Source of the DNA: Candidatus Latescibacterota bacterium
GTDB lineage: Bacteria > Latescibacterota > UBA2968 > GCA-2709665
Assembly (NCBI GenBank): GCA_965208835.1
Contig: OZ242358.1
Location: 4,896,001 to 4,960,000 of the forward strand
Length of the DNA: 64,000 bases
Direction: 5' to 3'
In this document: piece by piece, positions 1-64,000 of the stretch
How positions within the stretch are numbered: position 1 is the stretch's first letter
How the letters are laid out: every line of letters starts with the position of its first letter
The notes under the pieces: model-generated
What the model was told of the DNA's origin: nothing
The model's database searches: none
The model's input: only the letters and a program-made list of their open reading frames with translations
Translations under genes and position numbers: made by a program

Positions 1-1020
1 GGGATGGACATCCTGGCAGGAAACGCCATCGCCCAGGGTCCGAGAAACCTGCTCGCCCGGTCGTATCTCTGGGCGCCCATCGCCATCACCGTGGAAGGCG
101 CGAATATTCTCACGCGGACCCTTATCACGTTCGGTCAGGGCGCGATCCGGTGCCATCCGTACATCTATGATGAAATACAGGCGCTCAAGACCGGCAACCT
201 GCACGCGTTCGACCGCGCATTCTGGGCCCACGCGGGCCACGTCATCCGCAACGGGTTCCGCACCGCGCTCCTGAGCCTGTCGCGCGGTTACCTGGCCGCT
301 TCGCCGGTGCGGGGGCCCGCGTCCCGGTACTATCGCAAGCTGGCCTGGACGTCCGCTTCATTCGCCTTCATGGCCGATATCGCCCTGATCTCAATGGGCG
401 GCGCCCTGAAAAAAGAAGAGAAACTGGCCGGCCGCTTCGCGGACATCCTGTCATGGATGTACCTGGGCACCGCCGTCATGCGCCGATTTGAAGCGGAAGG
501 GCGCAGACCGGGCCACCTGCCCTATCTGCACTGGGCGATGCAATACGCGCTCGCGCAGATTCAGCTCGGATTCAGCGGCCTGTTCCGGAACCTGCGCGTC
601 TTCCCCGGCCTCAATCTGCTGTTCCGCTATCCGGTTGCGATGTGGTCTCGCGTCAACGCGATCGGCCGGATGCCTTCCGACGTCCTGGGAGGCGACGTCG
701 CCCGCGCCATGCGGACCCCCGGCCCGGACCGGGACGCGCTGACCTCTGACATATATCTGCCGGATTCCGCGGATGAAGCCCTGGGCCGGCTCGAAACCGC
801 GTTCGAGCTTTCCTGCAGGGCCGAACCCATTTCCGGCATCATCAAGAAAGCCGCACGCGCAGGCCTGCTTTCCGGCCGGGACCCCCACCGGCTGGTCGAA
901 CAGGCCATGGAAAAAGAGCTGATCACACAGGAAGACGCGGAGCTGTTCCGGCGCGCGGAGACCGCCAGAGACCAGGCGGTGAGAGTGGACGCGTTCAGCC
1001 CTGAAGAATACTTCCCGTAG
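1..1020 (+). CDS. fadE: Acyl-CoA dehydrogenase FadE-type, C-terminal part (5' truncated by window)
   Basis: PIAITVEGANILTR motif, GGALKKEEKLAGRFADILS, C-terminal DUF1974-like region. Confidence 0.85.
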   Translation, partial: GMDILAGNAIAQGPRNLLARSYLWAPIAITVEGANILTRTLITFGQGAIRCHPYIYDEIQALKTGNLHAFDRAFWAHAGHVIRNGFRTALLSLSRGYLAASPVRGPASRYYRKLAWTSASFAFMADIALISMGGALKKEEKLAGRFADILSWMYLGTAVMRRFEAEGRRPGHLPYLHWAMQYALAQIQLGFSGLFRNLRVFPGLNLLFRYPVAMWSRVNAIGRMPSDVLGGDVARAMRTPGPDRDALTSDIYLPDSADEALGRLETAFELSCRAEPISGIIKKAARAGLLSGRDPHRLVEQAMEKELITQEDAELFRRAETARDQAVRVDAFSPEEYFP

Positions 1021-1193
1021 CCCGACGTAAGAAGCTGTTTTAAAATTCCCAGCGGTCTTCGCACGGCTGCAAACGCGCCGGTCGGCGTTGGTCAAACCCG
1101 CCCAAGAGTGGCGAGGGGCGCGCAGCCACGATACATTCGAAACGGGCGGCAGCGGCGCGCCAACGGACTGCCAACTCCGGAGGAGCACAATCC

Positions 1194-2819
1194 ATGCAAG
1201 GCCTCATGATGGACTACCCCCTCACCATGGACCGGATCCTGGAGCACGCCAACCGTCTGTACCCCCGAAAACGCATCACCACCTTATTGCCCGACGGAGA
1301 CGTGTACCGATACACCTACGCGGACCTTCACAGCCGGTCGAGGCGGCTCGCCAGCGCGCTCGGCGGGCTGGGAATAGAACCCGGCGACCGCGTAGGCACC
1401 TTCGCGTGGAACAACCACCAGCACCTGGAGCTGTATTTCGCCGTGCCCTGCAGCGGCGCCGTCTGCCATACTCTGAACATCCGGCTCTCTCCGGATCAGC
1501 TGGCGTACATCATCAGCCACGCGGATGACAAGGCCATCTTTGTGGATGCGGCCCTGCTGCCCCGCTTCGAAGCCGTGGCGGCCAGACTCGACCGCCGCCC
1601 GCGCATCGTCCTGTTCAATGTCAAACCGGGTATCCGGATCGGCCCTGGCGACGCATTGGACTATGAAGCCCTGATCGCCGGCGGCAGCGATTCGTACGAA
1701 TGGCCCGCAATAGACGAAGACACGGCCATGGGCCTCTGCTACACCAGCGGCACCACCGGCGAGCCCCGGGGCGCGTTGTACTCGCACCGTTCGATGTTTC
1801 TGCACACGCTGGGCGTGAATCAGTCCAACGCCGTGGGCCTTGTCGAATCGGATGTCGTCATGCCGGTCGTACCGCAGTTCCACGCCATGGCCTGGGGACT
1901 GCCGTATGCATGCGCCATGGCCGGCGCGGAGATGGTTCTCCCCGGCCCCCACCTGAATCCCGCCGCCCTTGCGCGGACGATCGCGGAGGAAGGCGTCACG
2001 GTTCCCGCCGGCGTCCCCACCATCTGGACCGGACTGTATGAAGAGCTCAAGGTCAATCCGCGCGACATCTCCTGTATTCGCGCCCTGATCGTCGGCGGGG
2101 CGGCCATGCCGCGCGGCCTGATCGAAGCCTATGAAACCGAACTCAACGTGCCGGTCGTACACGCCTGGGGAATGACCGAACTTTCGCCCCTGGGTACCGT
2201 CTCCAAGCTGCAGCGCCACCATGGCGCCCTTCCGGACGCGGACAGGTGGGACGTGAAAGCCACCCAGGGGTATCCCATCTGCGGCGTTGACATGCGGATT
2301 GTGGACGATTCCGGCAACGAAGCGCCCTGGGACGGCCGCAGCATGGGCGAGATACAGGTCAGGGGCCCGTGGGTGATCGGAAGCTATTACAAGCAGGACC
2401 CCGCGCCCGATCACTTCACGGCCGACGGGTGGTTCCGGACCGGCGACGTGGGCTCGATGAGCCCGGACGGCTTCCTCACCATCACGGACCGGACAAGAGA
2501 CCTCATCAAGAGCGGCGGCGAGTGGATTTCGAGCGTGGCGCTGGAGAACACGCTCATGGGCCATCCGTCCGTCACCGAGGCCGCCGTCATCGCCGTTCCC
2601 GACGCGAAGTGGACGGAACGTCCCTTCGCCATCGCCGTGCGGTCGCCCAACGCGGATCCCGTCACGGCCGAGTCGCTCCTGGCCCACCTCGCATCCGTAT
2701 ATCCGAAATACTGGGTACCCGACAGAATCGTCTTCGTGGAGCAGATCCCTAAGACCAGCGTCGGAAAACTGGACAAGAAAGTCATCCGCCGGCAGTACGC
2801 GGAAGGAAAGTTCGGATAG
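1194..2819 (+). CDS. Long-chain fatty acid--CoA ligase (AMP-binding family)
   Basis: [34 protein letters not shown] motifs; GGAGGAG RBS upstream. Confidence 0.9.
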
Positions 2820-2850
2820 CCCGACACGACAGGAAATGAAATAAACCGCG

Positions 2851-3582
2851 ATGCCTCTCCACCTCAAGAACCCTCACAGCATCCTGGCCGTTCTGGAAGC
2901 CCGGCCCCAGGACGTCTACGAAATCCGCCTGCCGGACCCCGTCTCCGGCCCCTGGAGCCGGATCCGGTCGTCCGCCACGGAAATCGGCGTCAAGATCTCG
3001 GGCCAGACCCGCGCATCCCGGAGGCAAAACCGGACGGGCCGCGCCCGCGGCGCCGAGGCCGTTGTCAAGGAACGACGCGCGGTGCCTGTACAGGAACTCT
3101 TCGCGAACGTGCCCGCGGACGGACTCTGGCTCGCGCTCGACCGCGTGCAGGACCCGCACAACGTCGGGGCGATCTTTCGCACCGCCGCCTTCTTCGGCGT
3201 CCGCGGCATCCTGATCACGCGGGACCGTTCCGCTCCTCTCACGGATACCGTGTACGACGTCGCATCCGGAGGCGTCGAACACGTGCCATTCAGCTTCCCG
3301 GCGAACCTCAGCCGGTCGCTCGACCTGGCGCGGACGGCGAACGTCTGGATCCTGGGCGCGTCGGAACACGCCGACACCGGCCTGGACCGGATCGCGGCCG
3401 ACCGGCCCTGGCTGCTGGTGGTGGGCAACGAAGAACGCGGGCTACGCCGGCTCACGCTGGACAAGTGCGACGCCACCTGCAGAATTCCATCGACAGGATC
3501 GGTTGCTTCTCTCAACGTCTCGGTAGCCGCGGGTATATTCATGCAGAAACTCGCCGGGCCGCCAGATGCGACCACCCGATAG
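2851..3582 (+). CDS. TrmH/SpoU-family RNA 2'-O-methyltransferase (RlmB-like)
   Basis: DRVQDPHNVGAIFRTA, VGNEERG, SLNVSVAAG SPOUT motifs. Confidence 0.9.
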   Translation: MPLHLKNPHSILAVLEARPQDVYEIRLPDPVSGPWSRIRSSATEIGVKISGQTRASRRQNRTGRARGAEAVVKERRAVPVQELFANVPADGLWLALDRVQDPHNVGAIFRTAAFFGVRGILITRDRSAPLTDTVYDVASGGVEHVPFSFPANLSRSLDLARTANVWILGASEHADTGLDRIAADRPWLLVVGNEERGLRRLTLDKCDATCRIPSTGSVASLNVSVAAGIFMQKLAGPPDATTR

Positions 3583-3616
3583 ACTCTCGTTTTATCCCGT
3601 CCATCCAAGTTGATTT

Positions 3617-3755
3617 CCCTGAGCTTGTCGAATTGCCTTCGTTCGCCGAAACGTGGTCATTGAGCTTGTCGAAATGCCCTCGATTCGATATCCAGTCGGT
3701 ATCCAATTCGAAATCCTTCGCCGACCCTTCGACAAGCTCAGGGAGCGGCTCAGGG
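3617..3755. repeat. REP-like cluster of CTGAGCTTGTCGAA / TTCGACAAGCTCAG units (2 forward, 1 inverted)
   Basis: Motif at ~3619, ~3661 and inverted at ~3728; a further copy at ~8582-8613. Confidence 0.75.
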
Positions 3756-3846
3756 CCCGTTTCCCGTGCGTTGCCCTGAACGGGCCGCACTTGTCATCAA
3801 TTCCGGTTTGCCGTATCTTTTTCGGAAAAAATCAGGGGAAGAGACG

Positions 3847-4473
3847 ATGCCCGAAACCATCTTCTGGGACGTGGATACCCAGTACGACTTCATCATGCCG
3901 GACGGCAAACTCTACATCCGGGAGGCGGAGAAAATCCTGCCCAACCTGGAGCGGCTCACGGCCTGCGCGCGGCAGCGGAATATCCCCATCTTCGGGTCGG
4001 TAGACTTCCACAACCCGGACGATCCGGAGATCTCGGACTCGCCCGACTTCCAGGACACCTTTCCGCCGCACTGTCTCAAGGACACCCCGGGCCAGCGAAA
4101 GGTCGCGGAAACACGCCCGGTGAATCCGCTGTGGATCGACGGCGGCGCGGAAGATACCGCGGAACTCGGCGAGCGGGTCCGGAACCACGCGGGCGAGGTC
4201 ATCTTCCGCAAACAGCGCTTCGACGTGTTCACCAATCGGAACGTGGAACCCGTTCTGAATGCCGTCAGGCCCGGACGCATCGTCCTGTACGGCGTCGCCC
4301 TGGACGTCTGCAATGCCTACGCGATCGATGGCTTTCTCGAGAGGAACACCGCCCCCGTCCAGCTCGTGCTGGACGCCACGCAGGCCATCTTCCCCGAACG
4401 CGGGGATACGCTCGTGGAAGGCTGGGAGGCCCGCGGCGTCACCGTCGTTTCTACCGACGAGATCACCGGATAG
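3847..4473 (+). CDS. Cysteine hydrolase, nicotinamidase/pyrazinamidase-like (isochorismatase family)
   Basis: DVDTQYDF, DFH, FPPHC, GVALDVC catalytic motifs. Confidence 0.85.
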   Translation: MPETIFWDVDTQYDFIMPDGKLYIREAEKILPNLERLTACARQRNIPIFGSVDFHNPDDPEISDSPDFQDTFPPHCLKDTPGQRKVAETRPVNPLWIDGGAEDTAELGERVRNHAGEVIFRKQRFDVFTNRNVEPVLNAVRPGRIVLYGVALDVCNAYAIDGFLERNTAPVQLVLDATQAIFPERGDTLVEGWEARGVTVVSTDEITG

Positions 4474-4489
4474 GGAAACTCACAGACAT

Positions 4490-4536
4490 AAAAGAGCGCA
4501 TCGTCCAGGACCTTCAGGGCGATGCGCTCTTTTTTT
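4490..4536. terminator. Bidirectional intrinsic terminator between convergent genes
   Basis: AAAAGAGCGCATCG...CGATGCGCTCTTTTTTT inverted repeat. Confidence 0.8.
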
Positions 4537-4592
4537 AAATGTGTGGACCGGAACAAGCGGTAATGTCCGCGCCACCTTCCAGCGGTCGATGA

Positions 4593-5699
4593 CTATTGCG
4601 ACGGTTGTCCCGCGGACACCGCCAGGTCCTTGAACAGGCTCCGGTACTTGCCGTAGCCGGCCGTCTTCAGCTCACCCGCGGGGATAAACCGCAGCGAGGC
4701 CGAATTGATGCAATAGCGCAGGCCGGTCGGCGCGGGCCCGTCGTTGAATACGTGGCCGAGGTGGGAATCCCCGTATTTACTGCGCACCTCCGTTCGGGTC
4801 ATGAAAAGACTGTTGTCCACGTGCTCAACCACGTGTTCGGTCACGAGCGGCTGCGTGAAGCTCGGCCATCCGGTACCCGACCGGTATTTGTGGGTTGAAC
4901 TGAATAGGGGCTCGCCCGACACGATATCCACGTAGATGCCCGGCTTCTTGTTGTCCCAGTACTCGTTGCGGAACGGACGCTCGGTACCGTCTTCCTGGGT
5001 CACGTTCCACTGCAGCGGCGTCAGTTTCCGGCGCAGCTCCGCGTCGGGGGGTTTGTTCCAGATCCCGCTGGAAGATTTGGCCGCTTTGTCCCGCCCCCAG
5101 GTCTTTTCGATGAACCGGTCGCGGCCGGAGCCCTTCCGGTAGCGGTTGTAGTGGGCCGGCTTCTTCCTGTAGTAATCCTGGTGATATTCCTCCGCCGGAT
5201 AAAAGGTTTCCGCGGGCCGGATAGGCGTCACGATGGGGGCGTTGAAGCGACCGGATTTCTGAAGGGCCTCCTTTGAGGTTTCCGCCAGCTCTTTCTGCTT
5301 CTCGTCATGGTAGAAGATAGCGGACGAGTATTGATGGCCCCGGTCATAGAACGACCCCCCCGCATCGGTGGGGTCGAACTGCATCCAGTAGACGTCGAGC
5401 AGTTGCGCATAGGTGACCACGGAGGGGTCGTACGTGACCAGCACCGCCTCGATGTGCCGGGTACCGCCGGAACTGACCTGGCCGTAGGTGGGATTCCGGA
5501 TCTCCCCGCCGGTATAACCGGAAACCGCGGACACAACGCCTTCCAGCTTGTCGAATGGGGCTTCGATGCACCAGAAGCAGCCGCCGGCAAACGTGGCTTG
5601 CTCCATGTCTTTCGTTTCGGAACTGCCGTCCATTGCGCCCAGGGCCAGGGCGACAACGAGAACGGCAGCGGTGAACAACAGCAAAAGCGTGGTTTTCAT
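4593..5699 (-). CDS. msrAB: Secreted bifunctional methionine sulfoxide reductase MsrA/MsrB
   Basis: Signal peptide; GGCFWC and AEEYHQDYY (MsrA); GTGWPSF, HLGHVF, RYCINS (MsrB). Confidence 0.92.
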
Positions 5700-5870
5700 A
5701 TGGTATCCTCCTGGAATTTCCGGCATCCGGTCTGAAAGCGTCGCATCGGTTAAAGACGATTAAAAATCACAAATCCGGTCGCCGGTCGTCATTCCTGATG
5801 CACGAGAGGGAATCGGCAATCTCTCCCCATGAAACGCCGGCGGAGGGAGTTGGGTTGCATGAAACAACCA

Positions 5871-6010
5871 AAGAAGCGGGGAGAGGGAAGACGTGAGCCG
5901 GTAGAAGAAGCCCTTGCCCGGTATATTCTTCCTCTTTGCCTTTGGCACGGGAAGAAACCTCACAAGGCAGGTAATCTCTCCCGTCTTGCGTCTCCCGTCT
6001 CCCCGCATTT
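5871..6010 (-). repeat. Heptamer-armed hairpin element, copy A
   Basis: Reverse complement of core CCTGCCTTGTGAGGTTTCTTCCCGTGCCAAAGGCAAAG, with inverted heptamer arms. Confidence 0.85.
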
Positions 6011-6065
6011 AGCTGATCGCTCTTTCTCACTTGATACATGAACATTTGTGCAGCATATTCAGGAC

Positions 6066-6863
6066 ATGGCGCATGCGCACCTGGAAATCGAAGAGGCCGC
6101 GGCGCGTTCCGTACTGATGCCGCAGGACGGCCCACCCGTCACGCGATACACCCTGAATCCATACATGGGCTGCGGGATGGGGTGCGCCTATTGCTACGTG
6201 ATGAAATACCACTACGCTATGGAACATCCCCTGCCGTGGGGCGCGTGGGTGCAGCCGAAGACGAACGCGCCGTATCTGCTCGGCAAGGCTCGGGACAAGA
6301 TCTGGGGCCGGCGGATCTTCGTGGGCTCCGCCACCGACCCGTATCAATACGTGGAACGGCAGTACCGGCTGACCCGCCGCTGCCTGGGCGTGCTGGAGGA
6401 CAGCAACCCGAAAGACGTTGTGGTACATACGCGGAGCCACCTGGTTCTGGACGACGCGGAACTGCTGAGGAGGTTTAAATCCCCTCTGCGCGTTTGTTTT
6501 TCCGTACCCACGGACGACGACCGCGTGCGGAGAAAGCTGGAGCCGCACGCCCCGCGCATCGATGTCCGTCTTAAGACCATGCGACGCCTCAGGTCAATGG
6601 GCATTCACGTCACCGCGGCGGTGGCGCCTCTGCTCCACTGCGAGCCCACCCGGTTTGCCGGGCTGCTGAAAGACGCCGCTGACGACGTCTACACGGGGTC
6701 GATGCGCTATACCGACAAGACGGGCCTTCACGCGACGGGCAGAGCCAGGGCATATTTCGAAAGCGCCCGATACCAGGACCTGGTCGCGGAGACGGACCGC
6801 TGCCTCGACGCGGCCGGCCTGAAGACGAACCGCGACGACGAGCGGGATTTCGCATCGCGATGA
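6066..6863 (+). CDS. Radical SAM protein, spore-photoproduct-lyase-like (Rv2578c family)
   Basis: LNPYMGCGMGCAYCY (CxxxCxxC), SATDPYQ, LEPHAP. Confidence 0.85.
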   Translation: MAHAHLEIEEAAARSVLMPQDGPPVTRYTLNPYMGCGMGCAYCYVMKYHYAMEHPLPWGAWVQPKTNAPYLLGKARDKIWGRRIFVGSATDPYQYVERQYRLTRRCLGVLEDSNPKDVVVHTRSHLVLDDAELLRRFKSPLRVCFSVPTDDDRVRRKLEPHAPRIDVRLKTMRRLRSMGIHVTAAVAPLLHCEPTRFAGLLKDAADDVYTGSMRYTDKTGLHATGRARAYFESARYQDLVAETDRCLDAAGLKTNRDDERDFASR

Positions 6864-6966
6864 GAGAAAAAAAAAGGAATGCGCGAAGGTATGAGGTCCT
6901 TCGGACATCCCGTGTGCGAACCGCGTTGCCTGCGGCGGGGCGATTACGATTTCTGTATCGGGGCTG

Positions 6967-8433
6967 TCATCTCAACCTGCGCCGCATGGGACGCCGGGGC
7001 GAGGGTGAGGCGGAGCGGATCTCGGCGATGAACTCGGCGGCCGCGTCGCTGTATGTTTCGAACGGGTCCTGGAGACTCAGGTGGCTTTCGTTCTCCAGAT
7101 AGACCGAGTCCCAGTCCACGATATACCGCATCCGGTTCTCCGACAGGGCCCTGATCACGTCGGACCGGCCCCGGGCGCGCGTATCGGCGGGCGGCTCGTC
7201 TCCCGCGCGGGCGATCTGCTCCTCGGACAGAATGCGGTGGGTCATCCCCTTGTGCTCCATGTCGAGGAAGAATCCCCGGTTGGGATCGATATTGTGGAAC
7301 TCCAGATCCAGGCTCTGGAGCCACGGATCGTTCCACTCCAGGCCTTCCGACTGCACGAACATATCCAGCATCCACTTCTTCGCCACCCAGTCCAGCCGGT
7401 CCTTCAGGACCATCGGATCCCGTTCCAGGTCGTCCAGCGTCTTCTCCCATTCGACCAGCACCCAGTCCGACTCCTCATCCATCCCGCGCAGATGCTGTTT
7501 CGCCAGATCCAGGTACCGGCGCTGGATATCCACGGCCGAAACCGGCCTTCCGTTCTTGCGCTCCAGAATCCATTTGTGGGTCGGGTCCCGGGAAATCTCC
7601 TTCAACGCCCACACCGGGTCGCCGAGGCCCACGTCCTGCGGGAAGATCTTGTGTTCGAGCAGATTCAACACCATCGCGGTGGTACCGACCTTCAGCGCGG
7701 TGGCGTACTCCGACATATTCGAATCGCCCATCAGCAGGTGCAGCCTTCGGTACTTGTTGTAGTCTGCCAGCGGTTCGTCGCGCGTATTGATGATCGCACG
7801 GCTGAACTGGATCCACTGATAGATCTCCGTGACGATGTGGTCCGCGCGCTGCGAAATCTGAAAGGCGACGGGGTCCTCGTGTCCGGAGTCGTCGACGTCG
7901 TCCCTGCCATAATAGTAGAAGCTGTCGTCGTAGCTGCCCACCCTGCCTGCGCCGCTGTAAATCTGCCGCGTTACCAGAAAAGGAAGCAGCGCCGGTATCA
8001 CAACCATCGAGAACGGCACGTTTCGCCGAATCAGGTAATTCTCGTGGCAGCCGAACGTGGCGCCGGTGTAATGGTCGATATTATTCTTGAGGAACGACGC
8101 CTCTTTCGCCAGCCCCAGCGAACGAAGCGCGCGCTGCAGAAGCCGTTCTCCCGCCCGGTCCGAGGCCACCAGGTCGAACAGGCTCTTGCATTCCGGCGTG
8201 GTGTATTCGATATGCCCCATATCGATATATACCCTGCCGGAATTGAACAAAAAACCGCCGTTTCCCGGCGGTTCGTCCCGGCCCCGATAGTGGATGTCGA
8301 CGATCCCCTTGCGCTCGGTGTGGAAGACATGGTCCTTCACCTTCACCGTAATGGCATCCGGGCTGACGAACCCCTCGTGCTCCGGCGCCATGCACCCGAA
8401 TTCGGTTTCCAGACCGAAAATGCGACGTTCCAT
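6967..8433 (-). CDS. pafA: Pup/UBact--protein ligase PafA
   Basis: RRIFGLETEFG, GGFLFNSGRVYIDMGHIEYTTPEC, GCHENYL, RAIINTRDEPLAD, RRLHLLMGDSNMSE; last gene of proteasome operon. Confidence 0.88.
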   Translation of the reverse strand: MERRIFGLETEFGCMAPEHEGFVSPDAITVKVKDHVFHTERKGIVDIHYRGRDEPPGNGGFLFNSGRVYIDMGHIEYTTPECKSLFDLVASDRAGERLLQRALRSLGLAKEASFLKNNIDHYTGATFGCHENYLIRRNVPFSMVVIPALLPFLVTRQIYSGAGRVGSYDDSFYYYGRDDVDDSGHEDPVAFQISQRADHIVTEIYQWIQFSRAIINTRDEPLADYNKYRRLHLLMGDSNMSEYATALKVGTTAMVLNLLEHKIFPQDVGLGDPVWALKEISRDPTHKWILERKNGRPVSAVDIQRRYLDLAKQHLRGMDEESDWVLVEWEKTLDDLERDPMVLKDRLDWVAKKWMLDMFVQSEGLEWNDPWLQSLDLEFHNIDPNRGFFLDMEHKGMTHRILSEEQIARAGDEPPADTRARGRSDVIRALSENRMRYIVDWDSVYLENESHLSLQDPFETYSDAAAEFIAEIRSASPSPRRPMRRRLR

Positions 8434-8518
8434 ATCGTGTCCTCAATTGGACGCCTGCTGGATGATCCGCGTCCGCCTGAGCGGACGAAAGAAACCGACC
8501 CCACCGCCGCCAGCGGCC

Positions 8519-8543
8519 GGGCGCCCACAAGGGACGCCCCTAC
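8519..8543 (-). repeat. GTAG-type REP palindrome (other copies 38459-38483, 44005-44029, 55653-55676)
   Basis: GGGCGCCCACAAGGGACGCCCCTAC reads GTAGGGGCG... on the minus strand. Confidence 0.75.
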
Positions 8544-8640
8544 AGGCGAGGGGTAAGGATCTGGTGTTCGATGAGATCGTCGCCGACCCTTCGACAAGCT
8601 CAGGGACCGGCTCAGTCTTCAGACGCAAGTTTGGCGGCAC

Positions 8641-9420
8641 TCAGCGATAGGGCTTGATTACGGGCTGTATCTCGCGATCGCCGAGGACGCGAAACCGGCG
8701 TTTGTCCGTGCCGGACCGGTCCAGAACCACGGCCTCGACCGTGGCCGATGCCAACGCGTCCTTCAGGATGGCCTGCAGGTCCGCTTCACCGGCCATCCGT
8801 TCCAGCTCCGACATTTCCCGTGGGATTTCGTCCAGGGTTCCAACGAACCGCCCGGCCGCCCACGCCTCCAGCGCGGCCTTCAATGCGTTCCGCAGGCTAA
8901 GCCGGTGGTTTTCCGGCAAACGGCTCCGCATCAAGCCGTCCGCTTCCGGAATCTCGCCTATAACGCCGCGGCCTTCGTGCTTCTGAAACGTGCCGTCGTA
9001 GTCCACGGTATAGAAGACAGCGCCTTCCTCCGATACATCCAGTTCCAACATCAGGACACGCACGATAAACGGCGACCGGAAGACTTCGTCGAACGCCGTC
9101 TTGACCGCCGGACCCAGGCCGAAGTGTACGATCTGCTGCAGGTTTACGTCCTGCTCGGAATAATTGAACCCGATCACCGACGCCAGGTCCACGGCGGACT
9201 GCCGCAGCTTTTCGATGTCGGCCGGATGCCCAAGCGCGGCCATACCGATGCGGTCGTAGACCTCGAAGATCTTCTGTTGCCCCTGACCCAGCGTCAGGAG
9301 CAGGGCGCCGTCCCGCCAGGCCAGACCCACAACCGGGCTGCCGCCCCGGAGCTGGTCCTCTATATACTCCCGCCGGTTGGCTACCGCCTCCGCCCATCGA
9401 TAGGGTTCGTCCAGCATCAT
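8641..9420 (-). CDS. prcA: 20S proteasome alpha subunit
   Basis: GSPVVGL, KIFEVYDRIGMAALG, VDYDG motifs; directly downstream of prcB. Confidence 0.88.
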   Translation of the reverse strand: MMLDEPYRWAEAVANRREYIEDQLRGGSPVVGLAWRDGALLLTLGQGQQKIFEVYDRIGMAALGHPADIEKLRQSAVDLASVIGFNYSEQDVNLQQIVHFGLGPAVKTAFDEVFRSPFIVRVLMLELDVSEEGAVFYTVDYDGTFQKHEGRGVIGEIPEADGLMRSRLPENHRLSLRNALKAALEAWAAGRFVGTLDEIPREMSELERMAGEADLQAILKDALASATVEAVVLDRSGTDKRRFRVLGDREIQPVIKPYR

Positions 9421-10235
9421 CCCTCATCGTCTCCCGATTCCCCGGCACGGGCAATATACCGCTCGAAACACGCCCGCAGATCCTCCTCGGGCACGGTGCG
9501 CAGGCCATCCGCCGAGATCGTCTTCACCGTGGGCAACACGCCGGCGTCCCGTTCGTACCTTCCGGTGGCGGCATCGTATTCCGCGGCCGTATGCAGCAGG
9601 CGCAGGGCCATAACGAGGCTCTCGCTCCGGTCCAACTCGGCAAACGGACGTTCGCCCCACTGGTTATTATAGAACATCGCACCCCGGATGGCCGCCGCGC
9701 CGGATCCCGTCGTGGAAAAGTCGGCGCTCTCGAACTGCGCTCCCAGCACGTCGTAGAAGAAGATCTTGCCTCGGCTGTCCTGTCGGTCGAACGTGGCGAA
9801 AATGGGAATCACCGGGCCGATGCCCTGCATGGCCATTGGCAGGTTGTCGCGAATCAGGAGGGAGAGGCGCCGCAGCTTGGCCGCCAGGCTCATTTCCTGC
9901 AGCTGCCGCCGCCGGTGATATTGAAAGGTGTGTTCGAGGATGCGGGCGATTTCGTACGCCATGGCCGGCGACCCGGAAATGGCCATCACCGAAAACGCGT
10001 CGATATCGATGACCTTGTCGGCGCGGTCATAAAGCACGGTGTGGCCGGCGGTGGCCCGCCGGTCCCCCGCAATGAGGACGCCATCCCGGTAGCGAAGGGC
10101 CAGGATGGTCGTGCCCTCGGTGGGTTGAAACGGAAGGGACGCCGCGCTACCCGGCGCGTTTTCCTTCAGGTCGGCGCCGGGCAGCCGGTATCCCTCAGCC
10201 TTGAGCAGATCCAGAAAATCCCCACCCGCGCCCAT
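9417..10235 (-). CDS. prcB: 20S proteasome beta subunit with propeptide
   Basis: EG|TTILALRYRDGVLIAGDRRATAG (Thr1 nucleophile), TTGSG, DAATG. Confidence 0.92.
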   Translation of the reverse strand: MGAGGDFLDLLKAEGYRLPGADLKENAPGSAASLPFQPTEGTTILALRYRDGVLIAGDRRATAGHTVLYDRADKVIDIDAFSVMAISGSPAMAYEIARILEHTFQYHRRRQLQEMSLAAKLRRLSLLIRDNLPMAMQGIGPVIPIFATFDRQDSRGKIFFYDVLGAQFESADFSTTGSGAAAIRGAMFYNNQWGERPFAELDRSESLVMALRLLHTAAEYDAATGRYERDAGVLPTVKTISADGLRTVPEEDLRACFERYIARAGESGDDEG

Positions 10236-10239
10236 AGGC

Positions 10240-10431
10240 TCACTCGCCCGTGCGCTGGCGGTAGCGTCGCGCCTGATTCGGGTCCACGCGCCGCATGCGG
10301 CGCAGCAGGTCGCGGGTATCCGGACGATCGACGTCCGGTCGGGACGGTCCGTCGTTCCCGTCGTTCGGCTCCCCGTCGGGGGCTTCAGGCCGCCGGGTCC
10401 GCCGTTCAAAACCGGCCAGATCTCTCTTCAT
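10240..10431 (-). CDS. ubact: Ubiquitin-like modifier UBact (63 aa)
   Basis: Small low-complexity protein ending ...DPNQARRYRQRTGE, between dop and prcB; GGAGGAGG RBS. Confidence 0.9.
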   Translation of the reverse strand: MKRDLAGFERRTRRPEAPDGEPNDGNDGPSRPDVDRPDTRDLLRRMRRVDPNQARRYRQRTGE

Positions 10432-10487
10432 AGCCACCTCCTCCTTGTGTTTCCGAACGGCTACCATACACATTACGCGACCCGAGG

Positions 10488-12008
10488 TCAGGCCTCAAGC
10501 GCGTTCAGGAACTCATCCAGTTCATCCGAGCGATCCAACGTCTTATTATAATGCGCGACCTTCTCCCCATCAACCAGATCCTTCATATCCACGGAACGCT
10601 GTTCCCCGTTCCGGAAGAAGACGATCCGGTCCCAGTTGACCGATTTGACGTCATGGCCGAACTTCTCAAGGCATCGTCCGCGGAACCAGGCACGGGTGTC
10701 GGCAGGCGGGACGGACATCGCTTCCTCGATGCGATCGTCGTCGATGAGGCGGACCATCTTCCCCTGCGCTTCCAGCAGGAAATACAGCCCGGCCTCCCGG
10801 TCCACGTTGTGATACTCCAGATCCTGGCTCTGAAGCCACGCCAGGTCGTCCGGATTGTCCCAGGAAAGTCCCTCCGCCTCACGAAAGCAGTCCAGCAGCC
10901 ACTTCTTGCTGACCCAGTCGCAGATACCCACCAGGGCCATGGGATCCCGTTCGAGGCCGACCAGCGTCTCCTCCCAGGCGTTCAGCACCCAGTCCGTTTC
11001 CACGTCGCGGCCTCCGAACCGCTCCTTCGCCAACGCCATGTACATCCGCTGCACCTCAACGGACGGAACCAGACGGCCGGTTTTGCGATCCAGCTCCACC
11101 AGCCACTGATAGCTCTGGTCGCGCGACACGTCCTTCAGCGCCGAAACAGGATCCTTCAGGACCACGTCGGGCAGATCGTCGTGTTCCACCAGCGCCACCA
11201 CAAGGGCGGTGGCGCCGACTTTCAGCGCCGTGACGTATTCCGACATATTCGAGTCGCCGAGGATCACGTGGAGCCTGCGGTACCGGCCGGCATCCGCGTG
11301 CGGTTCGTCACGGGTGTTGATAAGCGGCCGCTTGTGCATCGTGTCGACGCTGGCGATCACCTCAAAGAACTCGGACCGCTGTGAGAGCTGATAGATGGAC
11401 GCCCGGTCGCCGCGTTCCACGCCCATCTTGCCCGCGCCCGCGTAAATCTGACGCGTCACCAGGAACGGAAGCAGGCCCTTCACGATCCGATCGAACGGCG
11501 TTCCACGGTCCATCAGGTAATTCTCGTGACACCCGTAGCTGTGGCCTTTGAAGTCGGTGTTGTTCTTGTAGACGCGCACCACGCCCCCGGACAGCATCTC
11601 CGTGCGCCGACGCGCGCAGATATCCACGATCCGCTCGCCCGCCCGGTCCTGTGCCACCAGTTCGAAGAGGCTGAGGCACTCGCCCGTGGAGTATTCAGGA
11701 TGGGTATGGTCATTGTAGAAGCGGGCGCCGTTGCGGATAATCAGGTCGCTCTTCAACTCCTCCAGCGGCACCCTTCGCTGGCGGTCTTTCTGAAGGTGGA
11801 CCTTCTCGTCGGTATCGTTCAAAAGGGATTCAACTTCAAACCCCCGCACGTCCTTGCGGGGGTTCTCCAGCTGATAGTCCCAAAGGGGCGTGAACTCACC
11901 CCTGAGGTAGCACCGGATCAGCTGCATCGACTCCTCCACCACGTCGATCCTCTCCTCGCCGTCGATCGTGATCCCGTATTCCGTTTCAAGGCCGAAAAGT
12001 CGATTCAT
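10488..12008 (-). CDS. dop: Depupylase/deamidase Dop (PafA2)
   Basis: GLETEYGI, NGARFYNDHTHPEYST, KNNTDFKGHSYGCHENYL, RPLINTRDEPHAD. Confidence 0.9.
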   Translation of the reverse strand: MNRLFGLETEYGITIDGEERIDVVEESMQLIRCYLRGEFTPLWDYQLENPRKDVRGFEVESLLNDTDEKVHLQKDRQRRVPLEELKSDLIIRNGARFYNDHTHPEYSTGECLSLFELVAQDRAGERIVDICARRRTEMLSGGVVRVYKNNTDFKGHSYGCHENYLMDRGTPFDRIVKGLLPFLVTRQIYAGAGKMGVERGDRASIYQLSQRSEFFEVIASVDTMHKRPLINTRDEPHADAGRYRRLHVILGDSNMSEYVTALKVGATALVVALVEHDDLPDVVLKDPVSALKDVSRDQSYQWLVELDRKTGRLVPSVEVQRMYMALAKERFGGRDVETDWVLNAWEETLVGLERDPMALVGICDWVSKKWLLDCFREAEGLSWDNPDDLAWLQSQDLEYHNVDREAGLYFLLEAQGKMVRLIDDDRIEEAMSVPPADTRAWFRGRCLEKFGHDVKSVNWDRIVFFRNGEQRSVDMKDLVDGEKVAHYNKTLDRSDELDEFLNALEA

Positions 12009-12057
12009 AGACCGCGCTCAATCTCCGATTTTATGGCAAAAACTGTGCGGTGACAAA

Positions 12058-12262
12058 TGGCGGGCAGAGGGAAGAGGGTAGACGGTAGAAGAAAGGCGGG
12101 TAGAGGTAAGACGGTAGAGGGTAGAGATTTCCTGCCTTGTGCGGCTTCTTTTCGTGCCGGAGGCAAGGAGGGATAAAATAGCCGGCGAGGACATCTTCTC
12201 CCGTCTTACGTCTCCCGTCTACCCGGTCTTCTCCCCCTCTCCCGGCTTACGTCTACCCGTTC
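12058..12262 (+). repeat. Heptamer-armed hairpin element, copy B (inside proteasome operon)
   Basis: Core CCTGCCTTGTGCGGCTTCTTTTCGTGCCGGAGGCAAG; near-identical to the inverted copy at ~37570-37735. Confidence 0.85.
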
Positions 12263-12266
12263 TTCG

Positions 12267-13988
12267 CTATACAATCCGCCGGCCACGCCGGCTGGCTTCC
12301 CGCCCGGGGCGAATCGGCGACGCCCGCACGACGTTTTCGGGATCGTAATCGAGCAGCTTGAGCCAGTCCTCGGTGTTATCCGTTGGCGGGAAGATTTCGT
12401 TCTCCGTGTATTCGGTTTCGACTGCCTGGAGCAGATCGTCCTGGGAGATACCCTCTTCGTATCCGGATGCGATGGACCGGCGGATGGCCATCTCTTTCGC
12501 GCGTCTCACAATGGACTCCATGATCGCCCCGCTAGCCAGGTCCCCCCGCCGGAGGACGTCCTTCCGGCCGCTTCGGAGGGTCACTTCCAGAAATCTCGTA
12601 TGGTCCCTTTTCGAGAAGATCTCTTCCGACGTGCGCGCCACGAGCGTCTCCACGGCCGCGGCGCCGTCCCCGCCGTGTTCTTCCATCGTCTTCCGGTCGA
12701 TCGGAATATCGGGCGTCAGATAGATCTTGAGGATATCGAGCGCGCCGTACCTGTCGGGGCGCCTTACCTTGATCTTCCGGTCGATCCTTCCCGGCCGCAA
12801 TATCGCGGGATCGATCAGGTCGGGGCGGTTCGACGCCAGGATGATCACCACGTCCTGCAGCGACTCGATGCCGTCCATCTCCGAACAAAACATCGGCACG
12901 ACGGTATTCGAAATGCTGTGCGACCGCATGGCGCGGCGCGTGCCGAGAACCGATTCCGCCTCGTCGATGAACACCACGGGCAGGTACCCCTCCTTGCGCT
13001 TTTCCCGCGCCCGGGAAAAGATCTCCCGAATCTGGCGTTCGGACTCGCCGAGCCACATATTGAGGATTTCCGGCCCCTTGATGTTCATGAAACATTCCTT
13101 CAGGTCCAGACCGGCCTCCTGCTGGGCCTGCTTAACGAGGTTGTAGGCGGTTGCCTTGCCGATCAGCGTCTTGCCGCAGCCCGGCGGGCCGTACAACAGG
13201 AAGCCCTTGGGAACGCTGTACTGGAACCTGGAGAACAGGTCCGGATGCAACGCCGGCATCTCGATCGTATCCTTGATGGCCTGGATGGCCTCCTCCTGAC
13301 CGCCGATTTTCTCCCAGGGCAGGTTCGGAATCTCTTCGAGGAAATAGTCTTTCGCCTCCTTTTCCGGCATGCGTTCCAGCGCCACGCGGAAGTTCGGGTC
13401 CACGCGAACCTCGTCGCCCGCCTTCAGGGACTCCGCTATGAGGTCGCTCGACCGCGAAAGCACGGTGACCTGGCCGCCCGGTTCCTGTCCAACCCGCAAC
13501 CGGCCGTCTTCGAGCACGTCGGATATCTTCGCGACCTGGCCGGAAGAGGAATAGCCGAGGTCGCCGACGATGGCGAACGCGTCGTTGACCAGCACCCTCG
13601 CGCCCACCTTCAGCGCCTCCAGTTCCAGCCGCGAATCGACGTTGGCGTAGTATTCGGAGCCGCCCACGCTGATGTATGCCACTCCGTCGCCGGGGGCTTC
13701 AAGAAGCGTACCCACGCGGTTGGCCGGCGCCGTCACTTTCTCGAGAGCGGCCTCCATCTCCACGATGGTCCGCCTCGCCTCCTCGAACGTAATCTCGTCT
13801 TCCTGAAGCTGCCGGCGGAGATGGTAGAGCAGGGGACGACGTTTGTCCTTTTCGTCCATCGACATCAGTATCTGGTCGATTATGGACAGCGACTGGAACG
13901 TGTGCTGCATGTCCACGTAGTCCTGCAGAAAGTCGTCCGGCGACTTTCGCTGGCGAGGTTCTTCGTTCGGGCCGTTAATGGCGCTCAC
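12267..13988 (-). CDS. arc: Proteasome-associated AAA+ ATPase ARC/Mpa
   Basis: N-terminal coiled coil and OB-like region, GPPGCGKT, NIKGPEILNMWLGESERQIR, FIDEAES, DPAILRPGRID, SGAIMESIVRRAK. Confidence 0.92.
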   Translation of the reverse strand: MSAINGPNEEPRQRKSPDDFLQDYVDMQHTFQSLSIIDQILMSMDEKDKRRPLLYHLRRQLQEDEITFEEARRTIVEMEAALEKVTAPANRVGTLLEAPGDGVAYISVGGSEYYANVDSRLELEALKVGARVLVNDAFAIVGDLGYSSSGQVAKISDVLEDGRLRVGQEPGGQVTVLSRSSDLIAESLKAGDEVRVDPNFRVALERMPEKEAKDYFLEEIPNLPWEKIGGQEEAIQAIKDTIEMPALHPDLFSRFQYSVPKGFLLYGPPGCGKTLIGKATAYNLVKQAQQEAGLDLKECFMNIKGPEILNMWLGESERQIREIFSRAREKRKEGYLPVVFIDEAESVLGTRRAMRSHSISNTVVPMFCSEMDGIESLQDVVIILASNRPDLIDPAILRPGRIDRKIKVRRPDRYGALDILKIYLTPDIPIDRKTMEEHGGDGAAAVETLVARTSEEIFSKRDHTRFLEVTLRSGRKDVLRRGDLASGAIMESIVRRAKEMAIRRSIASGYEEGISQDDLLQAVETEYTENEIFPPTDNTEDWLKLLDYDPENVVRASPIRPGREASRRGRRIV

Positions 13989-14061
13989 CTCCGGAATCGA
14001 AATGACAACTCGGAAGAGGGTTTGTCAGGGCTGTGTGAGGGGCTGAGGTGAGAGGTCGCCT

Positions 14062-14209
14062 AGAGGCGGTGAGACGGGAGACGTAAGACGGTAGATGAAA
14101 TCTTCGCCCGATATTTTTTCTCCTGCTTGCCTCCGGCACTAGAAGAAACCTCACAAGGCAGGCAATCTCTCCCGTCTAACGTCTCCCGGCTTACGTCTAC
14201 CCGCTTTTT
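14062..14209 (-). repeat. Heptamer-armed hairpin element, copy C
   Basis: Same core on minus strand; subtype shared with copy at ~51820. Confidence 0.85.
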
Positions 14210-14210
14210 G

Positions 14211-15113
14211 CTAATCGTCCATTTCGCGTTTGAAGGACAACTTCATTTTGGCGCCCGCGTTCTCGACCTTGACGTTGCCCCTGATCACGGTGACGTCCAC
14301 CTCTTTGAACGACACCTTGATTTCATGCGCGATGACGAGCCCCCGGTTCACGTCGATGGTCCATTTGCCCTTTCCCTCGCCCGTGCCATCGACCATAATC
14401 GACACCGCGTTGGAGAATATCCATCCCCGGTACCGCATCTGCCGGGTCTCGTCGATGAGGGCGACCCGGCGGCCCTTCTTCTTCGTCAGACGCTTCAGAA
14501 CGTAAACGCTGTTGATTTCCACCGATCCTTTATCCTGCAGCGCCGGGATAGCGATTTCATGGCGACGAATCCCGTTCCAGGAATCTCCCGATCCGACCTC
14601 CCGTTCGGGCAGGACGGGATGAATTTCCGGTACCCAGAGCTGCTGCAAATCGGTGATGGCGCCTGCGCGGCGCACCTCGTACGACTTGAAGCCGGGTTTG
14701 AATCCCGCCACGTTGCCATCTGCGGTCACGTTCCACGAAAAGTTCCGGCCGTTGAAGATATCGAGCAGATAGGGAAAGTTGCCCTCGCTGATCTGAACGC
14801 GGTCTTCCATTACCGTGCTTTCCGCATCCTGAACCGTCGCCGTGACGTTCGCGACGCCCGCTTCAATCGCGCTGACCGCTTCCCTGCTCTTCCACTTTCC
14901 GTACATCCGCACATCGACCGTACCGGAGGTCTTGTCGTCGTCGATCAGGTCTGCGCGGCCGCTATAGTATTCCAACGTCCAGGAGTTTTTGTATAGGTTC
15001 GACTGTCCCGATTTGTAGACGAAACTGAGCGCCACCTTCTCGCCGTACGCCGTGCCGGCGGGAACGACCAGGGCATATGAGATTATCAGGCAGAGAAAAC
15101 GATACCGGGCCAT
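14211..15113 (-). CDS. Hypothetical secreted beta-rich protein
   Basis: Signal peptide, GGAGGGAG RBS, long ORF; family not recognised. Confidence 0.7.
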   Translation of the reverse strand: MARYRFLCLIISYALVVPAGTAYGEKVALSFVYKSGQSNLYKNSWTLEYYSGRADLIDDDKTSGTVDVRMYGKWKSREAVSAIEAGVANVTATVQDAESTVMEDRVQISEGNFPYLLDIFNGRNFSWNVTADGNVAGFKPGFKSYEVRRAGAITDLQQLWVPEIHPVLPEREVGSGDSWNGIRRHEIAIPALQDKGSVEINSVYVLKRLTKKKGRRVALIDETRQMRYRGWIFSNAVSIMVDGTGEGKGKWTIDVNRGLVIAHEIKVSFKEVDVTVIRGNVKVENAGAKMKLSFKREMDD

Positions 15114-15177
15114 GGCTCCCTCCGTACACTATGGTGGACAATAGCCTGTCGGATTTTAAAGGCGACACAGTTGCTTA

Positions 15178-15206
15178 AGTATAGCCCGGTGTTTTTGGAA
15201 TGTCAA
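15178..15206 (-). promoter_or_regulatory. sigma70-type promoter TTGACA-17-TATACT
   Basis: Minus-strand -35 at 15206-15201 and -10 at 15183-15178. Confidence 0.7.
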
Positions 15207-15283
15207 CCCGTACCGTGATTCGTGTGATTACTATGAAAAAAGCTGATTAAAACCACGGAGAGACTTTGGAAGATTGACAGTTA

Positions 15284-15733
15284 TTAACGGGATTTGCGGG
15301 AGGGAGGGAGGGAGGGAGGGATCGCGGGGTTTCCCTGGGTTCGTTGTTTGAGCATACGGTTGTACACTCTTTTGAATTCCAGGCTTTTTGCACCAAAGTT
15401 GATGAGCAGACCGACGTTCAGATCATACGCCTCGAGGTAGTTCTTGGCTTGCGCCAGGTGGGCGTCGGTCAATTCGACCACCGCCTTCAGTTCAACGCAG
15501 ATGACGCTCTCCACCAGGAAATCAACTCTCCTCAGGCCTATCTGTCGCCCCTTGTAGAATACAGGCATTTCGTGCTCACGACTGAAGGAGATGCCGGCAT
15601 CCTCCATTTCCATCTCCAGCGCATTCTGGTAGATGACTTCACGGAAGCCGTTTCCCAGCCCTGAATGCACCGCCATCGCGCAGCCGATGATTCTCCCCGT
15701 AAACGCATGGTATTTTTCTTTTATGTTTGTCAC
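15284..15733 (-). CDS. GxxExxY protein (PD-(D/E)XK-like); start uncertain (15733 or 15805)
   Basis: GNGFREVIY, RRVDFLVE, VELKAV, GLLINFG. Confidence 0.88.
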   Translation of the reverse strand: MTNIKEKYHAFTGRIIGCAMAVHSGLGNGFREVIYQNALEMEMEDAGISFSREHEMPVFYKGRQIGLRRVDFLVESVICVELKAVVELTDAHLAQAKNYLEAYDLNVGLLINFGAKSLEFKRVYNRMLKQRTQGNPAIPPSLPPSRKSR

Positions 15734-15856
15734 ATCCGGAATTGATGCAAATCCAGGGCCAATTCCGGGATTGACAATAGTTGCCTGTGAGGGAACAGGG
15801 TGCATCGCAGATTCAGAAGATCCACTGCTCTGATTTAATAATATTACGAGGTCGCT

Positions 15857-16164
15857 AAAGGGCGGGAGACGGGAAGACGTAAGACAGCAGAAGAAGTGCG
15901 GGGAGGCGGAAGACGGTAGAAAAAAGGCGGGTAGAGGTAAGAGGGTAGACGGTAGAAGATATCTTTGCCCCACCTATTTTTCCTTCTTGCCTCCGGCACG
16001 AGAAGAATCCTTACAGGGCTGGAAATCTCTCCCGTCTCACGTCTTGCGTCTCACCAGGTGGTGGGGCGGGGTGTGGTTTTCTACCCTCTCCCGTCTTCCT
16101 TCTCACCAGGCGGTGGGCGGGGTGTGGTTCTCTACCCTCTTACCTCTACCCTCTCCCCGCTTTT
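15857..16164 (-). repeat. Heptamer-armed hairpin element, copy D (two G-rich modules)
   Basis: Core plus CACCAGGTGGTGGGGCGGGGTGTGG modules. Confidence 0.85.
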
Positions 16165-16955
16165 GAGGGGGCGGGTGGAGCGGTGGGTATTTCCCCACAC
16201 CGGAGCATGGTGTCTGCGTTGCGCCAGGCGATGGCTTCCCTGACGTCGTGGGGCGCGTCCAGGACCTGCAGTTTGAGCAATGCAGGCGCGGGGGTGTTGA
16301 ACGGCATGCCCGAACCGAAGGCTAGGCGCCCGTTGCCCCAGGCCTGCGTAAGCCCCTGTATACTGCGCTCCAATACCGCGGTAAGGCGGGAGATGTCCAC
16401 CAGGAAGCGGACGTCCGGGGGCAATATGCGCCCGGTGAAGCCAGCGCCATTCAGAATCATCCAGCGGATGTGCGGCCGCAAACCAAAAAGCCGGCGAAAC
16501 GTCGCCGGCTTCAGGTCATCGGCCAGATCCCAGGGATGCCGCTGTCGCCGGTCCAAAATGCGCATCGGCACCTGAACGGACCATCCCAAGTCCGCAACGG
16601 CATCCAGAAAATCCAGCGCCTCTTCGGAATCCGGTTCATATCCGTGGTACTGCGGATACAGGCGAATCCCGCAGAGCTCCAGATCCTCGGCGCACCGGCG
16701 CAGGTCCTCCTCCCATCCCGCGTAGGCCGGATTCAGCGTGGCGAACGGAATCAGCCGGTCCCGGTGGCGCATCACCTGCCTGGCCAACTCCTCGTTGGCC
16801 GATTGGGCGTTCCTGTAGAACACGCCGTGGATTGACGCGACCACCGCCCGGTCGATCCCGCTGCGGTCCATCAGCCTCAGCAGACCCTGTACCGTATTGT
16901 GACGCAACTGCCGGAACGGCCAGTGCCCCACCCACGCGTTGACGTCGATGATCAT
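16146..16955 (-). CDS. Amidohydrolase family 2 metal-dependent hydrolase
   Basis: IIDVNAWVGHWP, GIRLYPQYH, LAFGSGMP. Confidence 0.8.
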   Translation of the reverse strand: MIIDVNAWVGHWPFRQLRHNTVQGLLRLMDRSGIDRAVVASIHGVFYRNAQSANEELARQVMRHRDRLIPFATLNPAYAGWEEDLRRCAEDLELCGIRLYPQYHGYEPDSEEALDFLDAVADLGWSVQVPMRILDRRQRHPWDLADDLKPATFRRLFGLRPHIRWMILNGAGFTGRILPPDVRFLVDISRLTAVLERSIQGLTQAWGNGRLAFGSGMPFNTPAPALLKLQVLDAPHDVREAIAWRNADTMLRCGEIPTAPPAPSKAGRG

Positions 16956-16981
16956 CTCAATCCCCACCAGTAGTCCGCGCC

Positions 16982-18040
16982 TCAGCCATACATATCCTGT
17001 ACGAATTCCCGGTACCCGTTGTACAGAAGCGTGGGGCGCACGAGCGGCTTCGAAGCGTCGGTTGTGATGAACCGCTCCGTCTTCTGCGACCAGCGCGGAT
17101 GCGCCACGTCCGGCTCCACGTTCGCCAGGAATCCATACTCCTTCGGGACGAGCTCATTCCAGAACGTGGCCGGTTGCTCAGCCACGAACTCGATGGATAC
17201 AATCGATTTCCCGCTCTTGAATCCGTATTTCCAGGGGATAACGAGCCGGACCGGCGCGCCGTGCTGTTTCGGCAGTTCATGGCCGTAGATGCCCGTGGCG
17301 ACAAACGTGAGTTCGTTCATCGCTTCATCCATTCTGAGCCCTTCCTGGTAGGGCCACGGCCACTGCGGGTTGTCGAACTGACCGGGTGCCTGGTCCGGAT
17401 TGATGAACGTGTTGAACTTGACGTGTGTGGCGCCCGCTTGCGGCTCCACGGCTTCGATCAACGCACTCATGGGGAATCCCGTCCAGGGTATGGCCATGGA
17501 CCACGCCTCCACGCAGCGCAGCCGGTAGAGCCGCTCTTCCAGCGGGAATCTGCGGTGGAGCGCGTCGTAATCCAGGGTGAGCGGATTGCTGACCAACCCC
17601 TTGACTTCCAGCGTCCACGGATTGATCACGAACTTGTCCGCCTTCTCCAGGACCCCGGTCTTCCCCCGGCTGAACTCGTAAAAGTTGTTGTATCCCCCGG
17701 CAATCTCCTCATTCGTCAGGTTACGGTCCAGTTCCGAGAATTTCGGATTCGTCTGCGCCGGGTACGCCGGCTTGACCTCTTCTTCCTCCTCCTCTTCCTC
17801 TTCTTCTTCCTCCTCCTCTTCTTCCTCTTTCTCTTCTTCCTTCTCCTCATCCTCGTCGGTGGCGACCGGTTCCGGCTCGAACGGCTCGAACACCCGCTCG
17901 CTCCCACACCCTGCCAGCATGCCCGCAGCCCCCGCCGCGCCAGCCGCTTTGAGGAACTTGCGCCGGTTCACGTACACGTCTTCCGACGTGGCCTCGCTTT
18001 CCGGCATCTCCCATCCCCTGGGTATCACGATATTCGCCAT
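16982..18040 (-). CDS. msrP: Molybdoenzyme protein-methionine-sulfoxide reductase catalytic subunit MsrP, Tat lipoprotein with poly-Glu linker
   Basis: NRRKFL Tat motif with LAGC lipobox; YNNFYEF, RLRCVEAWS, PWKYGFKS, HPRWSQ. Confidence 0.92.
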   Translation of the reverse strand: MANIVIPRGWEMPESEATSEDVYVNRRKFLKAAGAAGAAGMLAGCGSERVFEPFEPEPVATDEDEEKEEEKEEEEEEEEEEEEEEEEEVKPAYPAQTNPKFSELDRNLTNEEIAGGYNNFYEFSRGKTGVLEKADKFVINPWTLEVKGLVSNPLTLDYDALHRRFPLEERLYRLRCVEAWSMAIPWTGFPMSALIEAVEPQAGATHVKFNTFINPDQAPGQFDNPQWPWPYQEGLRMDEAMNELTFVATGIYGHELPKQHGAPVRLVIPWKYGFKSGKSIVSIEFVAEQPATFWNELVPKEYGFLANVEPDVAHPRWSQKTERFITTDASKPLVRPTLLYNGYREFVQDMYG

Positions 18041-18081
18041 CGCGTCTGCCTCCTCTTTTCGTCAATAATCGATTGCCGGTC

Positions 18082-18909
18082 TCAACGCTTCAGGGCCACG
18101 CCGACGAAGAACGTATTGCCGGCGGTGGTATTGCATCCGGACGCGATGTGGATCAGATCCATACTCAGCTCCACGCTCGAGTTCAGCTTGTAGATGATTC
18201 CCGGGGAGATCTTCAGGATGTTCTGGTCCCCGATGAGACCCACTGCATCCCCCGGATCGCAGTTTCCGAACGTCCGGATCCCGGAAACAAAGCCCTTGAT
18301 CAGAATCCGGTCGTAGGTTACGCCGGCCTCCAGCGTGTAGAACCACTCGTTGCTGAACGTCCCCCCGCGCACCCGATAGCCCACTTCACCCGTGAAATAC
18401 CCCGGGAGCGGGTACAGGGATTTTCCGATCAGGAGGCGCGCGTCTCCGTCGATCTTCTTTGTGCTCAACGGCACCCGCGTGCTCTCATCGTCTTCGTACC
18501 AGGTCGGGATCTTTCCGCCCGCGGCAACGGACGCAACGAAGTCCCTGTTCCACAGCAGGCGGCGCATCCGGAACTCCACGTCGCCGAATCCCCACCGCCT
18601 CTCGAGCGCGGTTCCCGTCTGGAACGTGCGGGTATCCTTCATATTCTTGTACGGTGCCGTGGCCACGAGCGTCAATTCGTCCGAAATCCCGTACTCGATA
18701 TACGCCGTGCAGTTTACGTCCCGCAATCTGCCCTCTCCGTCCTTATCGACCTTATCCCCCGCGGCGTTTATATCCTGCGTGGTATTCAGGTATCCGCCCG
18801 ACAGCTTGAGATAATAGCCACCCTTCTTCTGGGTCCAGGCGCCCGCGAACGCGAGGGACGCAAACAGCAACGGCAGAATTGCGGCAAGAAATGTGATCCT
18901 CTTTCTCAT
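18082..18909 (-). CDS. Putative outer-membrane beta-barrel protein
   Basis: Signal peptide then AGAWTQKKG, YIEYG, amphipathic beta pattern. Confidence 0.65.
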   Translation of the reverse strand: MRKRITFLAAILPLLFASLAFAGAWTQKKGGYYLKLSGGYLNTTQDINAAGDKVDKDGEGRLRDVNCTAYIEYGISDELTLVATAPYKNMKDTRTFQTGTALERRWGFGDVEFRMRRLLWNRDFVASVAAGGKIPTWYEDDESTRVPLSTKKIDGDARLLIGKSLYPLPGYFTGEVGYRVRGGTFSNEWFYTLEAGVTYDRILIKGFVSGIRTFGNCDPGDAVGLIGDQNILKISPGIIYKLNSSVELSMDLIHIASGCNTTAGNTFFVGVALKR

Positions 18910-19000
18910 GCGGTTCTCCTGTTTACGCCTTATCCGCTTGTTGTTGTGAAAACCGAATCCGGCCAATCTCTTTAACGAATATGGCGGACTTCCGTTCCGT

Positions 19001-19191
19001 AGAAACGGTGAGAGGGGAGACGGAAGACGGGAGAAGAAATCCTCGCCCGGTATGTTTTTCCTCCTTGCCTTCGGCACGAAATGTATCCTCTCAAGGCAGG
19101 ACATCTCTAACCTCTCCCGGCTTACGTCTCACCAGGTGGTGGGCTGTGGTGTGGTCGTCTACCCTCTCCCGTCTTGCGTCTACCCGCCTCT
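19001..19191 (-). repeat. Heptamer-armed hairpin element, copy E
   Basis: Core subtype essentially identical to copy H (~36300). Confidence 0.85.
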
Positions 19192-19241
19192 GTTGTTGGC
19201 TGACGGCTGATAGCTGACAGGCGCCTTTGAGAGATCCCAAT

Positions 19242-19276
19242 AAAAAACCGCCGAACGGAAGGTTCGGCGGTTTCTT
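19242..19276 (-). terminator. Intrinsic terminator
   Basis: AAACCGCCGAAC-GGAAG-GTTCGGCGGTTT with T-run on minus strand. Confidence 0.8.
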
Positions 19277-19302
19277 CGATTCTCCATCTGCACGTCTGCG
19301 AC

Positions 19303-20769
19303 TTACTTGAGCAGCAGCATCTTCTGGGACAGCGTGGAGGTCCCTGCTTCCACCCTGGCAATATAGACGCCACTTGCAACGCCACGTCCCTGGTTATCCC
19401 TGGCGTCCCACTGGACCGAGTAGCGGCCGGCCGAGTTGAACTGAGAGATGAGCTGGCGCACCTGCTGGCCCAGCACGTCGTAAATCACGACCGAAACCGG
19501 AGCGGACTCGGGCAGTTCGTAGGAAATCGTGGTGCTCGGGTTGAACGGATTCGGATAGACGTTAACCGCGAACTCAGTGGGCAACGGCATCCGGGCGCCC
19601 AGAAGCACCTCGATCACGTTCGACTGCGAGACCGAGCCGTCCAGGTCCACCTGCTCGAGCCTGTAATAAACCTTGTCCACGCCAGGCAGGTTCTGGTCTT
19701 CAAAGCTGTAATTCATCAGGGCATCCGACGTTCCGGCGCCCTGAACGAAATTGCCGACCGACTCAAAGGTCTCACCGTCGACACTGCGCATGACCCGCCA
19801 GCCCGCGTTGTTCGTCTGCGAGACCGTGGACCAATTCAGCACCACACGGTCGGTCTGCATCGCGCCGTCGAAGGAGGCGAGTTCGGCCGGGTTCAACTGC
19901 GTGAACGTAAACTTCACGGCTTCCACCTCGTGTCCGTCAACCACGGCCTTCACCGTCACCACGAGGGATCCGCCGGTTACCTTCAGTACGATTTTGGTTG
20001 GCGCGTCCATCAACATCATCATATCGTCGAGCTCGAGCATCATGTCTTCTTCATCAAAGATGCTCAGCGTGCCTTCGCCTTCGTCTCGAATGTCCCAGGT
20101 TACGCTCGGCGTATCGGACATGACGTTCTCTAAGGCTACGGTCACTCGGACGCTTCCGCCTTCCTCGCCGGGAATCTGAAGCATATTCCCTGCCATCAAA
20201 TCGTCGCCCATGCCCATTATGCTGGGACCCGACGGCGCTGCGACGGTCACGACAGCGGCGGACACGTCCAGGGAATCTGCCGCCGCGCCCGCAAGTGCTA
20301 TAACGGCAGATTTCACATAGAAAGAAGCGCCCTCCGGGGCATCCGCGGCCCCAACGATCTTCACGGTGCCAAGATATCCGTTGGCGGGTATATCAGCCGA
20401 CGGCAACGCCGCCACCTGGACTCCGTGAGGCCCAACCTTCAATTCCAGAGGGAAAATGGTAGACGCGCCGACAATCCCCCAGGCTGCGTCGGGAATCATC
20501 ATTTCTCCAAGCGCCGCGCCAAATTCGGCGGAGAAACCCACCGCTTTCTTGCCGCCGCCGCCTTTCACAAACAATTCAACCTTCACCGTGTCACCGGCCA
20601 TGGCCATCGAAGGCGCCACGGTATTCTCACCTTCGTCATACTCCATATTGACCACGGTATCCACAACCAGCATCGAGTCCGTGAGGCTTGCTTCGACGCC
20701 TCCGGCCCCAACCGCAACGAGAAACGCCACGGCGACCGTAACGAAGCTAATCGGCTTAACTCTATGCAT
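19303..20769 (-). CDS. Secreted protein with C-terminal FlgD-Ig/T9SS-CTD-like domain
   Basis: Signal peptide; PAELASF...YYRLEQVDLDG; YPNPFNPSTTISYEL...SGVYIARV...KMLLLK. Confidence 0.8.
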   Translation of the reverse strand: MHRVKPISFVTVAVAFLVAVGAGGVEASLTDSMLVVDTVVNMEYDEGENTVAPSMAMAGDTVKVELFVKGGGGKKAVGFSAEFGAALGEMMIPDAAWGIVGASTIFPLELKVGPHGVQVAALPSADIPANGYLGTVKIVGAADAPEGASFYVKSAVIALAGAAADSLDVSAAVVTVAAPSGPSIMGMGDDLMAGNMLQIPGEEGGSVRVTVALENVMSDTPSVTWDIRDEGEGTLSIFDEEDMMLELDDMMMLMDAPTKIVLKVTGGSLVVTVKAVVDGHEVEAVKFTFTQLNPAELASFDGAMQTDRVVLNWSTVSQTNNAGWRVMRSVDGETFESVGNFVQGAGTSDALMNYSFEDQNLPGVDKVYYRLEQVDLDGSVSQSNVIEVLLGARMPLPTEFAVNVYPNPFNPSTTISYELPESAPVSVVIYDVLGQQVRQLISQFNSAGRYSVQWDARDNQGRGVASGVYIARVEAGTSTLSQKMLLLK

Positions 20770-20838
20770 CTCACTTCTCCTTCCCGGTGTGTGTGTTTCG
20801 GCTCCAGAATACATGCTCGCTCCAGAAGAAAAACCAAA

Positions 20839-20879
20839 GTATGGGAGGCCCCGTCAAGGAACCTCCCATACCCTTTTTT
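20839..20879. terminator. Intrinsic terminator after large surface-protein gene
   Basis: GTATGGGAGG...CCTCCCATAC hairpin with T-runs on both strands. Confidence 0.75.
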
Positions 20880-20883
20880 CTGA

Positions 20884-23800
20884 CTACTTGAGCAACATCA
20901 ACCGCTTGGCATCCTGGAACTTACCGGCAACCGAGACCTGATAGAAGTAAATTCCACTCGAAACCGATACTCCGCGGTCATCCATTCCGCTCCACTGCAC
21001 CGTGTAGCGGCCGGGCGCCTGGCGCTCACGCACCAGCGTGCGCACTTCCTGACCCAGCAGGTTGTAGATCCGAAGGACCACGTCCCCGCCTTCAGCCAGG
21101 TCGTACGGAATGTTGGTTTGCGGGTTGAACGGGTTCGGGAAGTTCTGATGCAGCGCGAATTCCGTCGGCGTGCTCTGCACTTCCAGCGCACCAAGCGTCA
21201 CCACCGGGTTCGACAGCCGCTCGGGATCGAACACCACGCCCTGAGCAATCTCGAACCGGGCGCTGTCCTCGAACTCCCTCAGAACCTTGAACGTGAACGT
21301 CACCAGCGCGCCTTCGCCGCCCACCGAGCCCGAACCGGTGATGGCGTTGACCACCGTCACCCGGCCTTCGTCAGCCCAGTTCTTGAACAGGGGCGTCTCG
21401 CCGCCTTCGGACTTCAGCAGGTCCTTCTCGGCAGCAACCGCGCTGACGAACTCGAACTTGTCAGCGTCATACATCAACTCCAGGCCGTAGCCGTTCAACG
21501 CTCTGGCGTTGGCCATCGATACCGTCACCGAGATCGTCTCGCCCACCAGCACCTTCTCGCTGGCCAGCTCGAGCGTCATCTCCGTATCGGCATTCACGCC
21601 GGGACGCTGCGGAACCACCGCCAGCTTCGACGCCGGCGCCGCTGCCGTCCGACCAAACGATGCTGACGCCTGGACGAAGTCCGTGAAGTCGACCGTTCCG
21701 TCGTCGTTCACGTCAGCCTGCACGTTGTAGTTATCATCGCCCTTCTGGCTGCCGAAGGCGGCCGCGAAAGCGATAATGTCTTCAAAGTTGACCTCAAGGT
21801 CGCCGACAGGCGGAAGCACCATCAGATAAACCGCCTCGCCTTCGGCGTCCACGAACTTCGCACGGTTCGCGATGTTATACACCGTGATCGCCTCACCCGC
21901 CGCGTCGTTGTTGTCGTCGAACGCGTCGATACGGTAGGTAAGTGTGAAGGCGCCGTCCGGAAGGTTCGCGTCAACGAACTCCGTTGAACCCACGTCAACC
22001 GTGCCGATAGTCTCAAGGGCTTCATCTCCCAACGTGCCTCGCAGCACCTTGTAGCCCTTCACGCCGTAGATCGGCACGCTATGCCCGCGGTACGGAATCG
22101 CGTCGACAATTCTTCCGTCATCGGCCGAAACCGTCCAGGACAACGTCACCTGCGCACCATCGGCGCCGCTGCCCAGCGCACCGCCAGCGTCCGTTGCGGC
22201 GGCGGGAGCGATGTCGTCGATCGCGGCGACAGGCTTCTCCGTGGCCGTACGCTCGGACGCCATCTTCGGGTGCCCGCTCGTACGGATGTTCGACGGAACC
22301 GAACCGTTGCCCAGCAGTACGCTCACGTCCGGATTCACCGGCGCGAAGACCAGGTTCTTCTGATCACCGAGGATCGATGCCACGTAATCCTCAGGCGCGT
22401 TGAACTGGTTCACCAACTCGTCGTCCGTCAGAAGGTCGGCCTCAGGCATACCCAGCAACTCGAGGGTCTGCTGCACGCTCTCCTTCGTGAACACACGCTT
22501 CCCGGTAGCAGGCGTCTGGTCCGAAGAACCTCCGACGCCAATCGCCGCCACCGCCCAGTTGGTGGGCTCGTTGTCCAGCGCAGGGATCACCGCGCGCTGG
22601 ATGTCCGCATTCGGATCCTCAGACGTCAGTTTCGCCCACGGCACCCACGCCATCATGGCCTCGTCCAGCTCGACCAGGTTGCCGAGAGAATCAGGACCTG
22701 TGGTTACCGACATCTCCCTGAAGATCTGATAATTGTCCACCGTGGCGTGATCGGCCGAGTTCGGGAAGCTAACCATCACCATCCCGCCCTGGTCGCCATC
22801 ACCACTGGGACCCTTGTAATCCTGCACGATCAACGACGCAGGCGCACCAGGCGCGCCAGGCGCCGGCGGCGGAGGCTCGGTACCGAAGCTCAACGTATCC
22901 GTTCCTGCACCAGCCGGATCGCTACTGAATACCCGGATCACGACGTCACCCGATGCGTCCGCTGCGACACCCTGGAAGGTGTTCGCGCCTTCAACGATCT
23001 CCTGCCTTCCGGGAGGCACCGAAACCTGCGGGTTACTGGACGAAATCTCGATTGCGATGGTCTGATGTTTGTCGTCCTCGTCGTCCGTATCCTCGTCGAG
23101 CGTGGCGCCGATCTTCATGCTCGGGTTGCCGAACTCGTCTGTCGCTGTCACCGAGATCTGGAACTCGCCGATGACATTGTCAGTCGCCTCGCCGTCCTCC
23201 ATCGCCTGGACGGTGAACTGCGAGAACGCCCCGGAGTCGAAAGTGAACGGTCCCAGAGTCGTACTGAAACTGACGTTGCCCTGGTCGTCCAGGCCTTCCA
23301 CAACGACCATCACACCGGTCAGCGTCAACTCTGACGAGATGCTCACGCTACGCCCACCCGCTTCCCAGTTATCGGGGTTAAGCGTGGCGATACCCATCCC
23401 GGTATCTGCGGGGGCGATCTCAACGCCGTCTCCGGAGAACGAAACGCTCTCCAGCCGGTCAGCCTGGTCTTCCGGGACTTCAACGCGCACACGCGACTTC
23501 TCGTCACCCTGTCCATACGTGACTCCAGCGACGTCGGCGCCCTCCGCGGCGGTCATCGCCGAATCGAGCGCAGTCAGAGCCAATACCAGGTCCGCGCCGG
23601 TAATCACCGATTCGACGTCATCCGCATCCACCATAAACGAGTCGGCAGTCGGGTTGTCGAAATCCTCGTCGAACCTCAACTCTGTGGTGACTGTAGCGCT
23701 GCCGTTACCCGCCATGTCGAACGCAATGAGCTGCAGGTAATAATCACGGCCGTCATCGAGCTCATCGTTATCTTCGCTCGCAAAGTCGATGGCTACTTTG

Positions 23801-25587
23801 ACACGTCCCGCATTGAGCTCATCTTTCGCGCCCCCGAAACTGGCGTGGGCTTGTTCCACGGGTACCGCGTCCTTTTTAATGTACTGCACGAACAACGAGT
23901 CCAGATCCTCGCTGTTGGTGAATATTACCGGCGAATCCGTGGCCGGCGTTATCGTCGCGGGGTTACCCGGCGCGGTGTCCTCCGACGGGAACAGATTCGT
24001 GATCGCCGGCGCGGTGTTGTCGTAGGTGATACCCGCATTCTCAACGTCCGCACTGTTCCCTACGACGTCCCAGGCCGTCACGACCAGCTTTCCGGAGCCG
24101 GCGTCATCGCCGTCTTCGTCCTTCCAGTCGGGCAATTCCAATTGGAACTCGTCCGTAACGTCATCCGGAAGGTCGCTGGCGGAAAACGTCTCTGAGAAAT
24201 CATCGCCGTGCGAGACCTTGATCGAGTCAACAGCCTCGCTGATTTCCAACGTCAACGGCCTTAACAGACTCGATTTATTATTCGGACCCCGCGTCCCGTC
24301 GCTGTCGGAATAATAAGTCAGAGACTGTGCTGTTTTAGCCGACACATACGTGGAATCCGTCGCACCCGACTTTGGATACGCCACCGTGACCTCCGGCAGC
24401 GTCGTGTCGATCTGGAACAGGTTTACGTACGTCGGATCCTGGTTAGCCGTGTCGTCGTCATTATCAACAGCAGTGGTAGCGTCGTCATCGTCATCGTCAA
24501 ATGCGGGACCATGAGGACCGGCATGACCCGACGAAGCGGCGTCATTAGCGGCCGCACCGCCCAGGTTGCCCGCTTCGTCCTCCAGGAACGCGAAGGCCCT
24601 CACCCGCTGCCCGTCGCCGAAGTCATCCCCTGAGGTATCGAGCGTCTTTCGGAGAGGCTGCTTGGCGTGAAGATCGGTAAAATCGACGACCGCGAGCGCC
24701 GAATCTATCAGTCCCGCCGTGGCGCCCGTCACCAGAACCGGCAACACGGGATCGCCGAGCAAAAATGTCTCCTTCACAAAAATGACCGTAGCCTTGGCGG
24801 CGCCAGACTCGATCACCTGGCCCTGGTCGAGGTTGAGACTGACAATGACCTCCTGATCCTTCTTTATCTCCGTGAGGTCGTCGGTTAACGTGAGACCAGT
24901 ACCGTCGATATCCGTAGCCGTACCGGTACTTACCACGGCGCCGTTGATCCTGTCTCCTTCGCCGTCTTCCAGAATAAACATGTTGTTGCCGAACGCAGTG
25001 CCATGTACCGGACGCTTGTTGTCGTACCCAAACGTCTTCCCGTCACCAACCACGGTTGTGGGAAAACCGGTGGCGCCGGGGAGGATCTGTTCGTCTTCGG
25101 TCAGGTTGGATATCGTCCCTGCCGCGGTTCCGCCTCCAACTACTTCGACCTCGACGAACAAACCGTTTCTCTGAAGCTCGGTGCCGTCGGCATTAACAGC
25201 GAAGTAAAATCTGACTATGGTGGCGCCGTTATCGCCCTCGTCAAGTTCGACGGTACTGCCATCGGTACGGTCTTCGTCCTGGGTGGTCAGTGCAGTATTG
25301 GACAAAGATAAAGCAGTTGCACCATCCGCCAATACATCATCAGCTGCCTCACCGTCATCGTCACCGTCCGGCGCCTTAATTGTAACAGTAAGTGCGGTAG
25401 CAGAACTAACGGTGTGCACCGCGACAACTACCGTATCGCCAATTGCGGACCAGGCACCGTCGGCCGGTCTCTCAATGCGGACCCAGGTGCCCCGGGCATC
25501 GGAAACGTCCGCTGCCGATGAAACGCCGGCAAGGGCAAAAATGAACAGAAACGCAAACCCGCAACTCAACAGCCGTTTTGCCTGCAT
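20884..25587 (-). CDS. Large acidic secreted surface protein: Ig-like repeats, dockerin-like, cohesin-like, FlgD-Ig CTD
   Basis: Signal peptide MQAKRLL; DVNDDGTVDFTDF; LMYDADKFEFVSA; NFPNPFNPQT...RLMLLK. Confidence 0.82.
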   Translation of the reverse strand: MQAKRLLSCGFAFLFIFALAGVSSAADVSDARGTWVRIERPADGAWSAIGDTVVVAVHTVSSATALTVTIKAPDGDDDGEAADDVLADGATALSLSNTALTTQDEDRTDGSTVELDEGDNGATIVRFYFAVNADGTELQRNGLFVEVEVVGGGTAAGTISNLTEDEQILPGATGFPTTVVGDGKTFGYDNKRPVHGTAFGNNMFILEDGEGDRINGAVVSTGTATDIDGTGLTLTDDLTEIKKDQEVIVSLNLDQGQVIESGAAKATVIFVKETFLLGDPVLPVLVTGATAGLIDSALAVVDFTDLHAKQPLRKTLDTSGDDFGDGQRVRAFAFLEDEAGNLGGAAANDAASSGHAGPHGPAFDDDDDDATTAVDNDDDTANQDPTYVNLFQIDTTLPEVTVAYPKSGATDSTYVSAKTAQSLTYYSDSDGTRGPNNKSSLLRPLTLEISEAVDSIKVSHGDDFSETFSASDLPDDVTDEFQLELPDWKDEDGDDAGSGKLVVTAWDVVGNSADVENAGITYDNTAPAITNLFPSEDTAPGNPATITPATDSPVIFTNSEDLDSLFVQYIKKDAVPVEQAHASFGGAKDELNAGRVKVAIDFASEDNDELDDGRDYYLQLIAFDMAGNGSATVTTELRFDEDFDNPTADSFMVDADDVESVITGADLVLALTALDSAMTAAEGADVAGVTYGQGDEKSRVRVEVPEDQADRLESVSFSGDGVEIAPADTGMGIATLNPDNWEAGGRSVSISSELTLTGVMVVVEGLDDQGNVSFSTTLGPFTFDSGAFSQFTVQAMEDGEATDNVIGEFQISVTATDEFGNPSMKIGATLDEDTDDEDDKHQTIAIEISSSNPQVSVPPGRQEIVEGANTFQGVAADASGDVVIRVFSSDPAGAGTDTLSFGTEPPPPAPGAPGAPASLIVQDYKGPSGDGDQGGMVMVSFPNSADHATVDNYQIFREMSVTTGPDSLGNLVELDEAMMAWVPWAKLTSEDPNADIQRAVIPALDNEPTNWAVAAIGVGGSSDQTPATGKRVFTKESVQQTLELLGMPEADLLTDDELVNQFNAPEDYVASILGDQKNLVFAPVNPDVSVLLGNGSVPSNIRTSGHPKMASERTATEKPVAAIDDIAPAAATDAGGALGSGADGAQVTLSWTVSADDGRIVDAIPYRGHSVPIYGVKGYKVLRGTLGDEALETIGTVDVGSTEFVDANLPDGAFTLTYRIDAFDDNNDAAGEAITVYNIANRAKFVDAEGEAVYLMVLPPVGDLEVNFEDIIAFAAAFGSQKGDDNYNVQADVNDDGTVDFTDFVQASASFGRTAAAPASKLAVVPQRPGVNADTEMTLELASEKVLVGETISVTVSMANARALNGYGLELMYDADKFEFVSAVAAEKDLLKSEGGETPLFKNWADEGRVTVVNAITGSGSVGGEGALVTFTFKVLREFEDSARFEIAQGVVFDPERLSNPVVTLGALEVQSTPTEFALHQNFPNPFNPQTNIPYDLAEGGDVVLRIYNLLGQEVRTLVRERQAPGRYTVQWSGMDDRGVSVSSGIYFYQVSVAGKFQDAKRLMLLK

Positions 25588-25969
25588 CTCAACCTCCCTG
25601 AAAAAAAGACCACTGGGAAACTTCCTCACAACCTCTACTCCTTTTGAATCTTCCGAATCTTGCTTCAACCGTCCGGAATGGCGGTTATCCATTGAATCCT
25701 GATGCGCAGCGGCGATAGGGCGCCTCCCTTCTCTTGATGCTGCGATACCTGCCTTGAAACGTTAGGGTGAATGGTGATTGTGGGTGTACTGATGAGCGAC
25801 AACTGATTAACATCGCATTTTCGTGTGCACCTCCTTGTTTATATATACAAAAGCGAAAACGCGACCAACTTTCGCCACATCTGAACACCACAACGTTGGC
25901 GCAATATTCCGCATATCTTCAGTCATTCCGGGCAAATTCGTCCACCTATGTGTAGCGAAAAGCAACCTA

Positions 25970-25998
25970 ATTATACGCAAGGCAAAAACGGCTGTCAA
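25970..25998 (-). promoter_or_regulatory. Perfect consensus sigma70 promoter TTGACA-17-TATAAT
   Basis: TGTCAA at 25993-25998 and ATTATA at 25970-25975 on + strand; AT-rich flank. Confidence 0.8.
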
Positions 25999-26136
25999 GT
26001 ATTTTTTTGTGATTATTTGTCCGCCGGGAGCAAAAACGCCGAAGCACCGTAAAACACTGTAAATAAAACCTCAAACGCACCCCCATGCAAGCACAATATG
26101 CAGGGGTCTGTTTATTGCATACCCCAATACGCTGTT

Positions 26137-26700
26137 TTAACGCATCTGATGCTCGAGGCGCTGGATTTCGTCGCGCAGGCTGGCTGCCTCTTCATACTGT
26201 TCGCGGGCCACGGCTTCCCGAAGTTCCGCCCTGAGGGCCGTCAAACGGTCTGAAATTCCGCCCTCTACCCCTTCGACCTCAATATCTATGGACGAACTGA
26301 TGGGCATCCCGGCCTCCTGGATGACCCGGTCTTCCACGAAAACCGGGGCGCCGGTGCGGAGGGCCAGGGCGAGCGCGTCGCTGGGCCGGGAGTCCACGCC
26401 GATGGTTTTACCGTCGGCATCCAGGCTGACCTCGGCGAAGAAGACGTCTTCCTTCAGCGCGTTGATGAGCACCCGCGTGACTTTGACGTCCATCTCGTTC
26501 AATATGGACCGAAGCAGCTCGCAGGTGGGCGGACGGGGCGGTTCTTCGTCGTAAAGCGCCATATGGATGGCCGTTGCTTCGAAACTGCCGATGGTGATGG
26601 GGAGGAAAATCCGCTGCTCCATGTCCTTCAGCCAGACAAGCGGACGGTTGGTGTTGGGTTCCACCGCCACGCCGACCACGTTCATTTCGACCATTGGCAC
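26137..26700 (-). CDS. Bifunctional nuclease (DUF151) with C-terminal UvrB/UvrC coiled-coil motif
   Basis: LPITIGSFEA, RPPTCELL, DSRPSDALALA; EQYEEAASLRDEI. Confidence 0.9.
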   Translation of the reverse strand: MPMVEMNVVGVAVEPNTNRPLVWLKDMEQRIFLPITIGSFEATAIHMALYDEEPPRPPTCELLRSILNEMDVKVTRVLINALKEDVFFAEVSLDADGKTIGVDSRPSDALALALRTGAPVFVEDRVIQEAGMPISSSIDIEVEGVEGGISDRLTALRAELREAVAREQYEEAASLRDEIQRLEHQMR

Positions 26701-26709
26701 CCTCAGAAG

Positions 26710-27050
26710 GAGCTATCAGCCGTCAGCTATCAGCTAAAGGCAAAAACGAAAGGCAAAAACCGAATCAGGTGACGTCAACGCCGTGACGTTGGCAACCGCG
26801 AAAGGCAAGGCCCTCATCCCGCGACGGAGCCGTCAGCTATCAGCTAAAGACGAAATGCAAAGTCAGGAGCAAGATCAAAGACAACTCAGACGAAGACCGC
26901 CTCACACAAAGACACAAAGGCACTAAGACACAAAGAAAAGCAGAACCTCTCAAAGGCAGCTATCAGCTAAAGGCAAAAACCGAATCAGGTGACGTCAACA
27001 CCTTGACGTTGGCGAACGCGAGCGGCAAGGACCTCACCCGGAAAGTGAGG
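26710..27050 (+). repeat. A-rich region with AGCTATC/AGCCGTC heptamers and a duplicated ~85-bp unit
   Basis: AAAGGCAAAAACCGAATCAGGTGACGTCAAC at ~26749 and ~26969. Confidence 0.75.
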
Positions 27051-27122
27051 GGGTGAAGGCAGCGATCGGTTTTTCGGAAAATGCACTTAAATATATGACG
27101 AAGTGCGGAGGAAAATCAAGGG

Positions 27123-27520
27123 AAAAAAAGCGGGGAGAGGGTAGAGTACCGCACCACAGCCCACCACCTGGTGAGACGTAAGCCGGGAGAGGTTAGAGAT
27201 GTCCTGCCTCGTGAGGATTCTTTTCGTGCCGAAGGCAAGAAGGAGTGACCTGCCGGGCAAGGGCTTCTTCTACCGTCTACCCTCTTCCCTCTCACCGCCT
27301 TTATCCGACCTCTCTCCCCGGCCCCCCAAAAAACGGGTAGACGTAAGCCGGGAGAGGGTAGAAAACCACACCCCGCCCCACCACCTGGTGAGACGCAAAA
27401 CGTGAGACGGGAGAGATTTCCAGCCCTGTAAGGATTCTTCTCGTGCCGGATGCAAGAAGGAAAAATAGGTGGGGCAAAGATATCTTCTACCGTCTACCCT
27501 CTTCCCTCTCACCGCCTTTA
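27123..27520 (+). repeat. Two tandem heptamer-armed hairpin elements, copies F and G
   Basis: Cores at ~27196-27275 and ~27413-27490. Confidence 0.85.
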
Positions 27521-27961
27521 TCCGACCTCTCTCCCCGGCCCTCTCTCCTGTGAGGAGAGGGGGTGGAAATTCAATGGGTGGTCCACGATACCATCCGGCC
27601 GGTTTTTCTCGTACGAAACGCCGCCAGCCAATCCGGCCGTTCAGAGTCCCCTCTTCCTTCCTGTCTGAATAACACCAGAATTGGTAGTTTCCCAACGAAA
27701 CGCATTGTATTATCGTTATCCAAAGAGCCTTGCCACAACGAACCGGGCGGAAGCTGACGGGGAAGTCCGGGGTGTGTCTGTCCCGCGTCTCTATCGCAAG
27801 CCGGTAGAAGCAGGCTTCAACCCGGAAACACGATGTTGCCGGCAGTCGCTACAGAATCGCCCCGGTCGCGCCACACCCGTCAATAACACGATTCCCTTTC
27901 GCTTCTTGAGTCACCCGGAAGCTGTTCCTCCTACCTGAAGCTGCCATCCCCGGCATTACAT

Positions 27962-29707
27962 ATGGATCATGCCAGGAGACAGCCTTTGTCAAAGCGCAAT
28001 GAATCTCAAGGGCACAGGCGCGGCACCCACCCAAGTCGAGACAGGCGCAACCGGTCGCTGCCCTGGTCAATACGTCTGCGCTCGACGCTGGACGGCTTGT
28101 CCGACCGTCTGCTACATCTCCAATCGCCCGACGAACGTCCGTGGAAGTTTACGCTGCCGGTGCTCGCTCTGGCCTTTGTCGCACGGGCGGCCATTGCCCT
28201 CTCCGGCGACTTCGTCCTGCACCCCGACGAGGTCATGCAGTACCTCGAGCCTGCGCATCGCCTGGTCTTCGGCAACGGCGTAACCTATTGGGAGTACTTC
28301 TACGGCGCGCGCTCGTGGCTTGTGTCCGGGTTGGTCGCGTGTGTCCTGAAGCTGTTCGACGTCGGCGGTTTCGGTCAGCCATCCTGGTACGTCGGCGGTG
28401 TCAAGCTCCTGTTTTGCGCGATCTCCCTGCTCATCCCGGCGGGCATGTATTTTTTCGCCCGGCGGCACTTTGGCGAGATCCCGGCGCGGATCGCGTTGAT
28501 AATGGGTGCTTTCTGGTACGAGCTTGCAGGCTTTGCCCATAAGCCAATGACCGAGTTCGTCGCCACAGCCCTGCTGGTATCCTTGCTCGCACTCTGTGTG
28601 CGGCCAGCGTCGGATAAACTTCGGCTGGGACTGACGGCGGCTCTGCTGGCCGTATTGGTGGCGGCGACCAGAGTGCAGTATGCCCCGTTGGCCCTGCTGG
28701 TCCTCGGTCTGTTCTTTTTGCGCACCCGGAAGAAGATACAGCTGGTGGCCGCCGCGGCCGCGACGCTTGTCGGCGTGGGAATATTCGACGCGATTACATG
28801 GGATAGCGGGCTGTTTCATTCCTACATTTCCAATATCCGCCTTAACCTTGCCCTTGGCGCCCTGCGCGCCGGCGAAAGCCCGGCATGGCAGTTCCTCTAT
28901 TGGCTCACGATCGCAAGTATGGGGCTGGCGGCACTGTGCGTCCTGGCGGCACTGCGCGACGTACGGCGTTACGGACTCCTGTTGTGTCTCATCACTCTGA
29001 CGCTCCTGTTTCATTCTACACAGACCCACAAGGAGTATCGTTTTATCTTTGTCGTGACTCCGCTCTGGCTGATGATCGGCGCGGATGTCGGGGTATGGCT
29101 CGCGTCGCGAGCCAGCCAGGGCAGATTGCGCAAAGCCTCAAGACCGATTTCCCTCGCGCTTGCGACGTCCCTGACTGCGATTTCCCTGGCCGGCATCCTG
29201 AACGCGCTCCCGTACCAGGCCAGAGTGTATCGGGGCTATTCAAATGAGACCGGAATCGTCGGCTTTCTGCGCAATCAGGATCCGATTTTCGCTGCGTTCC
29301 GGTATCTCTCAGGCGCGACCGGAGTCTCCGGCGTATGGCTGGTCGACCGCCCCTACTACCAATCCCCCGGCTATTACTATCTGCATCGCGCGATACCGTT
29401 CTACGACGCCATTACCGGGCGCCTCGTCTACGCGGATCCGGAACGGATCGAGGTGAAAGAGATCGAAGCCTCGGTCAGCCACATTGTGTCGGCAGACCCG
29501 GCCACTTACATTTCCGGCTACTCTGTAGAAAGAACATTCGACAACATCCGCGTGCTGCGTCGCAATACAAACCAGCCGACCGTACGCACCTGGCGGGAGT
29601 ATGCCCCGACAATTACCGGCGGCACGTTTACCAGGCTGATGCGAGAACTCTACCCTGACGCTCCCGTTCCTCCGCCCAATTGGGGTATCCGCTTTACCGA
29701 TCCCTGA
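27962..29707 (+). CDS. GT22 (PIG-B/Alg9-like) polytopic mannosyltransferase; start uncertain
   Basis: HPDEVMQYLEPAHRLVFGNG..YWEY..GARSW and HKEYRFI motifs; many TM segments. Confidence 0.8.
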   Translation: MDHARRQPLSKRNESQGHRRGTHPSRDRRNRSLPWSIRLRSTLDGLSDRLLHLQSPDERPWKFTLPVLALAFVARAAIALSGDFVLHPDEVMQYLEPAHRLVFGNGVTYWEYFYGARSWLVSGLVACVLKLFDVGGFGQPSWYVGGVKLLFCAISLLIPAGMYFFARRHFGEIPARIALIMGAFWYELAGFAHKPMTEFVATALLVSLLALCVRPASDKLRLGLTAALLAVLVAATRVQYAPLALLVLGLFFLRTRKKIQLVAAAAATLVGVGIFDAITWDSGLFHSYISNIRLNLALGALRAGESPAWQFLYWLTIASMGLAALCVLAALRDVRRYGLLLCLITLTLLFHSTQTHKEYRFIFVVTPLWLMIGADVGVWLASRASQGRLRKASRPISLALATSLTAISLAGILNALPYQARVYRGYSNETGIVGFLRNQDPIFAAFRYLSGATGVSGVWLVDRPYYQSPGYYYLHRAIPFYDAITGRLVYADPERIEVKEIEASVSHIVSADPATYISGYSVERTFDNIRVLRRNTNQPTVRTWREYAPTITGGTFTRLMRELYPDAPVPPPNWGIRFTDP

Positions 29708-29782
29708 TATGTCAACGCTTCTGACACGTAAAGGGAGTACGATGCCCGCGACTGCTCCTTCTAACCCGTCTCCATCCCAAAC

Positions 29783-29817
29783 CAAAAAAGCCGCCGGTTC
29801 GAGGTCCGGCGGCTTTC
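29783..29817. terminator. Intrinsic terminator-like hairpin
   Basis: AAAGCCGCCGG-TTCGAGGT-CCGGCGGCTTT. Confidence 0.7.
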
Positions 29818-29869
29818 CTGTTATACACTGTACCTGTGAGTAAATAAACCCTCTGTGACCGAAGTCACC

Positions 29870-29965
29870 GACCAATCCGACCGAGTGGCAGTAGAAGTCA
29901 ACAATAAAGCCATCGATGATCTGTTGTCGTCGGAAGTGAATCCCATCAAGCCTATTCGCTTTTAG
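29870..29965 (-). pseudogene. Fragment of DUF559 (Vsr-like) endonuclease
   Basis: Minus strand reads LKANRLDGIHFRRQQIIDGFIVDFYCHSVGLV, with no start and no C-terminal half. Confidence 0.75.
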
Positions 29966-30390
29966 CTGTCAGCTATCAGCTGTCAGCTAAAACCAAAGGC
30001 GAGAATCAAAGGCAGCTTAAGGCAAGAACCAAAGTCAAAGGCAAGCCCTCCCCGTCACCCCGCAGACCTCTCAAAATAGCTATCAGCTATCAGCCGTCAG
30101 CTGTCAGATAAAAGCCAAACCGAATCAGTTGACGTCAGCGTTTTAGTACACACGGCCGCGAAAGACGCAGACCTCTCAAAATAGCTGTCAGCTATCAGCC
30201 GTCAGCCAAGAGCGAAAGGCAGAGTCAAGGGCAACCCCTCCACCCACACCCCCACAGACCTCTCAAAACAGCTATCAGCTATCAGCTGTCAGCTAAGAGT
30301 CAGAGGCAAAGTCAAAGACAACCCCTTCGCCCACACCCCCACAGACCTCTCCCCCCAAGCCCCCTCTCCTGTGAGGAGAGGGGGTGGAGA
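29962..30390 (+). repeat. Array of CAGACCTCTC(AAAA)-(AGCT[A/G]TC)n units
   Basis: CAGACCTCTC at 30063, 30168, 30255, 30342. Confidence 0.8.
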
Positions 30391-30738
30391 ACCAGCTGTC
30401 GCGTGCCGGTCATCTATGGACACTATCATTGAAAGGAAATCGCCAGCCCGGCAGGTTTGCCAGCCCAGGACATCAACCCATCACCGTTCCCCCTTCCTTC
30501 GAGAAGGGGGCCAGGGGGTAGGTCCGGGGACGGGGGAGGGGAAAGCGGGCGTTGCTTTATCGATGTCTTATATGTGCTTTGATCAGAGGGAAGATGAATG
30601 AGGGGGTGGATAAACATGCGGACTCACACGGAGACGCGGAGGCGCGAAAATACGCGAAAAAGGCTTTGAGGTGACGACAAAAAAAGCCGCGGCAGAGACT
30701 GTCCCGGCTTTCGCGTCTGAATGAAAAAGCGAGTCATT

Positions 30739-31125
30739 TTAATCCGGGGATCGGTTGTGGAGGAACGGCGGCGGCTCCCTGAATCCCTCGCTCCCCTTGG
30801 CCTTCTCCTCGGAAAACCACTTCCGGAACATTTGGTCGCGTTCATTCCGACCTTCTTCACGGCCCCGTCGAAGTCCCCGTTTGAGATTCCACTGTTTAAC
30901 CGCCTCGTGTACGCCCAGCATAACGTCTTTCACCTCCAATACGAAGAATGAAGCTGTCACAGCAAAAAGCCCGATAGCCCCTGCGTCCGCCACGATGGTA
31001 AAATTCAATTGAAAATCATCGCGACTGGAAGATCGCAGAATTCCGCCACCGATGAAGAATGCCACGAACAGTAACGAAAATATGCTCCTGTCCGTTACGC
31101 TCCATACAGATTCTCTCTCGTCCAT
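30739..31125 (-). CDS. Small hypothetical membrane protein with GREEG motif
   Basis: Two hydrophobic segments, RRGREEGRNE; terminator-like hairpin at ~30680-30711. Confidence 0.55.
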   Translation of the reverse strand: MDERESVWSVTDRSIFSLLFVAFFIGGGILRSSSRDDFQLNFTIVADAGAIGLFAVTASFFVLEVKDVMLGVHEAVKQWNLKRGLRRGREEGRNERDQMFRKWFSEEKAKGSEGFREPPPFLHNRSPD

Positions 31126-31278
31126 CCAGGCGACACCTTAATTACGAATTTACACGAAAAAAGGCATTGAGGCAACACCACAACTGCGAATTGCACGAAG
31201 GGACGGGAAGAAAGAAATTCAGGCTACAGCCTGTGGAGATATTATGTGTAAACGCAAATAGACGCCATACGGCCGGGG

Positions 31279-34200
31279 TCACCGGATCAGGATCAACCGC
31301 CGGGTATCCTGGAACCCGTTGGCGACGATGACCTGGTAGAAGTAGACGCCGCTCGAGACGGGTGCGCCGCGGTTGTCCGTTCCGCTCCATTGCACCGTAT
31401 AGCGGCCGGGCGCCTGGCGTTCGCGCACGAGCGTGCGCACCTCCTGGCCCAGCAGGTTGTAGATCCTCAGGATCACGTCCCCGCCTTCGGCCAGATCATA
31501 CGGTATGCTCGTCTGAGGGTTGAACGGGTTCGGATAGTTCCGGTGCAGCGCGAACTCCGCCGGTGGGCTCCGCACCTCCAGCGCGCCCGACGCCGCCACC
31601 GGGTTCCTCAGCCGATCCGCGTCGAACACCACGCCCCGCGCGATCTCGAAGCGGGCGACCTCCTCGAACGCCCCGAGGACCCGGAACGTGAAGGTCGCCA
31701 GCGGTCCCCCGCCGCTGACCGATCCCGATCCGACAATGGCGTTGGCCACCGGGACCCGGCCTTCATCCGGCCAGTTCCCGAACAGCGGCGTCCCGCCGCC
31801 CGTCGACTTCAGCAGGTCGCCTTCCGCCGGAGCGACCGTGACGAACTCGAACTTCCCGGCGTCATACAGCAGCTCCAGACCGTAGCCGTTCAGCCGCCTG
31901 GCGTTGGCCGTGGACACGGTCATCGAGATCGTCCCGCCGGGAGGCGCCATCTCGCCGGCCAGCTCGAGCGTCATCTCCACGTTGGCGTTCACGCCGGCAC
32001 GGCGCGCGGCGACGGCGAGCTTGCCGCCGGCAGGCGGTACGGCCGTGCGTCCGAACGATGCCGCCACGGTTGCGTAGTCGGAAAAGTCCACGACCCCGTC
32101 GTCATTCACGTCGGCCTGCGGGTTGTAGGCCGCGTCGCCCCTCCGGGCGCCGAAGGCGCTCGCGAATGCGACGACGTCCTCGAAGTCAAGCTCGAGGGTG
32201 CCGCCGCCGGACGGAAGCACGATGAGGTAAACCGGATCGCCCGCGGCGTCCACGAACTTCGCGCGGACGGAGATGTTGTCCACGGTGACCAATTGACCGG
32301 GCGTGACGTTGTCGTCGTCAAACGCGTCGATGCGATAGGCCAGAGACGCCACGCTGTCCGGCAGGTGCTCGTCCGCGAACCCCGTGGAACCCGGAGGCAG
32401 CGCGGCGATCTCCTCGAGGTCATCCGCTGTCGCGCCCCGCATCACCCTGTAGCCCTTCACACCCGGGACCGGAATGCTGTAACCCCGAAAGGGCCAGAAT
32501 CCGACCGTCCGGTCATCGGCCGAAGCCGTCCACCGCAGTACCACACCGCCGGCGCCTTCGCCGCTGACGCCGGTAACCGGGGCGGGAGGAATATTGTCCA
32601 CGGCGCCGGCCGGCGCCTCCGTAACCGTGCGGGCGGATACCAGCAGGCCGCCGCCCCCGGTGGACGTCCGGAGATGCTTCGGAACCGGGGCGCTGCCCGC
32701 CAGTGCGCCCGCGTTGGGACGAACGGGAACAAAGACCAGGTCCCTCCGATCGCCGACGACGGACCCGGCGACGTCTTCGGGCGCGACGGACCCGTCCATC
32801 GGTTCCTCGACCGACCGGACCGGTTCGTGCGGGATACCCAGCAGCCGTAGCGTCCGCTGTACGCTCTCCCTCGTAAAGACGCGCTTGCCGGGCGCGGCCG
32901 CATCCGACCTGCCTCCGCCCCCCACGGACCTGACGCCCCAGCGGGTGGCCGCGTTGTCCAGCGCGGGGATCACGGCGCGCAGCAAGGCCCCTCCCGGGTC
33001 ACCGGTTTCACCGCCGCTGTCCGCGGCCGGGACGATGCTCGCCCAGTGCATCCACACTTTACCGGGCACTTCGCCGTGGACTTCGTTTCCTTCCTCATCG
33101 TACCCCTTGAGCGTCGTCTCGACTTCCCTTTCGATCAGATAGCGAATCACGGCGCCGTTCCGCGCGGGTTTCGGAAAGCCGATCAGCACCATGCCGCCCT
33201 GATCGCCCTGACCGTCCGCGCCAAGATAGTCCGCGACCACGATGTTCGCGGGCGCGGCCGGGGCGCCCGGCGCCGATCCGGGACCGCCCCCATGCGCGAA
33301 ACTCACCGTCACGCTGCCCGTCAGCGCGCCGGTCACGGCATCGCCGCCCGTACCGGTGACCAGGTCCCGGTCGACCGTGCGCACGGCGATCGTGGCGCTG
33401 CCTTCCAGATCGGCGGCCACCGCGCCGAAATCGGCGCCGCCAGCCGTTACTTCCTGCCGGCCGAAGGGCACGGTTACCGCGGCGTTGCTGGAAGCGAACG
33501 CAACGGCCACCGATTCATACGTCGCCGAATCGGGCGTTGGATCGATCTTCATACTCGGGTTGCCGAACTCGTCCGCGGGAACCACACGGACCGTAAACGC
33601 GCCGGAAACGGCGCCTGTAGCGTCGCGGCCCTCGATGGCCGTTACCACAAACCGGGACATTTCGGAGGCGCCGACGTGTACGAGGCCATCGAGCCACCCC
33701 GCCGTTGCCAGGGAGTCGGTGCCGGTGACCGGGTCGCTGAATCCCGCCTCGGCCATCACGGTGACGTTTCTGAGCGGTTTTGTCGATGTGAAACTGACGT
33801 CACGCCGGCCCGCGTTCCATCCGTCGCCGTCCAGAACGGCGGCTCTCGCCACCATGCCCGCGCCGGCCAGGTCGGCGGGGAGGGAATAGTCCGGCGCATC
33901 GGTTACGCCGGCCCCGCTGAAGCTCACGCCGGCGAGCGCGCGGGCCTGGTCTCCCGAAACGATGACCGCCAACGCCGCAACCCGATGATAGGTCACTGCG
34001 GGAACGTCGGTTTCCTCGTTGCGGGTCAGTGAGGTGTCCAGCGCGGTAATCCGCACCGAGAATTCCTGACCGGCAACCACGGAGTCCGCCTGATCCGGCG
34101 CGGCGGCGACCTTGAATACGTCGGCGTTCGGATTCAGGAAGCCCCTGGTGAACGTGAGCGTCCCGCCGTCGGTCACGCTGGCGTTGCCGGCGAGGTCGAT

Positions 34201-35934
34201 CGCCAGAATCTGCAGGTCGTACCGGGTCCGGTCCAGGAATCTCGTATCGTCCACCGGCCAGCTCGCAAGTACGCCGGTGGACTCCAGCCGGCGGTTGCCC
34301 GGGCCGAAACGCTGTACGACGGCCGCGCCGCCGCCGGTCTCGACGTAACGGATGGAAAGGGAATCCAACGCCTCGTCGATGGTGAAGACCGGATTTCGGG
34401 TGGCCAGGTTGATGGTGGGCTCGCCGCCGTTGTCCGCGTCTCTGGGCGCGGCGGCAGCGGATGGGAACAGCTCACCGATCACCGGCGCCTTCTCATCGTA
34501 CCAGATGCCCTTCAATTCCATCGAGGACATGTTCCCGAGGCTGTCCCAGACCTCGATCGTCAGGTCTGCCCGTTTCCCGCCGGCCCTGCCGTATTTCCAG
34601 GGAAGACCGAGCACGGCAGTGGAATCGCTGCCGGTTGGCGCCATACCCTCATCGGGTGCGCCTGCGTCATCGATAGCGACGCTGCCAATGCCGTGGGTGC
34701 TGTCTCCATGGGTGATCCTGATCGAGTCAGGAACTTCGCTGAGTTCAAACTCAAGCGGCTTCAACCTGCGGTTGGTTTGAACACCCTGTTCCTCGCCTGG
34801 CAGGGGTATATAACCCGAAAGCGTTTGCGTGACGGCCGCCGAGATCCGGTCATCCATGTTGTCCGGATGGGGGTGGACGATCGCAATCCGCGGCCGGGTC
34901 GCGTCCGCGATCCATTCCACACCGTTGGGATCGAAGACACCGGCCATTCCGTGCCCGGCACTGACGGGAGATGCGGTCGGAGCATCCATCGAAGTGCCGC
35001 CCAGGTTTCCGGCGGGATCCACGAGGTAGGCTTCGACGCGTACCCGCCGGTTATCGGCAAAATCGCCTTCCTCAAGTTCCTTCGAAGCCCGCAGGTTCGC
35101 GCTGTATAACCTGTCTCCGAGAATCTCAAAGGAAACCGGCGCCGTGGAAAACGCAGAGTCTTCCTCCACGATTCCCGCCCGAATGCCGTACGCTCCCGAA
35201 TTGATCACATGGCCGGTGTTGAGATCGAGTCTGATCCGGATTTCGTCTCCAATTCCGAACCTCACGCGTTCAATCAGCCCGGCCTCCGTGGTATCGACAC
35301 CCAGGTCTTCCGTTACAACGGAGAACGACGTGAACGCGCCCGTGTGGACCGGGCGATTGGCGTCGATGCCGAACCGCACCCCGTCGCCGACCCTGCTGGC
35401 GCCGAAACCCGAGGACGCGGGAGTGATCTTCCTGTCGTTCATCAGGTTGTTCAATTCGTTACCGGTCGTGATCGCGTCGAGGTCGACCACAACCTTCACC
35501 GCCCGGTTGTCTTTCGACCCAAAGGCTGCAGCTTGCGGGGATACGGTTATGGAAATACGGAACGTATCGACACCTGATGCCTCGCCGTCGCCAAACGTGA
35601 CGCCGTCCGGCGGATCAGCGGAATCGGGTATATATATATTGTAATAGATAAACCCATCGTCGTCGTCGGTCCCGCCGGGCGTGGCGCCGACGTCGTCGTC
35701 GTCGAGCGTTGCGTCAACCACCGAGACGCGGAAGCCGTGGTCGAGAATGCCATCGTACGTCAGAATGCGGATTTCGATCCGGTCGTCGATTCCAACCCAC
35801 GTACCGGCGGCAGGTTTGTCGACGCGAATTGCGATACCCTTCGTGTCCGCGACTTCCTGCGGCCACGCGACGCGGACAAAGCCAACAACCATCTGGAACG
35901 CCAGAACCGGACCCAGAACCCTGCGCAGCGCCAT
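31279..35934 (-). CDS. Second large secreted surface protein, paralogue of 20884-25587
   Basis: Collinear motifs (DEFGNPSMKI, GDQGGMV, RVFT.ESVQ.TL, QADVNDDG.VDF.D, PNPFNPQT). Confidence 0.82.
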   Translation of the reverse strand: MALRRVLGPVLAFQMVVGFVRVAWPQEVADTKGIAIRVDKPAAGTWVGIDDRIEIRILTYDGILDHGFRVSVVDATLDDDDVGATPGGTDDDDGFIYYNIYIPDSADPPDGVTFGDGEASGVDTFRISITVSPQAAAFGSKDNRAVKVVVDLDAITTGNELNNLMNDRKITPASSGFGASRVGDGVRFGIDANRPVHTGAFTSFSVVTEDLGVDTTEAGLIERVRFGIGDEIRIRLDLNTGHVINSGAYGIRAGIVEEDSAFSTAPVSFEILGDRLYSANLRASKELEEGDFADNRRVRVEAYLVDPAGNLGGTSMDAPTASPVSAGHGMAGVFDPNGVEWIADATRPRIAIVHPHPDNMDDRISAAVTQTLSGYIPLPGEEQGVQTNRRLKPLEFELSEVPDSIRITHGDSTHGIGSVAIDDAGAPDEGMAPTGSDSTAVLGLPWKYGRAGGKRADLTIEVWDSLGNMSSMELKGIWYDEKAPVIGELFPSAAAAPRDADNGGEPTINLATRNPVFTIDEALDSLSIRYVETGGGAAVVQRFGPGNRRLESTGVLASWPVDDTRFLDRTRYDLQILAIDLAGNASVTDGGTLTFTRGFLNPNADVFKVAAAPDQADSVVAGQEFSVRITALDTSLTRNEETDVPAVTYHRVAALAVIVSGDQARALAGVSFSGAGVTDAPDYSLPADLAGAGMVARAAVLDGDGWNAGRRDVSFTSTKPLRNVTVMAEAGFSDPVTGTDSLATAGWLDGLVHVGASEMSRFVVTAIEGRDATGAVSGAFTVRVVPADEFGNPSMKIDPTPDSATYESVAVAFASSNAAVTVPFGRQEVTAGGADFGAVAADLEGSATIAVRTVDRDLVTGTGGDAVTGALTGSVTVSFAHGGGPGSAPGAPAAPANIVVADYLGADGQGDQGGMVLIGFPKPARNGAVIRYLIEREVETTLKGYDEEGNEVHGEVPGKVWMHWASIVPAADSGGETGDPGGALLRAVIPALDNAATRWGVRSVGGGGRSDAAAPGKRVFTRESVQRTLRLLGIPHEPVRSVEEPMDGSVAPEDVAGSVVGDRRDLVFVPVRPNAGALAGSAPVPKHLRTSTGGGGLLVSARTVTEAPAGAVDNIPPAPVTGVSGEGAGGVVLRWTASADDRTVGFWPFRGYSIPVPGVKGYRVMRGATADDLEEIAALPPGSTGFADEHLPDSVASLAYRIDAFDDDNVTPGQLVTVDNISVRAKFVDAAGDPVYLIVLPSGGGTLELDFEDVVAFASAFGARRGDAAYNPQADVNDDGVVDFSDYATVAASFGRTAVPPAGGKLAVAARRAGVNANVEMTLELAGEMAPPGGTISMTVSTANARRLNGYGLELLYDAGKFEFVTVAPAEGDLLKSTGGGTPLFGNWPDEGRVPVANAIVGSGSVSGGGPLATFTFRVLGAFEEVARFEIARGVVFDADRLRNPVAASGALEVRSPPAEFALHRNYPNPFNPQTSIPYDLAEGGDVILRIYNLLGQEVRTLVRERQAPGRYTVQWSGTDNRGAPVSSGVYFYQVIVANGFQDTRRLILIR

Positions 35935-36297
35935 CGCCAACCTCCGTGTGAATCAGACCGTTCCCGTTAACCCGCCTTGCGGCGACCGAACCTCAGTCGG
36001 CGGCAAGTACGGCAAAATGCATGCCAGCGGATGGCGGAACGCCGGGACGGGTGACGCGGGAAGGATGACAACGTGAGTTGGGCGAGACGGGGATGCGGGA
36101 GACGTTGACGCCGCGGTTGCGGAAACCTGCGTCGACGCTGCGCTGGAAGGCGATATGGCGGGGAGTCGGGACAGAAACGCTGCGGCAGATACGAAAGATG
36201 CCTCAGCCATCAGGGAGATTCATGGCGTGAGGCATCGGGAGGCGAGATACGAAGGAGGATGGAACTTTTCGTTCAATTGGGTGAAAGAAAGAGGCTA

Positions 36298-36472
36298 ATG
36301 GCGGGCAGAGGTGAGAGGGGAGACGTTAGACGGGAGAGATTACCTGCCTTGAGAGGATACATTTCGTGCCGAAGGCAAGGAGGAAAAACATACCGGGCGA
36401 GGATTTCTTCTCCCGTCTCACCTCTCCCGTCTCCCCGCCTTTTTTCTACCGTCTTACCTCTACCCGCCTTTC
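36298..36472 (+). repeat. Heptamer-armed hairpin element, copy H
   Basis: Core CCTGCCTTGAGAGGATACATTTCGTGCCGAAGGCAAG. Confidence 0.85.
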
Positions 36473-36478
36473 GGCCGG

Positions 36479-36922
36479 CTATTCCTTCACAACCCACACC
36501 TTCACTGTGGCGCTGACGTCGGCGTGAAGCCGGATGGAGACGTCGTAGACGCCGAGAGCGCGGATGGGTTCCTCTAGCTCGATCAACCGCCGGTCGATCT
36601 CGAAGCCCTGCTCGACGAGATGCTCGGAAATGTGCTGCGTGGTCACGGAGCCGAAAATATGGTCTTCCTTGCCCACCGCAACCGGTATGGTGCAGGATGC
36701 CTTTTCGAGCTTCTTCGACAGCGCCACGGCGTCGCGCTGGGCGCGGTTGTGGCGGGCCTCCTTCTGGCGCTTGAGCTCCTCGTAGACCTTCATATTACCC
36801 CTGCTGGCGACGAGGGCCAGATTCCGGGGGAGGAGGAAGTTCCTGGCGTACCCGTCCTTCACGTCCACGACGGACCCGGCATCGCCCAGGTTGTCCAGTG
36901 TTTCGGTAAGAATGATTTTCAT
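36479..36922 (-). CDS. rplI: 50S ribosomal protein L9
   Basis: MKIIL...LGDAGSVVDVKDGYARNFLLP, FGSVT. Confidence 0.97.
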   Translation of the reverse strand: MKIILTETLDNLGDAGSVVDVKDGYARNFLLPRNLALVASRGNMKVYEELKRQKEARHNRAQRDAVALSKKLEKASCTIPVAVGKEDHIFGSVTTQHISEHLVEQGFEIDRRLIELEEPIRALGVYDVSIRLHADVSATVKVWVVKE

Positions 36923-37071
36923 AGTGGTTCCCTTTCCATCTGCGCATTGGCCAAATGGCTGTTTGCGTTAGTAATTGAAAGAGGGTAGACGTAAGACGTA
37001 AGACGGGAGATGATATGAGTGCCCTATCGGCTTAAAAGATGTAAAAACAATGGCTAAGTTATCCGCCTGGG

Positions 37072-37431
37072 TTAACGTGAAACTTTGCTAATCAATCCTG
37101 ACAGCAAACCAAACATTCGGTTCATTGTTTCTGTTATTGACTGAACGTCATCCTCCGAACACAATTGGAGGTTTAGTGCAATTTCAAGCTGAGTATCCAA
37201 CTCAACCAACGAACTCCTGGCTATTTCGAGAAATCTTCTACGTTCAGAATTCGAAGATCTCGCTGATCCTTCGGCGATGTTGGACGGTATTGAGACAGCA
37301 GATCGTCGCAACTGGCTGGTAATGCCAAAAAGCTCGGTGGAGGGGAATTCAGCGGTCAGGGTATAAATCTCGTTAACCAGATCAATGCTCTTTTGCCATA
37401 CTACAAGCTTCTTGTGGCTGAGTTCCATCAT
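37072..37431 (-). CDS. Four helix bundle protein (23S rRNA IVP / Avd-like family)
   Basis: LVVWQKS, FPSTELFGITSQLRRSAVSIPSNIAEG, ARSSLVELDTQL; AT-rich relative to neighbours. Confidence 0.92.
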   Translation of the reverse strand: MMELSHKKLVVWQKSIDLVNEIYTLTAEFPSTELFGITSQLRRSAVSIPSNIAEGSARSSNSERRRFLEIARSSLVELDTQLEIALNLQLCSEDDVQSITETMNRMFGLLSGLISKVSR

Positions 37432-37501
37432 TGTGTCTTGGGTCTATCCTTTTTGACCCGCCACGGGACCAGGCAGCGAGGTTCTTTCTCCCAAGTCTTC
37501 C

Positions 37502-37745
37502 CGAGGTTAGACGAAAGACGTAAGAGGGGAGAAGACCACACCACACCCCACCTCCTGGTGAGACGTGAGCCGGGAGAGGGGGAAAAAACCGGGTAGACGG
37601 GAGACGTAAGACGGGAGAAGATGTCCTCGCCGGCTATCTTATCCCTCCTTGCCTCCGGCACGAAAAGAAGCCGCACAAGGCAGGAAATCTCTACCCTCTA
37701 CCGTCTTACCTCTTCCCGCCTTTCTTCTACCGTCTCACCGCCTTT
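37502..37745 (-). repeat. Heptamer-armed hairpin element, copy J
   Basis: Inverted near-duplicate of copy B. Confidence 0.85.
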
Positions 37746-37968
37746 ACGACATGCTGTCCGTTGCAAAAGGCAACAGCGCGATCTGGCGGGCGCGTTTCAG
37801 GTGCCGGGTGAGGCTGCGCTGGTGCCGGGCGCACGTTCCCGATACGCGCCGGGGAATGATCTTTCCGCGGTCCGTGACGAACCGCTGCATCAGCCGTACG
37901 TCCTTATAGTCTATCGTCAACGCCTTGTCTTCGCAAAATCTGCAAACCTTCACCGTGGACCGGTTCAT
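37744..37968 (-). CDS. rpsR: 30S ribosomal protein S18
   Basis: [28 protein letters not shown]. Confidence 0.97.
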
Positions 37969-38354
37969 GCTCCCTCCTCGTTCTCGACGCCGCTTTCGTC
38001 TTCCTCTTCCTCTTCGCCGCCATCCGCTTCGTCATCCTCGACCTCTTCCGGTTCTTCCTCCACCGGGGTTTCGTCCAGAACCACCAGGTGCCGCAGTAGG
38101 GACTCATCCAGCTTGAGTACGCGGTCGATTTCGGGAAGGGCCTCCGGCGGAGCCTCGAACCGGACGAACGTATAGTCTCCGCGGTTCTGCTTGCCGATAT
38201 CGTAGGCAAGCTTGCGGTTGCCCCAGCGATCCACCTCCACCGAGCGGCCGCCGCCTTCGGAAACGAGGCGATCGAAGCGCGCGACGAGATCGTCGACCGT
38301 GCCATCGGGCGCCTGCGGGTTGACAATGAGCGTGAGTTCGTAACGTCTGGACAT
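37965..38354 (-). CDS. rpsF: 30S ribosomal protein S6 with acidic tail
   Basis: [21 protein letters not shown]. Confidence 0.96.
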
Positions 38355-38572
38355 GGAACCTCCCCCTGGACAAGTGGCCCGCGGGCAGCCCGACCGGGCG
38401 CGCGCGAGCGGGGTAATTGGGAAAACAGCTATCAGTGGTCAGACAAAAGCGAAAAGGCGGGCGACCACAAGGGTCGCCCCTACAAATACAATGTCGTTGC
38501 AGGAAGAAGTGATAGACGACAAAGTTACCGCCACTTCTTCTTTCTTCCTTTTTCCTTCTTCCTTTTGTTGAA

Positions 38573-40585
38573 TCAATCGATTAACAATGGCGCCAGAACC
38601 AGCGAGACAACGGACATGAGCTTGATCAATATGTTCAGCGAGGGGCCGGAGGTGTCCTTCAGCGGATCGCCCACGGTGTCGCCGACGACCGCGGCCTTGT
38701 GGGCGTCGGAGCCCTTGCCTCCGAAATTGCCCTCTTCGATGTGCTTCTTGCCGTTGTCCAGCACGCCGCCGCTGTTGGCCATCATCAGCGCCATGAGCAT
38801 GCCGCTCAACAGCGCCCCGGCCAGCATGCCGCCGAGCGCTTCCTTGCCGAGGATGAATCCGACCAGGACGGGCGTGAGCACGGCAACGATCCCGGGCGGC
38901 ACCATTTCCCGCAGGGCCGCGACCGTACTGATATCCACGCAGCGCCGTGTGTCGGGTTTGCCGGTGCCTTCCATCAATCCGGGGATCTCCCGGAACTGCC
39001 GGCGGACCTCTTCCACCATCCTGAATGCCGCCCGTCCCACCGAGGTCATGGTCTGCGCGGCCACGAGGAACGGGATGGAGCCGCCGATGAACAGGCCGAT
39101 TACCACCATCGGCGAGGTGAGGTTGATCACCTCCAGCTTCACGGTCGACGCATAGGCGGAGAACAGGGCCAGGGCCGTGAGGGCGGCCGAACCGATGGCG
39201 AAGCCCTTGCCGATGGCCGCCGTGGTATTGCCCAGCGCGTCCAGGCCGTCGGTAATCTTCCTGGTCTCCGGCCCGAGTTCGGCCATTTCGGAAATGCCGC
39301 CCGCGTTGTCCGCGATGGGCCCGTACGCGTCGACGGCCATGGTGATGCCCACGGTTGCCAGCATTCCCACGGCCGCGATGCCGATGCCGTATAGTCCGGC
39401 GAAGTGATAGGCGAACCCGATGGCGGCGCAGATGCACAGTACGGGCAGAAAGGTGCTCTGCATGCCGATGGCCAGGCCCGAGATGATATTGGTGGCGGGG
39501 CCGGTTTCAGACGATTCGGCCACTTTTCCTACCGGTGGGCCGCCGGTGTAGTATTCGGTGAGAAGGCCGATCAGAATGCCGGTGAGACCGCCCAGCAGGA
39601 TCGCCCAGAACACGCCCTCGGAGAGGCCCATGCCGTCCACCGCGAAATAGCTGCCGGCGAACATGACGCCCGCGGCCACGAAAGAAGCGTAGCGGAGGGC
39701 GGCCGCGGGACTGAAGCGCTGCAGGACCTGCATCGCCAGCACGCCGATCAGCGACGCCACCAGGCCGATGGTGGCCACGATGAGCGGCAGCTGCATGGCC
39801 GTCAGCTTCACGACCTCGACGTCAAATACGGAACTGCCGGCCAGCGTGGGTATCAGCGCCGGCGCCGCCGTGGCCGCAATGGCGATGGTCGCCACGATGG
39901 ATCCGACGTAAGACTCGAAGATGTCGGCCCCCATCCCGGCCACGTCGCCCACGTTGTCGCCCACGAAATCGGCGAGCGCCGCGGGGTTTCGCGGATCGTC
40001 CTCGGGAATGCCGGCCTCCACCTTGCCGACGAGATCGGCGCCCACGTCGGCCGTTTTGGTATAGATTCCGCCGCCCACGCGCGCAAAGAGGGCAATCGAA
40101 CTGGCGCCCATCGCGAACCCGTTGATGATCACCGCCTGTTCCGCGTTACCGTACAGAAGGAACAGCACGCCCACACCCAGCAGGCCCAGGCTGGCCACGG
40201 AGAGGCCCATCACCGTTCCGCCGGAAAACGCCACGCTCAGCGCGGTTGCCTGCCCCTCCTGGTTGGCGGCATACGCGGTGCGCACGTTGGCCTTGGTGGC
40301 TGCTTTCATCCCGAAAAAACCGGCGCATATCGAACAGATTGCGCCGGCCAGAAAGGCGAAGGCCGTGCTGAAGGGCCTGATGCCGATCGAAAGCAGGATG
40401 AATACCGCCACGACGAAGATCGCAAGCACGACGTATTCGCGCTTCAGAAACGCCATGGCGCCTTCGTGGATGGCATCCGAAATCTCCCGCATCCGGTCCG
40501 TACCGGCCGGTTTACGGGTAATCAGGATGTACACCAGGCCGGCGACCAGCAACCCGGCGATCCCAAATATTGGCGTCCAGAACAT
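38573..40585 (-). CDS. hppA: Membrane-integral pyrophosphatase, K+-dependent type (probable Na+-PPase)
   Basis: [60 protein letters not shown]. Confidence 0.93.
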
Positions 40586-40597
40586 AAAACCCTCCAG

Positions 40598-40897
40598 AAA
40601 TCGGGGAGACGGAAGACGTTAGACGGGAGAGGATCCCACCCCGGCCCACCACCTGGTGAGACGTAAGCCGGGAGAGGTTAGAAAACCACACCCCGCCCCA
40701 CCACCTGGTGAGACGCAAGACGTGAGACGTTAGAGATTTCCTGCCCTGTGAGGTTTCCTCTCGTGCCGGAGGCAAGAAGGATTAGAATATAGGGCAAGGG
40801 CTTCTTCTCCCGTCTACCCTCTCACCTCTACCCGCATTTCTTCTACCGTCTACCCTCTTACCTCTACCCGCATTTTTTTTACCGTCTCCCCGCTTTT
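40598..40897 (+). repeat. Heptamer-armed hairpin element, copy K
   Basis: Two ACCAC...CACCTGGTGAGACG modules, core and extended right arm. Confidence 0.85.
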
Positions 40898-41453
40898 ACG
40901 AATTGTACCTATTCATCGCCTCGTCGATTCCGCATTCCATCCAGCATTCCACGCCGCCGGCGGCTTCGCGGATCCCCGCGTCCACCGCGTCCCACTCATC
41001 GTCTTCGAACCGGCTGAGGACGTGTTCGACCCGGTCCGCGCCATCGGGCGGCGCGCCGATGCCCACTCGCAATCTGGGAAACGCCGCGGAACCTGCGAGG
41101 TCGATAATCGATCCCAGGCCATTGTGGCCCCCGTCGCTGCCCCGGCGCCGCAGCCGGATCCGGCCCAGATCCAGGTGAACGTCATCCGCAACCACCAGGA
41201 CGTCCCCGATATCGACGTCGAACCGATCCTGAACATCCGCAACCGCAACGCCGCTGCGATTCATGAAGGTAACGGGTTTCACCAGCAACAACGCGCCGGA
41301 TCCCTTCGCGATCCGGCAAAAAAAATACCAGGCGCCTTCCGACCAGGTTCCCTTCAGCCTTTCCGCCAGCAGATCCACCACCCGATAACCCAGGTTGTGG
41401 CGGGTATGAGCGTATTCGGAACCCGGGTTGCCCAGACCCACGACAACCTTCAC
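40896..41453 (-). CDS. pth: Peptidyl-tRNA hydrolase
   Basis: VGLGNPGSEY..TRHNLG, KPVTFMNRSG, GGHNGL, RLRVGIG. Confidence 0.96.
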   Translation of the reverse strand: MKVVVGLGNPGSEYAHTRHNLGYRVVDLLAERLKGTWSEGAWYFFCRIAKGSGALLLVKPVTFMNRSGVAVADVQDRFDVDIGDVLVVADDVHLDLGRIRLRRRGSDGGHNGLGSIIDLAGSAAFPRLRVGIGAPPDGADRVEHVLSRFEDDEWDAVDAGIREAAGGVECWMECGIDEAMNRYNS

Positions 41454-41464
41454 GGAAAACCTCC

Positions 41465-41624
41465 AAAGGCGGGTAGACGTAAGACGTAAGAGGGGAGAGA
41501 TTTCCAGCCTTGTAAGGATTCTATTCGTGCCGGTGGCAGAAAGGAAAAACACACCGGGCAAGGATATCATCTACCGTCTAACGTCTTACCTCTACCCGCA
41601 TTTTTTCTACCGTCTCCCCACCGC
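41465..41624 (+). repeat. Heptamer-armed hairpin element, copy L
   Basis: Core CCAGCCTTGTAAGGATTCTATTCGTGCCGGTGGCAG. Confidence 0.85.
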
Positions 41625-42307
41625 TATTCCTCCTCTTCCTCCTCGTCCCTCTTGCCGCGTTCGATGACCTCGGGCTCCTGCATCTCTTCGTCTTCCTCGA
41701 GCACCTCTTCCTCTTCCTCTTCGACCTGGGCAATGGACGGCGGGACCACCACGAACACGGATCTGTCGCCGTCGGTGACGATCTCCACGTCGCCCGTGAC
41801 ACTCAGATCTGAAACGTGCACAGAGTCGCCTATATCCAGATTCGTAACGTCGAAGTTTATACTTTCAGGGATCTCGGCGGGCAGACACGACACCTCCAAC
41901 TGGTGCAGCAATTGCTCCAGTATACCGCCCTCCGTGCGGACGCCGGCCGGTATGCCTTCGGATTCGACACGGACTTCGACGACGATTTTCTGGGTGAGCG
42001 AGATCCGGTAGAAATCCGCGTGGAGGAGATGCCCGTCCACGGGATGGCGCTGAAGCTCCTTGACGATGGCGGTGTCCTCGGACTGCTCTTCTCCGTTGCC
42101 CACAACCAGGGACAGAAGCGAATTCCGACCATGCTCGTGAAGGACCGTTGACAACTCCTTCGCGTCGACCGAGCAGGCGACCGGCGCGCTCCTGTCGCCA
42201 TAGACGACCGCCGGAATCCTCCCGGTACGCCGCATGCGCCTCGCGTCGCCCTTACCGGTTCCGGTGCGTACCGCGGCCTGCAAACTTACACCGTCATTGC
42301 CAGCCAT
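41624..42307 (-). CDS. rplY: 50S ribosomal protein L25/Ctc
   Basis: RRTGRIPAVVYG, QRHPV..HADF, GGILEQ. Confidence 0.95.
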   Translation of the reverse strand: MAGNDGVSLQAAVRTGTGKGDARRMRRTGRIPAVVYGDRSAPVACSVDAKELSTVLHEHGRNSLLSLVVGNGEEQSEDTAIVKELQRHPVDGHLLHADFYRISLTQKIVVEVRVESEGIPAGVRTEGGILEQLLHQLEVSCLPAEIPESINFDVTNLDIGDSVHVSDLSVTGDVEIVTDGDRSVFVVVPPSIAQVEEEEEEVLEEDEEMQEPEVIERGKRDEEEEEE

Positions 42308-42351
42308 TTACAGAACCTCCCCAAAAGCTGTTCCATTTTATCATTAATATA

Positions 42352-42422
42352 CTGCCGGGCAGGGATTCGAACCCCGATAAACGGCTCCAAAGGCCGCTGT
42401 CTTACCCTTAGACGACCCGGCA
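42352..42422 (-). tRNA. tRNA-Gln(TTG), CCA not encoded
   Basis: TGCCGGG acceptor stem, anticodon loop CTTTGGA, GGTTCGAATCC T-arm. Confidence 0.95.
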
Positions 42423-42427
42423 TCACC

Positions 42428-42692
42428 AAACGGTGAGACGTAAGACGTTAGAGGACCACACCCCACCACCTGGTGAGACGTGAGCCGGGAGAGGGTAGAG
42501 AACCAAACCCCGCCCGCCACATGGTGAGACGTGAGCCGGGAGACGGGAGAGATTACCTGCCTTGTGACGATTCTTATCGTGCCAAAGGCAAGGAGGAATA
42601 TCTCAGCTGGCAAGGATTTCTTCTACCGTCTTACGTCTACCCTCTACCCGCGTTTTTTCTACCGTCTCCCCTCTACCCTCTCCCCGCCTTTA
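42428..42692 (+). repeat. Heptamer-armed hairpin element, copy M
   Basis: Core CCTGCCTTGTGACGATTCTTATCGTGCCAAAGGCAAG. Confidence 0.85.
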
Positions 42693-42706
42693 CGAATTGT
42701 ATCTAT

Positions 42707-43576
42707 TCATCGACGCGGCCGGTAGCGACACAGATAGACACGACGCCCACGGCCCCGCACACGAGGAACCGCGGCCGAAGCCTCCCGGGCCTCGCGAAAA
42801 ACCCCGAAGAGCGTGGAGCCGCTGCCCGAAACCGAACTGGCGACCGCGCCCGAGGCGGCCAGCGCTTCAAGGATCGGCGCCACGCCGCTGCCGGCGGCTT
42901 CCACGAGCGGAAGAAAATCGTTTTCCAGACAGGCAAACAATCGGCCCGCGCAGATCCGGCCGGATTTTTCCGCAAAGTCCAGAAATGTACCATACGCCCC
43001 TGATTCTGTCAAGCCAATTCTCACGTTTTGGTACGCCCGGGCCGTGGATACCGGGAACCCCGGATACACCAGCACATACCAGAATTCGTCCTCCCAATCC
43101 ACCGGCCGGATCCGCTCGCCGCGCCCCGTCGCGATCGCCGTGCCGCCGGTCAGGAAGAACGGGACGTCGGACCCGAGTTCCGCGGCGAGACCGGACAATC
43201 GTCCCGGACCCAGGCGCAATCCCCAGAGCCGGTCCAGCGCGCGCAGGGTTGCGGCCGCGTTGGAACTCCCGCCGCCGAGACCGGCGCCCGTTGGAATGCG
43301 TTTGTCCAGGTCCACGCGCACACCCCGGTTGGCGCCCGTTTCGCGGCGGAGGACCTCCACGGCGCGGGAGACGAGATTCTCCGGGCCCGCGGGGACGTCC
43401 GGATGATCGCACCGGACCAGCGTCTCGCCGGCGGCGGCGGGCGTGAACGTCAGGCGGTCGCACAGGTCCACCGTTTGAAGAACGGAGACGATATCGTGGT
43501 AGCCGTCCTTCCGGCGGCGAAGGACCTTCAGGCCCAGGTTCAGCTTTGCGGGCGCGATTTCGATTTCGGGATGCAA
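42707..43576 (-). CDS. ispE: 4-diphosphocytidyl-2-C-methyl-D-erythritol kinase
   Basis: APAKLNLGL, KRIPTGAGLGGGSSNAA, LGSDVPFF, SGSGST. Confidence 0.95.
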   Translation of the reverse strand: MHPEIEIAPAKLNLGLKVLRRRKDGYHDIVSVLQTVDLCDRLTFTPAAAGETLVRCDHPDVPAGPENLVSRAVEVLRRETGANRGVRVDLDKRIPTGAGLGGGSSNAAATLRALDRLWGLRLGPGRLSGLAAELGSDVPFFLTGGTAIATGRGERIRPVDWEDEFWYVLVYPGFPVSTARAYQNVRIGLTESGAYGTFLDFAEKSGRICAGRLFACLENDFLPLVEAAGSGVAPILEALAASGAVASSVSGSGSTLFGVFREAREASAAVPRVRGRGRRVYLCRYRPRR

Positions 43577-43619
43577 ATCAACATACCTCGCAAATCGGCG
43601 TCACACGGAGACACCAAGA

Positions 43620-43935
43620 AAACCTGGTGAGACGTGAGCCGGGAGAGGTTAGAAAACCACACCCCGCCCCACCACCTGGCGAGACGCAAGACGGGAGACG
43701 GGAGAGATTTCCAGCCCTGTAAGGATTCTTCTCGTGCCGGAGGCAAGAAGGAAAAATAGGTGGGGCAAAGATATCTTCTATCGTCTACCCTCTTACCTCT
43801 ACCCGCCTTTCTTCTACCGTCTACCCTCTTACCTCTACCCTCTACCCGCATTTTTTCTACCGTCTCACCTCTACCGTCTACCCGTCTCTCAACGACCTCT
43901 CTCCCCGGCCCTCTCTCCTAAAGGTAAGAGGGAGC
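43620..43935 (+). repeat. Heptamer-armed hairpin element, copy N, followed by CCTCTCTCCCCGGCCCTCTCTCC hairpin
   Basis: Core shared with copies D and G. Confidence 0.85.
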
Positions 43936-44436
43936 AAGCCACGAAAACCGGCCTCACACGGAGACACGAAGGCACAAAGGGAAACCATTAAACAGCGACA
44001 AGGCGGGCACCCACAAGGGGTGCCCCTACAAACACAACGACGGCGTTCCGAGGGCAGGATGCCCTCGCTACCGGGGACCCCTCTCCCCAACCCGCAGAAA
44101 CGGGTAGACGACACCGCACGCCACGGTATTCCGCTCTCCTCAGCAATCCGCTTCCATTCGAATCTTGCGAGCGTCCCACTACAGAAGTGACAGATGTCAA
44201 AGTTACCGCCGCTTCTTCCTTCTTCCTTCTTCCTTCTTCCTTCAGGAAGGGGGTCAGGGAGTAGGTCGCGCCCATGATAACGCCCCGCGCGGTTCTGTCA
44301 AACGCCAAACCGCTGCGGCGGGCCAATGGGTCTGCCAATCTTGCAGGCGACGGCAGCCGGGAAAACCTCACGCATAGAAGCCGATCCACGCACGTTCCGA
44401 ATGCGGTGCGCGTGCCGGCGGGTTCAAAGTCAGGGG

Positions 44437-44465
44437 TTGACGTCCCACCGCAAATTCGATAAATT
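44437..44465 (+). promoter_or_regulatory. Candidate sigma70 promoter TTGACG-17-TAAATT
   Basis: About 50 nt upstream of the TPR gene start. Confidence 0.5.
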
Positions 44466-44514
44466 GAGATTGTCTGTCACGCGACACCCCAATCATCCAT
44501 AACCTCTATAAAAT

Positions 44515-47500
44515 ATGGATATTTCACGCATTTTCAATGCACCCGCGCCGTTGCCGCGTTTCCTTCGGGCCTCGGCCATCGGTCTCTGCGTTCTGTTTGC
44601 CTGGTCCGCGCCGGTTGCTGCACAGGGCGCCGAAGGAGAGCGCGAGAGTTTCGAACTCGCGCAACGGCTCTTCGACAACCGGGATTATGCCAATGCGGCG
44701 CAGGAGTTCCGGCGCTTCATCGCCGGATACCCCGCAAGCGCGCGGCTTCCGTCGGCACGCTATCAACTGGGAGAGGCCCATTTTCTTGGCGAACAGTACA
44801 GACAGGCCGTGGAAGCGTACGATGACTTTCTCGTGCGCTATCCCGGAGGCCTCGAAGCCGCCCCGGTGATGCGGCGGAAGGCCGTAGCGCTCGAACGGCT
44901 TTCCGAATACGCAATGGCGGGAGCGGCCTTCCGGGAAGCGCACGACCGTTTCCCTGCGGGGAAACACGCCGCCAGGAACCTCCTCGCATCGGGAATGAAC
45001 TTCCAAAAAGCGAACGATCCGGACGCCGCCGGGAAGGCGTTCGGCGCGCTGGCCGTGAATTTTCCGCAATCCGACCTCGCAGCGGAAGCCAACTTCAACT
45101 GGGGGCTCGTTCTTCTGGACGCCGGACGCCCCGAACAGGCGCTGAACCGGTTCAGGACGATAACGGCGCCGGGGGCCGATTCCAAGTGGGCCCCGGACGC
45201 CCTGCTGCAAACAGGCAAAATCGCGCTGGGCATGAAGGACGCAAAAGAGGCGGAGGCGGTCTTCGGCAGGCTGCGCAGGGCCTACCCGCACAGTTCCGCG
45301 GCTGGAGCGTCCTACCTGGCGCAGGCCGCCTGGTTCGAAAGCATGGGAAACTGGTCCAGGGCCGCCGAGATTTACGGGCTCGCAAGGAACAGCCTTCCAC
45401 AAAGCGAGGGCCGCCAGCAGGCGGTACTGGGCCTTGCCAACGCCTGGCGCGAACTTGGACGCGCGACCGAGGCGCTCGCGCTATTCACCGAGTTCATCAA
45501 CGTCCATGCCGCCGGCCCCCACCTGGACCGCGCCTGGCTGGGTCTGGGGCGCGCCCACGCCGATCTCGGTCAATACCGGGAGGCGCAGAACGCGTTCCGC
45601 CGTCTCCGTGAACTCTATCCGGAATCGGAAGCCGGCATTCAGGCGTACGCGGAGATGGGCGACGTCTGGCGCGCCGCGGGGGCCCCGCAGAGGGCATTGA
45701 GAGCCTACCGGGCCTACGCTGAGCGGATGGAAGCCCCCGGCGCCCGGGCATCGGCCCGGCTGAGGATCGGGCGCACGTACGAACAGGACCTGGGGTGGCA
45801 CGACCTCGCGCTGGCGACCTACCGCGACCTGGTGGCAACGGCCCAGGCCGCGGTCGCCGGCGAGGCGCAGTTCGGCATCGCCCGCATCCTGGATCGCACC
45901 GGACCGGCGGGCCCGGCCATTCGCGAGTACCATTCCTATCTGAAGAGATACCACAGGCGCGCCGCCGAAGCCCAGAACCGCATCCGGTACCTGCGGGAAT
46001 TCGGACGCGATTCCACCGGCATACCGCCGGCCGAACTCGCCGCGCTGCTTTCGAATCTCCCGGCAATCGCATCCGATCCGTACGCCCAGTTCGTTCTAGG
46101 CCGGTTCCTTCACGGCCGCAGGCAATATCCGGAGGCCGCCGAAAAACTCGCCGCGGCGCTATCGACGGATTCCCCGCAGGCGTTCGCGGCCGAAGCAACC
46201 TGGCTTCTTGGCGAGAGCGCCCTGAAAATGGCGCGGAAATCGGGGCTGCAGGGGCGGCCGGATACGGCATCCGTCTGGCTCGACAGGGGTTTCGCTGCGC
46301 TCCGGGAGGTTGAAGCGGGACATCCCGAAAGCGAGTACGCGGACGATGCCGCCCTTCTGCGCATCGAAACCGAATTCCGGGAGGCGGACCCGGATTCGGC
46401 GCTGGCGCGGCGCAAAGTGGCGGTATATGGCGAATTCAAAGAGGACTACCCCAGTTCCGACCGCCTCGACCGGGCGCTGCTGGCCATGGCCGACGCCATG
46501 CGAACACTGGGCGGGATCCAGCCCGCATGGATCGACACCGCCCTGACGACCTACCGTGGCATCCGGCAGGCATATCCTGAGAGCCCGGCCGCGGAACGGG
46601 CAGCCTACGGCATCGGCCTCTGCCAGGCGTTGAAGAAAGACCACGCGGCGGCCGAGGAGACGCTGCGCGATTTCCTCTTCGAGTTTCCGGAAAGCGATCT
46701 GGAGGGCCACGCCAGGTACCAGCTCGGCCGTATCCTCCTGGACCGGGGGTTCCCGCGCAGCGCGGCGGACGACCTGACCGAGCTTCTCGCAGGCCCCGCA
46801 CCGCCCGAACTGGCGCGGTCCGCGCGGGACCTGCTGGCCGAGAGTTATTTCAGAGCCGGTGACTACCGGCGCGCCATCGACGTCGGCGTTGAACTGCTGT
46901 TACTCGGGCCGGACGGGCCCGCTTTAGGGCGGCTCGCGCGGTCCTACGAGGCAAACGGACAGGCGGCGGAAGCCATCGAAACCTGCAAGGCCCTGCTGGA
47001 CGCTTTTCCGAACGCCGCTTACGCCGACAGCTTTGCATATGCCAGGGCCCGGCTTCTGGCGAAACTCGAGCGGAAATCCGAAGCCGTGTCGGCCTTCAAG
47101 GCGTTCCCGGAACATTATCCCGAGAGCCCGCTCAGGGCCGTAGCGGGCAAGACCCTCGCCTCCCTCCTGTTCGACACCGAAGACTACCAGGGCGCGCTCG
47201 CGGCCCTCGCGCAGGTACCGGCGGACGCGCGGGACGAGTCGGTTGCGGGGCGCGAAGTCCTCAGCCTGTACCGCCTCAAACGGGTGCAGGAGGCGAAGAA
47301 GGCATCGGGCGGATTCAAGAAGACCTACCCGAACAGCCGTGAATGGCTCGCCCGGTTCCAGAACGAAGAGGGCAGATATTATCTGAACGCCGGCAATTTC
47401 AAGAAGGCCCGCCAGATTTTCGAGGGTGTGGTCAGGAAACATCCAGGCGGGGAGGCCGCGGCCGAAGCCGCGTACTATCGCGTCAGGACGCTTAAAAGGG

Positions 47501-48207
47501 AAGGTCCGAAGGAAGCCTACCGCGAGGCGCTCGCCGCCTTTGTCAAGACCCGTTCAGGCAGCCGCCACTGGCCTGCCGCGGCCCTGGCGTTGGCCGATAT
47601 CCTTTATGATTCGGGCGATTACGAAAGGGCGTCCAGGGCCTACCGGAACGTGCTTGAGGCCGGCCTGACTCCCGAAGAAACGCCCAAGGTGCTGTCCAGG
47701 CTGATGAAGGTGTACAGACGCCTGAAACTGTTCGATACGGCGATCGCCTACGCCAACCGGCTCGTTCAGGAGTATCCCGGACACCCCCTTGCAACGGACG
47801 TCCGCATAGAAATCGGAATCATGCTGTCCGACAACAAGGAGTTCGGGCGGGCAATCGCCTGGCTGACCCCGTTGCTGAAAAACGCCGAGGAAGACGACTG
47901 GTCGACCATCCAGTACTGGCTCGCCGAGAGCCATTTCGGCCTGGGAGACTTCGAACGTGCGAAACGGGAATACCTCAAGCTCAAATACCAGTTTCAGGGT
48001 AGCACGCAATGGCTGGCGAGCGCACAGGACGGCCTCGCCAACTGTTACGAAGCCCAGGGGAACTATAATGAAGCGATCCGGGAACTGAAGGACATCCAGC
48101 GGCGGGAGGGCGCCGCCAGCGACTTCGGTCTGCAGGCCGGGAAACGCATCGAAATGCTGAAGGCGCTGCTTGACAGCAGCCAGGAATCCGACACGCCCGC
48201 GGAGTAA
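44515..48207 (+). CDS. Large periplasmic tetratricopeptide-repeat protein (BamD/YbgF-type TPRs)
   Basis: Signal peptide; repeated 'YP.S..A..A...LG' units along 1230 aa. Confidence 0.85.
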   Translation: MDISRIFNAPAPLPRFLRASAIGLCVLFAWSAPVAAQGAEGERESFELAQRLFDNRDYANAAQEFRRFIAGYPASARLPSARYQLGEAHFLGEQYRQAVEAYDDFLVRYPGGLEAAPVMRRKAVALERLSEYAMAGAAFREAHDRFPAGKHAARNLLASGMNFQKANDPDAAGKAFGALAVNFPQSDLAAEANFNWGLVLLDAGRPEQALNRFRTITAPGADSKWAPDALLQTGKIALGMKDAKEAEAVFGRLRRAYPHSSAAGASYLAQAAWFESMGNWSRAAEIYGLARNSLPQSEGRQQAVLGLANAWRELGRATEALALFTEFINVHAAGPHLDRAWLGLGRAHADLGQYREAQNAFRRLRELYPESEAGIQAYAEMGDVWRAAGAPQRALRAYRAYAERMEAPGARASARLRIGRTYEQDLGWHDLALATYRDLVATAQAAVAGEAQFGIARILDRTGPAGPAIREYHSYLKRYHRRAAEAQNRIRYLREFGRDSTGIPPAELAALLSNLPAIASDPYAQFVLGRFLHGRRQYPEAAEKLAAALSTDSPQAFAAEATWLLGESALKMARKSGLQGRPDTASVWLDRGFAALREVEAGHPESEYADDAALLRIETEFREADPDSALARRKVAVYGEFKEDYPSSDRLDRALLAMADAMRTLGGIQPAWIDTALTTYRGIRQAYPESPAAERAAYGIGLCQALKKDHAAAEETLRDFLFEFPESDLEGHARYQLGRILLDRGFPRSAADDLTELLAGPAPPELARSARDLLAESYFRAGDYRRAIDVGVELLLLGPDGPALGRLARSYEANGQAAEAIETCKALLDAFPNAAYADSFAYARARLLAKLERKSEAVSAFKAFPEHYPESPLRAVAGKTLASLLFDTEDYQGALAALAQVPADARDESVAGREVLSLYRLKRVQEAKKASGGFKKTYPNSREWLARFQNEEGRYYLNAGNFKKARQIFEGVVRKHPGGEAAAEAAYYRVRTLKREGPKEAYREALAAFVKTRSGSRHWPAAALALADILYDSGDYERASRAYRNVLEAGLTPEETPKVLSRLMKVYRRLKLFDTAIAYANRLVQEYPGHPLATDVRIEIGIMLSDNKEFGRAIAWLTPLLKNAEEDDWSTIQYWLAESHFGLGDFERAKREYLKLKYQFQGSTQWLASAQDGLANCYEAQGNYNEAIRELKDIQRREGAASDFGLQAGKRIEMLKALLDSSQESDTPAE

Positions 48208-48462
48208 GGCCGGCATATTCGGAAAACGAATACGATCTACCCAATCAACCTCAACTTGAGAAAAGATCACCGTCAAATTGGCCACAAAAAGCACAGAAGG
48301 TACCGGTGCAAAACGGGGTATTGAGGTCGTCCGGAAGGACAATTTTTCGGTTCACGTAAAGTGACCTGGTTTATCCTGGTAATCCGCCTTCTAATCGCCT
48401 TTATTAACTAACACTTCTTCGAATTAACGTCCACGAAGACTTACGAATCATGGTTGAACGCC

Positions 48463-50010
48463 ATGGCCGACGCACACGGAAAAGACGCACTGATCGTAAC
48501 CGCCGATCCGGATATGGGCCAGTCCCTGCGCTCGGAACTGGAAGCACAGGGATGGAAGACCGTTCTGACCAATAGCGTGGGACCGGTGCCGAAGCTGCTC
48601 AGGCGCGGAGACGTCGGCCTGGTCCTCGTGGACGAGGCAAACCTCGCGCGCGCGGTATCGGACCCGGACTGCCCCCTGCCGGCGAGCTCAAGCGACGTTT
48701 CCCTCCTGGTTTTCCTGACGCCGGAAAAACGCCAGGACCGTACGCTGCTTCAGGGTCTGGAACCGCGGGCCATCCTGGACCTGCCGATGGACGTCGAGCA
48801 GGTCAGACAGGCGCTGCAGCTGGTCGCCGACCAATCCGTGTCGGCCGTGGACACGGACCTGCTGGGCAATTCAGAAGCCATCCGGCGAATCAGGGAAACC
48901 ATCCGTCAGATCGGTCCGGTGCCCGTCAGCGTACTGATCACCGGCGAGAGCGGTTCCGGCAAGAACATGGTGGTCCAGGCGCTGCACCGGTACAGCGCCC
49001 GGGGCAACGCGAGGCTCATTACCGTGAACTGCGGGGCCATTCCCGAGACCCTCCTGGAAAGCGAACTCTTCGGCCACGAAAAGGGCGCGTTCACGGACGC
49101 GCGGACCCGGAGGCAGGGCATCTTCGAGGCCGCGGACGGCGGCACCGTCTTTCTTGATGAAATCGGCGAGATGACCCTCGCGGCCCAGGTCCGCCTGCTG
49201 CGCGTGCTGGATACCCGGGAGATCACGCGCCTGGGAAGCACGGAGCCGATCACCGTGGACGTGCGGGTACTCGCCGCAACGAACCAGGACCTCGAGCAGG
49301 CCGTCAGCCAGGGGCGCTTCCGAAGCGACCTCTATCACCGCCTCAAGGTCGTCGAGCTTCGGGTGCCGCCGCTGCGGAGCCATCCGGAAGACATTCCCAT
49401 TCTGGTGGACCACTTCATTCAGATTTACCTGAAGGAACACGGCGTACCGCCCATCGAACTGGACGAGAGGGCGATGGACATCCTGCTCAACTACCGCTGG
49501 CCGGGCAATATCCGCGAACTCCGGAATCTGATCGAACGGCTGATGGTCCTTTCCGTCAACCGCAGAATCGGGCCGGCCGAAATCACGCAACACCTTGAAG
49601 GCATGGACCCTTCGCAGGTATCGGGACTTCCGGCTTCCAACCTCCCCGTCCAGGTGGGAAAGACGCCTGAGGAATCCCAACGCGACCTGCTGTACTGGGC
49701 CGTCCTCGAGGTCGCGAAAGACATCAAGGAACTCAAAGCCTACCTGATGGAGAACCCCGCCGGACTGCCCTCCCTGCCCGTCTATTCCCAGGGCGCCCCA
49801 CCTGTCGCGGACCGCGTCGCGGAAGTCGAATACACGGAAGCCGACGCCGCGCCGCCTCCCGGCGACGACGTCAAGTCCCTCCGTGAAGTGGAACGCGAGA
49901 CCATTGTCCGGGCGCTCAGGGCCACCGGCGGCCACCGCAAACGCGCGGCCGTTCTGCTGGACTTGCCCGAGCGCACGCTTTACAGGAAGATACAGCAGTA
50001 CGGGCTGTAG
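48463..50010 (+). CDS. Sigma-54-interacting transcriptional regulator (degenerate receiver, AAA+, Fis HTH)
   Basis: GESGSGK, LESELFGHEKGAFTDA, FLDEIGE, WPGNIREL, C-terminal HTH. Confidence 0.92.
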   Translation: MADAHGKDALIVTADPDMGQSLRSELEAQGWKTVLTNSVGPVPKLLRRGDVGLVLVDEANLARAVSDPDCPLPASSSDVSLLVFLTPEKRQDRTLLQGLEPRAILDLPMDVEQVRQALQLVADQSVSAVDTDLLGNSEAIRRIRETIRQIGPVPVSVLITGESGSGKNMVVQALHRYSARGNARLITVNCGAIPETLLESELFGHEKGAFTDARTRRQGIFEAADGGTVFLDEIGEMTLAAQVRLLRVLDTREITRLGSTEPITVDVRVLAATNQDLEQAVSQGRFRSDLYHRLKVVELRVPPLRSHPEDIPILVDHFIQIYLKEHGVPPIELDERAMDILLNYRWPGNIRELRNLIERLMVLSVNRRIGPAEITQHLEGMDPSQVSGLPASNLPVQVGKTPEESQRDLLYWAVLEVAKDIKELKAYLMENPAGLPSLPVYSQGAPPVADRVAEVEYTEADAAPPPGDDVKSLREVERETIVRALRATGGHRKRAAVLLDLPERTLYRKIQQYGL

Positions 50011-50148
50011 AAAAGCGGGGAGACGTAAGCCGGGAGAGGGTAGAGATTTCCTGCCCTGTGAGGTTTCCTCTCGTGCCGAAGGCAAGAAGGAATAACATAC
50101 CGGCAAGGGTTTCTTCTCCCGTCTACCGTCTTACCTCTACCCGTTTTT
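50011..50148 (+). repeat. Heptamer-armed hairpin element, copy O (minimal form)
   Basis: AAAAGCGGGG...core...CCCGTTTTT. Confidence 0.85.
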
Positions 50149-50249
50149 CGGAACCTTTGCCCCGCCTTTCGGGTCTAACACCCGTAAACCAGGGTGTCAT
50201 CCTCGAATCTTCATGTAGACCATAACACAGTAGAAAGGGGCACTTCCCG

Positions 50250-51713
50250 ATGTCGATACAATCCATCCGCTTTCGGCAACTGACGCTTCTCATGGGCCTG
50301 TGCATTGTCGCCGGCGCATTCACGACGCCGGCATTCGCCTCCGAAGACCAGGCCATCGAGCAGCTTCGGAACCTCAACAAGGCCTTTACGAGCATTGCCG
50401 AGCGGGTTACGCCGACTGTAGTCACCATCAGCACCAGAGAGACCGTTTCCGGCCGAGGCTGGTCCCGGCGAATGCCTGAATTCTTCAATCCCTATTTTCG
50501 GATGCCGCGGGGCCGGGAACGGCAGGAGGAACGCCCGGGACTCGGCTCCGGCATTATCGTGACCGCGGACGGGTATATTCTGACCAACCACCACGTCGCG
50601 GGGCGAGCGGACGAGATCACCGTGATCCTCAATAATAATGAGGAGTTCGAAGCCCGGCTGGTGGGCACCGATTCACTCACGGACGTGGCGGTCATCAAAA
50701 TCGATGCGGAAGGCCTCCAGGCCGCCCCAATCGGCAACTCCGACGAGGTCCAGATCGGTGAGTGGGTCATGGCGGTCGGCGCGCCGCTGGCCCTGCGGTC
50801 GACCGTCACCTCCGGCATCGTCAGCGCGCTGGGCCGAAACCTCGATGTCATTCGCGATCGGGAAGGTTTCGCAGTCAATGACTTCATCCAGACCGATGCC
50901 GCCATCAACCCCGGCAACTCGGGCGGGGCGCTGATCAACCTCGACGGAGACGTCATCGGCGTCAACACGGCCATCGCGTCGAGTACCGGACAGTTTGTCG
51001 GGTACGGTTTCGCCATTCCGATCAACCTGGCCAAGAAAATAATGGATGATATCGTCGCGCATGGCGGCGTCCGCCGTGGTTTTCTCGGCATAGGCCTGAG
51101 GTCCGTCGATGCGGGTCTTGCCGACGCGTTCGGCCTGGACCGCCCGCGAGGGGTATTCATCTCCAAGGTATATTCAGACACCCCCGCGGACGTCGCCGGG
51201 CTCAGGGAAGGAGACATTATCCTGACCATCGATGGCGAAGAGGTCAATCGTTCGAACCACGTACAGAGCCTGATTACGCGAAAGCGACCCGAGGAGTCCG
51301 TTACGGTGAAAATACACCGGAAGGACAGGATAATCATGCTTCCGGTCAAGCTGGGGGAAAAGCCCTCGCGGATCGGCGACATAGCCACGGCCAGGACGCC
51401 GGCCGGACAGTCCGAGTTCCATGGCCTCACCGTGAGCAACATCACCCCTGAAATGGCGGAAAGATGGGGCCTGGAAGTCGGAATGGACGGCATTCTCGTG
51501 ACCGACGTGGCCGCCGGAAGCCGCGCCGCGAGAGCCCGCTTTGAGCGGGGAGACATCATCTTCAAGGTCCGCCAGGGGAATTTCGAACGGGATGTCCGTA
51601 CCGTGGTCGATTTCAAGGCATCCATGCGCAAACTCGAAAAGGGCCGAAACGCAGCATTTTTCGTCCGGCGGGGAACGCACAACCTGTTTCTGACCATGAA
51701 GACTCCTGAGTAG
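50250..51713 (+). CDS. DegP/DegQ (HtrA) serine protease with two PDZ domains
   Basis: GSGII, TNHHV, DVAVIK, IQTDAAINPGNSGG. Confidence 0.95.
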   Translation: MSIQSIRFRQLTLLMGLCIVAGAFTTPAFASEDQAIEQLRNLNKAFTSIAERVTPTVVTISTRETVSGRGWSRRMPEFFNPYFRMPRGRERQEERPGLGSGIIVTADGYILTNHHVAGRADEITVILNNNEEFEARLVGTDSLTDVAVIKIDAEGLQAAPIGNSDEVQIGEWVMAVGAPLALRSTVTSGIVSALGRNLDVIRDREGFAVNDFIQTDAAINPGNSGGALINLDGDVIGVNTAIASSTGQFVGYGFAIPINLAKKIMDDIVAHGGVRRGFLGIGLRSVDAGLADAFGLDRPRGVFISKVYSDTPADVAGLREGDIILTIDGEEVNRSNHVQSLITRKRPEESVTVKIHRKDRIIMLPVKLGEKPSRIGDIATARTPAGQSEFHGLTVSNITPEMAERWGLEVGMDGILVTDVAAGSRAARARFERGDIIFKVRQGNFERDVRTVVDFKASMRKLEKGRNAAFFVRRGTHNLFLTMKTPE

Positions 51714-51764
51714 GAAGGCAGGCGCGGCGCGCGTCTGTTCGGGTCACCAGGACGATTCGTACGA

Positions 51765-51801
51765 AGAAAGCCCGGCGGGAATGCACGCCGGGCTTTCTTC
51801 T
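51765..51801 (+). terminator. Intrinsic terminator
   Basis: AAGAAAGCCCGGCG...CGCCGGGCTTTCTT. Confidence 0.75.
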
Positions 51802-51819
51802 TGCCGTCAGCTGTCAGCC

Positions 51820-52020
51820 AAAAGCGGGGAGACGGGAGAGGGGAGAGGGGAGAGGGGAGAAGACCACACCCCACCCTGCCACCTGGTGAGAGGGGAGACG
51901 TTAGACGGGAGAGATTGCCTGCCTTGTGAGGTTTCTTCTCGTGCCGGAGGCAAGCAGTAGAAAAAATATCGGGCGAAGATTTCATCTACCGGCTTCCGTC
52001 TACCCTCTCCCCGCTTTTTC
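51820..52020 (+). repeat. Heptamer-armed hairpin element, copy P
   Basis: (GGGAGAG)n arm plus core, subtype of copy C. Confidence 0.85.
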
Positions 52021-52058
52021 GCGACCTCTCCCCCCGGCATCTAAGAAACAGCCCGTTT

Positions 52059-53813
52059 TTACGGGCCGTTCCTGTTGATTTTAATCACGTAGGTCTTGGG
52101 CGCTTCCGTGGTGTGTATCACCGTGAAGCGTTTCGGATATGCTTTTATTGCAGGTATAATGTACTTCAGTTTTTCCTTGAAAAACGGGATGTTGTCCAGC
52201 AGGATGTAGTCGTATTTCATCAGCGCCCGGAGCGCTTCAACGGGGTCCTCGACGCGAGGGTAGCCATTCGTCTCCCGCCCGGACCAGAACCAGACAAGGC
52301 CCGGCTTCCGCGTGGTGACCCGGCATTGTGCAGGGGTATTGTCCCTCATCCAGACGCTGGCCTCGTAGTACGACTTCCAGTACTTCCCATAGCCCGGCGT
52401 CATCCGGCGCGCTCGTACGGTTCCAAAATCCACGAACAGGGACGGCAGCAGGAATACGCATGCCAGAAACACGGGACTGTGCCTGACCAACACCCGGCGC
52501 TGAAATACTGCCAGGACTCTGCCCGGTGGCAGATTGCGTGAAGACCGTTTGGACCGTGAGATGGATTCCGGAAATCGGTTGCAGATCTTTTCCACGCCCT
52601 TGAAAATGTAAAAGACGATAAACGGCAGGACGGGAAGGAGATATCGATCCGGGGAACCGGGCAGGGTGAATAGCGTGGCAGCGTAGCCCAGGAAGTACCA
52701 ATCGTGGACCTCGAGGCTCCGCAAGAGCGAGAGGGGATTCCTGTTCGCCGGCCTTCTCCCGAACACAAATCCGATTCCGATCAGTATCAGAACGAGCCAG
52801 CCGATGAGGCTCCATTTTTCGAAAATTGGCAACTGCCTCATGTAATCTCCGGGAAGAAGGAGATATTCCAGGTTTTTCAGATAGCCGGCCGGGTTCTTCT
52901 GAAGGAAATAATAGAAGAAATTCTGCCAGAAGGAGCCCACTTCGCCCTCCGGAATATAGACACCTCTGGCGATCTGGTTTGTCATTCCCAGATAGCCCTG
53001 GGACTCCGGAAAGTTAACCTTCAGATAAATCGCCCAAGGCAGGACCCAGATGGAGGCGAATACAGCGAGGAGCAGCGGTTTCTTCACTTCCTTGCGAAGC
53101 ACCAGATATATCGCTGCCGCAATGACCAGGTAAATGGACGGGGACTTCACGTGGTAAGCCCAACCCACGGCGCAGGCGGCGGCGATCAACCAATTCAAGG
53201 AGATGCCGGGGCGCCTGATATACTGAAGGATAGCCCAGAGGGCGAGCAACGAGAAAGCGGGAAAGGGCATGTCCGCCGTGACGACGTTGGAATACCTCAC
53301 CGCCAGCCAGAAGGCGCCCGAGATCAGGGCTATCAGAAGCGCCCGGCTGTCATCGATAAATCCCCGGAGGACCAGGAACGTGCAGAGCGGAAACAGGATG
53401 CCCGATACGGCGATCGTGACTTTCAGTGCGGGAACACTGGCAGGAAACAGAATGACGGCGGGCATCAGCATGGTTTTCACGCCGAGACCGTACTGACTGT
53501 CTACGACCCCTTTGCCCTGAACCAGGCGCCTGGCGTCCCTGATGTACGCGATATTATCGCCGATAATCTCCACCCATTCGTTGCAGGTCAGGAGGTACAG
53601 GCCGCAAATGGCAAGGGTACCCGCCAATGCTGCATACATATACCTGTGTTTCGGTATCTGCCGGAACGCGGCCAGCGCGGCGACACACAGAATCACCAGT
53701 GAACACGCCATGACAGGCACGGCCGTGGCAATGTTGAGTTGGTGAATACACTGAAAAACCAGCAAGATAACCAGACAATACGGAATGATGAGACTGAGAC
53801 GCCGCACGTTCAT
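52059..53813 (-). CDS. Polytopic GT-C fold glycosyltransferase (ArnT/PMT-like)
   Basis: GDNIAY..ARRL, many TM helices, RYLLPVLP. Confidence 0.65.
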   Translation of the reverse strand: MNVRRLSLIIPYCLVILLVFQCIHQLNIATAVPVMACSLVILCVAALAAFRQIPKHRYMYAALAGTLAICGLYLLTCNEWVEIIGDNIAYIRDARRLVQGKGVVDSQYGLGVKTMLMPAVILFPASVPALKVTIAVSGILFPLCTFLVLRGFIDDSRALLIALISGAFWLAVRYSNVVTADMPFPAFSLLALWAILQYIRRPGISLNWLIAAACAVGWAYHVKSPSIYLVIAAAIYLVLRKEVKKPLLLAVFASIWVLPWAIYLKVNFPESQGYLGMTNQIARGVYIPEGEVGSFWQNFFYYFLQKNPAGYLKNLEYLLLPGDYMRQLPIFEKWSLIGWLVLILIGIGFVFGRRPANRNPLSLLRSLEVHDWYFLGYAATLFTLPGSPDRYLLPVLPFIVFYIFKGVEKICNRFPESISRSKRSSRNLPPGRVLAVFQRRVLVRHSPVFLACVFLLPSLFVDFGTVRARRMTPGYGKYWKSYYEASVWMRDNTPAQCRVTTRKPGLVWFWSGRETNGYPRVEDPVEALRALMKYDYILLDNIPFFKEKLKYIIPAIKAYPKRFTVIHTTEAPKTYVIKINRNGP

Positions 53814-54538
53814 TCTCCGGAAAAGCGGTATTTGAGGAGGGTTTTGATATTGACGAAGAAATCTGTCCAGCGCACCTTCTTCCCGGCGCTCACGTCCCGA
53901 CCCGTGTACGTAATCGGGACGTCAACGATTCGGCAGCCTCTTTTCAGGAGTTTGGCCGTAAGTTCGTGCTCCAGATCGAAGCCGTCACGCACCAGTGAAA
54001 TCTCACGCACGGTATCGGTCCGGTAGAGTTTGTACCCTGTGCACAGGTCCGTAATCCGTGAGAGAAAGAGGAGATTCGTAAACCAGGTGAGCAGTTTGTT
54101 GGCGATGAAGTTCGGCAGCATCATGCCTTCGATATTGCCCAGGAAACGAGAACCGAACACCGCGCCGATGGAAGGGTCCCGAAGAAACGGGGCGATCAGC
54201 TCGGGGTAGTCTTCGGGTGCGTATTCCAGGTCGGCATCCTGGATGAGGGCCCATTCTCCGGTCGCGTGGTCCAGGGCCGTGCGAACGGCCGCGCCCTTTC
54301 CCCTGTTTAAAGGATGGCGCACGACCCTGATGCCATCATCCTTCAGTGTCCTTAAAATAGCTTCGGTACCGTCAGTTGACCCGTCATCAACGACGATGAT
54401 TTCTTTGTCAACGCCTTCCTGAACCGGTACGGCCCTGACGCGGTCGATCACGGCGCCAAGCGTATTCGCCTCGTTGTAAACGGGAATCATGATGGAAAGC
54501 AGGTTTTTCCGTGAGGTTGTGTCAGAACGCGTGTTCAC
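53810..54538 (-). CDS. GT2 polyprenol-phosphate glycosyltransferase (DPM1-like)
   Basis: IPVYNE, VDDGSTDGT, NRGKGAA, IQDADLEY, GSRF; coupled start/stop overlaps. Confidence 0.9.
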   Translation of the reverse strand: MNTRSDTTSRKNLLSIMIPVYNEANTLGAVIDRVRAVPVQEGVDKEIIVVDDGSTDGTEAILRTLKDDGIRVVRHPLNRGKGAAVRTALDHATGEWALIQDADLEYAPEDYPELIAPFLRDPSIGAVFGSRFLGNIEGMMLPNFIANKLLTWFTNLLFLSRITDLCTGYKLYRTDTVREISLVRDGFDLEHELTAKLLKRGCRIVDVPITYTGRDVSAGKKVRWTDFFVNIKTLLKYRFSGE

Positions 54539-55638
54539 GTGGCGCATCCCGGTGAAACCTGCTTCACCTTCAGGCCGGCGGGATCGACCGTGGCGGGAAG
54601 GATCCGCGCCGTGGGCACAGCGGACAATACTTCGCACCAGGCGGCCGAGAGTCCGGGTACGATATCGGCATGCGGCGCAAGCGCCCAGACGCAGCCGCCG
54701 TTGCCACTGCCCGCTGTTGCGAATCCCGCGCCGAATTCGGTGCAGACGGCCTGAAGCTTTTCTCCGAGCACGGTCATTCGGGCCGGCACGATCGCGCAGC
54801 GAATCGCGGTTTCCTCGTCCATCAACCTGCCCGCGGCCTCCCAGTCAGTCCGTTTCAGCGCCTCGGCGAACTCCGTGGCGATTTCATTGACGCGAAACCA
54901 CCGGCCGCGATGTCGACCTGCCAGGAAATCCTCGACCTGCCGACTGTTGACGTCGTTGGAATCATGCGGTTTGCCAATGTAGGCGATCAGTAGCCGGTCA
55001 CTGAGGGCGGCGTACTGGTCAGGCGGGAGAATCGCCGTCCTGAGAAACTTTCCACCCGGGTTTCCGTAGGTCCACCGCCAGGTGTTTACGCCCCCGTACG
55101 CGGCAGCGCACTGGTCCTGCCGGCCGGTATAGGAGAACCGGAGGCCGTCTTCGATATTGTAGACGATCTCCACGATTTCCTCCGGGGAAAGACGCTCGCC
55201 TCCAACCCGTTCTCTTGCGAGGGAGAGCGCTCCGGCCAGGGCTACGGAGAGCGTGCCGGACCCGCCCACGCCGCTGCGGGGCGGGCAGCCGTACGAGATC
55301 TCGATTTCGACGCCGCCCAGCGCGAAATGAGCCGCAATCGCGAACAGGAGTCCGAAATGGCCCGTCATGTCGGGCGCGTCCGCGAGATACGTCTCGCGAT
55401 GAAATTCGTCCAGAATCCGGACGTAACCCGGTCTGTACGCTCTGAGGCGGATGCTTGTGCGCACGGAAATGGCGATATTGGTGGTGGACGGATTGCGGCT
55501 GGCGTAGGGCAGTGCGAAACACTTGAGGTCCCACGTGCCGCCAACGTCCAGCCGGCAAGGCGCGGAAGACAGGATTTCGACCGTTTGCAGATGATCGCTG
55601 AGATCGGTGAATGCTTCTGGCATAGTTGTAGCCGTCAC
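54535..55638 (-). CDS. GHMP-family sugar kinase (HddA-like)
   Basis: APCRLDVGGTWD, PPRSGVGGSG, GRQDQCAAAYGG, GSGNGG. Confidence 0.85.
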   Translation of the reverse strand: MTATTMPEAFTDLSDHLQTVEILSSAPCRLDVGGTWDLKCFALPYASRNPSTTNIAISVRTSIRLRAYRPGYVRILDEFHRETYLADAPDMTGHFGLLFAIAAHFALGGVEIEISYGCPPRSGVGGSGTLSVALAGALSLARERVGGERLSPEEIVEIVYNIEDGLRFSYTGRQDQCAAAYGGVNTWRWTYGNPGGKFLRTAILPPDQYAALSDRLLIAYIGKPHDSNDVNSRQVEDFLAGRHRGRWFRVNEIATEFAEALKRTDWEAAGRLMDEETAIRCAIVPARMTVLGEKLQAVCTEFGAGFATAGSGNGGCVWALAPHADIVPGLSAAWCEVLSAVPTARILPATVDPAGLKVKQVSPGCAT

Positions 55639-55712
55639 GATAGGTTCAACGAGGGCGACCGGCCGGTCGCCCCTACAATTGCAATGAAGGCGCGGCGAGT
55701 GCTGAGCTCTCA

Positions 55713-55848
55713 GAAGCGGGTAGACGCAAGACGGGAGAGGGTAGAGATCGCATGCCGTGTAAGGTTTCTTCTCACGCCGCAGGCTAGTCGGAGGAACAAA
55801 TCGGCAAGGACTTCCTCTCCCGTCTACCGTCTTACGTCTAACCGCATT
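55713..55848 (+). repeat. Heptamer-armed hairpin element, copy Q (divergent)
   Basis: Core CATGCCGTGTAAGGTTTCTTCTCACGCCGCAGGCTAG...TCGGCAAGG. Confidence 0.75.
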
Positions 55849-56785
55849 ATGCCCTTGGATGGAAAGTCCGGTGGACCTCTTTGAGGTATTCGCGGTCGAC
55901 GTGGGTGTAGATCTGCGTTGTCGAAATATCCACGTGGCCCAACATTTCCTGCACGGCCCGGAGGTCGGCGCCGCCTTCCAGCAGATGGGTCGCGAAAGAG
56001 TGACGCATCGTGTGCGGGCTGACCGATTTCCGGATACCGGAGTTCTGAACGTATCGCCTCAAAATCTTCCATACGCCCATTCGCGACATGGCCCCGCCGC
56101 GAAAATTCAGGAAAACCGTATTTCCCGACGCCGCACCGCTCAGTTCCTCACGTGCGCCCGTCAGATAGCGATTGACCCACGCCACGGCTTCCGTTCCGAT
56201 GGGTACGACCCGCTCCCGGCTGCCCTTGCCGATCACGCGAACCACCTCCAGGTCGAACAGGAGATGCAACCGTTCCAGGCCGATCAGCTCCGAAACCCGT
56301 AGACCCGCTCCGTACAACATCTCAAGCAGCGCGCGGTCCCGAAGGCCCAGAAGCGTCTCCACGTCCGGCTCCACCATCAGGCGTTCGACTTCGTATATGT
56401 TCAGGACGGATGGCAGTTTCCGCCCCAGTTTGGGCGACTTCATATGCTCGGTGGGGTCGTTTTCGATCATTCCCTCCGCGTGCAGGTACCGATGAAACAT
56501 CCGGACGGCAGTCAGGTTTCTCGCCACGCTGGACGCTTCCAGGCCGAGCTCTCCCAGCAAGTGAAGAAACGCGGATACGTCCGCCTGGGACACCTGGACG
56601 GGCGTTGTTACGCCCCGCGCCTCCAGAACCGTGGCGTACCGGTCCAGGTCCCTGGCATAGGCCGATACGGTATTCTCAGCCAGACCCTGCTCCAGGTGCA
56701 CGTAATCCATAAACCCGCGCAGCGCGTTGCGCCATTCCGCCGTCAGGCGTTGCTCGCCCGTATCAAAATCGGTCTCGACCGTCAT
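55847..56785 (-). CDS. xerD: Site-specific tyrosine recombinase XerD
   Basis: RDRALLEMLYGAGLRVSEL, SPHTMRHSFATHLLEGGADLRAVQEMLGH..ISTTQIYTH. Confidence 0.95.
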   Translation of the reverse strand: MTVETDFDTGEQRLTAEWRNALRGFMDYVHLEQGLAENTVSAYARDLDRYATVLEARGVTTPVQVSQADVSAFLHLLGELGLEASSVARNLTAVRMFHRYLHAEGMIENDPTEHMKSPKLGRKLPSVLNIYEVERLMVEPDVETLLGLRDRALLEMLYGAGLRVSELIGLERLHLLFDLEVVRVIGKGSRERVVPIGTEAVAWVNRYLTGAREELSGAASGNTVFLNFRGGAMSRMGVWKILRRYVQNSGIRKSVSPHTMRHSFATHLLEGGADLRAVQEMLGHVDISTTQIYTHVDREYLKEVHRTFHPRA

Positions 56786-57314
56786 TCCCGCGTTCTCCCT
56801 TACCCCCGTTTTCCTCCAACGCCAGCAGGGCGGCTTTCCATTCGCCGCCGTAAGCGAAGCCCGTCAACGCCCCGGAAGTCCCCACAACCCGATGGCATGG
56901 CACCACGATTACAAAGGGGTTCTTCCCTAGCGCGGCGCCCACCGCGCGTGCGGCTTTGGGGCGACCGACGGCATTCGCGACGTCGCTGTAGGTACGCCGC
57001 ACGCCATATGGAATATCTCGAGTCGCTCTCCAGACCATCCCCTGAAAGGCCGTAAAGCCGGACATGTCAGGGAGGTCGTGAAACCGCACGGGCTCGCCGG
57101 AAAAGTAACCGGCCAGCGCGTCGATGAGGCGCTGGCCCGCGGGGTCCGGGGGATCGCCCTCAATCAGCGCGGGACGGGCGATATCCACCCGCCCGATGCG
57201 CCCCAACCGGATCGACGCCAGCCGGGTTCCGTCCCAGGCAACCTCGACCCGCCCCAGGGGTGTCTGAAGGACGGCGGATTGAATGGCCGAAGCCGTGCCG
57301 TTTCCGTTTTTCAT
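56763..57314 (-). CDS. ogt: Methylated-DNA--protein-cysteine methyltransferase
   Basis: IPYG..RTY, ARAVG, VPCHRVV. Confidence 0.92.
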   Translation of the reverse strand: MKNGNGTASAIQSAVLQTPLGRVEVAWDGTRLASIRLGRIGRVDIARPALIEGDPPDPAGQRLIDALAGYFSGEPVRFHDLPDMSGFTAFQGMVWRATRDIPYGVRRTYSDVANAVGRPKAARAVGAALGKNPFVIVVPCHRVVGTSGALTGFAYGGEWKAALLALEENGGKGERGNDGRDRF

Positions 57315-57353
57315 TGCGTTCTCCACGTTAATGGGCCTTTTTCCCGGCCCCTC

Positions 57354-57581
57354 AGAAGCGGGTAGACGTAAGACGTTAGACGGGAGAGGACCACACCCTG
57401 CCCCACCACCTGGTAAGACGTAAGCCGGGAGAGGGGAGAGATTTCCTGCCTTGTGAGGTTTCTTCTCGTGCCGGAGGCAACGATGAATAACATACCTGGC
57501 AATGATTTCATCTACCGTCTTACGTCTCCCGTCTACCCGCATTTTTTCTACCGTCTACCCTCTACCGTCTAACCACCTTTT
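57354..57581 (+). repeat. Heptamer-armed hairpin element, copy R
   Basis: Module, core and extended right arm. Confidence 0.85.
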
Positions 57582-57596
57582 GGCATTCCGACATTC

Positions 57597-59486
57597 TCAC
57601 TGACTTTGTTTCGAAAGATCCATTGCCAATTGGTCCGCGATCTGTTCGGCGAGCTTCGGTCCGATGCCCTCCACCGCCGCGAGTTCCGCGACGCCCGCCT
57701 CCCAGACCTTTTTCATGGATCCGAAATGCGCCAGCAGCGCCTTCCGCCTGGCCGGACCCACGCCGTCGAGCTCATCCAGCCGGGAAGCCAGCGTTCGTTT
57801 TTGCCGCAACTTGCGGTGATAGGTGACGGCAAACCGGTGCGACTCATCCCGGACGGCCTGCAACAGCTTGAGCGCCGCCGACGCCTTGGGGATATTCTGA
57901 GGGTCCGGGTGAGCCGGGAGGAAGACTTCCTCGAGACGCTTGGCGAGACCGATCACCGGCTGATCCTTAACGCCCACCGCATTCAACGCCGCCACCGCGC
58001 TGGAGAGTTGCCCTTTTCCGCCGTCGATCAACAACAGATCGGGAAACGCGCGTCCCTCCTCCATCAGCCGTTTGAAACGCCGCGTCACCACCTGCCGCAT
58101 CATCGCGAAATCGTCCGGGCCCTCGATACCCGTAATCCTGAAGTGCCTGTACTCGGACTTTCGTGGCCTGCCGTCAACGAAACACACCAGCGACGCCACG
58201 GGGTCCGACCCCTGAAAGTTCGAAATGTCCACGGCCTCGATCCACTTCGGCGGCCGCTCGAGGCGCAGGTCGCGCTGCAGCGCGGCGACGGCGGCGGGCG
58301 CCTGGGACCTCCTGTTTTCCCGCCTCAACCGGCGCTCGCTGAGCAGCAGCGCGGCGTTGTTCTCCGCCATCTTCACCAGCCGCGCCTTGTCGCCCCGCTG
58401 GGGCACTCGGATCTCCACCAGACCCCCTGCCCGCCCCCGCAACCAGTCCAGCACGGTCTCGCGCGACTCGATATCGCACGGCAGGCAGATCTCCTCCGGC
58501 ACGAACGATGCCGTCAGATAGAGCAACTGGACGAAGGAGCCGACCACCTCTTCGATCGGCGCGTCCAGGACGCCGCCCAGGAAGTAGTGCTGCCTTCCGA
58601 TGAGCCTGCCCTCCCGGACCTCCATCACCACGCAGCAGGCTTCGTCGTCTTCCCTGGCGACCGCGATCGTGTCCCAGTCTTTCTGTTCCGCGGACACCAC
58701 TCTCTGGCGGTTGGTCGTCTGCTCCAGGTCACGCAGCCGGTCCCGGTAGACCGCGGCCTCCTCGAAGTGCTGTTCGGCGGCCGCATTCCGCATGCGTTCC
58801 TTCAGCGCGGCGACCACCTGCGTGTGGCGCCCAGTCAAAAACAGCACGGCCTCGCGAACGATCTTGCGGTACTCCGACGCCGGGATTAGCCCCTCGCAGG
58901 GCCCGTCGCAACGTTTGATCTCATAGTCGAGACAGAGACGGACGTTCGTCGCAGGCAGCGCGTAATCACAACTCCTTACCCGGAACAGCCGGTGCATGGT
59001 TTCGAGGGTCCGACGCAGGGCCTTGACGTCCGTATAGGGGCCCAGATAACGCGAACCGTCCTTGACGACGTCGCGCGTAAACAGGATTCTGGGAAACGGC
59101 TCATCGGTAATCCGGACGAACGGGTACTTCTTGTCGTCCTTCAGGTTGATATTGTACCGGGGCTTGTGCTCCTTGATCAGATTGGACTCCAGGATCAGGG
59201 CGTCCACCTCGGTATCCGCCACGATATATTCCAGGTCCCGCGCGTTGCGTACGAGCGCCCGGAACTGACGCCTGCCGTCGTCTGCGTTTGACCGGATGTA
59301 GGACTGCGCCCGGCTCCGCAGGCACTTCGCCTTACCTATATATATGATCCGCCCCAGTTCGTCTTTCAACATATACACGCCGGGTTCCCGCGGCATATGA
59401 GACACAATCTCATTGAGGCGCCTGCGCACGGCTTTACGGCTCAGTTTGGCCGGCGTCGCGCTACGGTTTCGGGATACCGGGTTCAT
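57597..59486 (-). CDS. uvrC: Excinuclease ABC subunit C
   Basis: PGVY..IIYIGKAK (GIY-YIG), DISN, PDDFAMM, IDGGKGQ, RDESHRFA, HhH. Confidence 0.96.
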   Translation of the reverse strand: MNPVSRNRSATPAKLSRKAVRRRLNEIVSHMPREPGVYMLKDELGRIIYIGKAKCLRSRAQSYIRSNADDGRRQFRALVRNARDLEYIVADTEVDALILESNLIKEHKPRYNINLKDDKKYPFVRITDEPFPRILFTRDVVKDGSRYLGPYTDVKALRRTLETMHRLFRVRSCDYALPATNVRLCLDYEIKRCDGPCEGLIPASEYRKIVREAVLFLTGRHTQVVAALKERMRNAAAEQHFEEAAVYRDRLRDLEQTTNRQRVVSAEQKDWDTIAVAREDDEACCVVMEVREGRLIGRQHYFLGGVLDAPIEEVVGSFVQLLYLTASFVPEEICLPCDIESRETVLDWLRGRAGGLVEIRVPQRGDKARLVKMAENNAALLLSERRLRRENRRSQAPAAVAALQRDLRLERPPKWIEAVDISNFQGSDPVASLVCFVDGRPRKSEYRHFRITGIEGPDDFAMMRQVVTRRFKRLMEEGRAFPDLLLIDGGKGQLSSAVAALNAVGVKDQPVIGLAKRLEEVFLPAHPDPQNIPKASAALKLLQAVRDESHRFAVTYHRKLRQKRTLASRLDELDGVGPARRKALLAHFGSMKKVWEAGVAELAAVEGIGPKLAEQIADQLAMDLSKQSQ

Positions 59487-59487
59487 A

Positions 59488-59982
59488 TCAAATGTCCAGA
59501 ATTTCGACCTGCAGCCGCCGCAAGTCCAGCAGCCCGACGGTGGACCGGCCGGTCACCCAGCCGCCCGCCTCTCCGGGATTGACGACCAGCGTGCCGCCGG
59601 AGCGGACGTCGATCTCGTGCGTATGACCGTAGACGATCACGTCGTAGGCGCCGCTTGCCGCCAGCGCGTCCACTTCGTCGGGTTCGTGAAGAACCAGCAG
59701 CCGCCTGTCCTCGTGTACGAATGCATAGGGCGCGCGATGGATGGCGCCCAGCGACTCGAACTGGGCGCGAAGCCCGAAGCGCTCACCGTCGTTGTTGCCG
59801 AATACACCCACCATGGGCGCGTTCAGGCCGGTCATCCATTTGGCGTTGAAGGGCGCGATATAGTCCCCGGCGTGCACCACCAGCCCGACTTCCCGCTCGT
59901 TGAACAACGCCGTCGCCTTCTCCACCGAAGCCTTGTTGTCGTGCGTGTCGGCAATCAGTCCCACCAGATGCGCGTGTGCCAT
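59488..59982 (-). CDS. YfcE/MJ0936-family metallophosphoesterase
   Basis: DTH, HAGD, GNND, GHTH, NPGE. Confidence 0.9.
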   Translation of the reverse strand: MAHAHLVGLIADTHDNKASVEKATALFNEREVGLVVHAGDYIAPFNAKWMTGLNAPMVGVFGNNDGERFGLRAQFESLGAIHRAPYAFVHEDRRLLVLHEPDEVDALAASGAYDVIVYGHTHEIDVRSGGTLVVNPGEAGGWVTGRSTVGLLDLRRLQVEILDI

Positions 59983-60286
59983 CGAGACCATCCGTTCGTG
60001 TGCGGTTTTCAACGACGGGGATTCGGTTCATACAAGGAGAACGGCACCGGCCGCGGGCGCCTTCTGAATTCAAGACAAACTTACGCCTCTCCGGTGGTTT
60101 TGTCAACCGAAGGGCGGGACGTACCGCGAATTGACAGGCTGTAACGCGAATCGACGATTCGTGCTACCGGATCATTGCCTGTTTGCGATAGGTTTATGTT
60201 GACAAGAATGATGGATTATGTGAATTTTGTGATCGTCCATCACACAGGCGGGGATCAATAGTACTTCCGCCACAGGGGAAACTTCA

Positions 60287-61207
60287 ATGGCGGTTTTGAG
60301 AATCGCGCTGCCGTCGGGCAGCCTCCAGGAGTCCACGCTCGATCTGTTCGCGAACGCCGGCTATCGGATTCGCGCCAATCACAGGTCCTACATCCCGTCC
60401 ATCGACGATCCGGACCTGGAGGGCCTCTTCCTTCGCGCGCAGGAAATCGCCCACTACGTGGAACGGGGCGTGCTCGACGTGGGCCTGACGGGCAAGGACT
60501 GGATCCTGGAAAACGACGCCGACGTCGTCGAGGTCGCGGAACTGCCTTACAGCAAATCCACCGCACAGCCCGCGCGCTGGATCATCGCCGTGCCGGAAGA
60601 ATCCCCGGTGCGCACCGTGGAAGACCTCCAGGGCAGGCGTATCGCGACGGAACTGGTCAACGTCACGCGTAAGTACCTGGAAGCTCGAGGCGTACAGGCG
60701 AAGGTGGAGTTCTCCTGGGGGTCCACGGAGGCCAAGGTCCGGACGGCGGGCGCGAGCACGGGGGGAGATGGCGGCGGGGCCTACGAGCCCGGGCTGGTGG
60801 ACGCCATTGTGGAACTCACGGAAACCGGGTCTTCGATTCGCGCCAACAAACTTCGGGTTGTGGAGGACCTGCTCGAGACCACCCCTCGCTTCATTGCCAA
60901 CAGAAGCGCATGGGACGACCCGTGGAAGCGGGAGAAGGCTCAGAATATCGCCACGCTGCTCGTGGGCGCCTTCCAGGCGGAAGACAAGGTTGGCCTGAAG
61001 ATGAACGTACGCCGGCGGGACCTGGACGCGGTCGTGGGCCTGCTTCCGGCGCTGAACAACCCCACCATTTCCAATCTTCTCGACGGCGACTGGGTCGCCG
61101 TCGAGGTTATCGTGGACGAACGCGTCGTGCGCGACACCGTGCCCCTGCTGAAGAACAAGGGCGCCGAAGGCATTATCGAATATCCATTGAATAAAGTGAT
61201 CTACTGA
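60287..61207 (+). CDS. hisG: ATP phosphoribosyltransferase (long form)
   Basis: LPSGSLQ, RAQEI, DVGLTGKDW, ETGSSIRAN, C-terminal regulatory domain. Confidence 0.95.
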   Translation: MAVLRIALPSGSLQESTLDLFANAGYRIRANHRSYIPSIDDPDLEGLFLRAQEIAHYVERGVLDVGLTGKDWILENDADVVEVAELPYSKSTAQPARWIIAVPEESPVRTVEDLQGRRIATELVNVTRKYLEARGVQAKVEFSWGSTEAKVRTAGASTGGDGGGAYEPGLVDAIVELTETGSSIRANKLRVVEDLLETTPRFIANRSAWDDPWKREKAQNIATLLVGAFQAEDKVGLKMNVRRRDLDAVVGLLPALNNPTISNLLDGDWVAVEVIVDERVVRDTVPLLKNKGAEGIIEYPLNKVIY

Positions 61208-62502
61208 TGATCGACGTTGTCACCCATGATCCGGAGAATCCACCCCCGAAACTCCGCGCCATTCTTTCGCGGACCACGGATTTCCAGCCGGACCTGCTGG
61301 CCTCCGCGCAGGAAGTCGTTCGTGCCGTGCGGGAACGCGGCGACGACGCGGTTCTGGAATACACCCGGGAATTCGACGGTGTGGACCTTGCGGCGGTTGG
61401 GATGCGCGTACCGGAGACGGACATCCGGGCCGCCTACCGGGAAGCGGACCCGGACCTGATCAGAACCATGAGGGCCGCTGCGGATAACATCCGGCGATTT
61501 CACGACGCACAGAAGCAGACCTCCTGGTTCATCGAAGACGGTGACGGCGTGGTACTCGGCAGGCGGGTGCTCCCGATCGAGCAGGTCGGCATTCTCATTC
61601 CCGGCGCCAGCGCTCCGCTTTTCTCAACGCTGCTGATGGCCGCCATTCCCGCCGGCATCGCCGGCGTGACGCGAATCTGCATGGCCACGCCCCCGCGTCC
61701 GGACGGATCGGTGCATCCGGCCGTACTGGCGGCCGCCCACGTCGTGGGCGTCAATGAAATCTATCGGATTTTCGGCGCCCAGGCTGTTGCCGCCCTGGCC
61801 TACGGCACCGAGTCGATCCCGGGGGTGGACAAGCTTGTGGGCCCCGGCCACCCTTCCGTCCAGATCGCCAAGAAGCTGGTCTTCGGAACCGTGGACATCG
61901 ACATGGTCGCCGGCCCCAGCGAAATCGTCGTGCTGGCCGACGAGAGCGCCAACCCCCGGCACGTCGCCGCAGACCTGTTGTCGCAGGCCGAACACGGGAG
62001 CGGCTTCGAAGCTGTCGTGTGCATTACGCCCAGTTCAAATCTCGCCGGGGAGGTCGCGGACGAAGTCGAACGGCAGGCCGCCCGCCTGGGACGCCGGGAC
62101 GCCGTCCGCAATGCCCTGCGCAACTTCGGCGCGGTTGTGGTGGTAAAGGATCTGGACGAGGGAGTCCGGCTCGCTAACCGGATCGCCCCGGAACACATCG
62201 AACTCCTTGTCCGCGACCCCTGGGACCGCCTGTACGAGGTCAAAAACGCCGGCGCGGTCTTCCTGGGCGCGGCGTCGTCCGAACCCGTCGGCGACTACTT
62301 CGCCGGCGTGAACCACATTCTGCCGACCGCCGGCGCCGCGCGCTTCGCCTCTCCTGTGGGCGTGGATACCTTCCTGAAGAGCTCGAGTGTCGTCTCCTAC
62401 ACGGAGCGCCGGCTGAAGAAAACGGCCGGCGATATCATCGCGCTGGCGGAAGCAGAAGGACTGGACGCGCACGCCAACGCCATCCGTGTCCGGCAGGAAT
62501 AG
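61207..62502 (+). CDS. hisD: Histidinol dehydrogenase
   Basis: GAQAVAALAYGTE, IDMVAGPSE, DLLSQAEH, APEH, NHILPT. Confidence 0.96.
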   Translation: MIDVVTHDPENPPPKLRAILSRTTDFQPDLLASAQEVVRAVRERGDDAVLEYTREFDGVDLAAVGMRVPETDIRAAYREADPDLIRTMRAAADNIRRFHDAQKQTSWFIEDGDGVVLGRRVLPIEQVGILIPGASAPLFSTLLMAAIPAGIAGVTRICMATPPRPDGSVHPAVLAAAHVVGVNEIYRIFGAQAVAALAYGTESIPGVDKLVGPGHPSVQIAKKLVFGTVDIDMVAGPSEIVVLADESANPRHVAADLLSQAEHGSGFEAVVCITPSSNLAGEVADEVERQAARLGRRDAVRNALRNFGAVVVVKDLDEGVRLANRIAPEHIELLVRDPWDRLYEVKNAGAVFLGAASSEPVGDYFAGVNHILPTAGAARFASPVGVDTFLKSSSVVSYTERRLKKTAGDIIALAEAEGLDAHANAIRVRQE

Positions 62503-62591
62503 CGCCGGCAGCCTCAACAGTCGCCCGCTCGCGCGACCGCCGCACTCCGGCGGCATCGCGGGCGCGGCGTTCTCATTTTGGACCGTCTCCG

Positions 62592-63671
62592 ATGTTCGAT
62601 CCACCCCTGAAACGTATCAGGCCGGAAATCCGTTCCGTGGACGGGTACCACCTGACGCACCACGACTGCCCGGTAAAGCTGAATCAGAACGAGAGCCCGT
62701 TCGACATTCCGGACGATCTCAAGAACGAGATCCTGGCAGACGTCCGGGAGCGGCCCTGGTTCCGCTATCCCCAGCCGATGGAGATGGACCTGGTGGAAGC
62801 CCTGGCCGACTTCGCCGGCTGGCGTCCGGACGCGCTGATCGTGTGCAACGGCTCCAACACCCTCGTACAGCTCGTTCTGGCCGTCAGCACCCGTCCAGGC
62901 GCGCCGGTGGTCATCCCCTCGCCCGGTTTCTCGCTGTACGGGCTCTACGCCGGCTTCTTCGGAGGTCGCGTGGTTCCGGTGGACCTCAGGGCGGACTACA
63001 CCTTCGACGTGCCGGGAATCCGGGAAGCCGCCCGGCGGGAATCGGCGAACATGGTCATCCTCGGTTCCCCAAACAACCCCACGGGCTGCGTTGTTTCCAA
63101 CGCCGACCTGGAAGCCCTGCTCGGGGAAACCGACGCGCTGGTGATGGTGGACGAAGCCTACGCGGAATTCAGCGACGAGACGGCCCGCGACCTGATCGGG
63201 GAATATCCCAATCTCATCGTGTTGAAGACCTTTTCGAAAGCCCTCGGCGCAGCGGGCATCCGCATCGGCTACCTGATGGCGCATCCTGAAATCGCGCGGG
63301 AGGTCCTGAAAGCCAAAGTGCCGTTCGACATCAACGTCTTTTCACACTCCGCGGCGCTGCACATTCTGAAACACGATGGCCTCATCCGGGAACGCGTGGG
63401 TGCGATCCGGGAGGAACGCGAGCGGGTGTTCGCCGCCCTTCGGAACATCGACGGCGTCCGCCCCTATCCATCTCATGCCAACTTCATACTCTTCGAAGTC
63501 GGCAACCCGGCCCGGGTCTTCGACGGGCTCATCGAAAGGGGCATCCTCATCCGCAATGTAACTTCCTATCCGCTGCTGGACAACGCCCTGCGTGTGAGCA
63601 TCGGCAAGGCAGAGGAAAATACCCGCTTTCTGGATGCGCTCGCAGAGACACTCAAGGAGTCATGTGTATAA
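62592..63671 (+). CDS. hisC: Histidinol-phosphate aminotransferase
   Basis: LNQNESP, SPNNPTG, VDEAY, KTFSKA..RIGY. Confidence 0.95.
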   Translation: MFDPPLKRIRPEIRSVDGYHLTHHDCPVKLNQNESPFDIPDDLKNEILADVRERPWFRYPQPMEMDLVEALADFAGWRPDALIVCNGSNTLVQLVLAVSTRPGAPVVIPSPGFSLYGLYAGFFGGRVVPVDLRADYTFDVPGIREAARRESANMVILGSPNNPTGCVVSNADLEALLGETDALVMVDEAYAEFSDETARDLIGEYPNLIVLKTFSKALGAAGIRIGYLMAHPEIAREVLKAKVPFDINVFSHSAALHILKHDGLIRERVGAIREERERVFAALRNIDGVRPYPSHANFILFEVGNPARVFDGLIERGILIRNVTSYPLLDNALRVSIGKAEENTRFLDALAETLKESCV

Positions 63672-63765
63672 TTCACATCGTCGATCCTGCCCTGGAAACA
63701 CGCGGACATGCTTCCGCCGGTTCAGTCGGCGGGAGAGAGAAGTCATACGGGAAAGGTAACCCCCC

Positions 63766-64000
63766 ATGCCGGTCCTTCGCACCGCCCGCATACAACGCAA
63801 GACATCGGAAACCGACATTGACCTGACGCTGAACCTGGATGGGTCGGGCGACTGCCGGCTCGAAACCGGCATCGGTTTCTTCGACCATATGCTCAACGCG
63901 TTCGCTCGACACGGAGGCTTCGACCTGGACGTCGCCTGCCGGGGCGACCTGGACGTGGACGCGCACCACACGGTGGAAGACGTGGGCATCTGTCTGGGCA
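63766..64000 (+). CDS. hisB: Imidazoleglycerol-phosphate dehydratase (3' truncated by window)
   Basis: [34 protein letters not shown]. Confidence 0.95.

Follow-up and report, generated by a model that had tools for sequence, protein, structure and literature searches.

A PF05635 four-helix-bundle gene bracketed by heptamer arrays in the rpsR–rplI spacer of a Candidatus Latescibacterota genome

Introduction

To our knowledge, few bacterial protein families with no assigned function are as common as S23p/PF05635. Many genomes contain tandem heptamers, a long-standing feature that lacks an explanation, and the STRR are heptanucleotide repeats of cyanobacteria. ORF-bearing intervening sequences (IVSs) of 23S rRNA were reportedly worked on by Ralph and McClelland in 1993. 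PMC4990558 describes a Coxiella IVS that is excised by RNase III and has a variable number of tandem heptamers ahead of its S23p ORF, which is decaying and probably untranslated. Genes of the family are also placed between cas genes, for example cmr3 and cmr2 (PMC3936711), and the domain is placed within rRNA insertions of candidate-phyla bacteria (a 2024 preprint). PMC10053308 treats PF05635 proteins and the Avd-like proteins found near retroelement reverse transcriptases as equivalent. Avd itself is, by the titles of PDB entries 4DWL and 8UBE, part of a retroelement ribonucleoprotein with a reverse transcriptase. Heptamer-flanked PF05635 cassettes were not found described as a class in the openly accessible main texts.

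Here, one genome ties the S23p family to heptamer repeats through four paralogues, three words and 183 hairpins carrying one of these words. Its sister genomes display cassette replacement and decay at fixed junctions.

Results

The genome is a single contig of 5.18 Mb (59.5% G+C), called G000 among the relatives compared. The window is the whole stretch of DNA that was analysed, 64,000 nt in length, and all coordinates refer to it unless stated otherwise. The sequence of the locus stretch is present in sponge metagenomes; no RNA run is listed as containing it. On the minus strand the gene order is rpsF, rpsR, a 119-aa ORF and rplI, and the features are as follows.

36296..36478, no strand assigned: hairpin repeat copy directly 3' of rplI (run 36308-36335, 75-nt core, inverted run 36411-36470, T-run; nhmmer E 1.7e-39)
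36479..36922, minus strand: rplI, ribosomal protein L9 (Pfam L9 N- and C-terminal domains)
36923..36977, minus strand: native rplI leader, retained among G000, G011 and G006
36978..37010, minus strand: heptamer run at the cassette 3' end (four units of GA[CG]GNNA, plus-strand reading)
37011..37071, minus strand: cassette 3' untranslated part, with a terminal motif common to all close homologues
37072..37431, minus strand: PF05635/TIGR02436 four-helix-bundle gene, 119 aa (profile, structure and selection evidence)
37432..37502, minus strand: cassette 5' untranslated part, without a promoter-like site on the gene strand
37503..37532, minus strand: heptamer run at the cassette 5' end, in direct orientation relative to 36981-37010
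37533..37582, no strand assigned: module with a short CACC..GGTG palindrome and a degenerate run (sequence; the same module edges other hairpin copies)
37583..37745, no strand assigned: hairpin copy J, directly 3' of rpsR (run 37590-37618, core, inverted run 37692-37740)
37744..37968, minus strand: rpsR, ribosomal protein S18 (Pfam)
37965..38354, minus strand: rpsF, ribosomal protein S6 (Pfam)

The two hairpin copies lie in opposite orientation. A repeat search found 131 nt of copy J to be 82% complementary to 36314-36444, and the copy J repeat ends 4 nt short of the rpsR stop. Stable folds are predicted on either strand both for the copy beyond rplI (z -4.2 to -4.3) and for copy J (z -3.7 and -4.1). 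The 152 nt from the cassette-gene stop to the rplI start are 95% identical between G000 and G011 and 93% identical between G000 and G006.

A sequence-only reading of the window had described ORF 37072-37431 as a low-G+C four-helix-bundle gene with an Avd-related structure. Both descriptions hold. G+C is 0.41-0.49 over 37000-37524, compared with 0.58-0.66 in rplI and rpsR, and the minus-strand ORF is a PF05635/S23p gene, scoring 128.3 bits (E 1.7e-37, cut-off 33.8) against PF05635 and 123.4 bits (cut-off 24) against TIGR02436. A phmmer search matched it to the XCC0516 structure (PDB 2GSC) with E 6.7e-29. The predicted structure comprises four long helices (pLDDT 96.3) and superposes on XCC0516 with a TM of 0.93 and an rmsd of 1.0. 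On Avd (4DWL) the predicted model gave a TM of 0.81 at 12% identity, and on the Avd chains of the retroelement ribonucleoprotein (8UBE) a TM of about 0.8. The predicted fold is thus like that of the Avd of diversity-generating retroelements. The gene differs from Avd in its low sequence identity, in scoring 22.2 bits with the Avd equivalog model NF033474 (cut-off 80), and in its genome, where no reverse transcriptase (PF00078) was matched anywhere. Beside the gene, the sequence examined showed neither a template nor a variable repeat. The PF22296 score (20.7 bits) was also under its cut-off of 40.

R43, N51 and E54 are invariant among 42 aligned sequences, and S47 nearly so. The R..S..N..E motif is therefore present; the residue three positions ahead of R43 is an invariant Q, not the G of the family motif GxxRxxxSxxxNxxE given in PMC3936711. 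Within the clade of this gene (the A-clade), dN/dS was 0.10-0.26 for 20 of the 21 pairs of seven close homologues, namely those with any synonymous difference. The gene is intact and under purifying selection. Its best named relative, at 97% identity, is in a metagenome-assembled Gemmatimonadota genome. PADLOC defence-system models gave no match to the three paralogues scanned. No sigma-70-like promoter site was present on the gene strand, and site counts were not above those of shuffles.

The two 30-mers (36981-37010 and 37503-37532) share a strand and 27 of 30 positions, and a repeat search placed them in one direct-repeat family. Their word is GA[CG]GNNA. The sequence-only reading was right that same-orientation heptamer runs flank the ORF, and that the second continues into copy J, which it does via the 50-nt module at 37533-37582. 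The chance that a random 360-nt segment has a strict run no more than 120 nt away on each flank was 1e-4 genome-wide and 0.0024 in the window; such runs are present at this gene and at paralogue C. Word and boundary motifs are common to all eight A-clade genes, which occupy at least three sites, and the junction of 5' run and 5' flank is conserved in A-clade cassettes elsewhere. The untranslated parts were found in G000 at loci A and C only. Judged by these shared ends, the gene and its two runs are a cassette of about 550 nt (36978-37532). It had been proposed instead that the gene is cargo embedded in a hairpin arm. This is not borne out: the runs are the cassette's own conserved ends in 8/8 close homologues, and the hairpin adjoins the cassette. 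An excised form could not be claimed from the contigs of four sequencing runs, because joints spanning the cassette are short-sided and the repeat family confounds them.

The closest described counterparts are the ORF-bearing 23S rRNA IVSs of Coxiella burnetii and Leptospira. These have in common with the cassette the protein family (S23p) and a short sense-orientation insertion within a host transcription unit. Repeats around the ORF may likewise be capable of a stem; in the cassette both flanking runs point the same way, and the inverted partner would come from the hairpin next to it. As in the Coxiella IVS, tandem heptamers of variable copy number lie beside the ORF; one 7-nt unit is missing from the 3' run in a contig of sequencing run X5, from another sample. 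Unlike a 23S IVS, the cassette lies between the protein genes rpsR and rplI and not in an rRNA helix, and its word also builds 183 gene-less hairpins. Its gene is under purifying selection, unlike the decaying Coxiella ORF.

The rpsR–rplI junction was compared among relatives. The spacer is 11-133 nt in all 15 other-genera loci that hold both genes (two further loci, without an rpsR match, are outside this count) but 193-1105 nt in 13/13 loci of the genus, a count that leaves aside G005 and G012, where the rplI query was not found. The gene does split rpsR and rplI, as had been suggested, and, by spacer length, the junction was tight before the cassette was inserted. The gene is found there in 3/13 genus genomes (G000, G011 and G006), the remaining spacers being filled with varied different repeats. 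The only cassette remnant found in these other spacers was a 16-nt end motif in G013. Against G011, the G000 sequence showed neither a clean empty site nor a duplicated target; the spacers differ wholesale.

The cassette gene is more similar between genomes than its neighbours are. Identity between G000 and G011 is 99.7% for the cassette gene and 96.6% for rplI, and between G000 and G006 it is 97.8% and 88.4%, respectively. Synonymous differences numbered 0/83 in the gene versus 13/159 in rplI plus rpsR for G000-G011 (p 0.005), and 5/84 versus 42/160 for G000-G006 (p 7e-5). Fewer synonymous changes than in the adjacent ribosomal genes point to a cassette recently exchanged or converted at the shared site. 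RNA constraint could be another cause of the low synonymous rate.

G000 has four PF05635 genes (A-D), A being the gene described above. Copy C is 84% identical to A and has the same word on both sides as direct repeats, with about 45 nt repeated. Copy B is flanked by GGAGTGA/GGAGAGA words and copy D by GAATTAA words. The expectation that paralogue flanks would carry the same heptamers was thus borne out in part: every paralogue has heptamers, but the GA[CG]GNNA word is at one of the three others, the remaining two having words of their own. All four genes lie in sense orientation with co-directional neighbours on both sides. PF05635 is patchy in the order (26/41 genomes, with 0 to 14 matches each). 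Inspection of 46 PF05635 loci in genomes of the order, the four of G000 included, gave clade-specific words: GACGNNA with conserved junction motifs at both ends for clade A, GAGGAGA-type for B, AATTCTT for D, and AGCTGA-type, GGAAGAA, CAGTGGC and GGTACCC for further clades. G000 also has orphan arrays of the AGCTGA and GGAAGAA types, whose cognate gene clades are in sister genomes only.

At the locus of paralogue D (L033; G000:C1:1518000-1522600), three repeats of the gene's 3' third surround the intact copy, each bounded by GAATTAA arrays. A D-clade gene is at the same glycosyltransferase-adjacent site in G002, G004, G013 and G006.

Paralogue C lies between an HlyD-like gene and an ABC ATPase gene, a junction that was compared in 15 genus genomes. 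An A-clade gene is there in four (G000, G003, G014 and G008) and a gene of the AGCTGA-word clade in another four (G006, G007, G009 and G010). Five have a gene-less spacer of 223-390 nt; of the rest, one shows no gene within 1500 nt, and in the other the junction runs into a contig end. In G012, which lacks a PF05635 match, the 246-nt spacer aligns with both ends of the full G014 cassette, at 82% and 81%, with 305 nt of ORF interior missing and both arms retained. G002 and G005 retain the 5' flank with the opening few codons, and the closing codons with the 3' end. These clade swaps and deleted copies imply that cassettes turn over at this fixed junction, replacing each other, and decay by internal deletion into gene-less heptamer hairpins. 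In the same spacer of G014 (L178), the full cassette is followed in tandem by two mini-cassettes with internal deletions and by several copies of the 3'-end motif and run. The tandem arrangement suggests unequal recombination between runs.

Period-7 tracts were counted around the gene in relatives from many phyla (80 loci, and 126 loci for array orientation). Stringent tracts cover 59 per kb within 150 nt of the gene and 3-5 per kb beyond 1 kb. Control periods near the gene gave about 0 (periods 5, 6, 10 and 11), 7 (period 8) and 9 (period 9). A stringent tract lies within 300 nt at 32/80 loci; under a looser rule, tracts are found in 68/152 gene-adjacent windows versus 46/1485 distant ones. 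By the rule applied, a tract flanks the gene at 76 of the 126 loci, on both sides at 36 of these, and is absent within 250 nt at 50. The both-sided arrays are inverted in 19 cases, direct in five, both in six and unrelated in six. Array length has a median of 3.9 units (127 tracts), which does not discriminate one word per pentamer subunit. Both neighbours are co-oriented with the gene at 45/63 loci and both opposed at five. Taken across these loci, heptamer arrays beside the gene are, in sequence terms, a cross-phylum trait of the PF05635 family.

The word itself varies from locus to locus. It is common to 85% of pairs at 80% identity or above, 50% at 60-80%, 10% at 50-60% and 2-4% lower; the word-identity correlation is -0.28, with 0/1000 shuffles below -0.13. 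A word common to close homologues is also expected from shared descent. Outside the A-clade, a GAGACG-type word is beside 4/14 homologues with at least 50% identity to A versus 1/53 below (p 0.006), the carriers at 52-56% identity being Balneolaceae, Chitinophaga and a deltaproteobacterial genome. These nearest homologues in other phyla, together with the clade-specific words, favour the specific tie between protein and word that the sequence-only reading had drawn.

The same reading had noted, correctly, that the heptamer word is common to the gene flanks and the hairpin family. G000 contains 301 strict runs (at least three units), against 0 in one order-3 Markov simulated genome, and 38 of them are in the window. 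Plus-strand runs precede a minus-strand run by no more than 250 nt 83 times, with a gap of exactly 75 nt in 45 of these; the reverse order occurs three times. Profile search gave 183 near-full hairpin copies of 120-160 nt, concentrated at 0-2 Mb and 4.8-5.18 Mb. By crude gene calls, 162/183 are intergenic and the median distance is 51 nt to 3' ends versus 117 nt to 5' ends. On the same crude calls, a terminator role was rejected, hairpins being no commoner between convergent genes than background. Core strand shows no preference relative to neighbouring genes (49 vs 62, p 0.25). The only Rfam matches were two microRNA-like hairpins, far under gathering scores.

In 100-kb bins of G000, the bin of the window has 51 runs, and runs and hairpins are nearly absent from 2.1-3.1 Mb. 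This uneven spread is possibly an effect of replication origin or gene density.

As hairpin-forming intergenic copies, about 183 in number and 120-160 nt long, these elements resemble REP/RAYT and MITE repeats, and with 7-nt tandem words in the hairpin arms they resemble cyanobacterial STRR. They differ from REP/RAYT in that a search of the genome with PF01797 found no Y1/RAYT transposase. They differ from both MITE and REP in having arms of tandem heptamers rather than a unique inverted repeat, arms that are common to a protein-coding cassette. Nor was an empty site or target duplication seen for any hairpin in 35000-59500 compared with G011 (about 24 kb of synteny), where spacers are replaced wholesale. 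We also considered the core as a cassette deletion product and rejected this: the 75-nt core compared with 75 nt on each side of the eight A-clade genes gave no z >3, and the cassette untranslated parts are confined to loci A and C. The 183 hairpins share arms with the cassettes and are relatives or by-products, not demonstrably products of this protein.

Long arrays of the word also occur in G034, of another family of the order, with for example about 40 tandem GACGTAA/GACGGGA units at C1:284774-285053. A PF05635 gene was not found in G034. The large word count of this genome arises because matches overlap within long arrays.

Discussion

On balance we lean, with somewhat better than even confidence, towards reading the locus as a PF05635 gene bracketed by clade-specific heptamer arrays and set in sense orientation in a spacer between co-transcribed genes, one member of a widespread class that is the non-rRNA counterpart of the ORF-bearing 23S IVS. 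The cassette would be transcribed together with the host operon. The purine-rich arm of the adjoining hairpin could then pair with the cassette run to give a long stem; the runs at this locus are direct, not inverted, so a stem needs the neighbouring hairpin. In the minimum-energy fold of a 791-nt sense RNA, the copy J arm has the run downstream of the ORF as its pairing partner (z -2.9, 20 shuffles), this being one of several possible folds. RNase III might cut such a stem, by analogy with rRNA intervening sequences. The protein, presumed to be ring-forming, may bind the array of its own heptamer, in RNA or single-stranded DNA form. Cassettes would move and replace one another by recombination between same-word arrays, a route invoked because the cassette brings no transposase, integrase or reverse transcriptase.

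The vague idea of the IVS ORF as a mobility factor becomes testable in this form, through own-word binding, RNase III cutting and array-guided insertion. For annotation, it matters that core operons, rpsF-rpsR-rplI among them, are interrupted by cassettes yet not destroyed.

A broader proposition, which we put forward tentatively and consider possible more than probable, is that PF05635 proteins are sequence-specific binders of 7-nt words. With their own arrays they would form transposase-free selfish cassettes at operon junctions that move and displace one another by array-guided recombination, and whose decay would seed the genome-wide heptamer-hairpin and tandem-heptamer families for which many bacterial phyla offer no explanation so far.

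An independent element that homes into pre-existing arrays is an unlikely alternative, and one that overlaps our preferred reading rather than excluding it. A circular or linear copy with one run would recombine with a resident run of the same word, giving flanking direct repeats. Direct repeats are indeed found at locus A (27/30) and locus C (about 45 nt), and in G014 and G003 tandem cassette or deleted-cassette units are separated by the same run. The swap of two clades at one junction holding arrays of both words, and the low synonymous divergence at the shared site, also fit. In other phyla, however, the flanks are mostly inverted (19 vs 5 direct) and most such genomes have few arrays elsewhere. 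A circular form or empty site was not seen; the contig joints are repeat-confounded.

The sequence-only reading had offered the protein as a factor that spreads the heptamer hairpins, and had proposed comparing gene count with repeat count across genomes. In its full form this makes the four-helix-bundle protein a trans-acting mobiliser and the 183 hairpins its non-autonomous dependants. Hairpin arms and cassette ends do have the same word, a hairpin adjoins the cassette at both gene loci, and the orphan AGCTGA- and GGAAGAA-type arrays of G000 match clades carried by sister genomes only. Deleted cassettes persist in gene-less sister genomes; the gene was once present there, so a past role is compatible with its absence today. 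The counts, however, do not follow the gene. Hairpin core matches are in 7/8 genus genomes in which no A-clade gene was found and are scarce in four with the gene, presence calls that leave out partial PF05635 matches in G004 and G010. In first-look counts, with the best 40 scored, core candidates numbered 74 in G002, 64 in G005 and 54 in G009, where no A-clade gene was found, but 14 in G008, 18 in G014, 20 in G003 and 25 in G013, where one is present. The core is not significantly like the cassette untranslated parts, which are not dispersed, and it lacks the strong strand preference of the cassettes (49 vs 62). Long arrays of the cassette word occur in G034, where PF05635 gave no match. We also know of no catalytic strand-transfer motif for such 119-aa helical bundles. 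With hairpin numbers that do not track gene presence and a core unrelated to the cassette, the proposed spreading role is not upheld, and we regard a mobiliser as improbable.

Coincidence, with an ordinary small host gene or a diversity-generating-retroelement leftover in a repeat-collecting spacer, could draw on the varied repeats that fill the rpsR–rplI spacer of every genus genome, the 38/301 runs in the window and the Avd-like fold (TM 0.81), but it is largely refuted and very improbable, given no reverse transcriptase domain in the whole genome, an Avd-model score of 22 bits against a cut-off of 80, and a gene and period-7 association that recurs across 80 loci of many phyla and at 4/4 G000 paralogues, each flanked by heptamers.

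Other Features of the Window

The window has several further features. Between rpsF and a proton-pumping pyrophosphatase gene, a composite repeat (38420-38572) joins a CAGCTATCAG-type word to CTTCTTC arrays, with a GC-rich palindrome between them; its words are those of four-helix-bundle clades present only in sister genomes. AGCTATC-word arrays at 26711-26936 and 29964-30351, with an 87-nt tandem unit and an 8-nt ACACAAAG array, represent a further heptamer family without a cognate gene in G000. At 27128-27541, a module-bearing hairpin element is duplicated in tandem with a 217-nt period and 82% identity. The minus-strand ORF at 31279-35940 (1553 aa) has a C-terminal stretch that may resemble a type IX secretion sorting domain. 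An apparent tRNA gene end at 42380-42433 has an encoded CCA in G000 that is absent in G011, and a hairpin cluster starts there.
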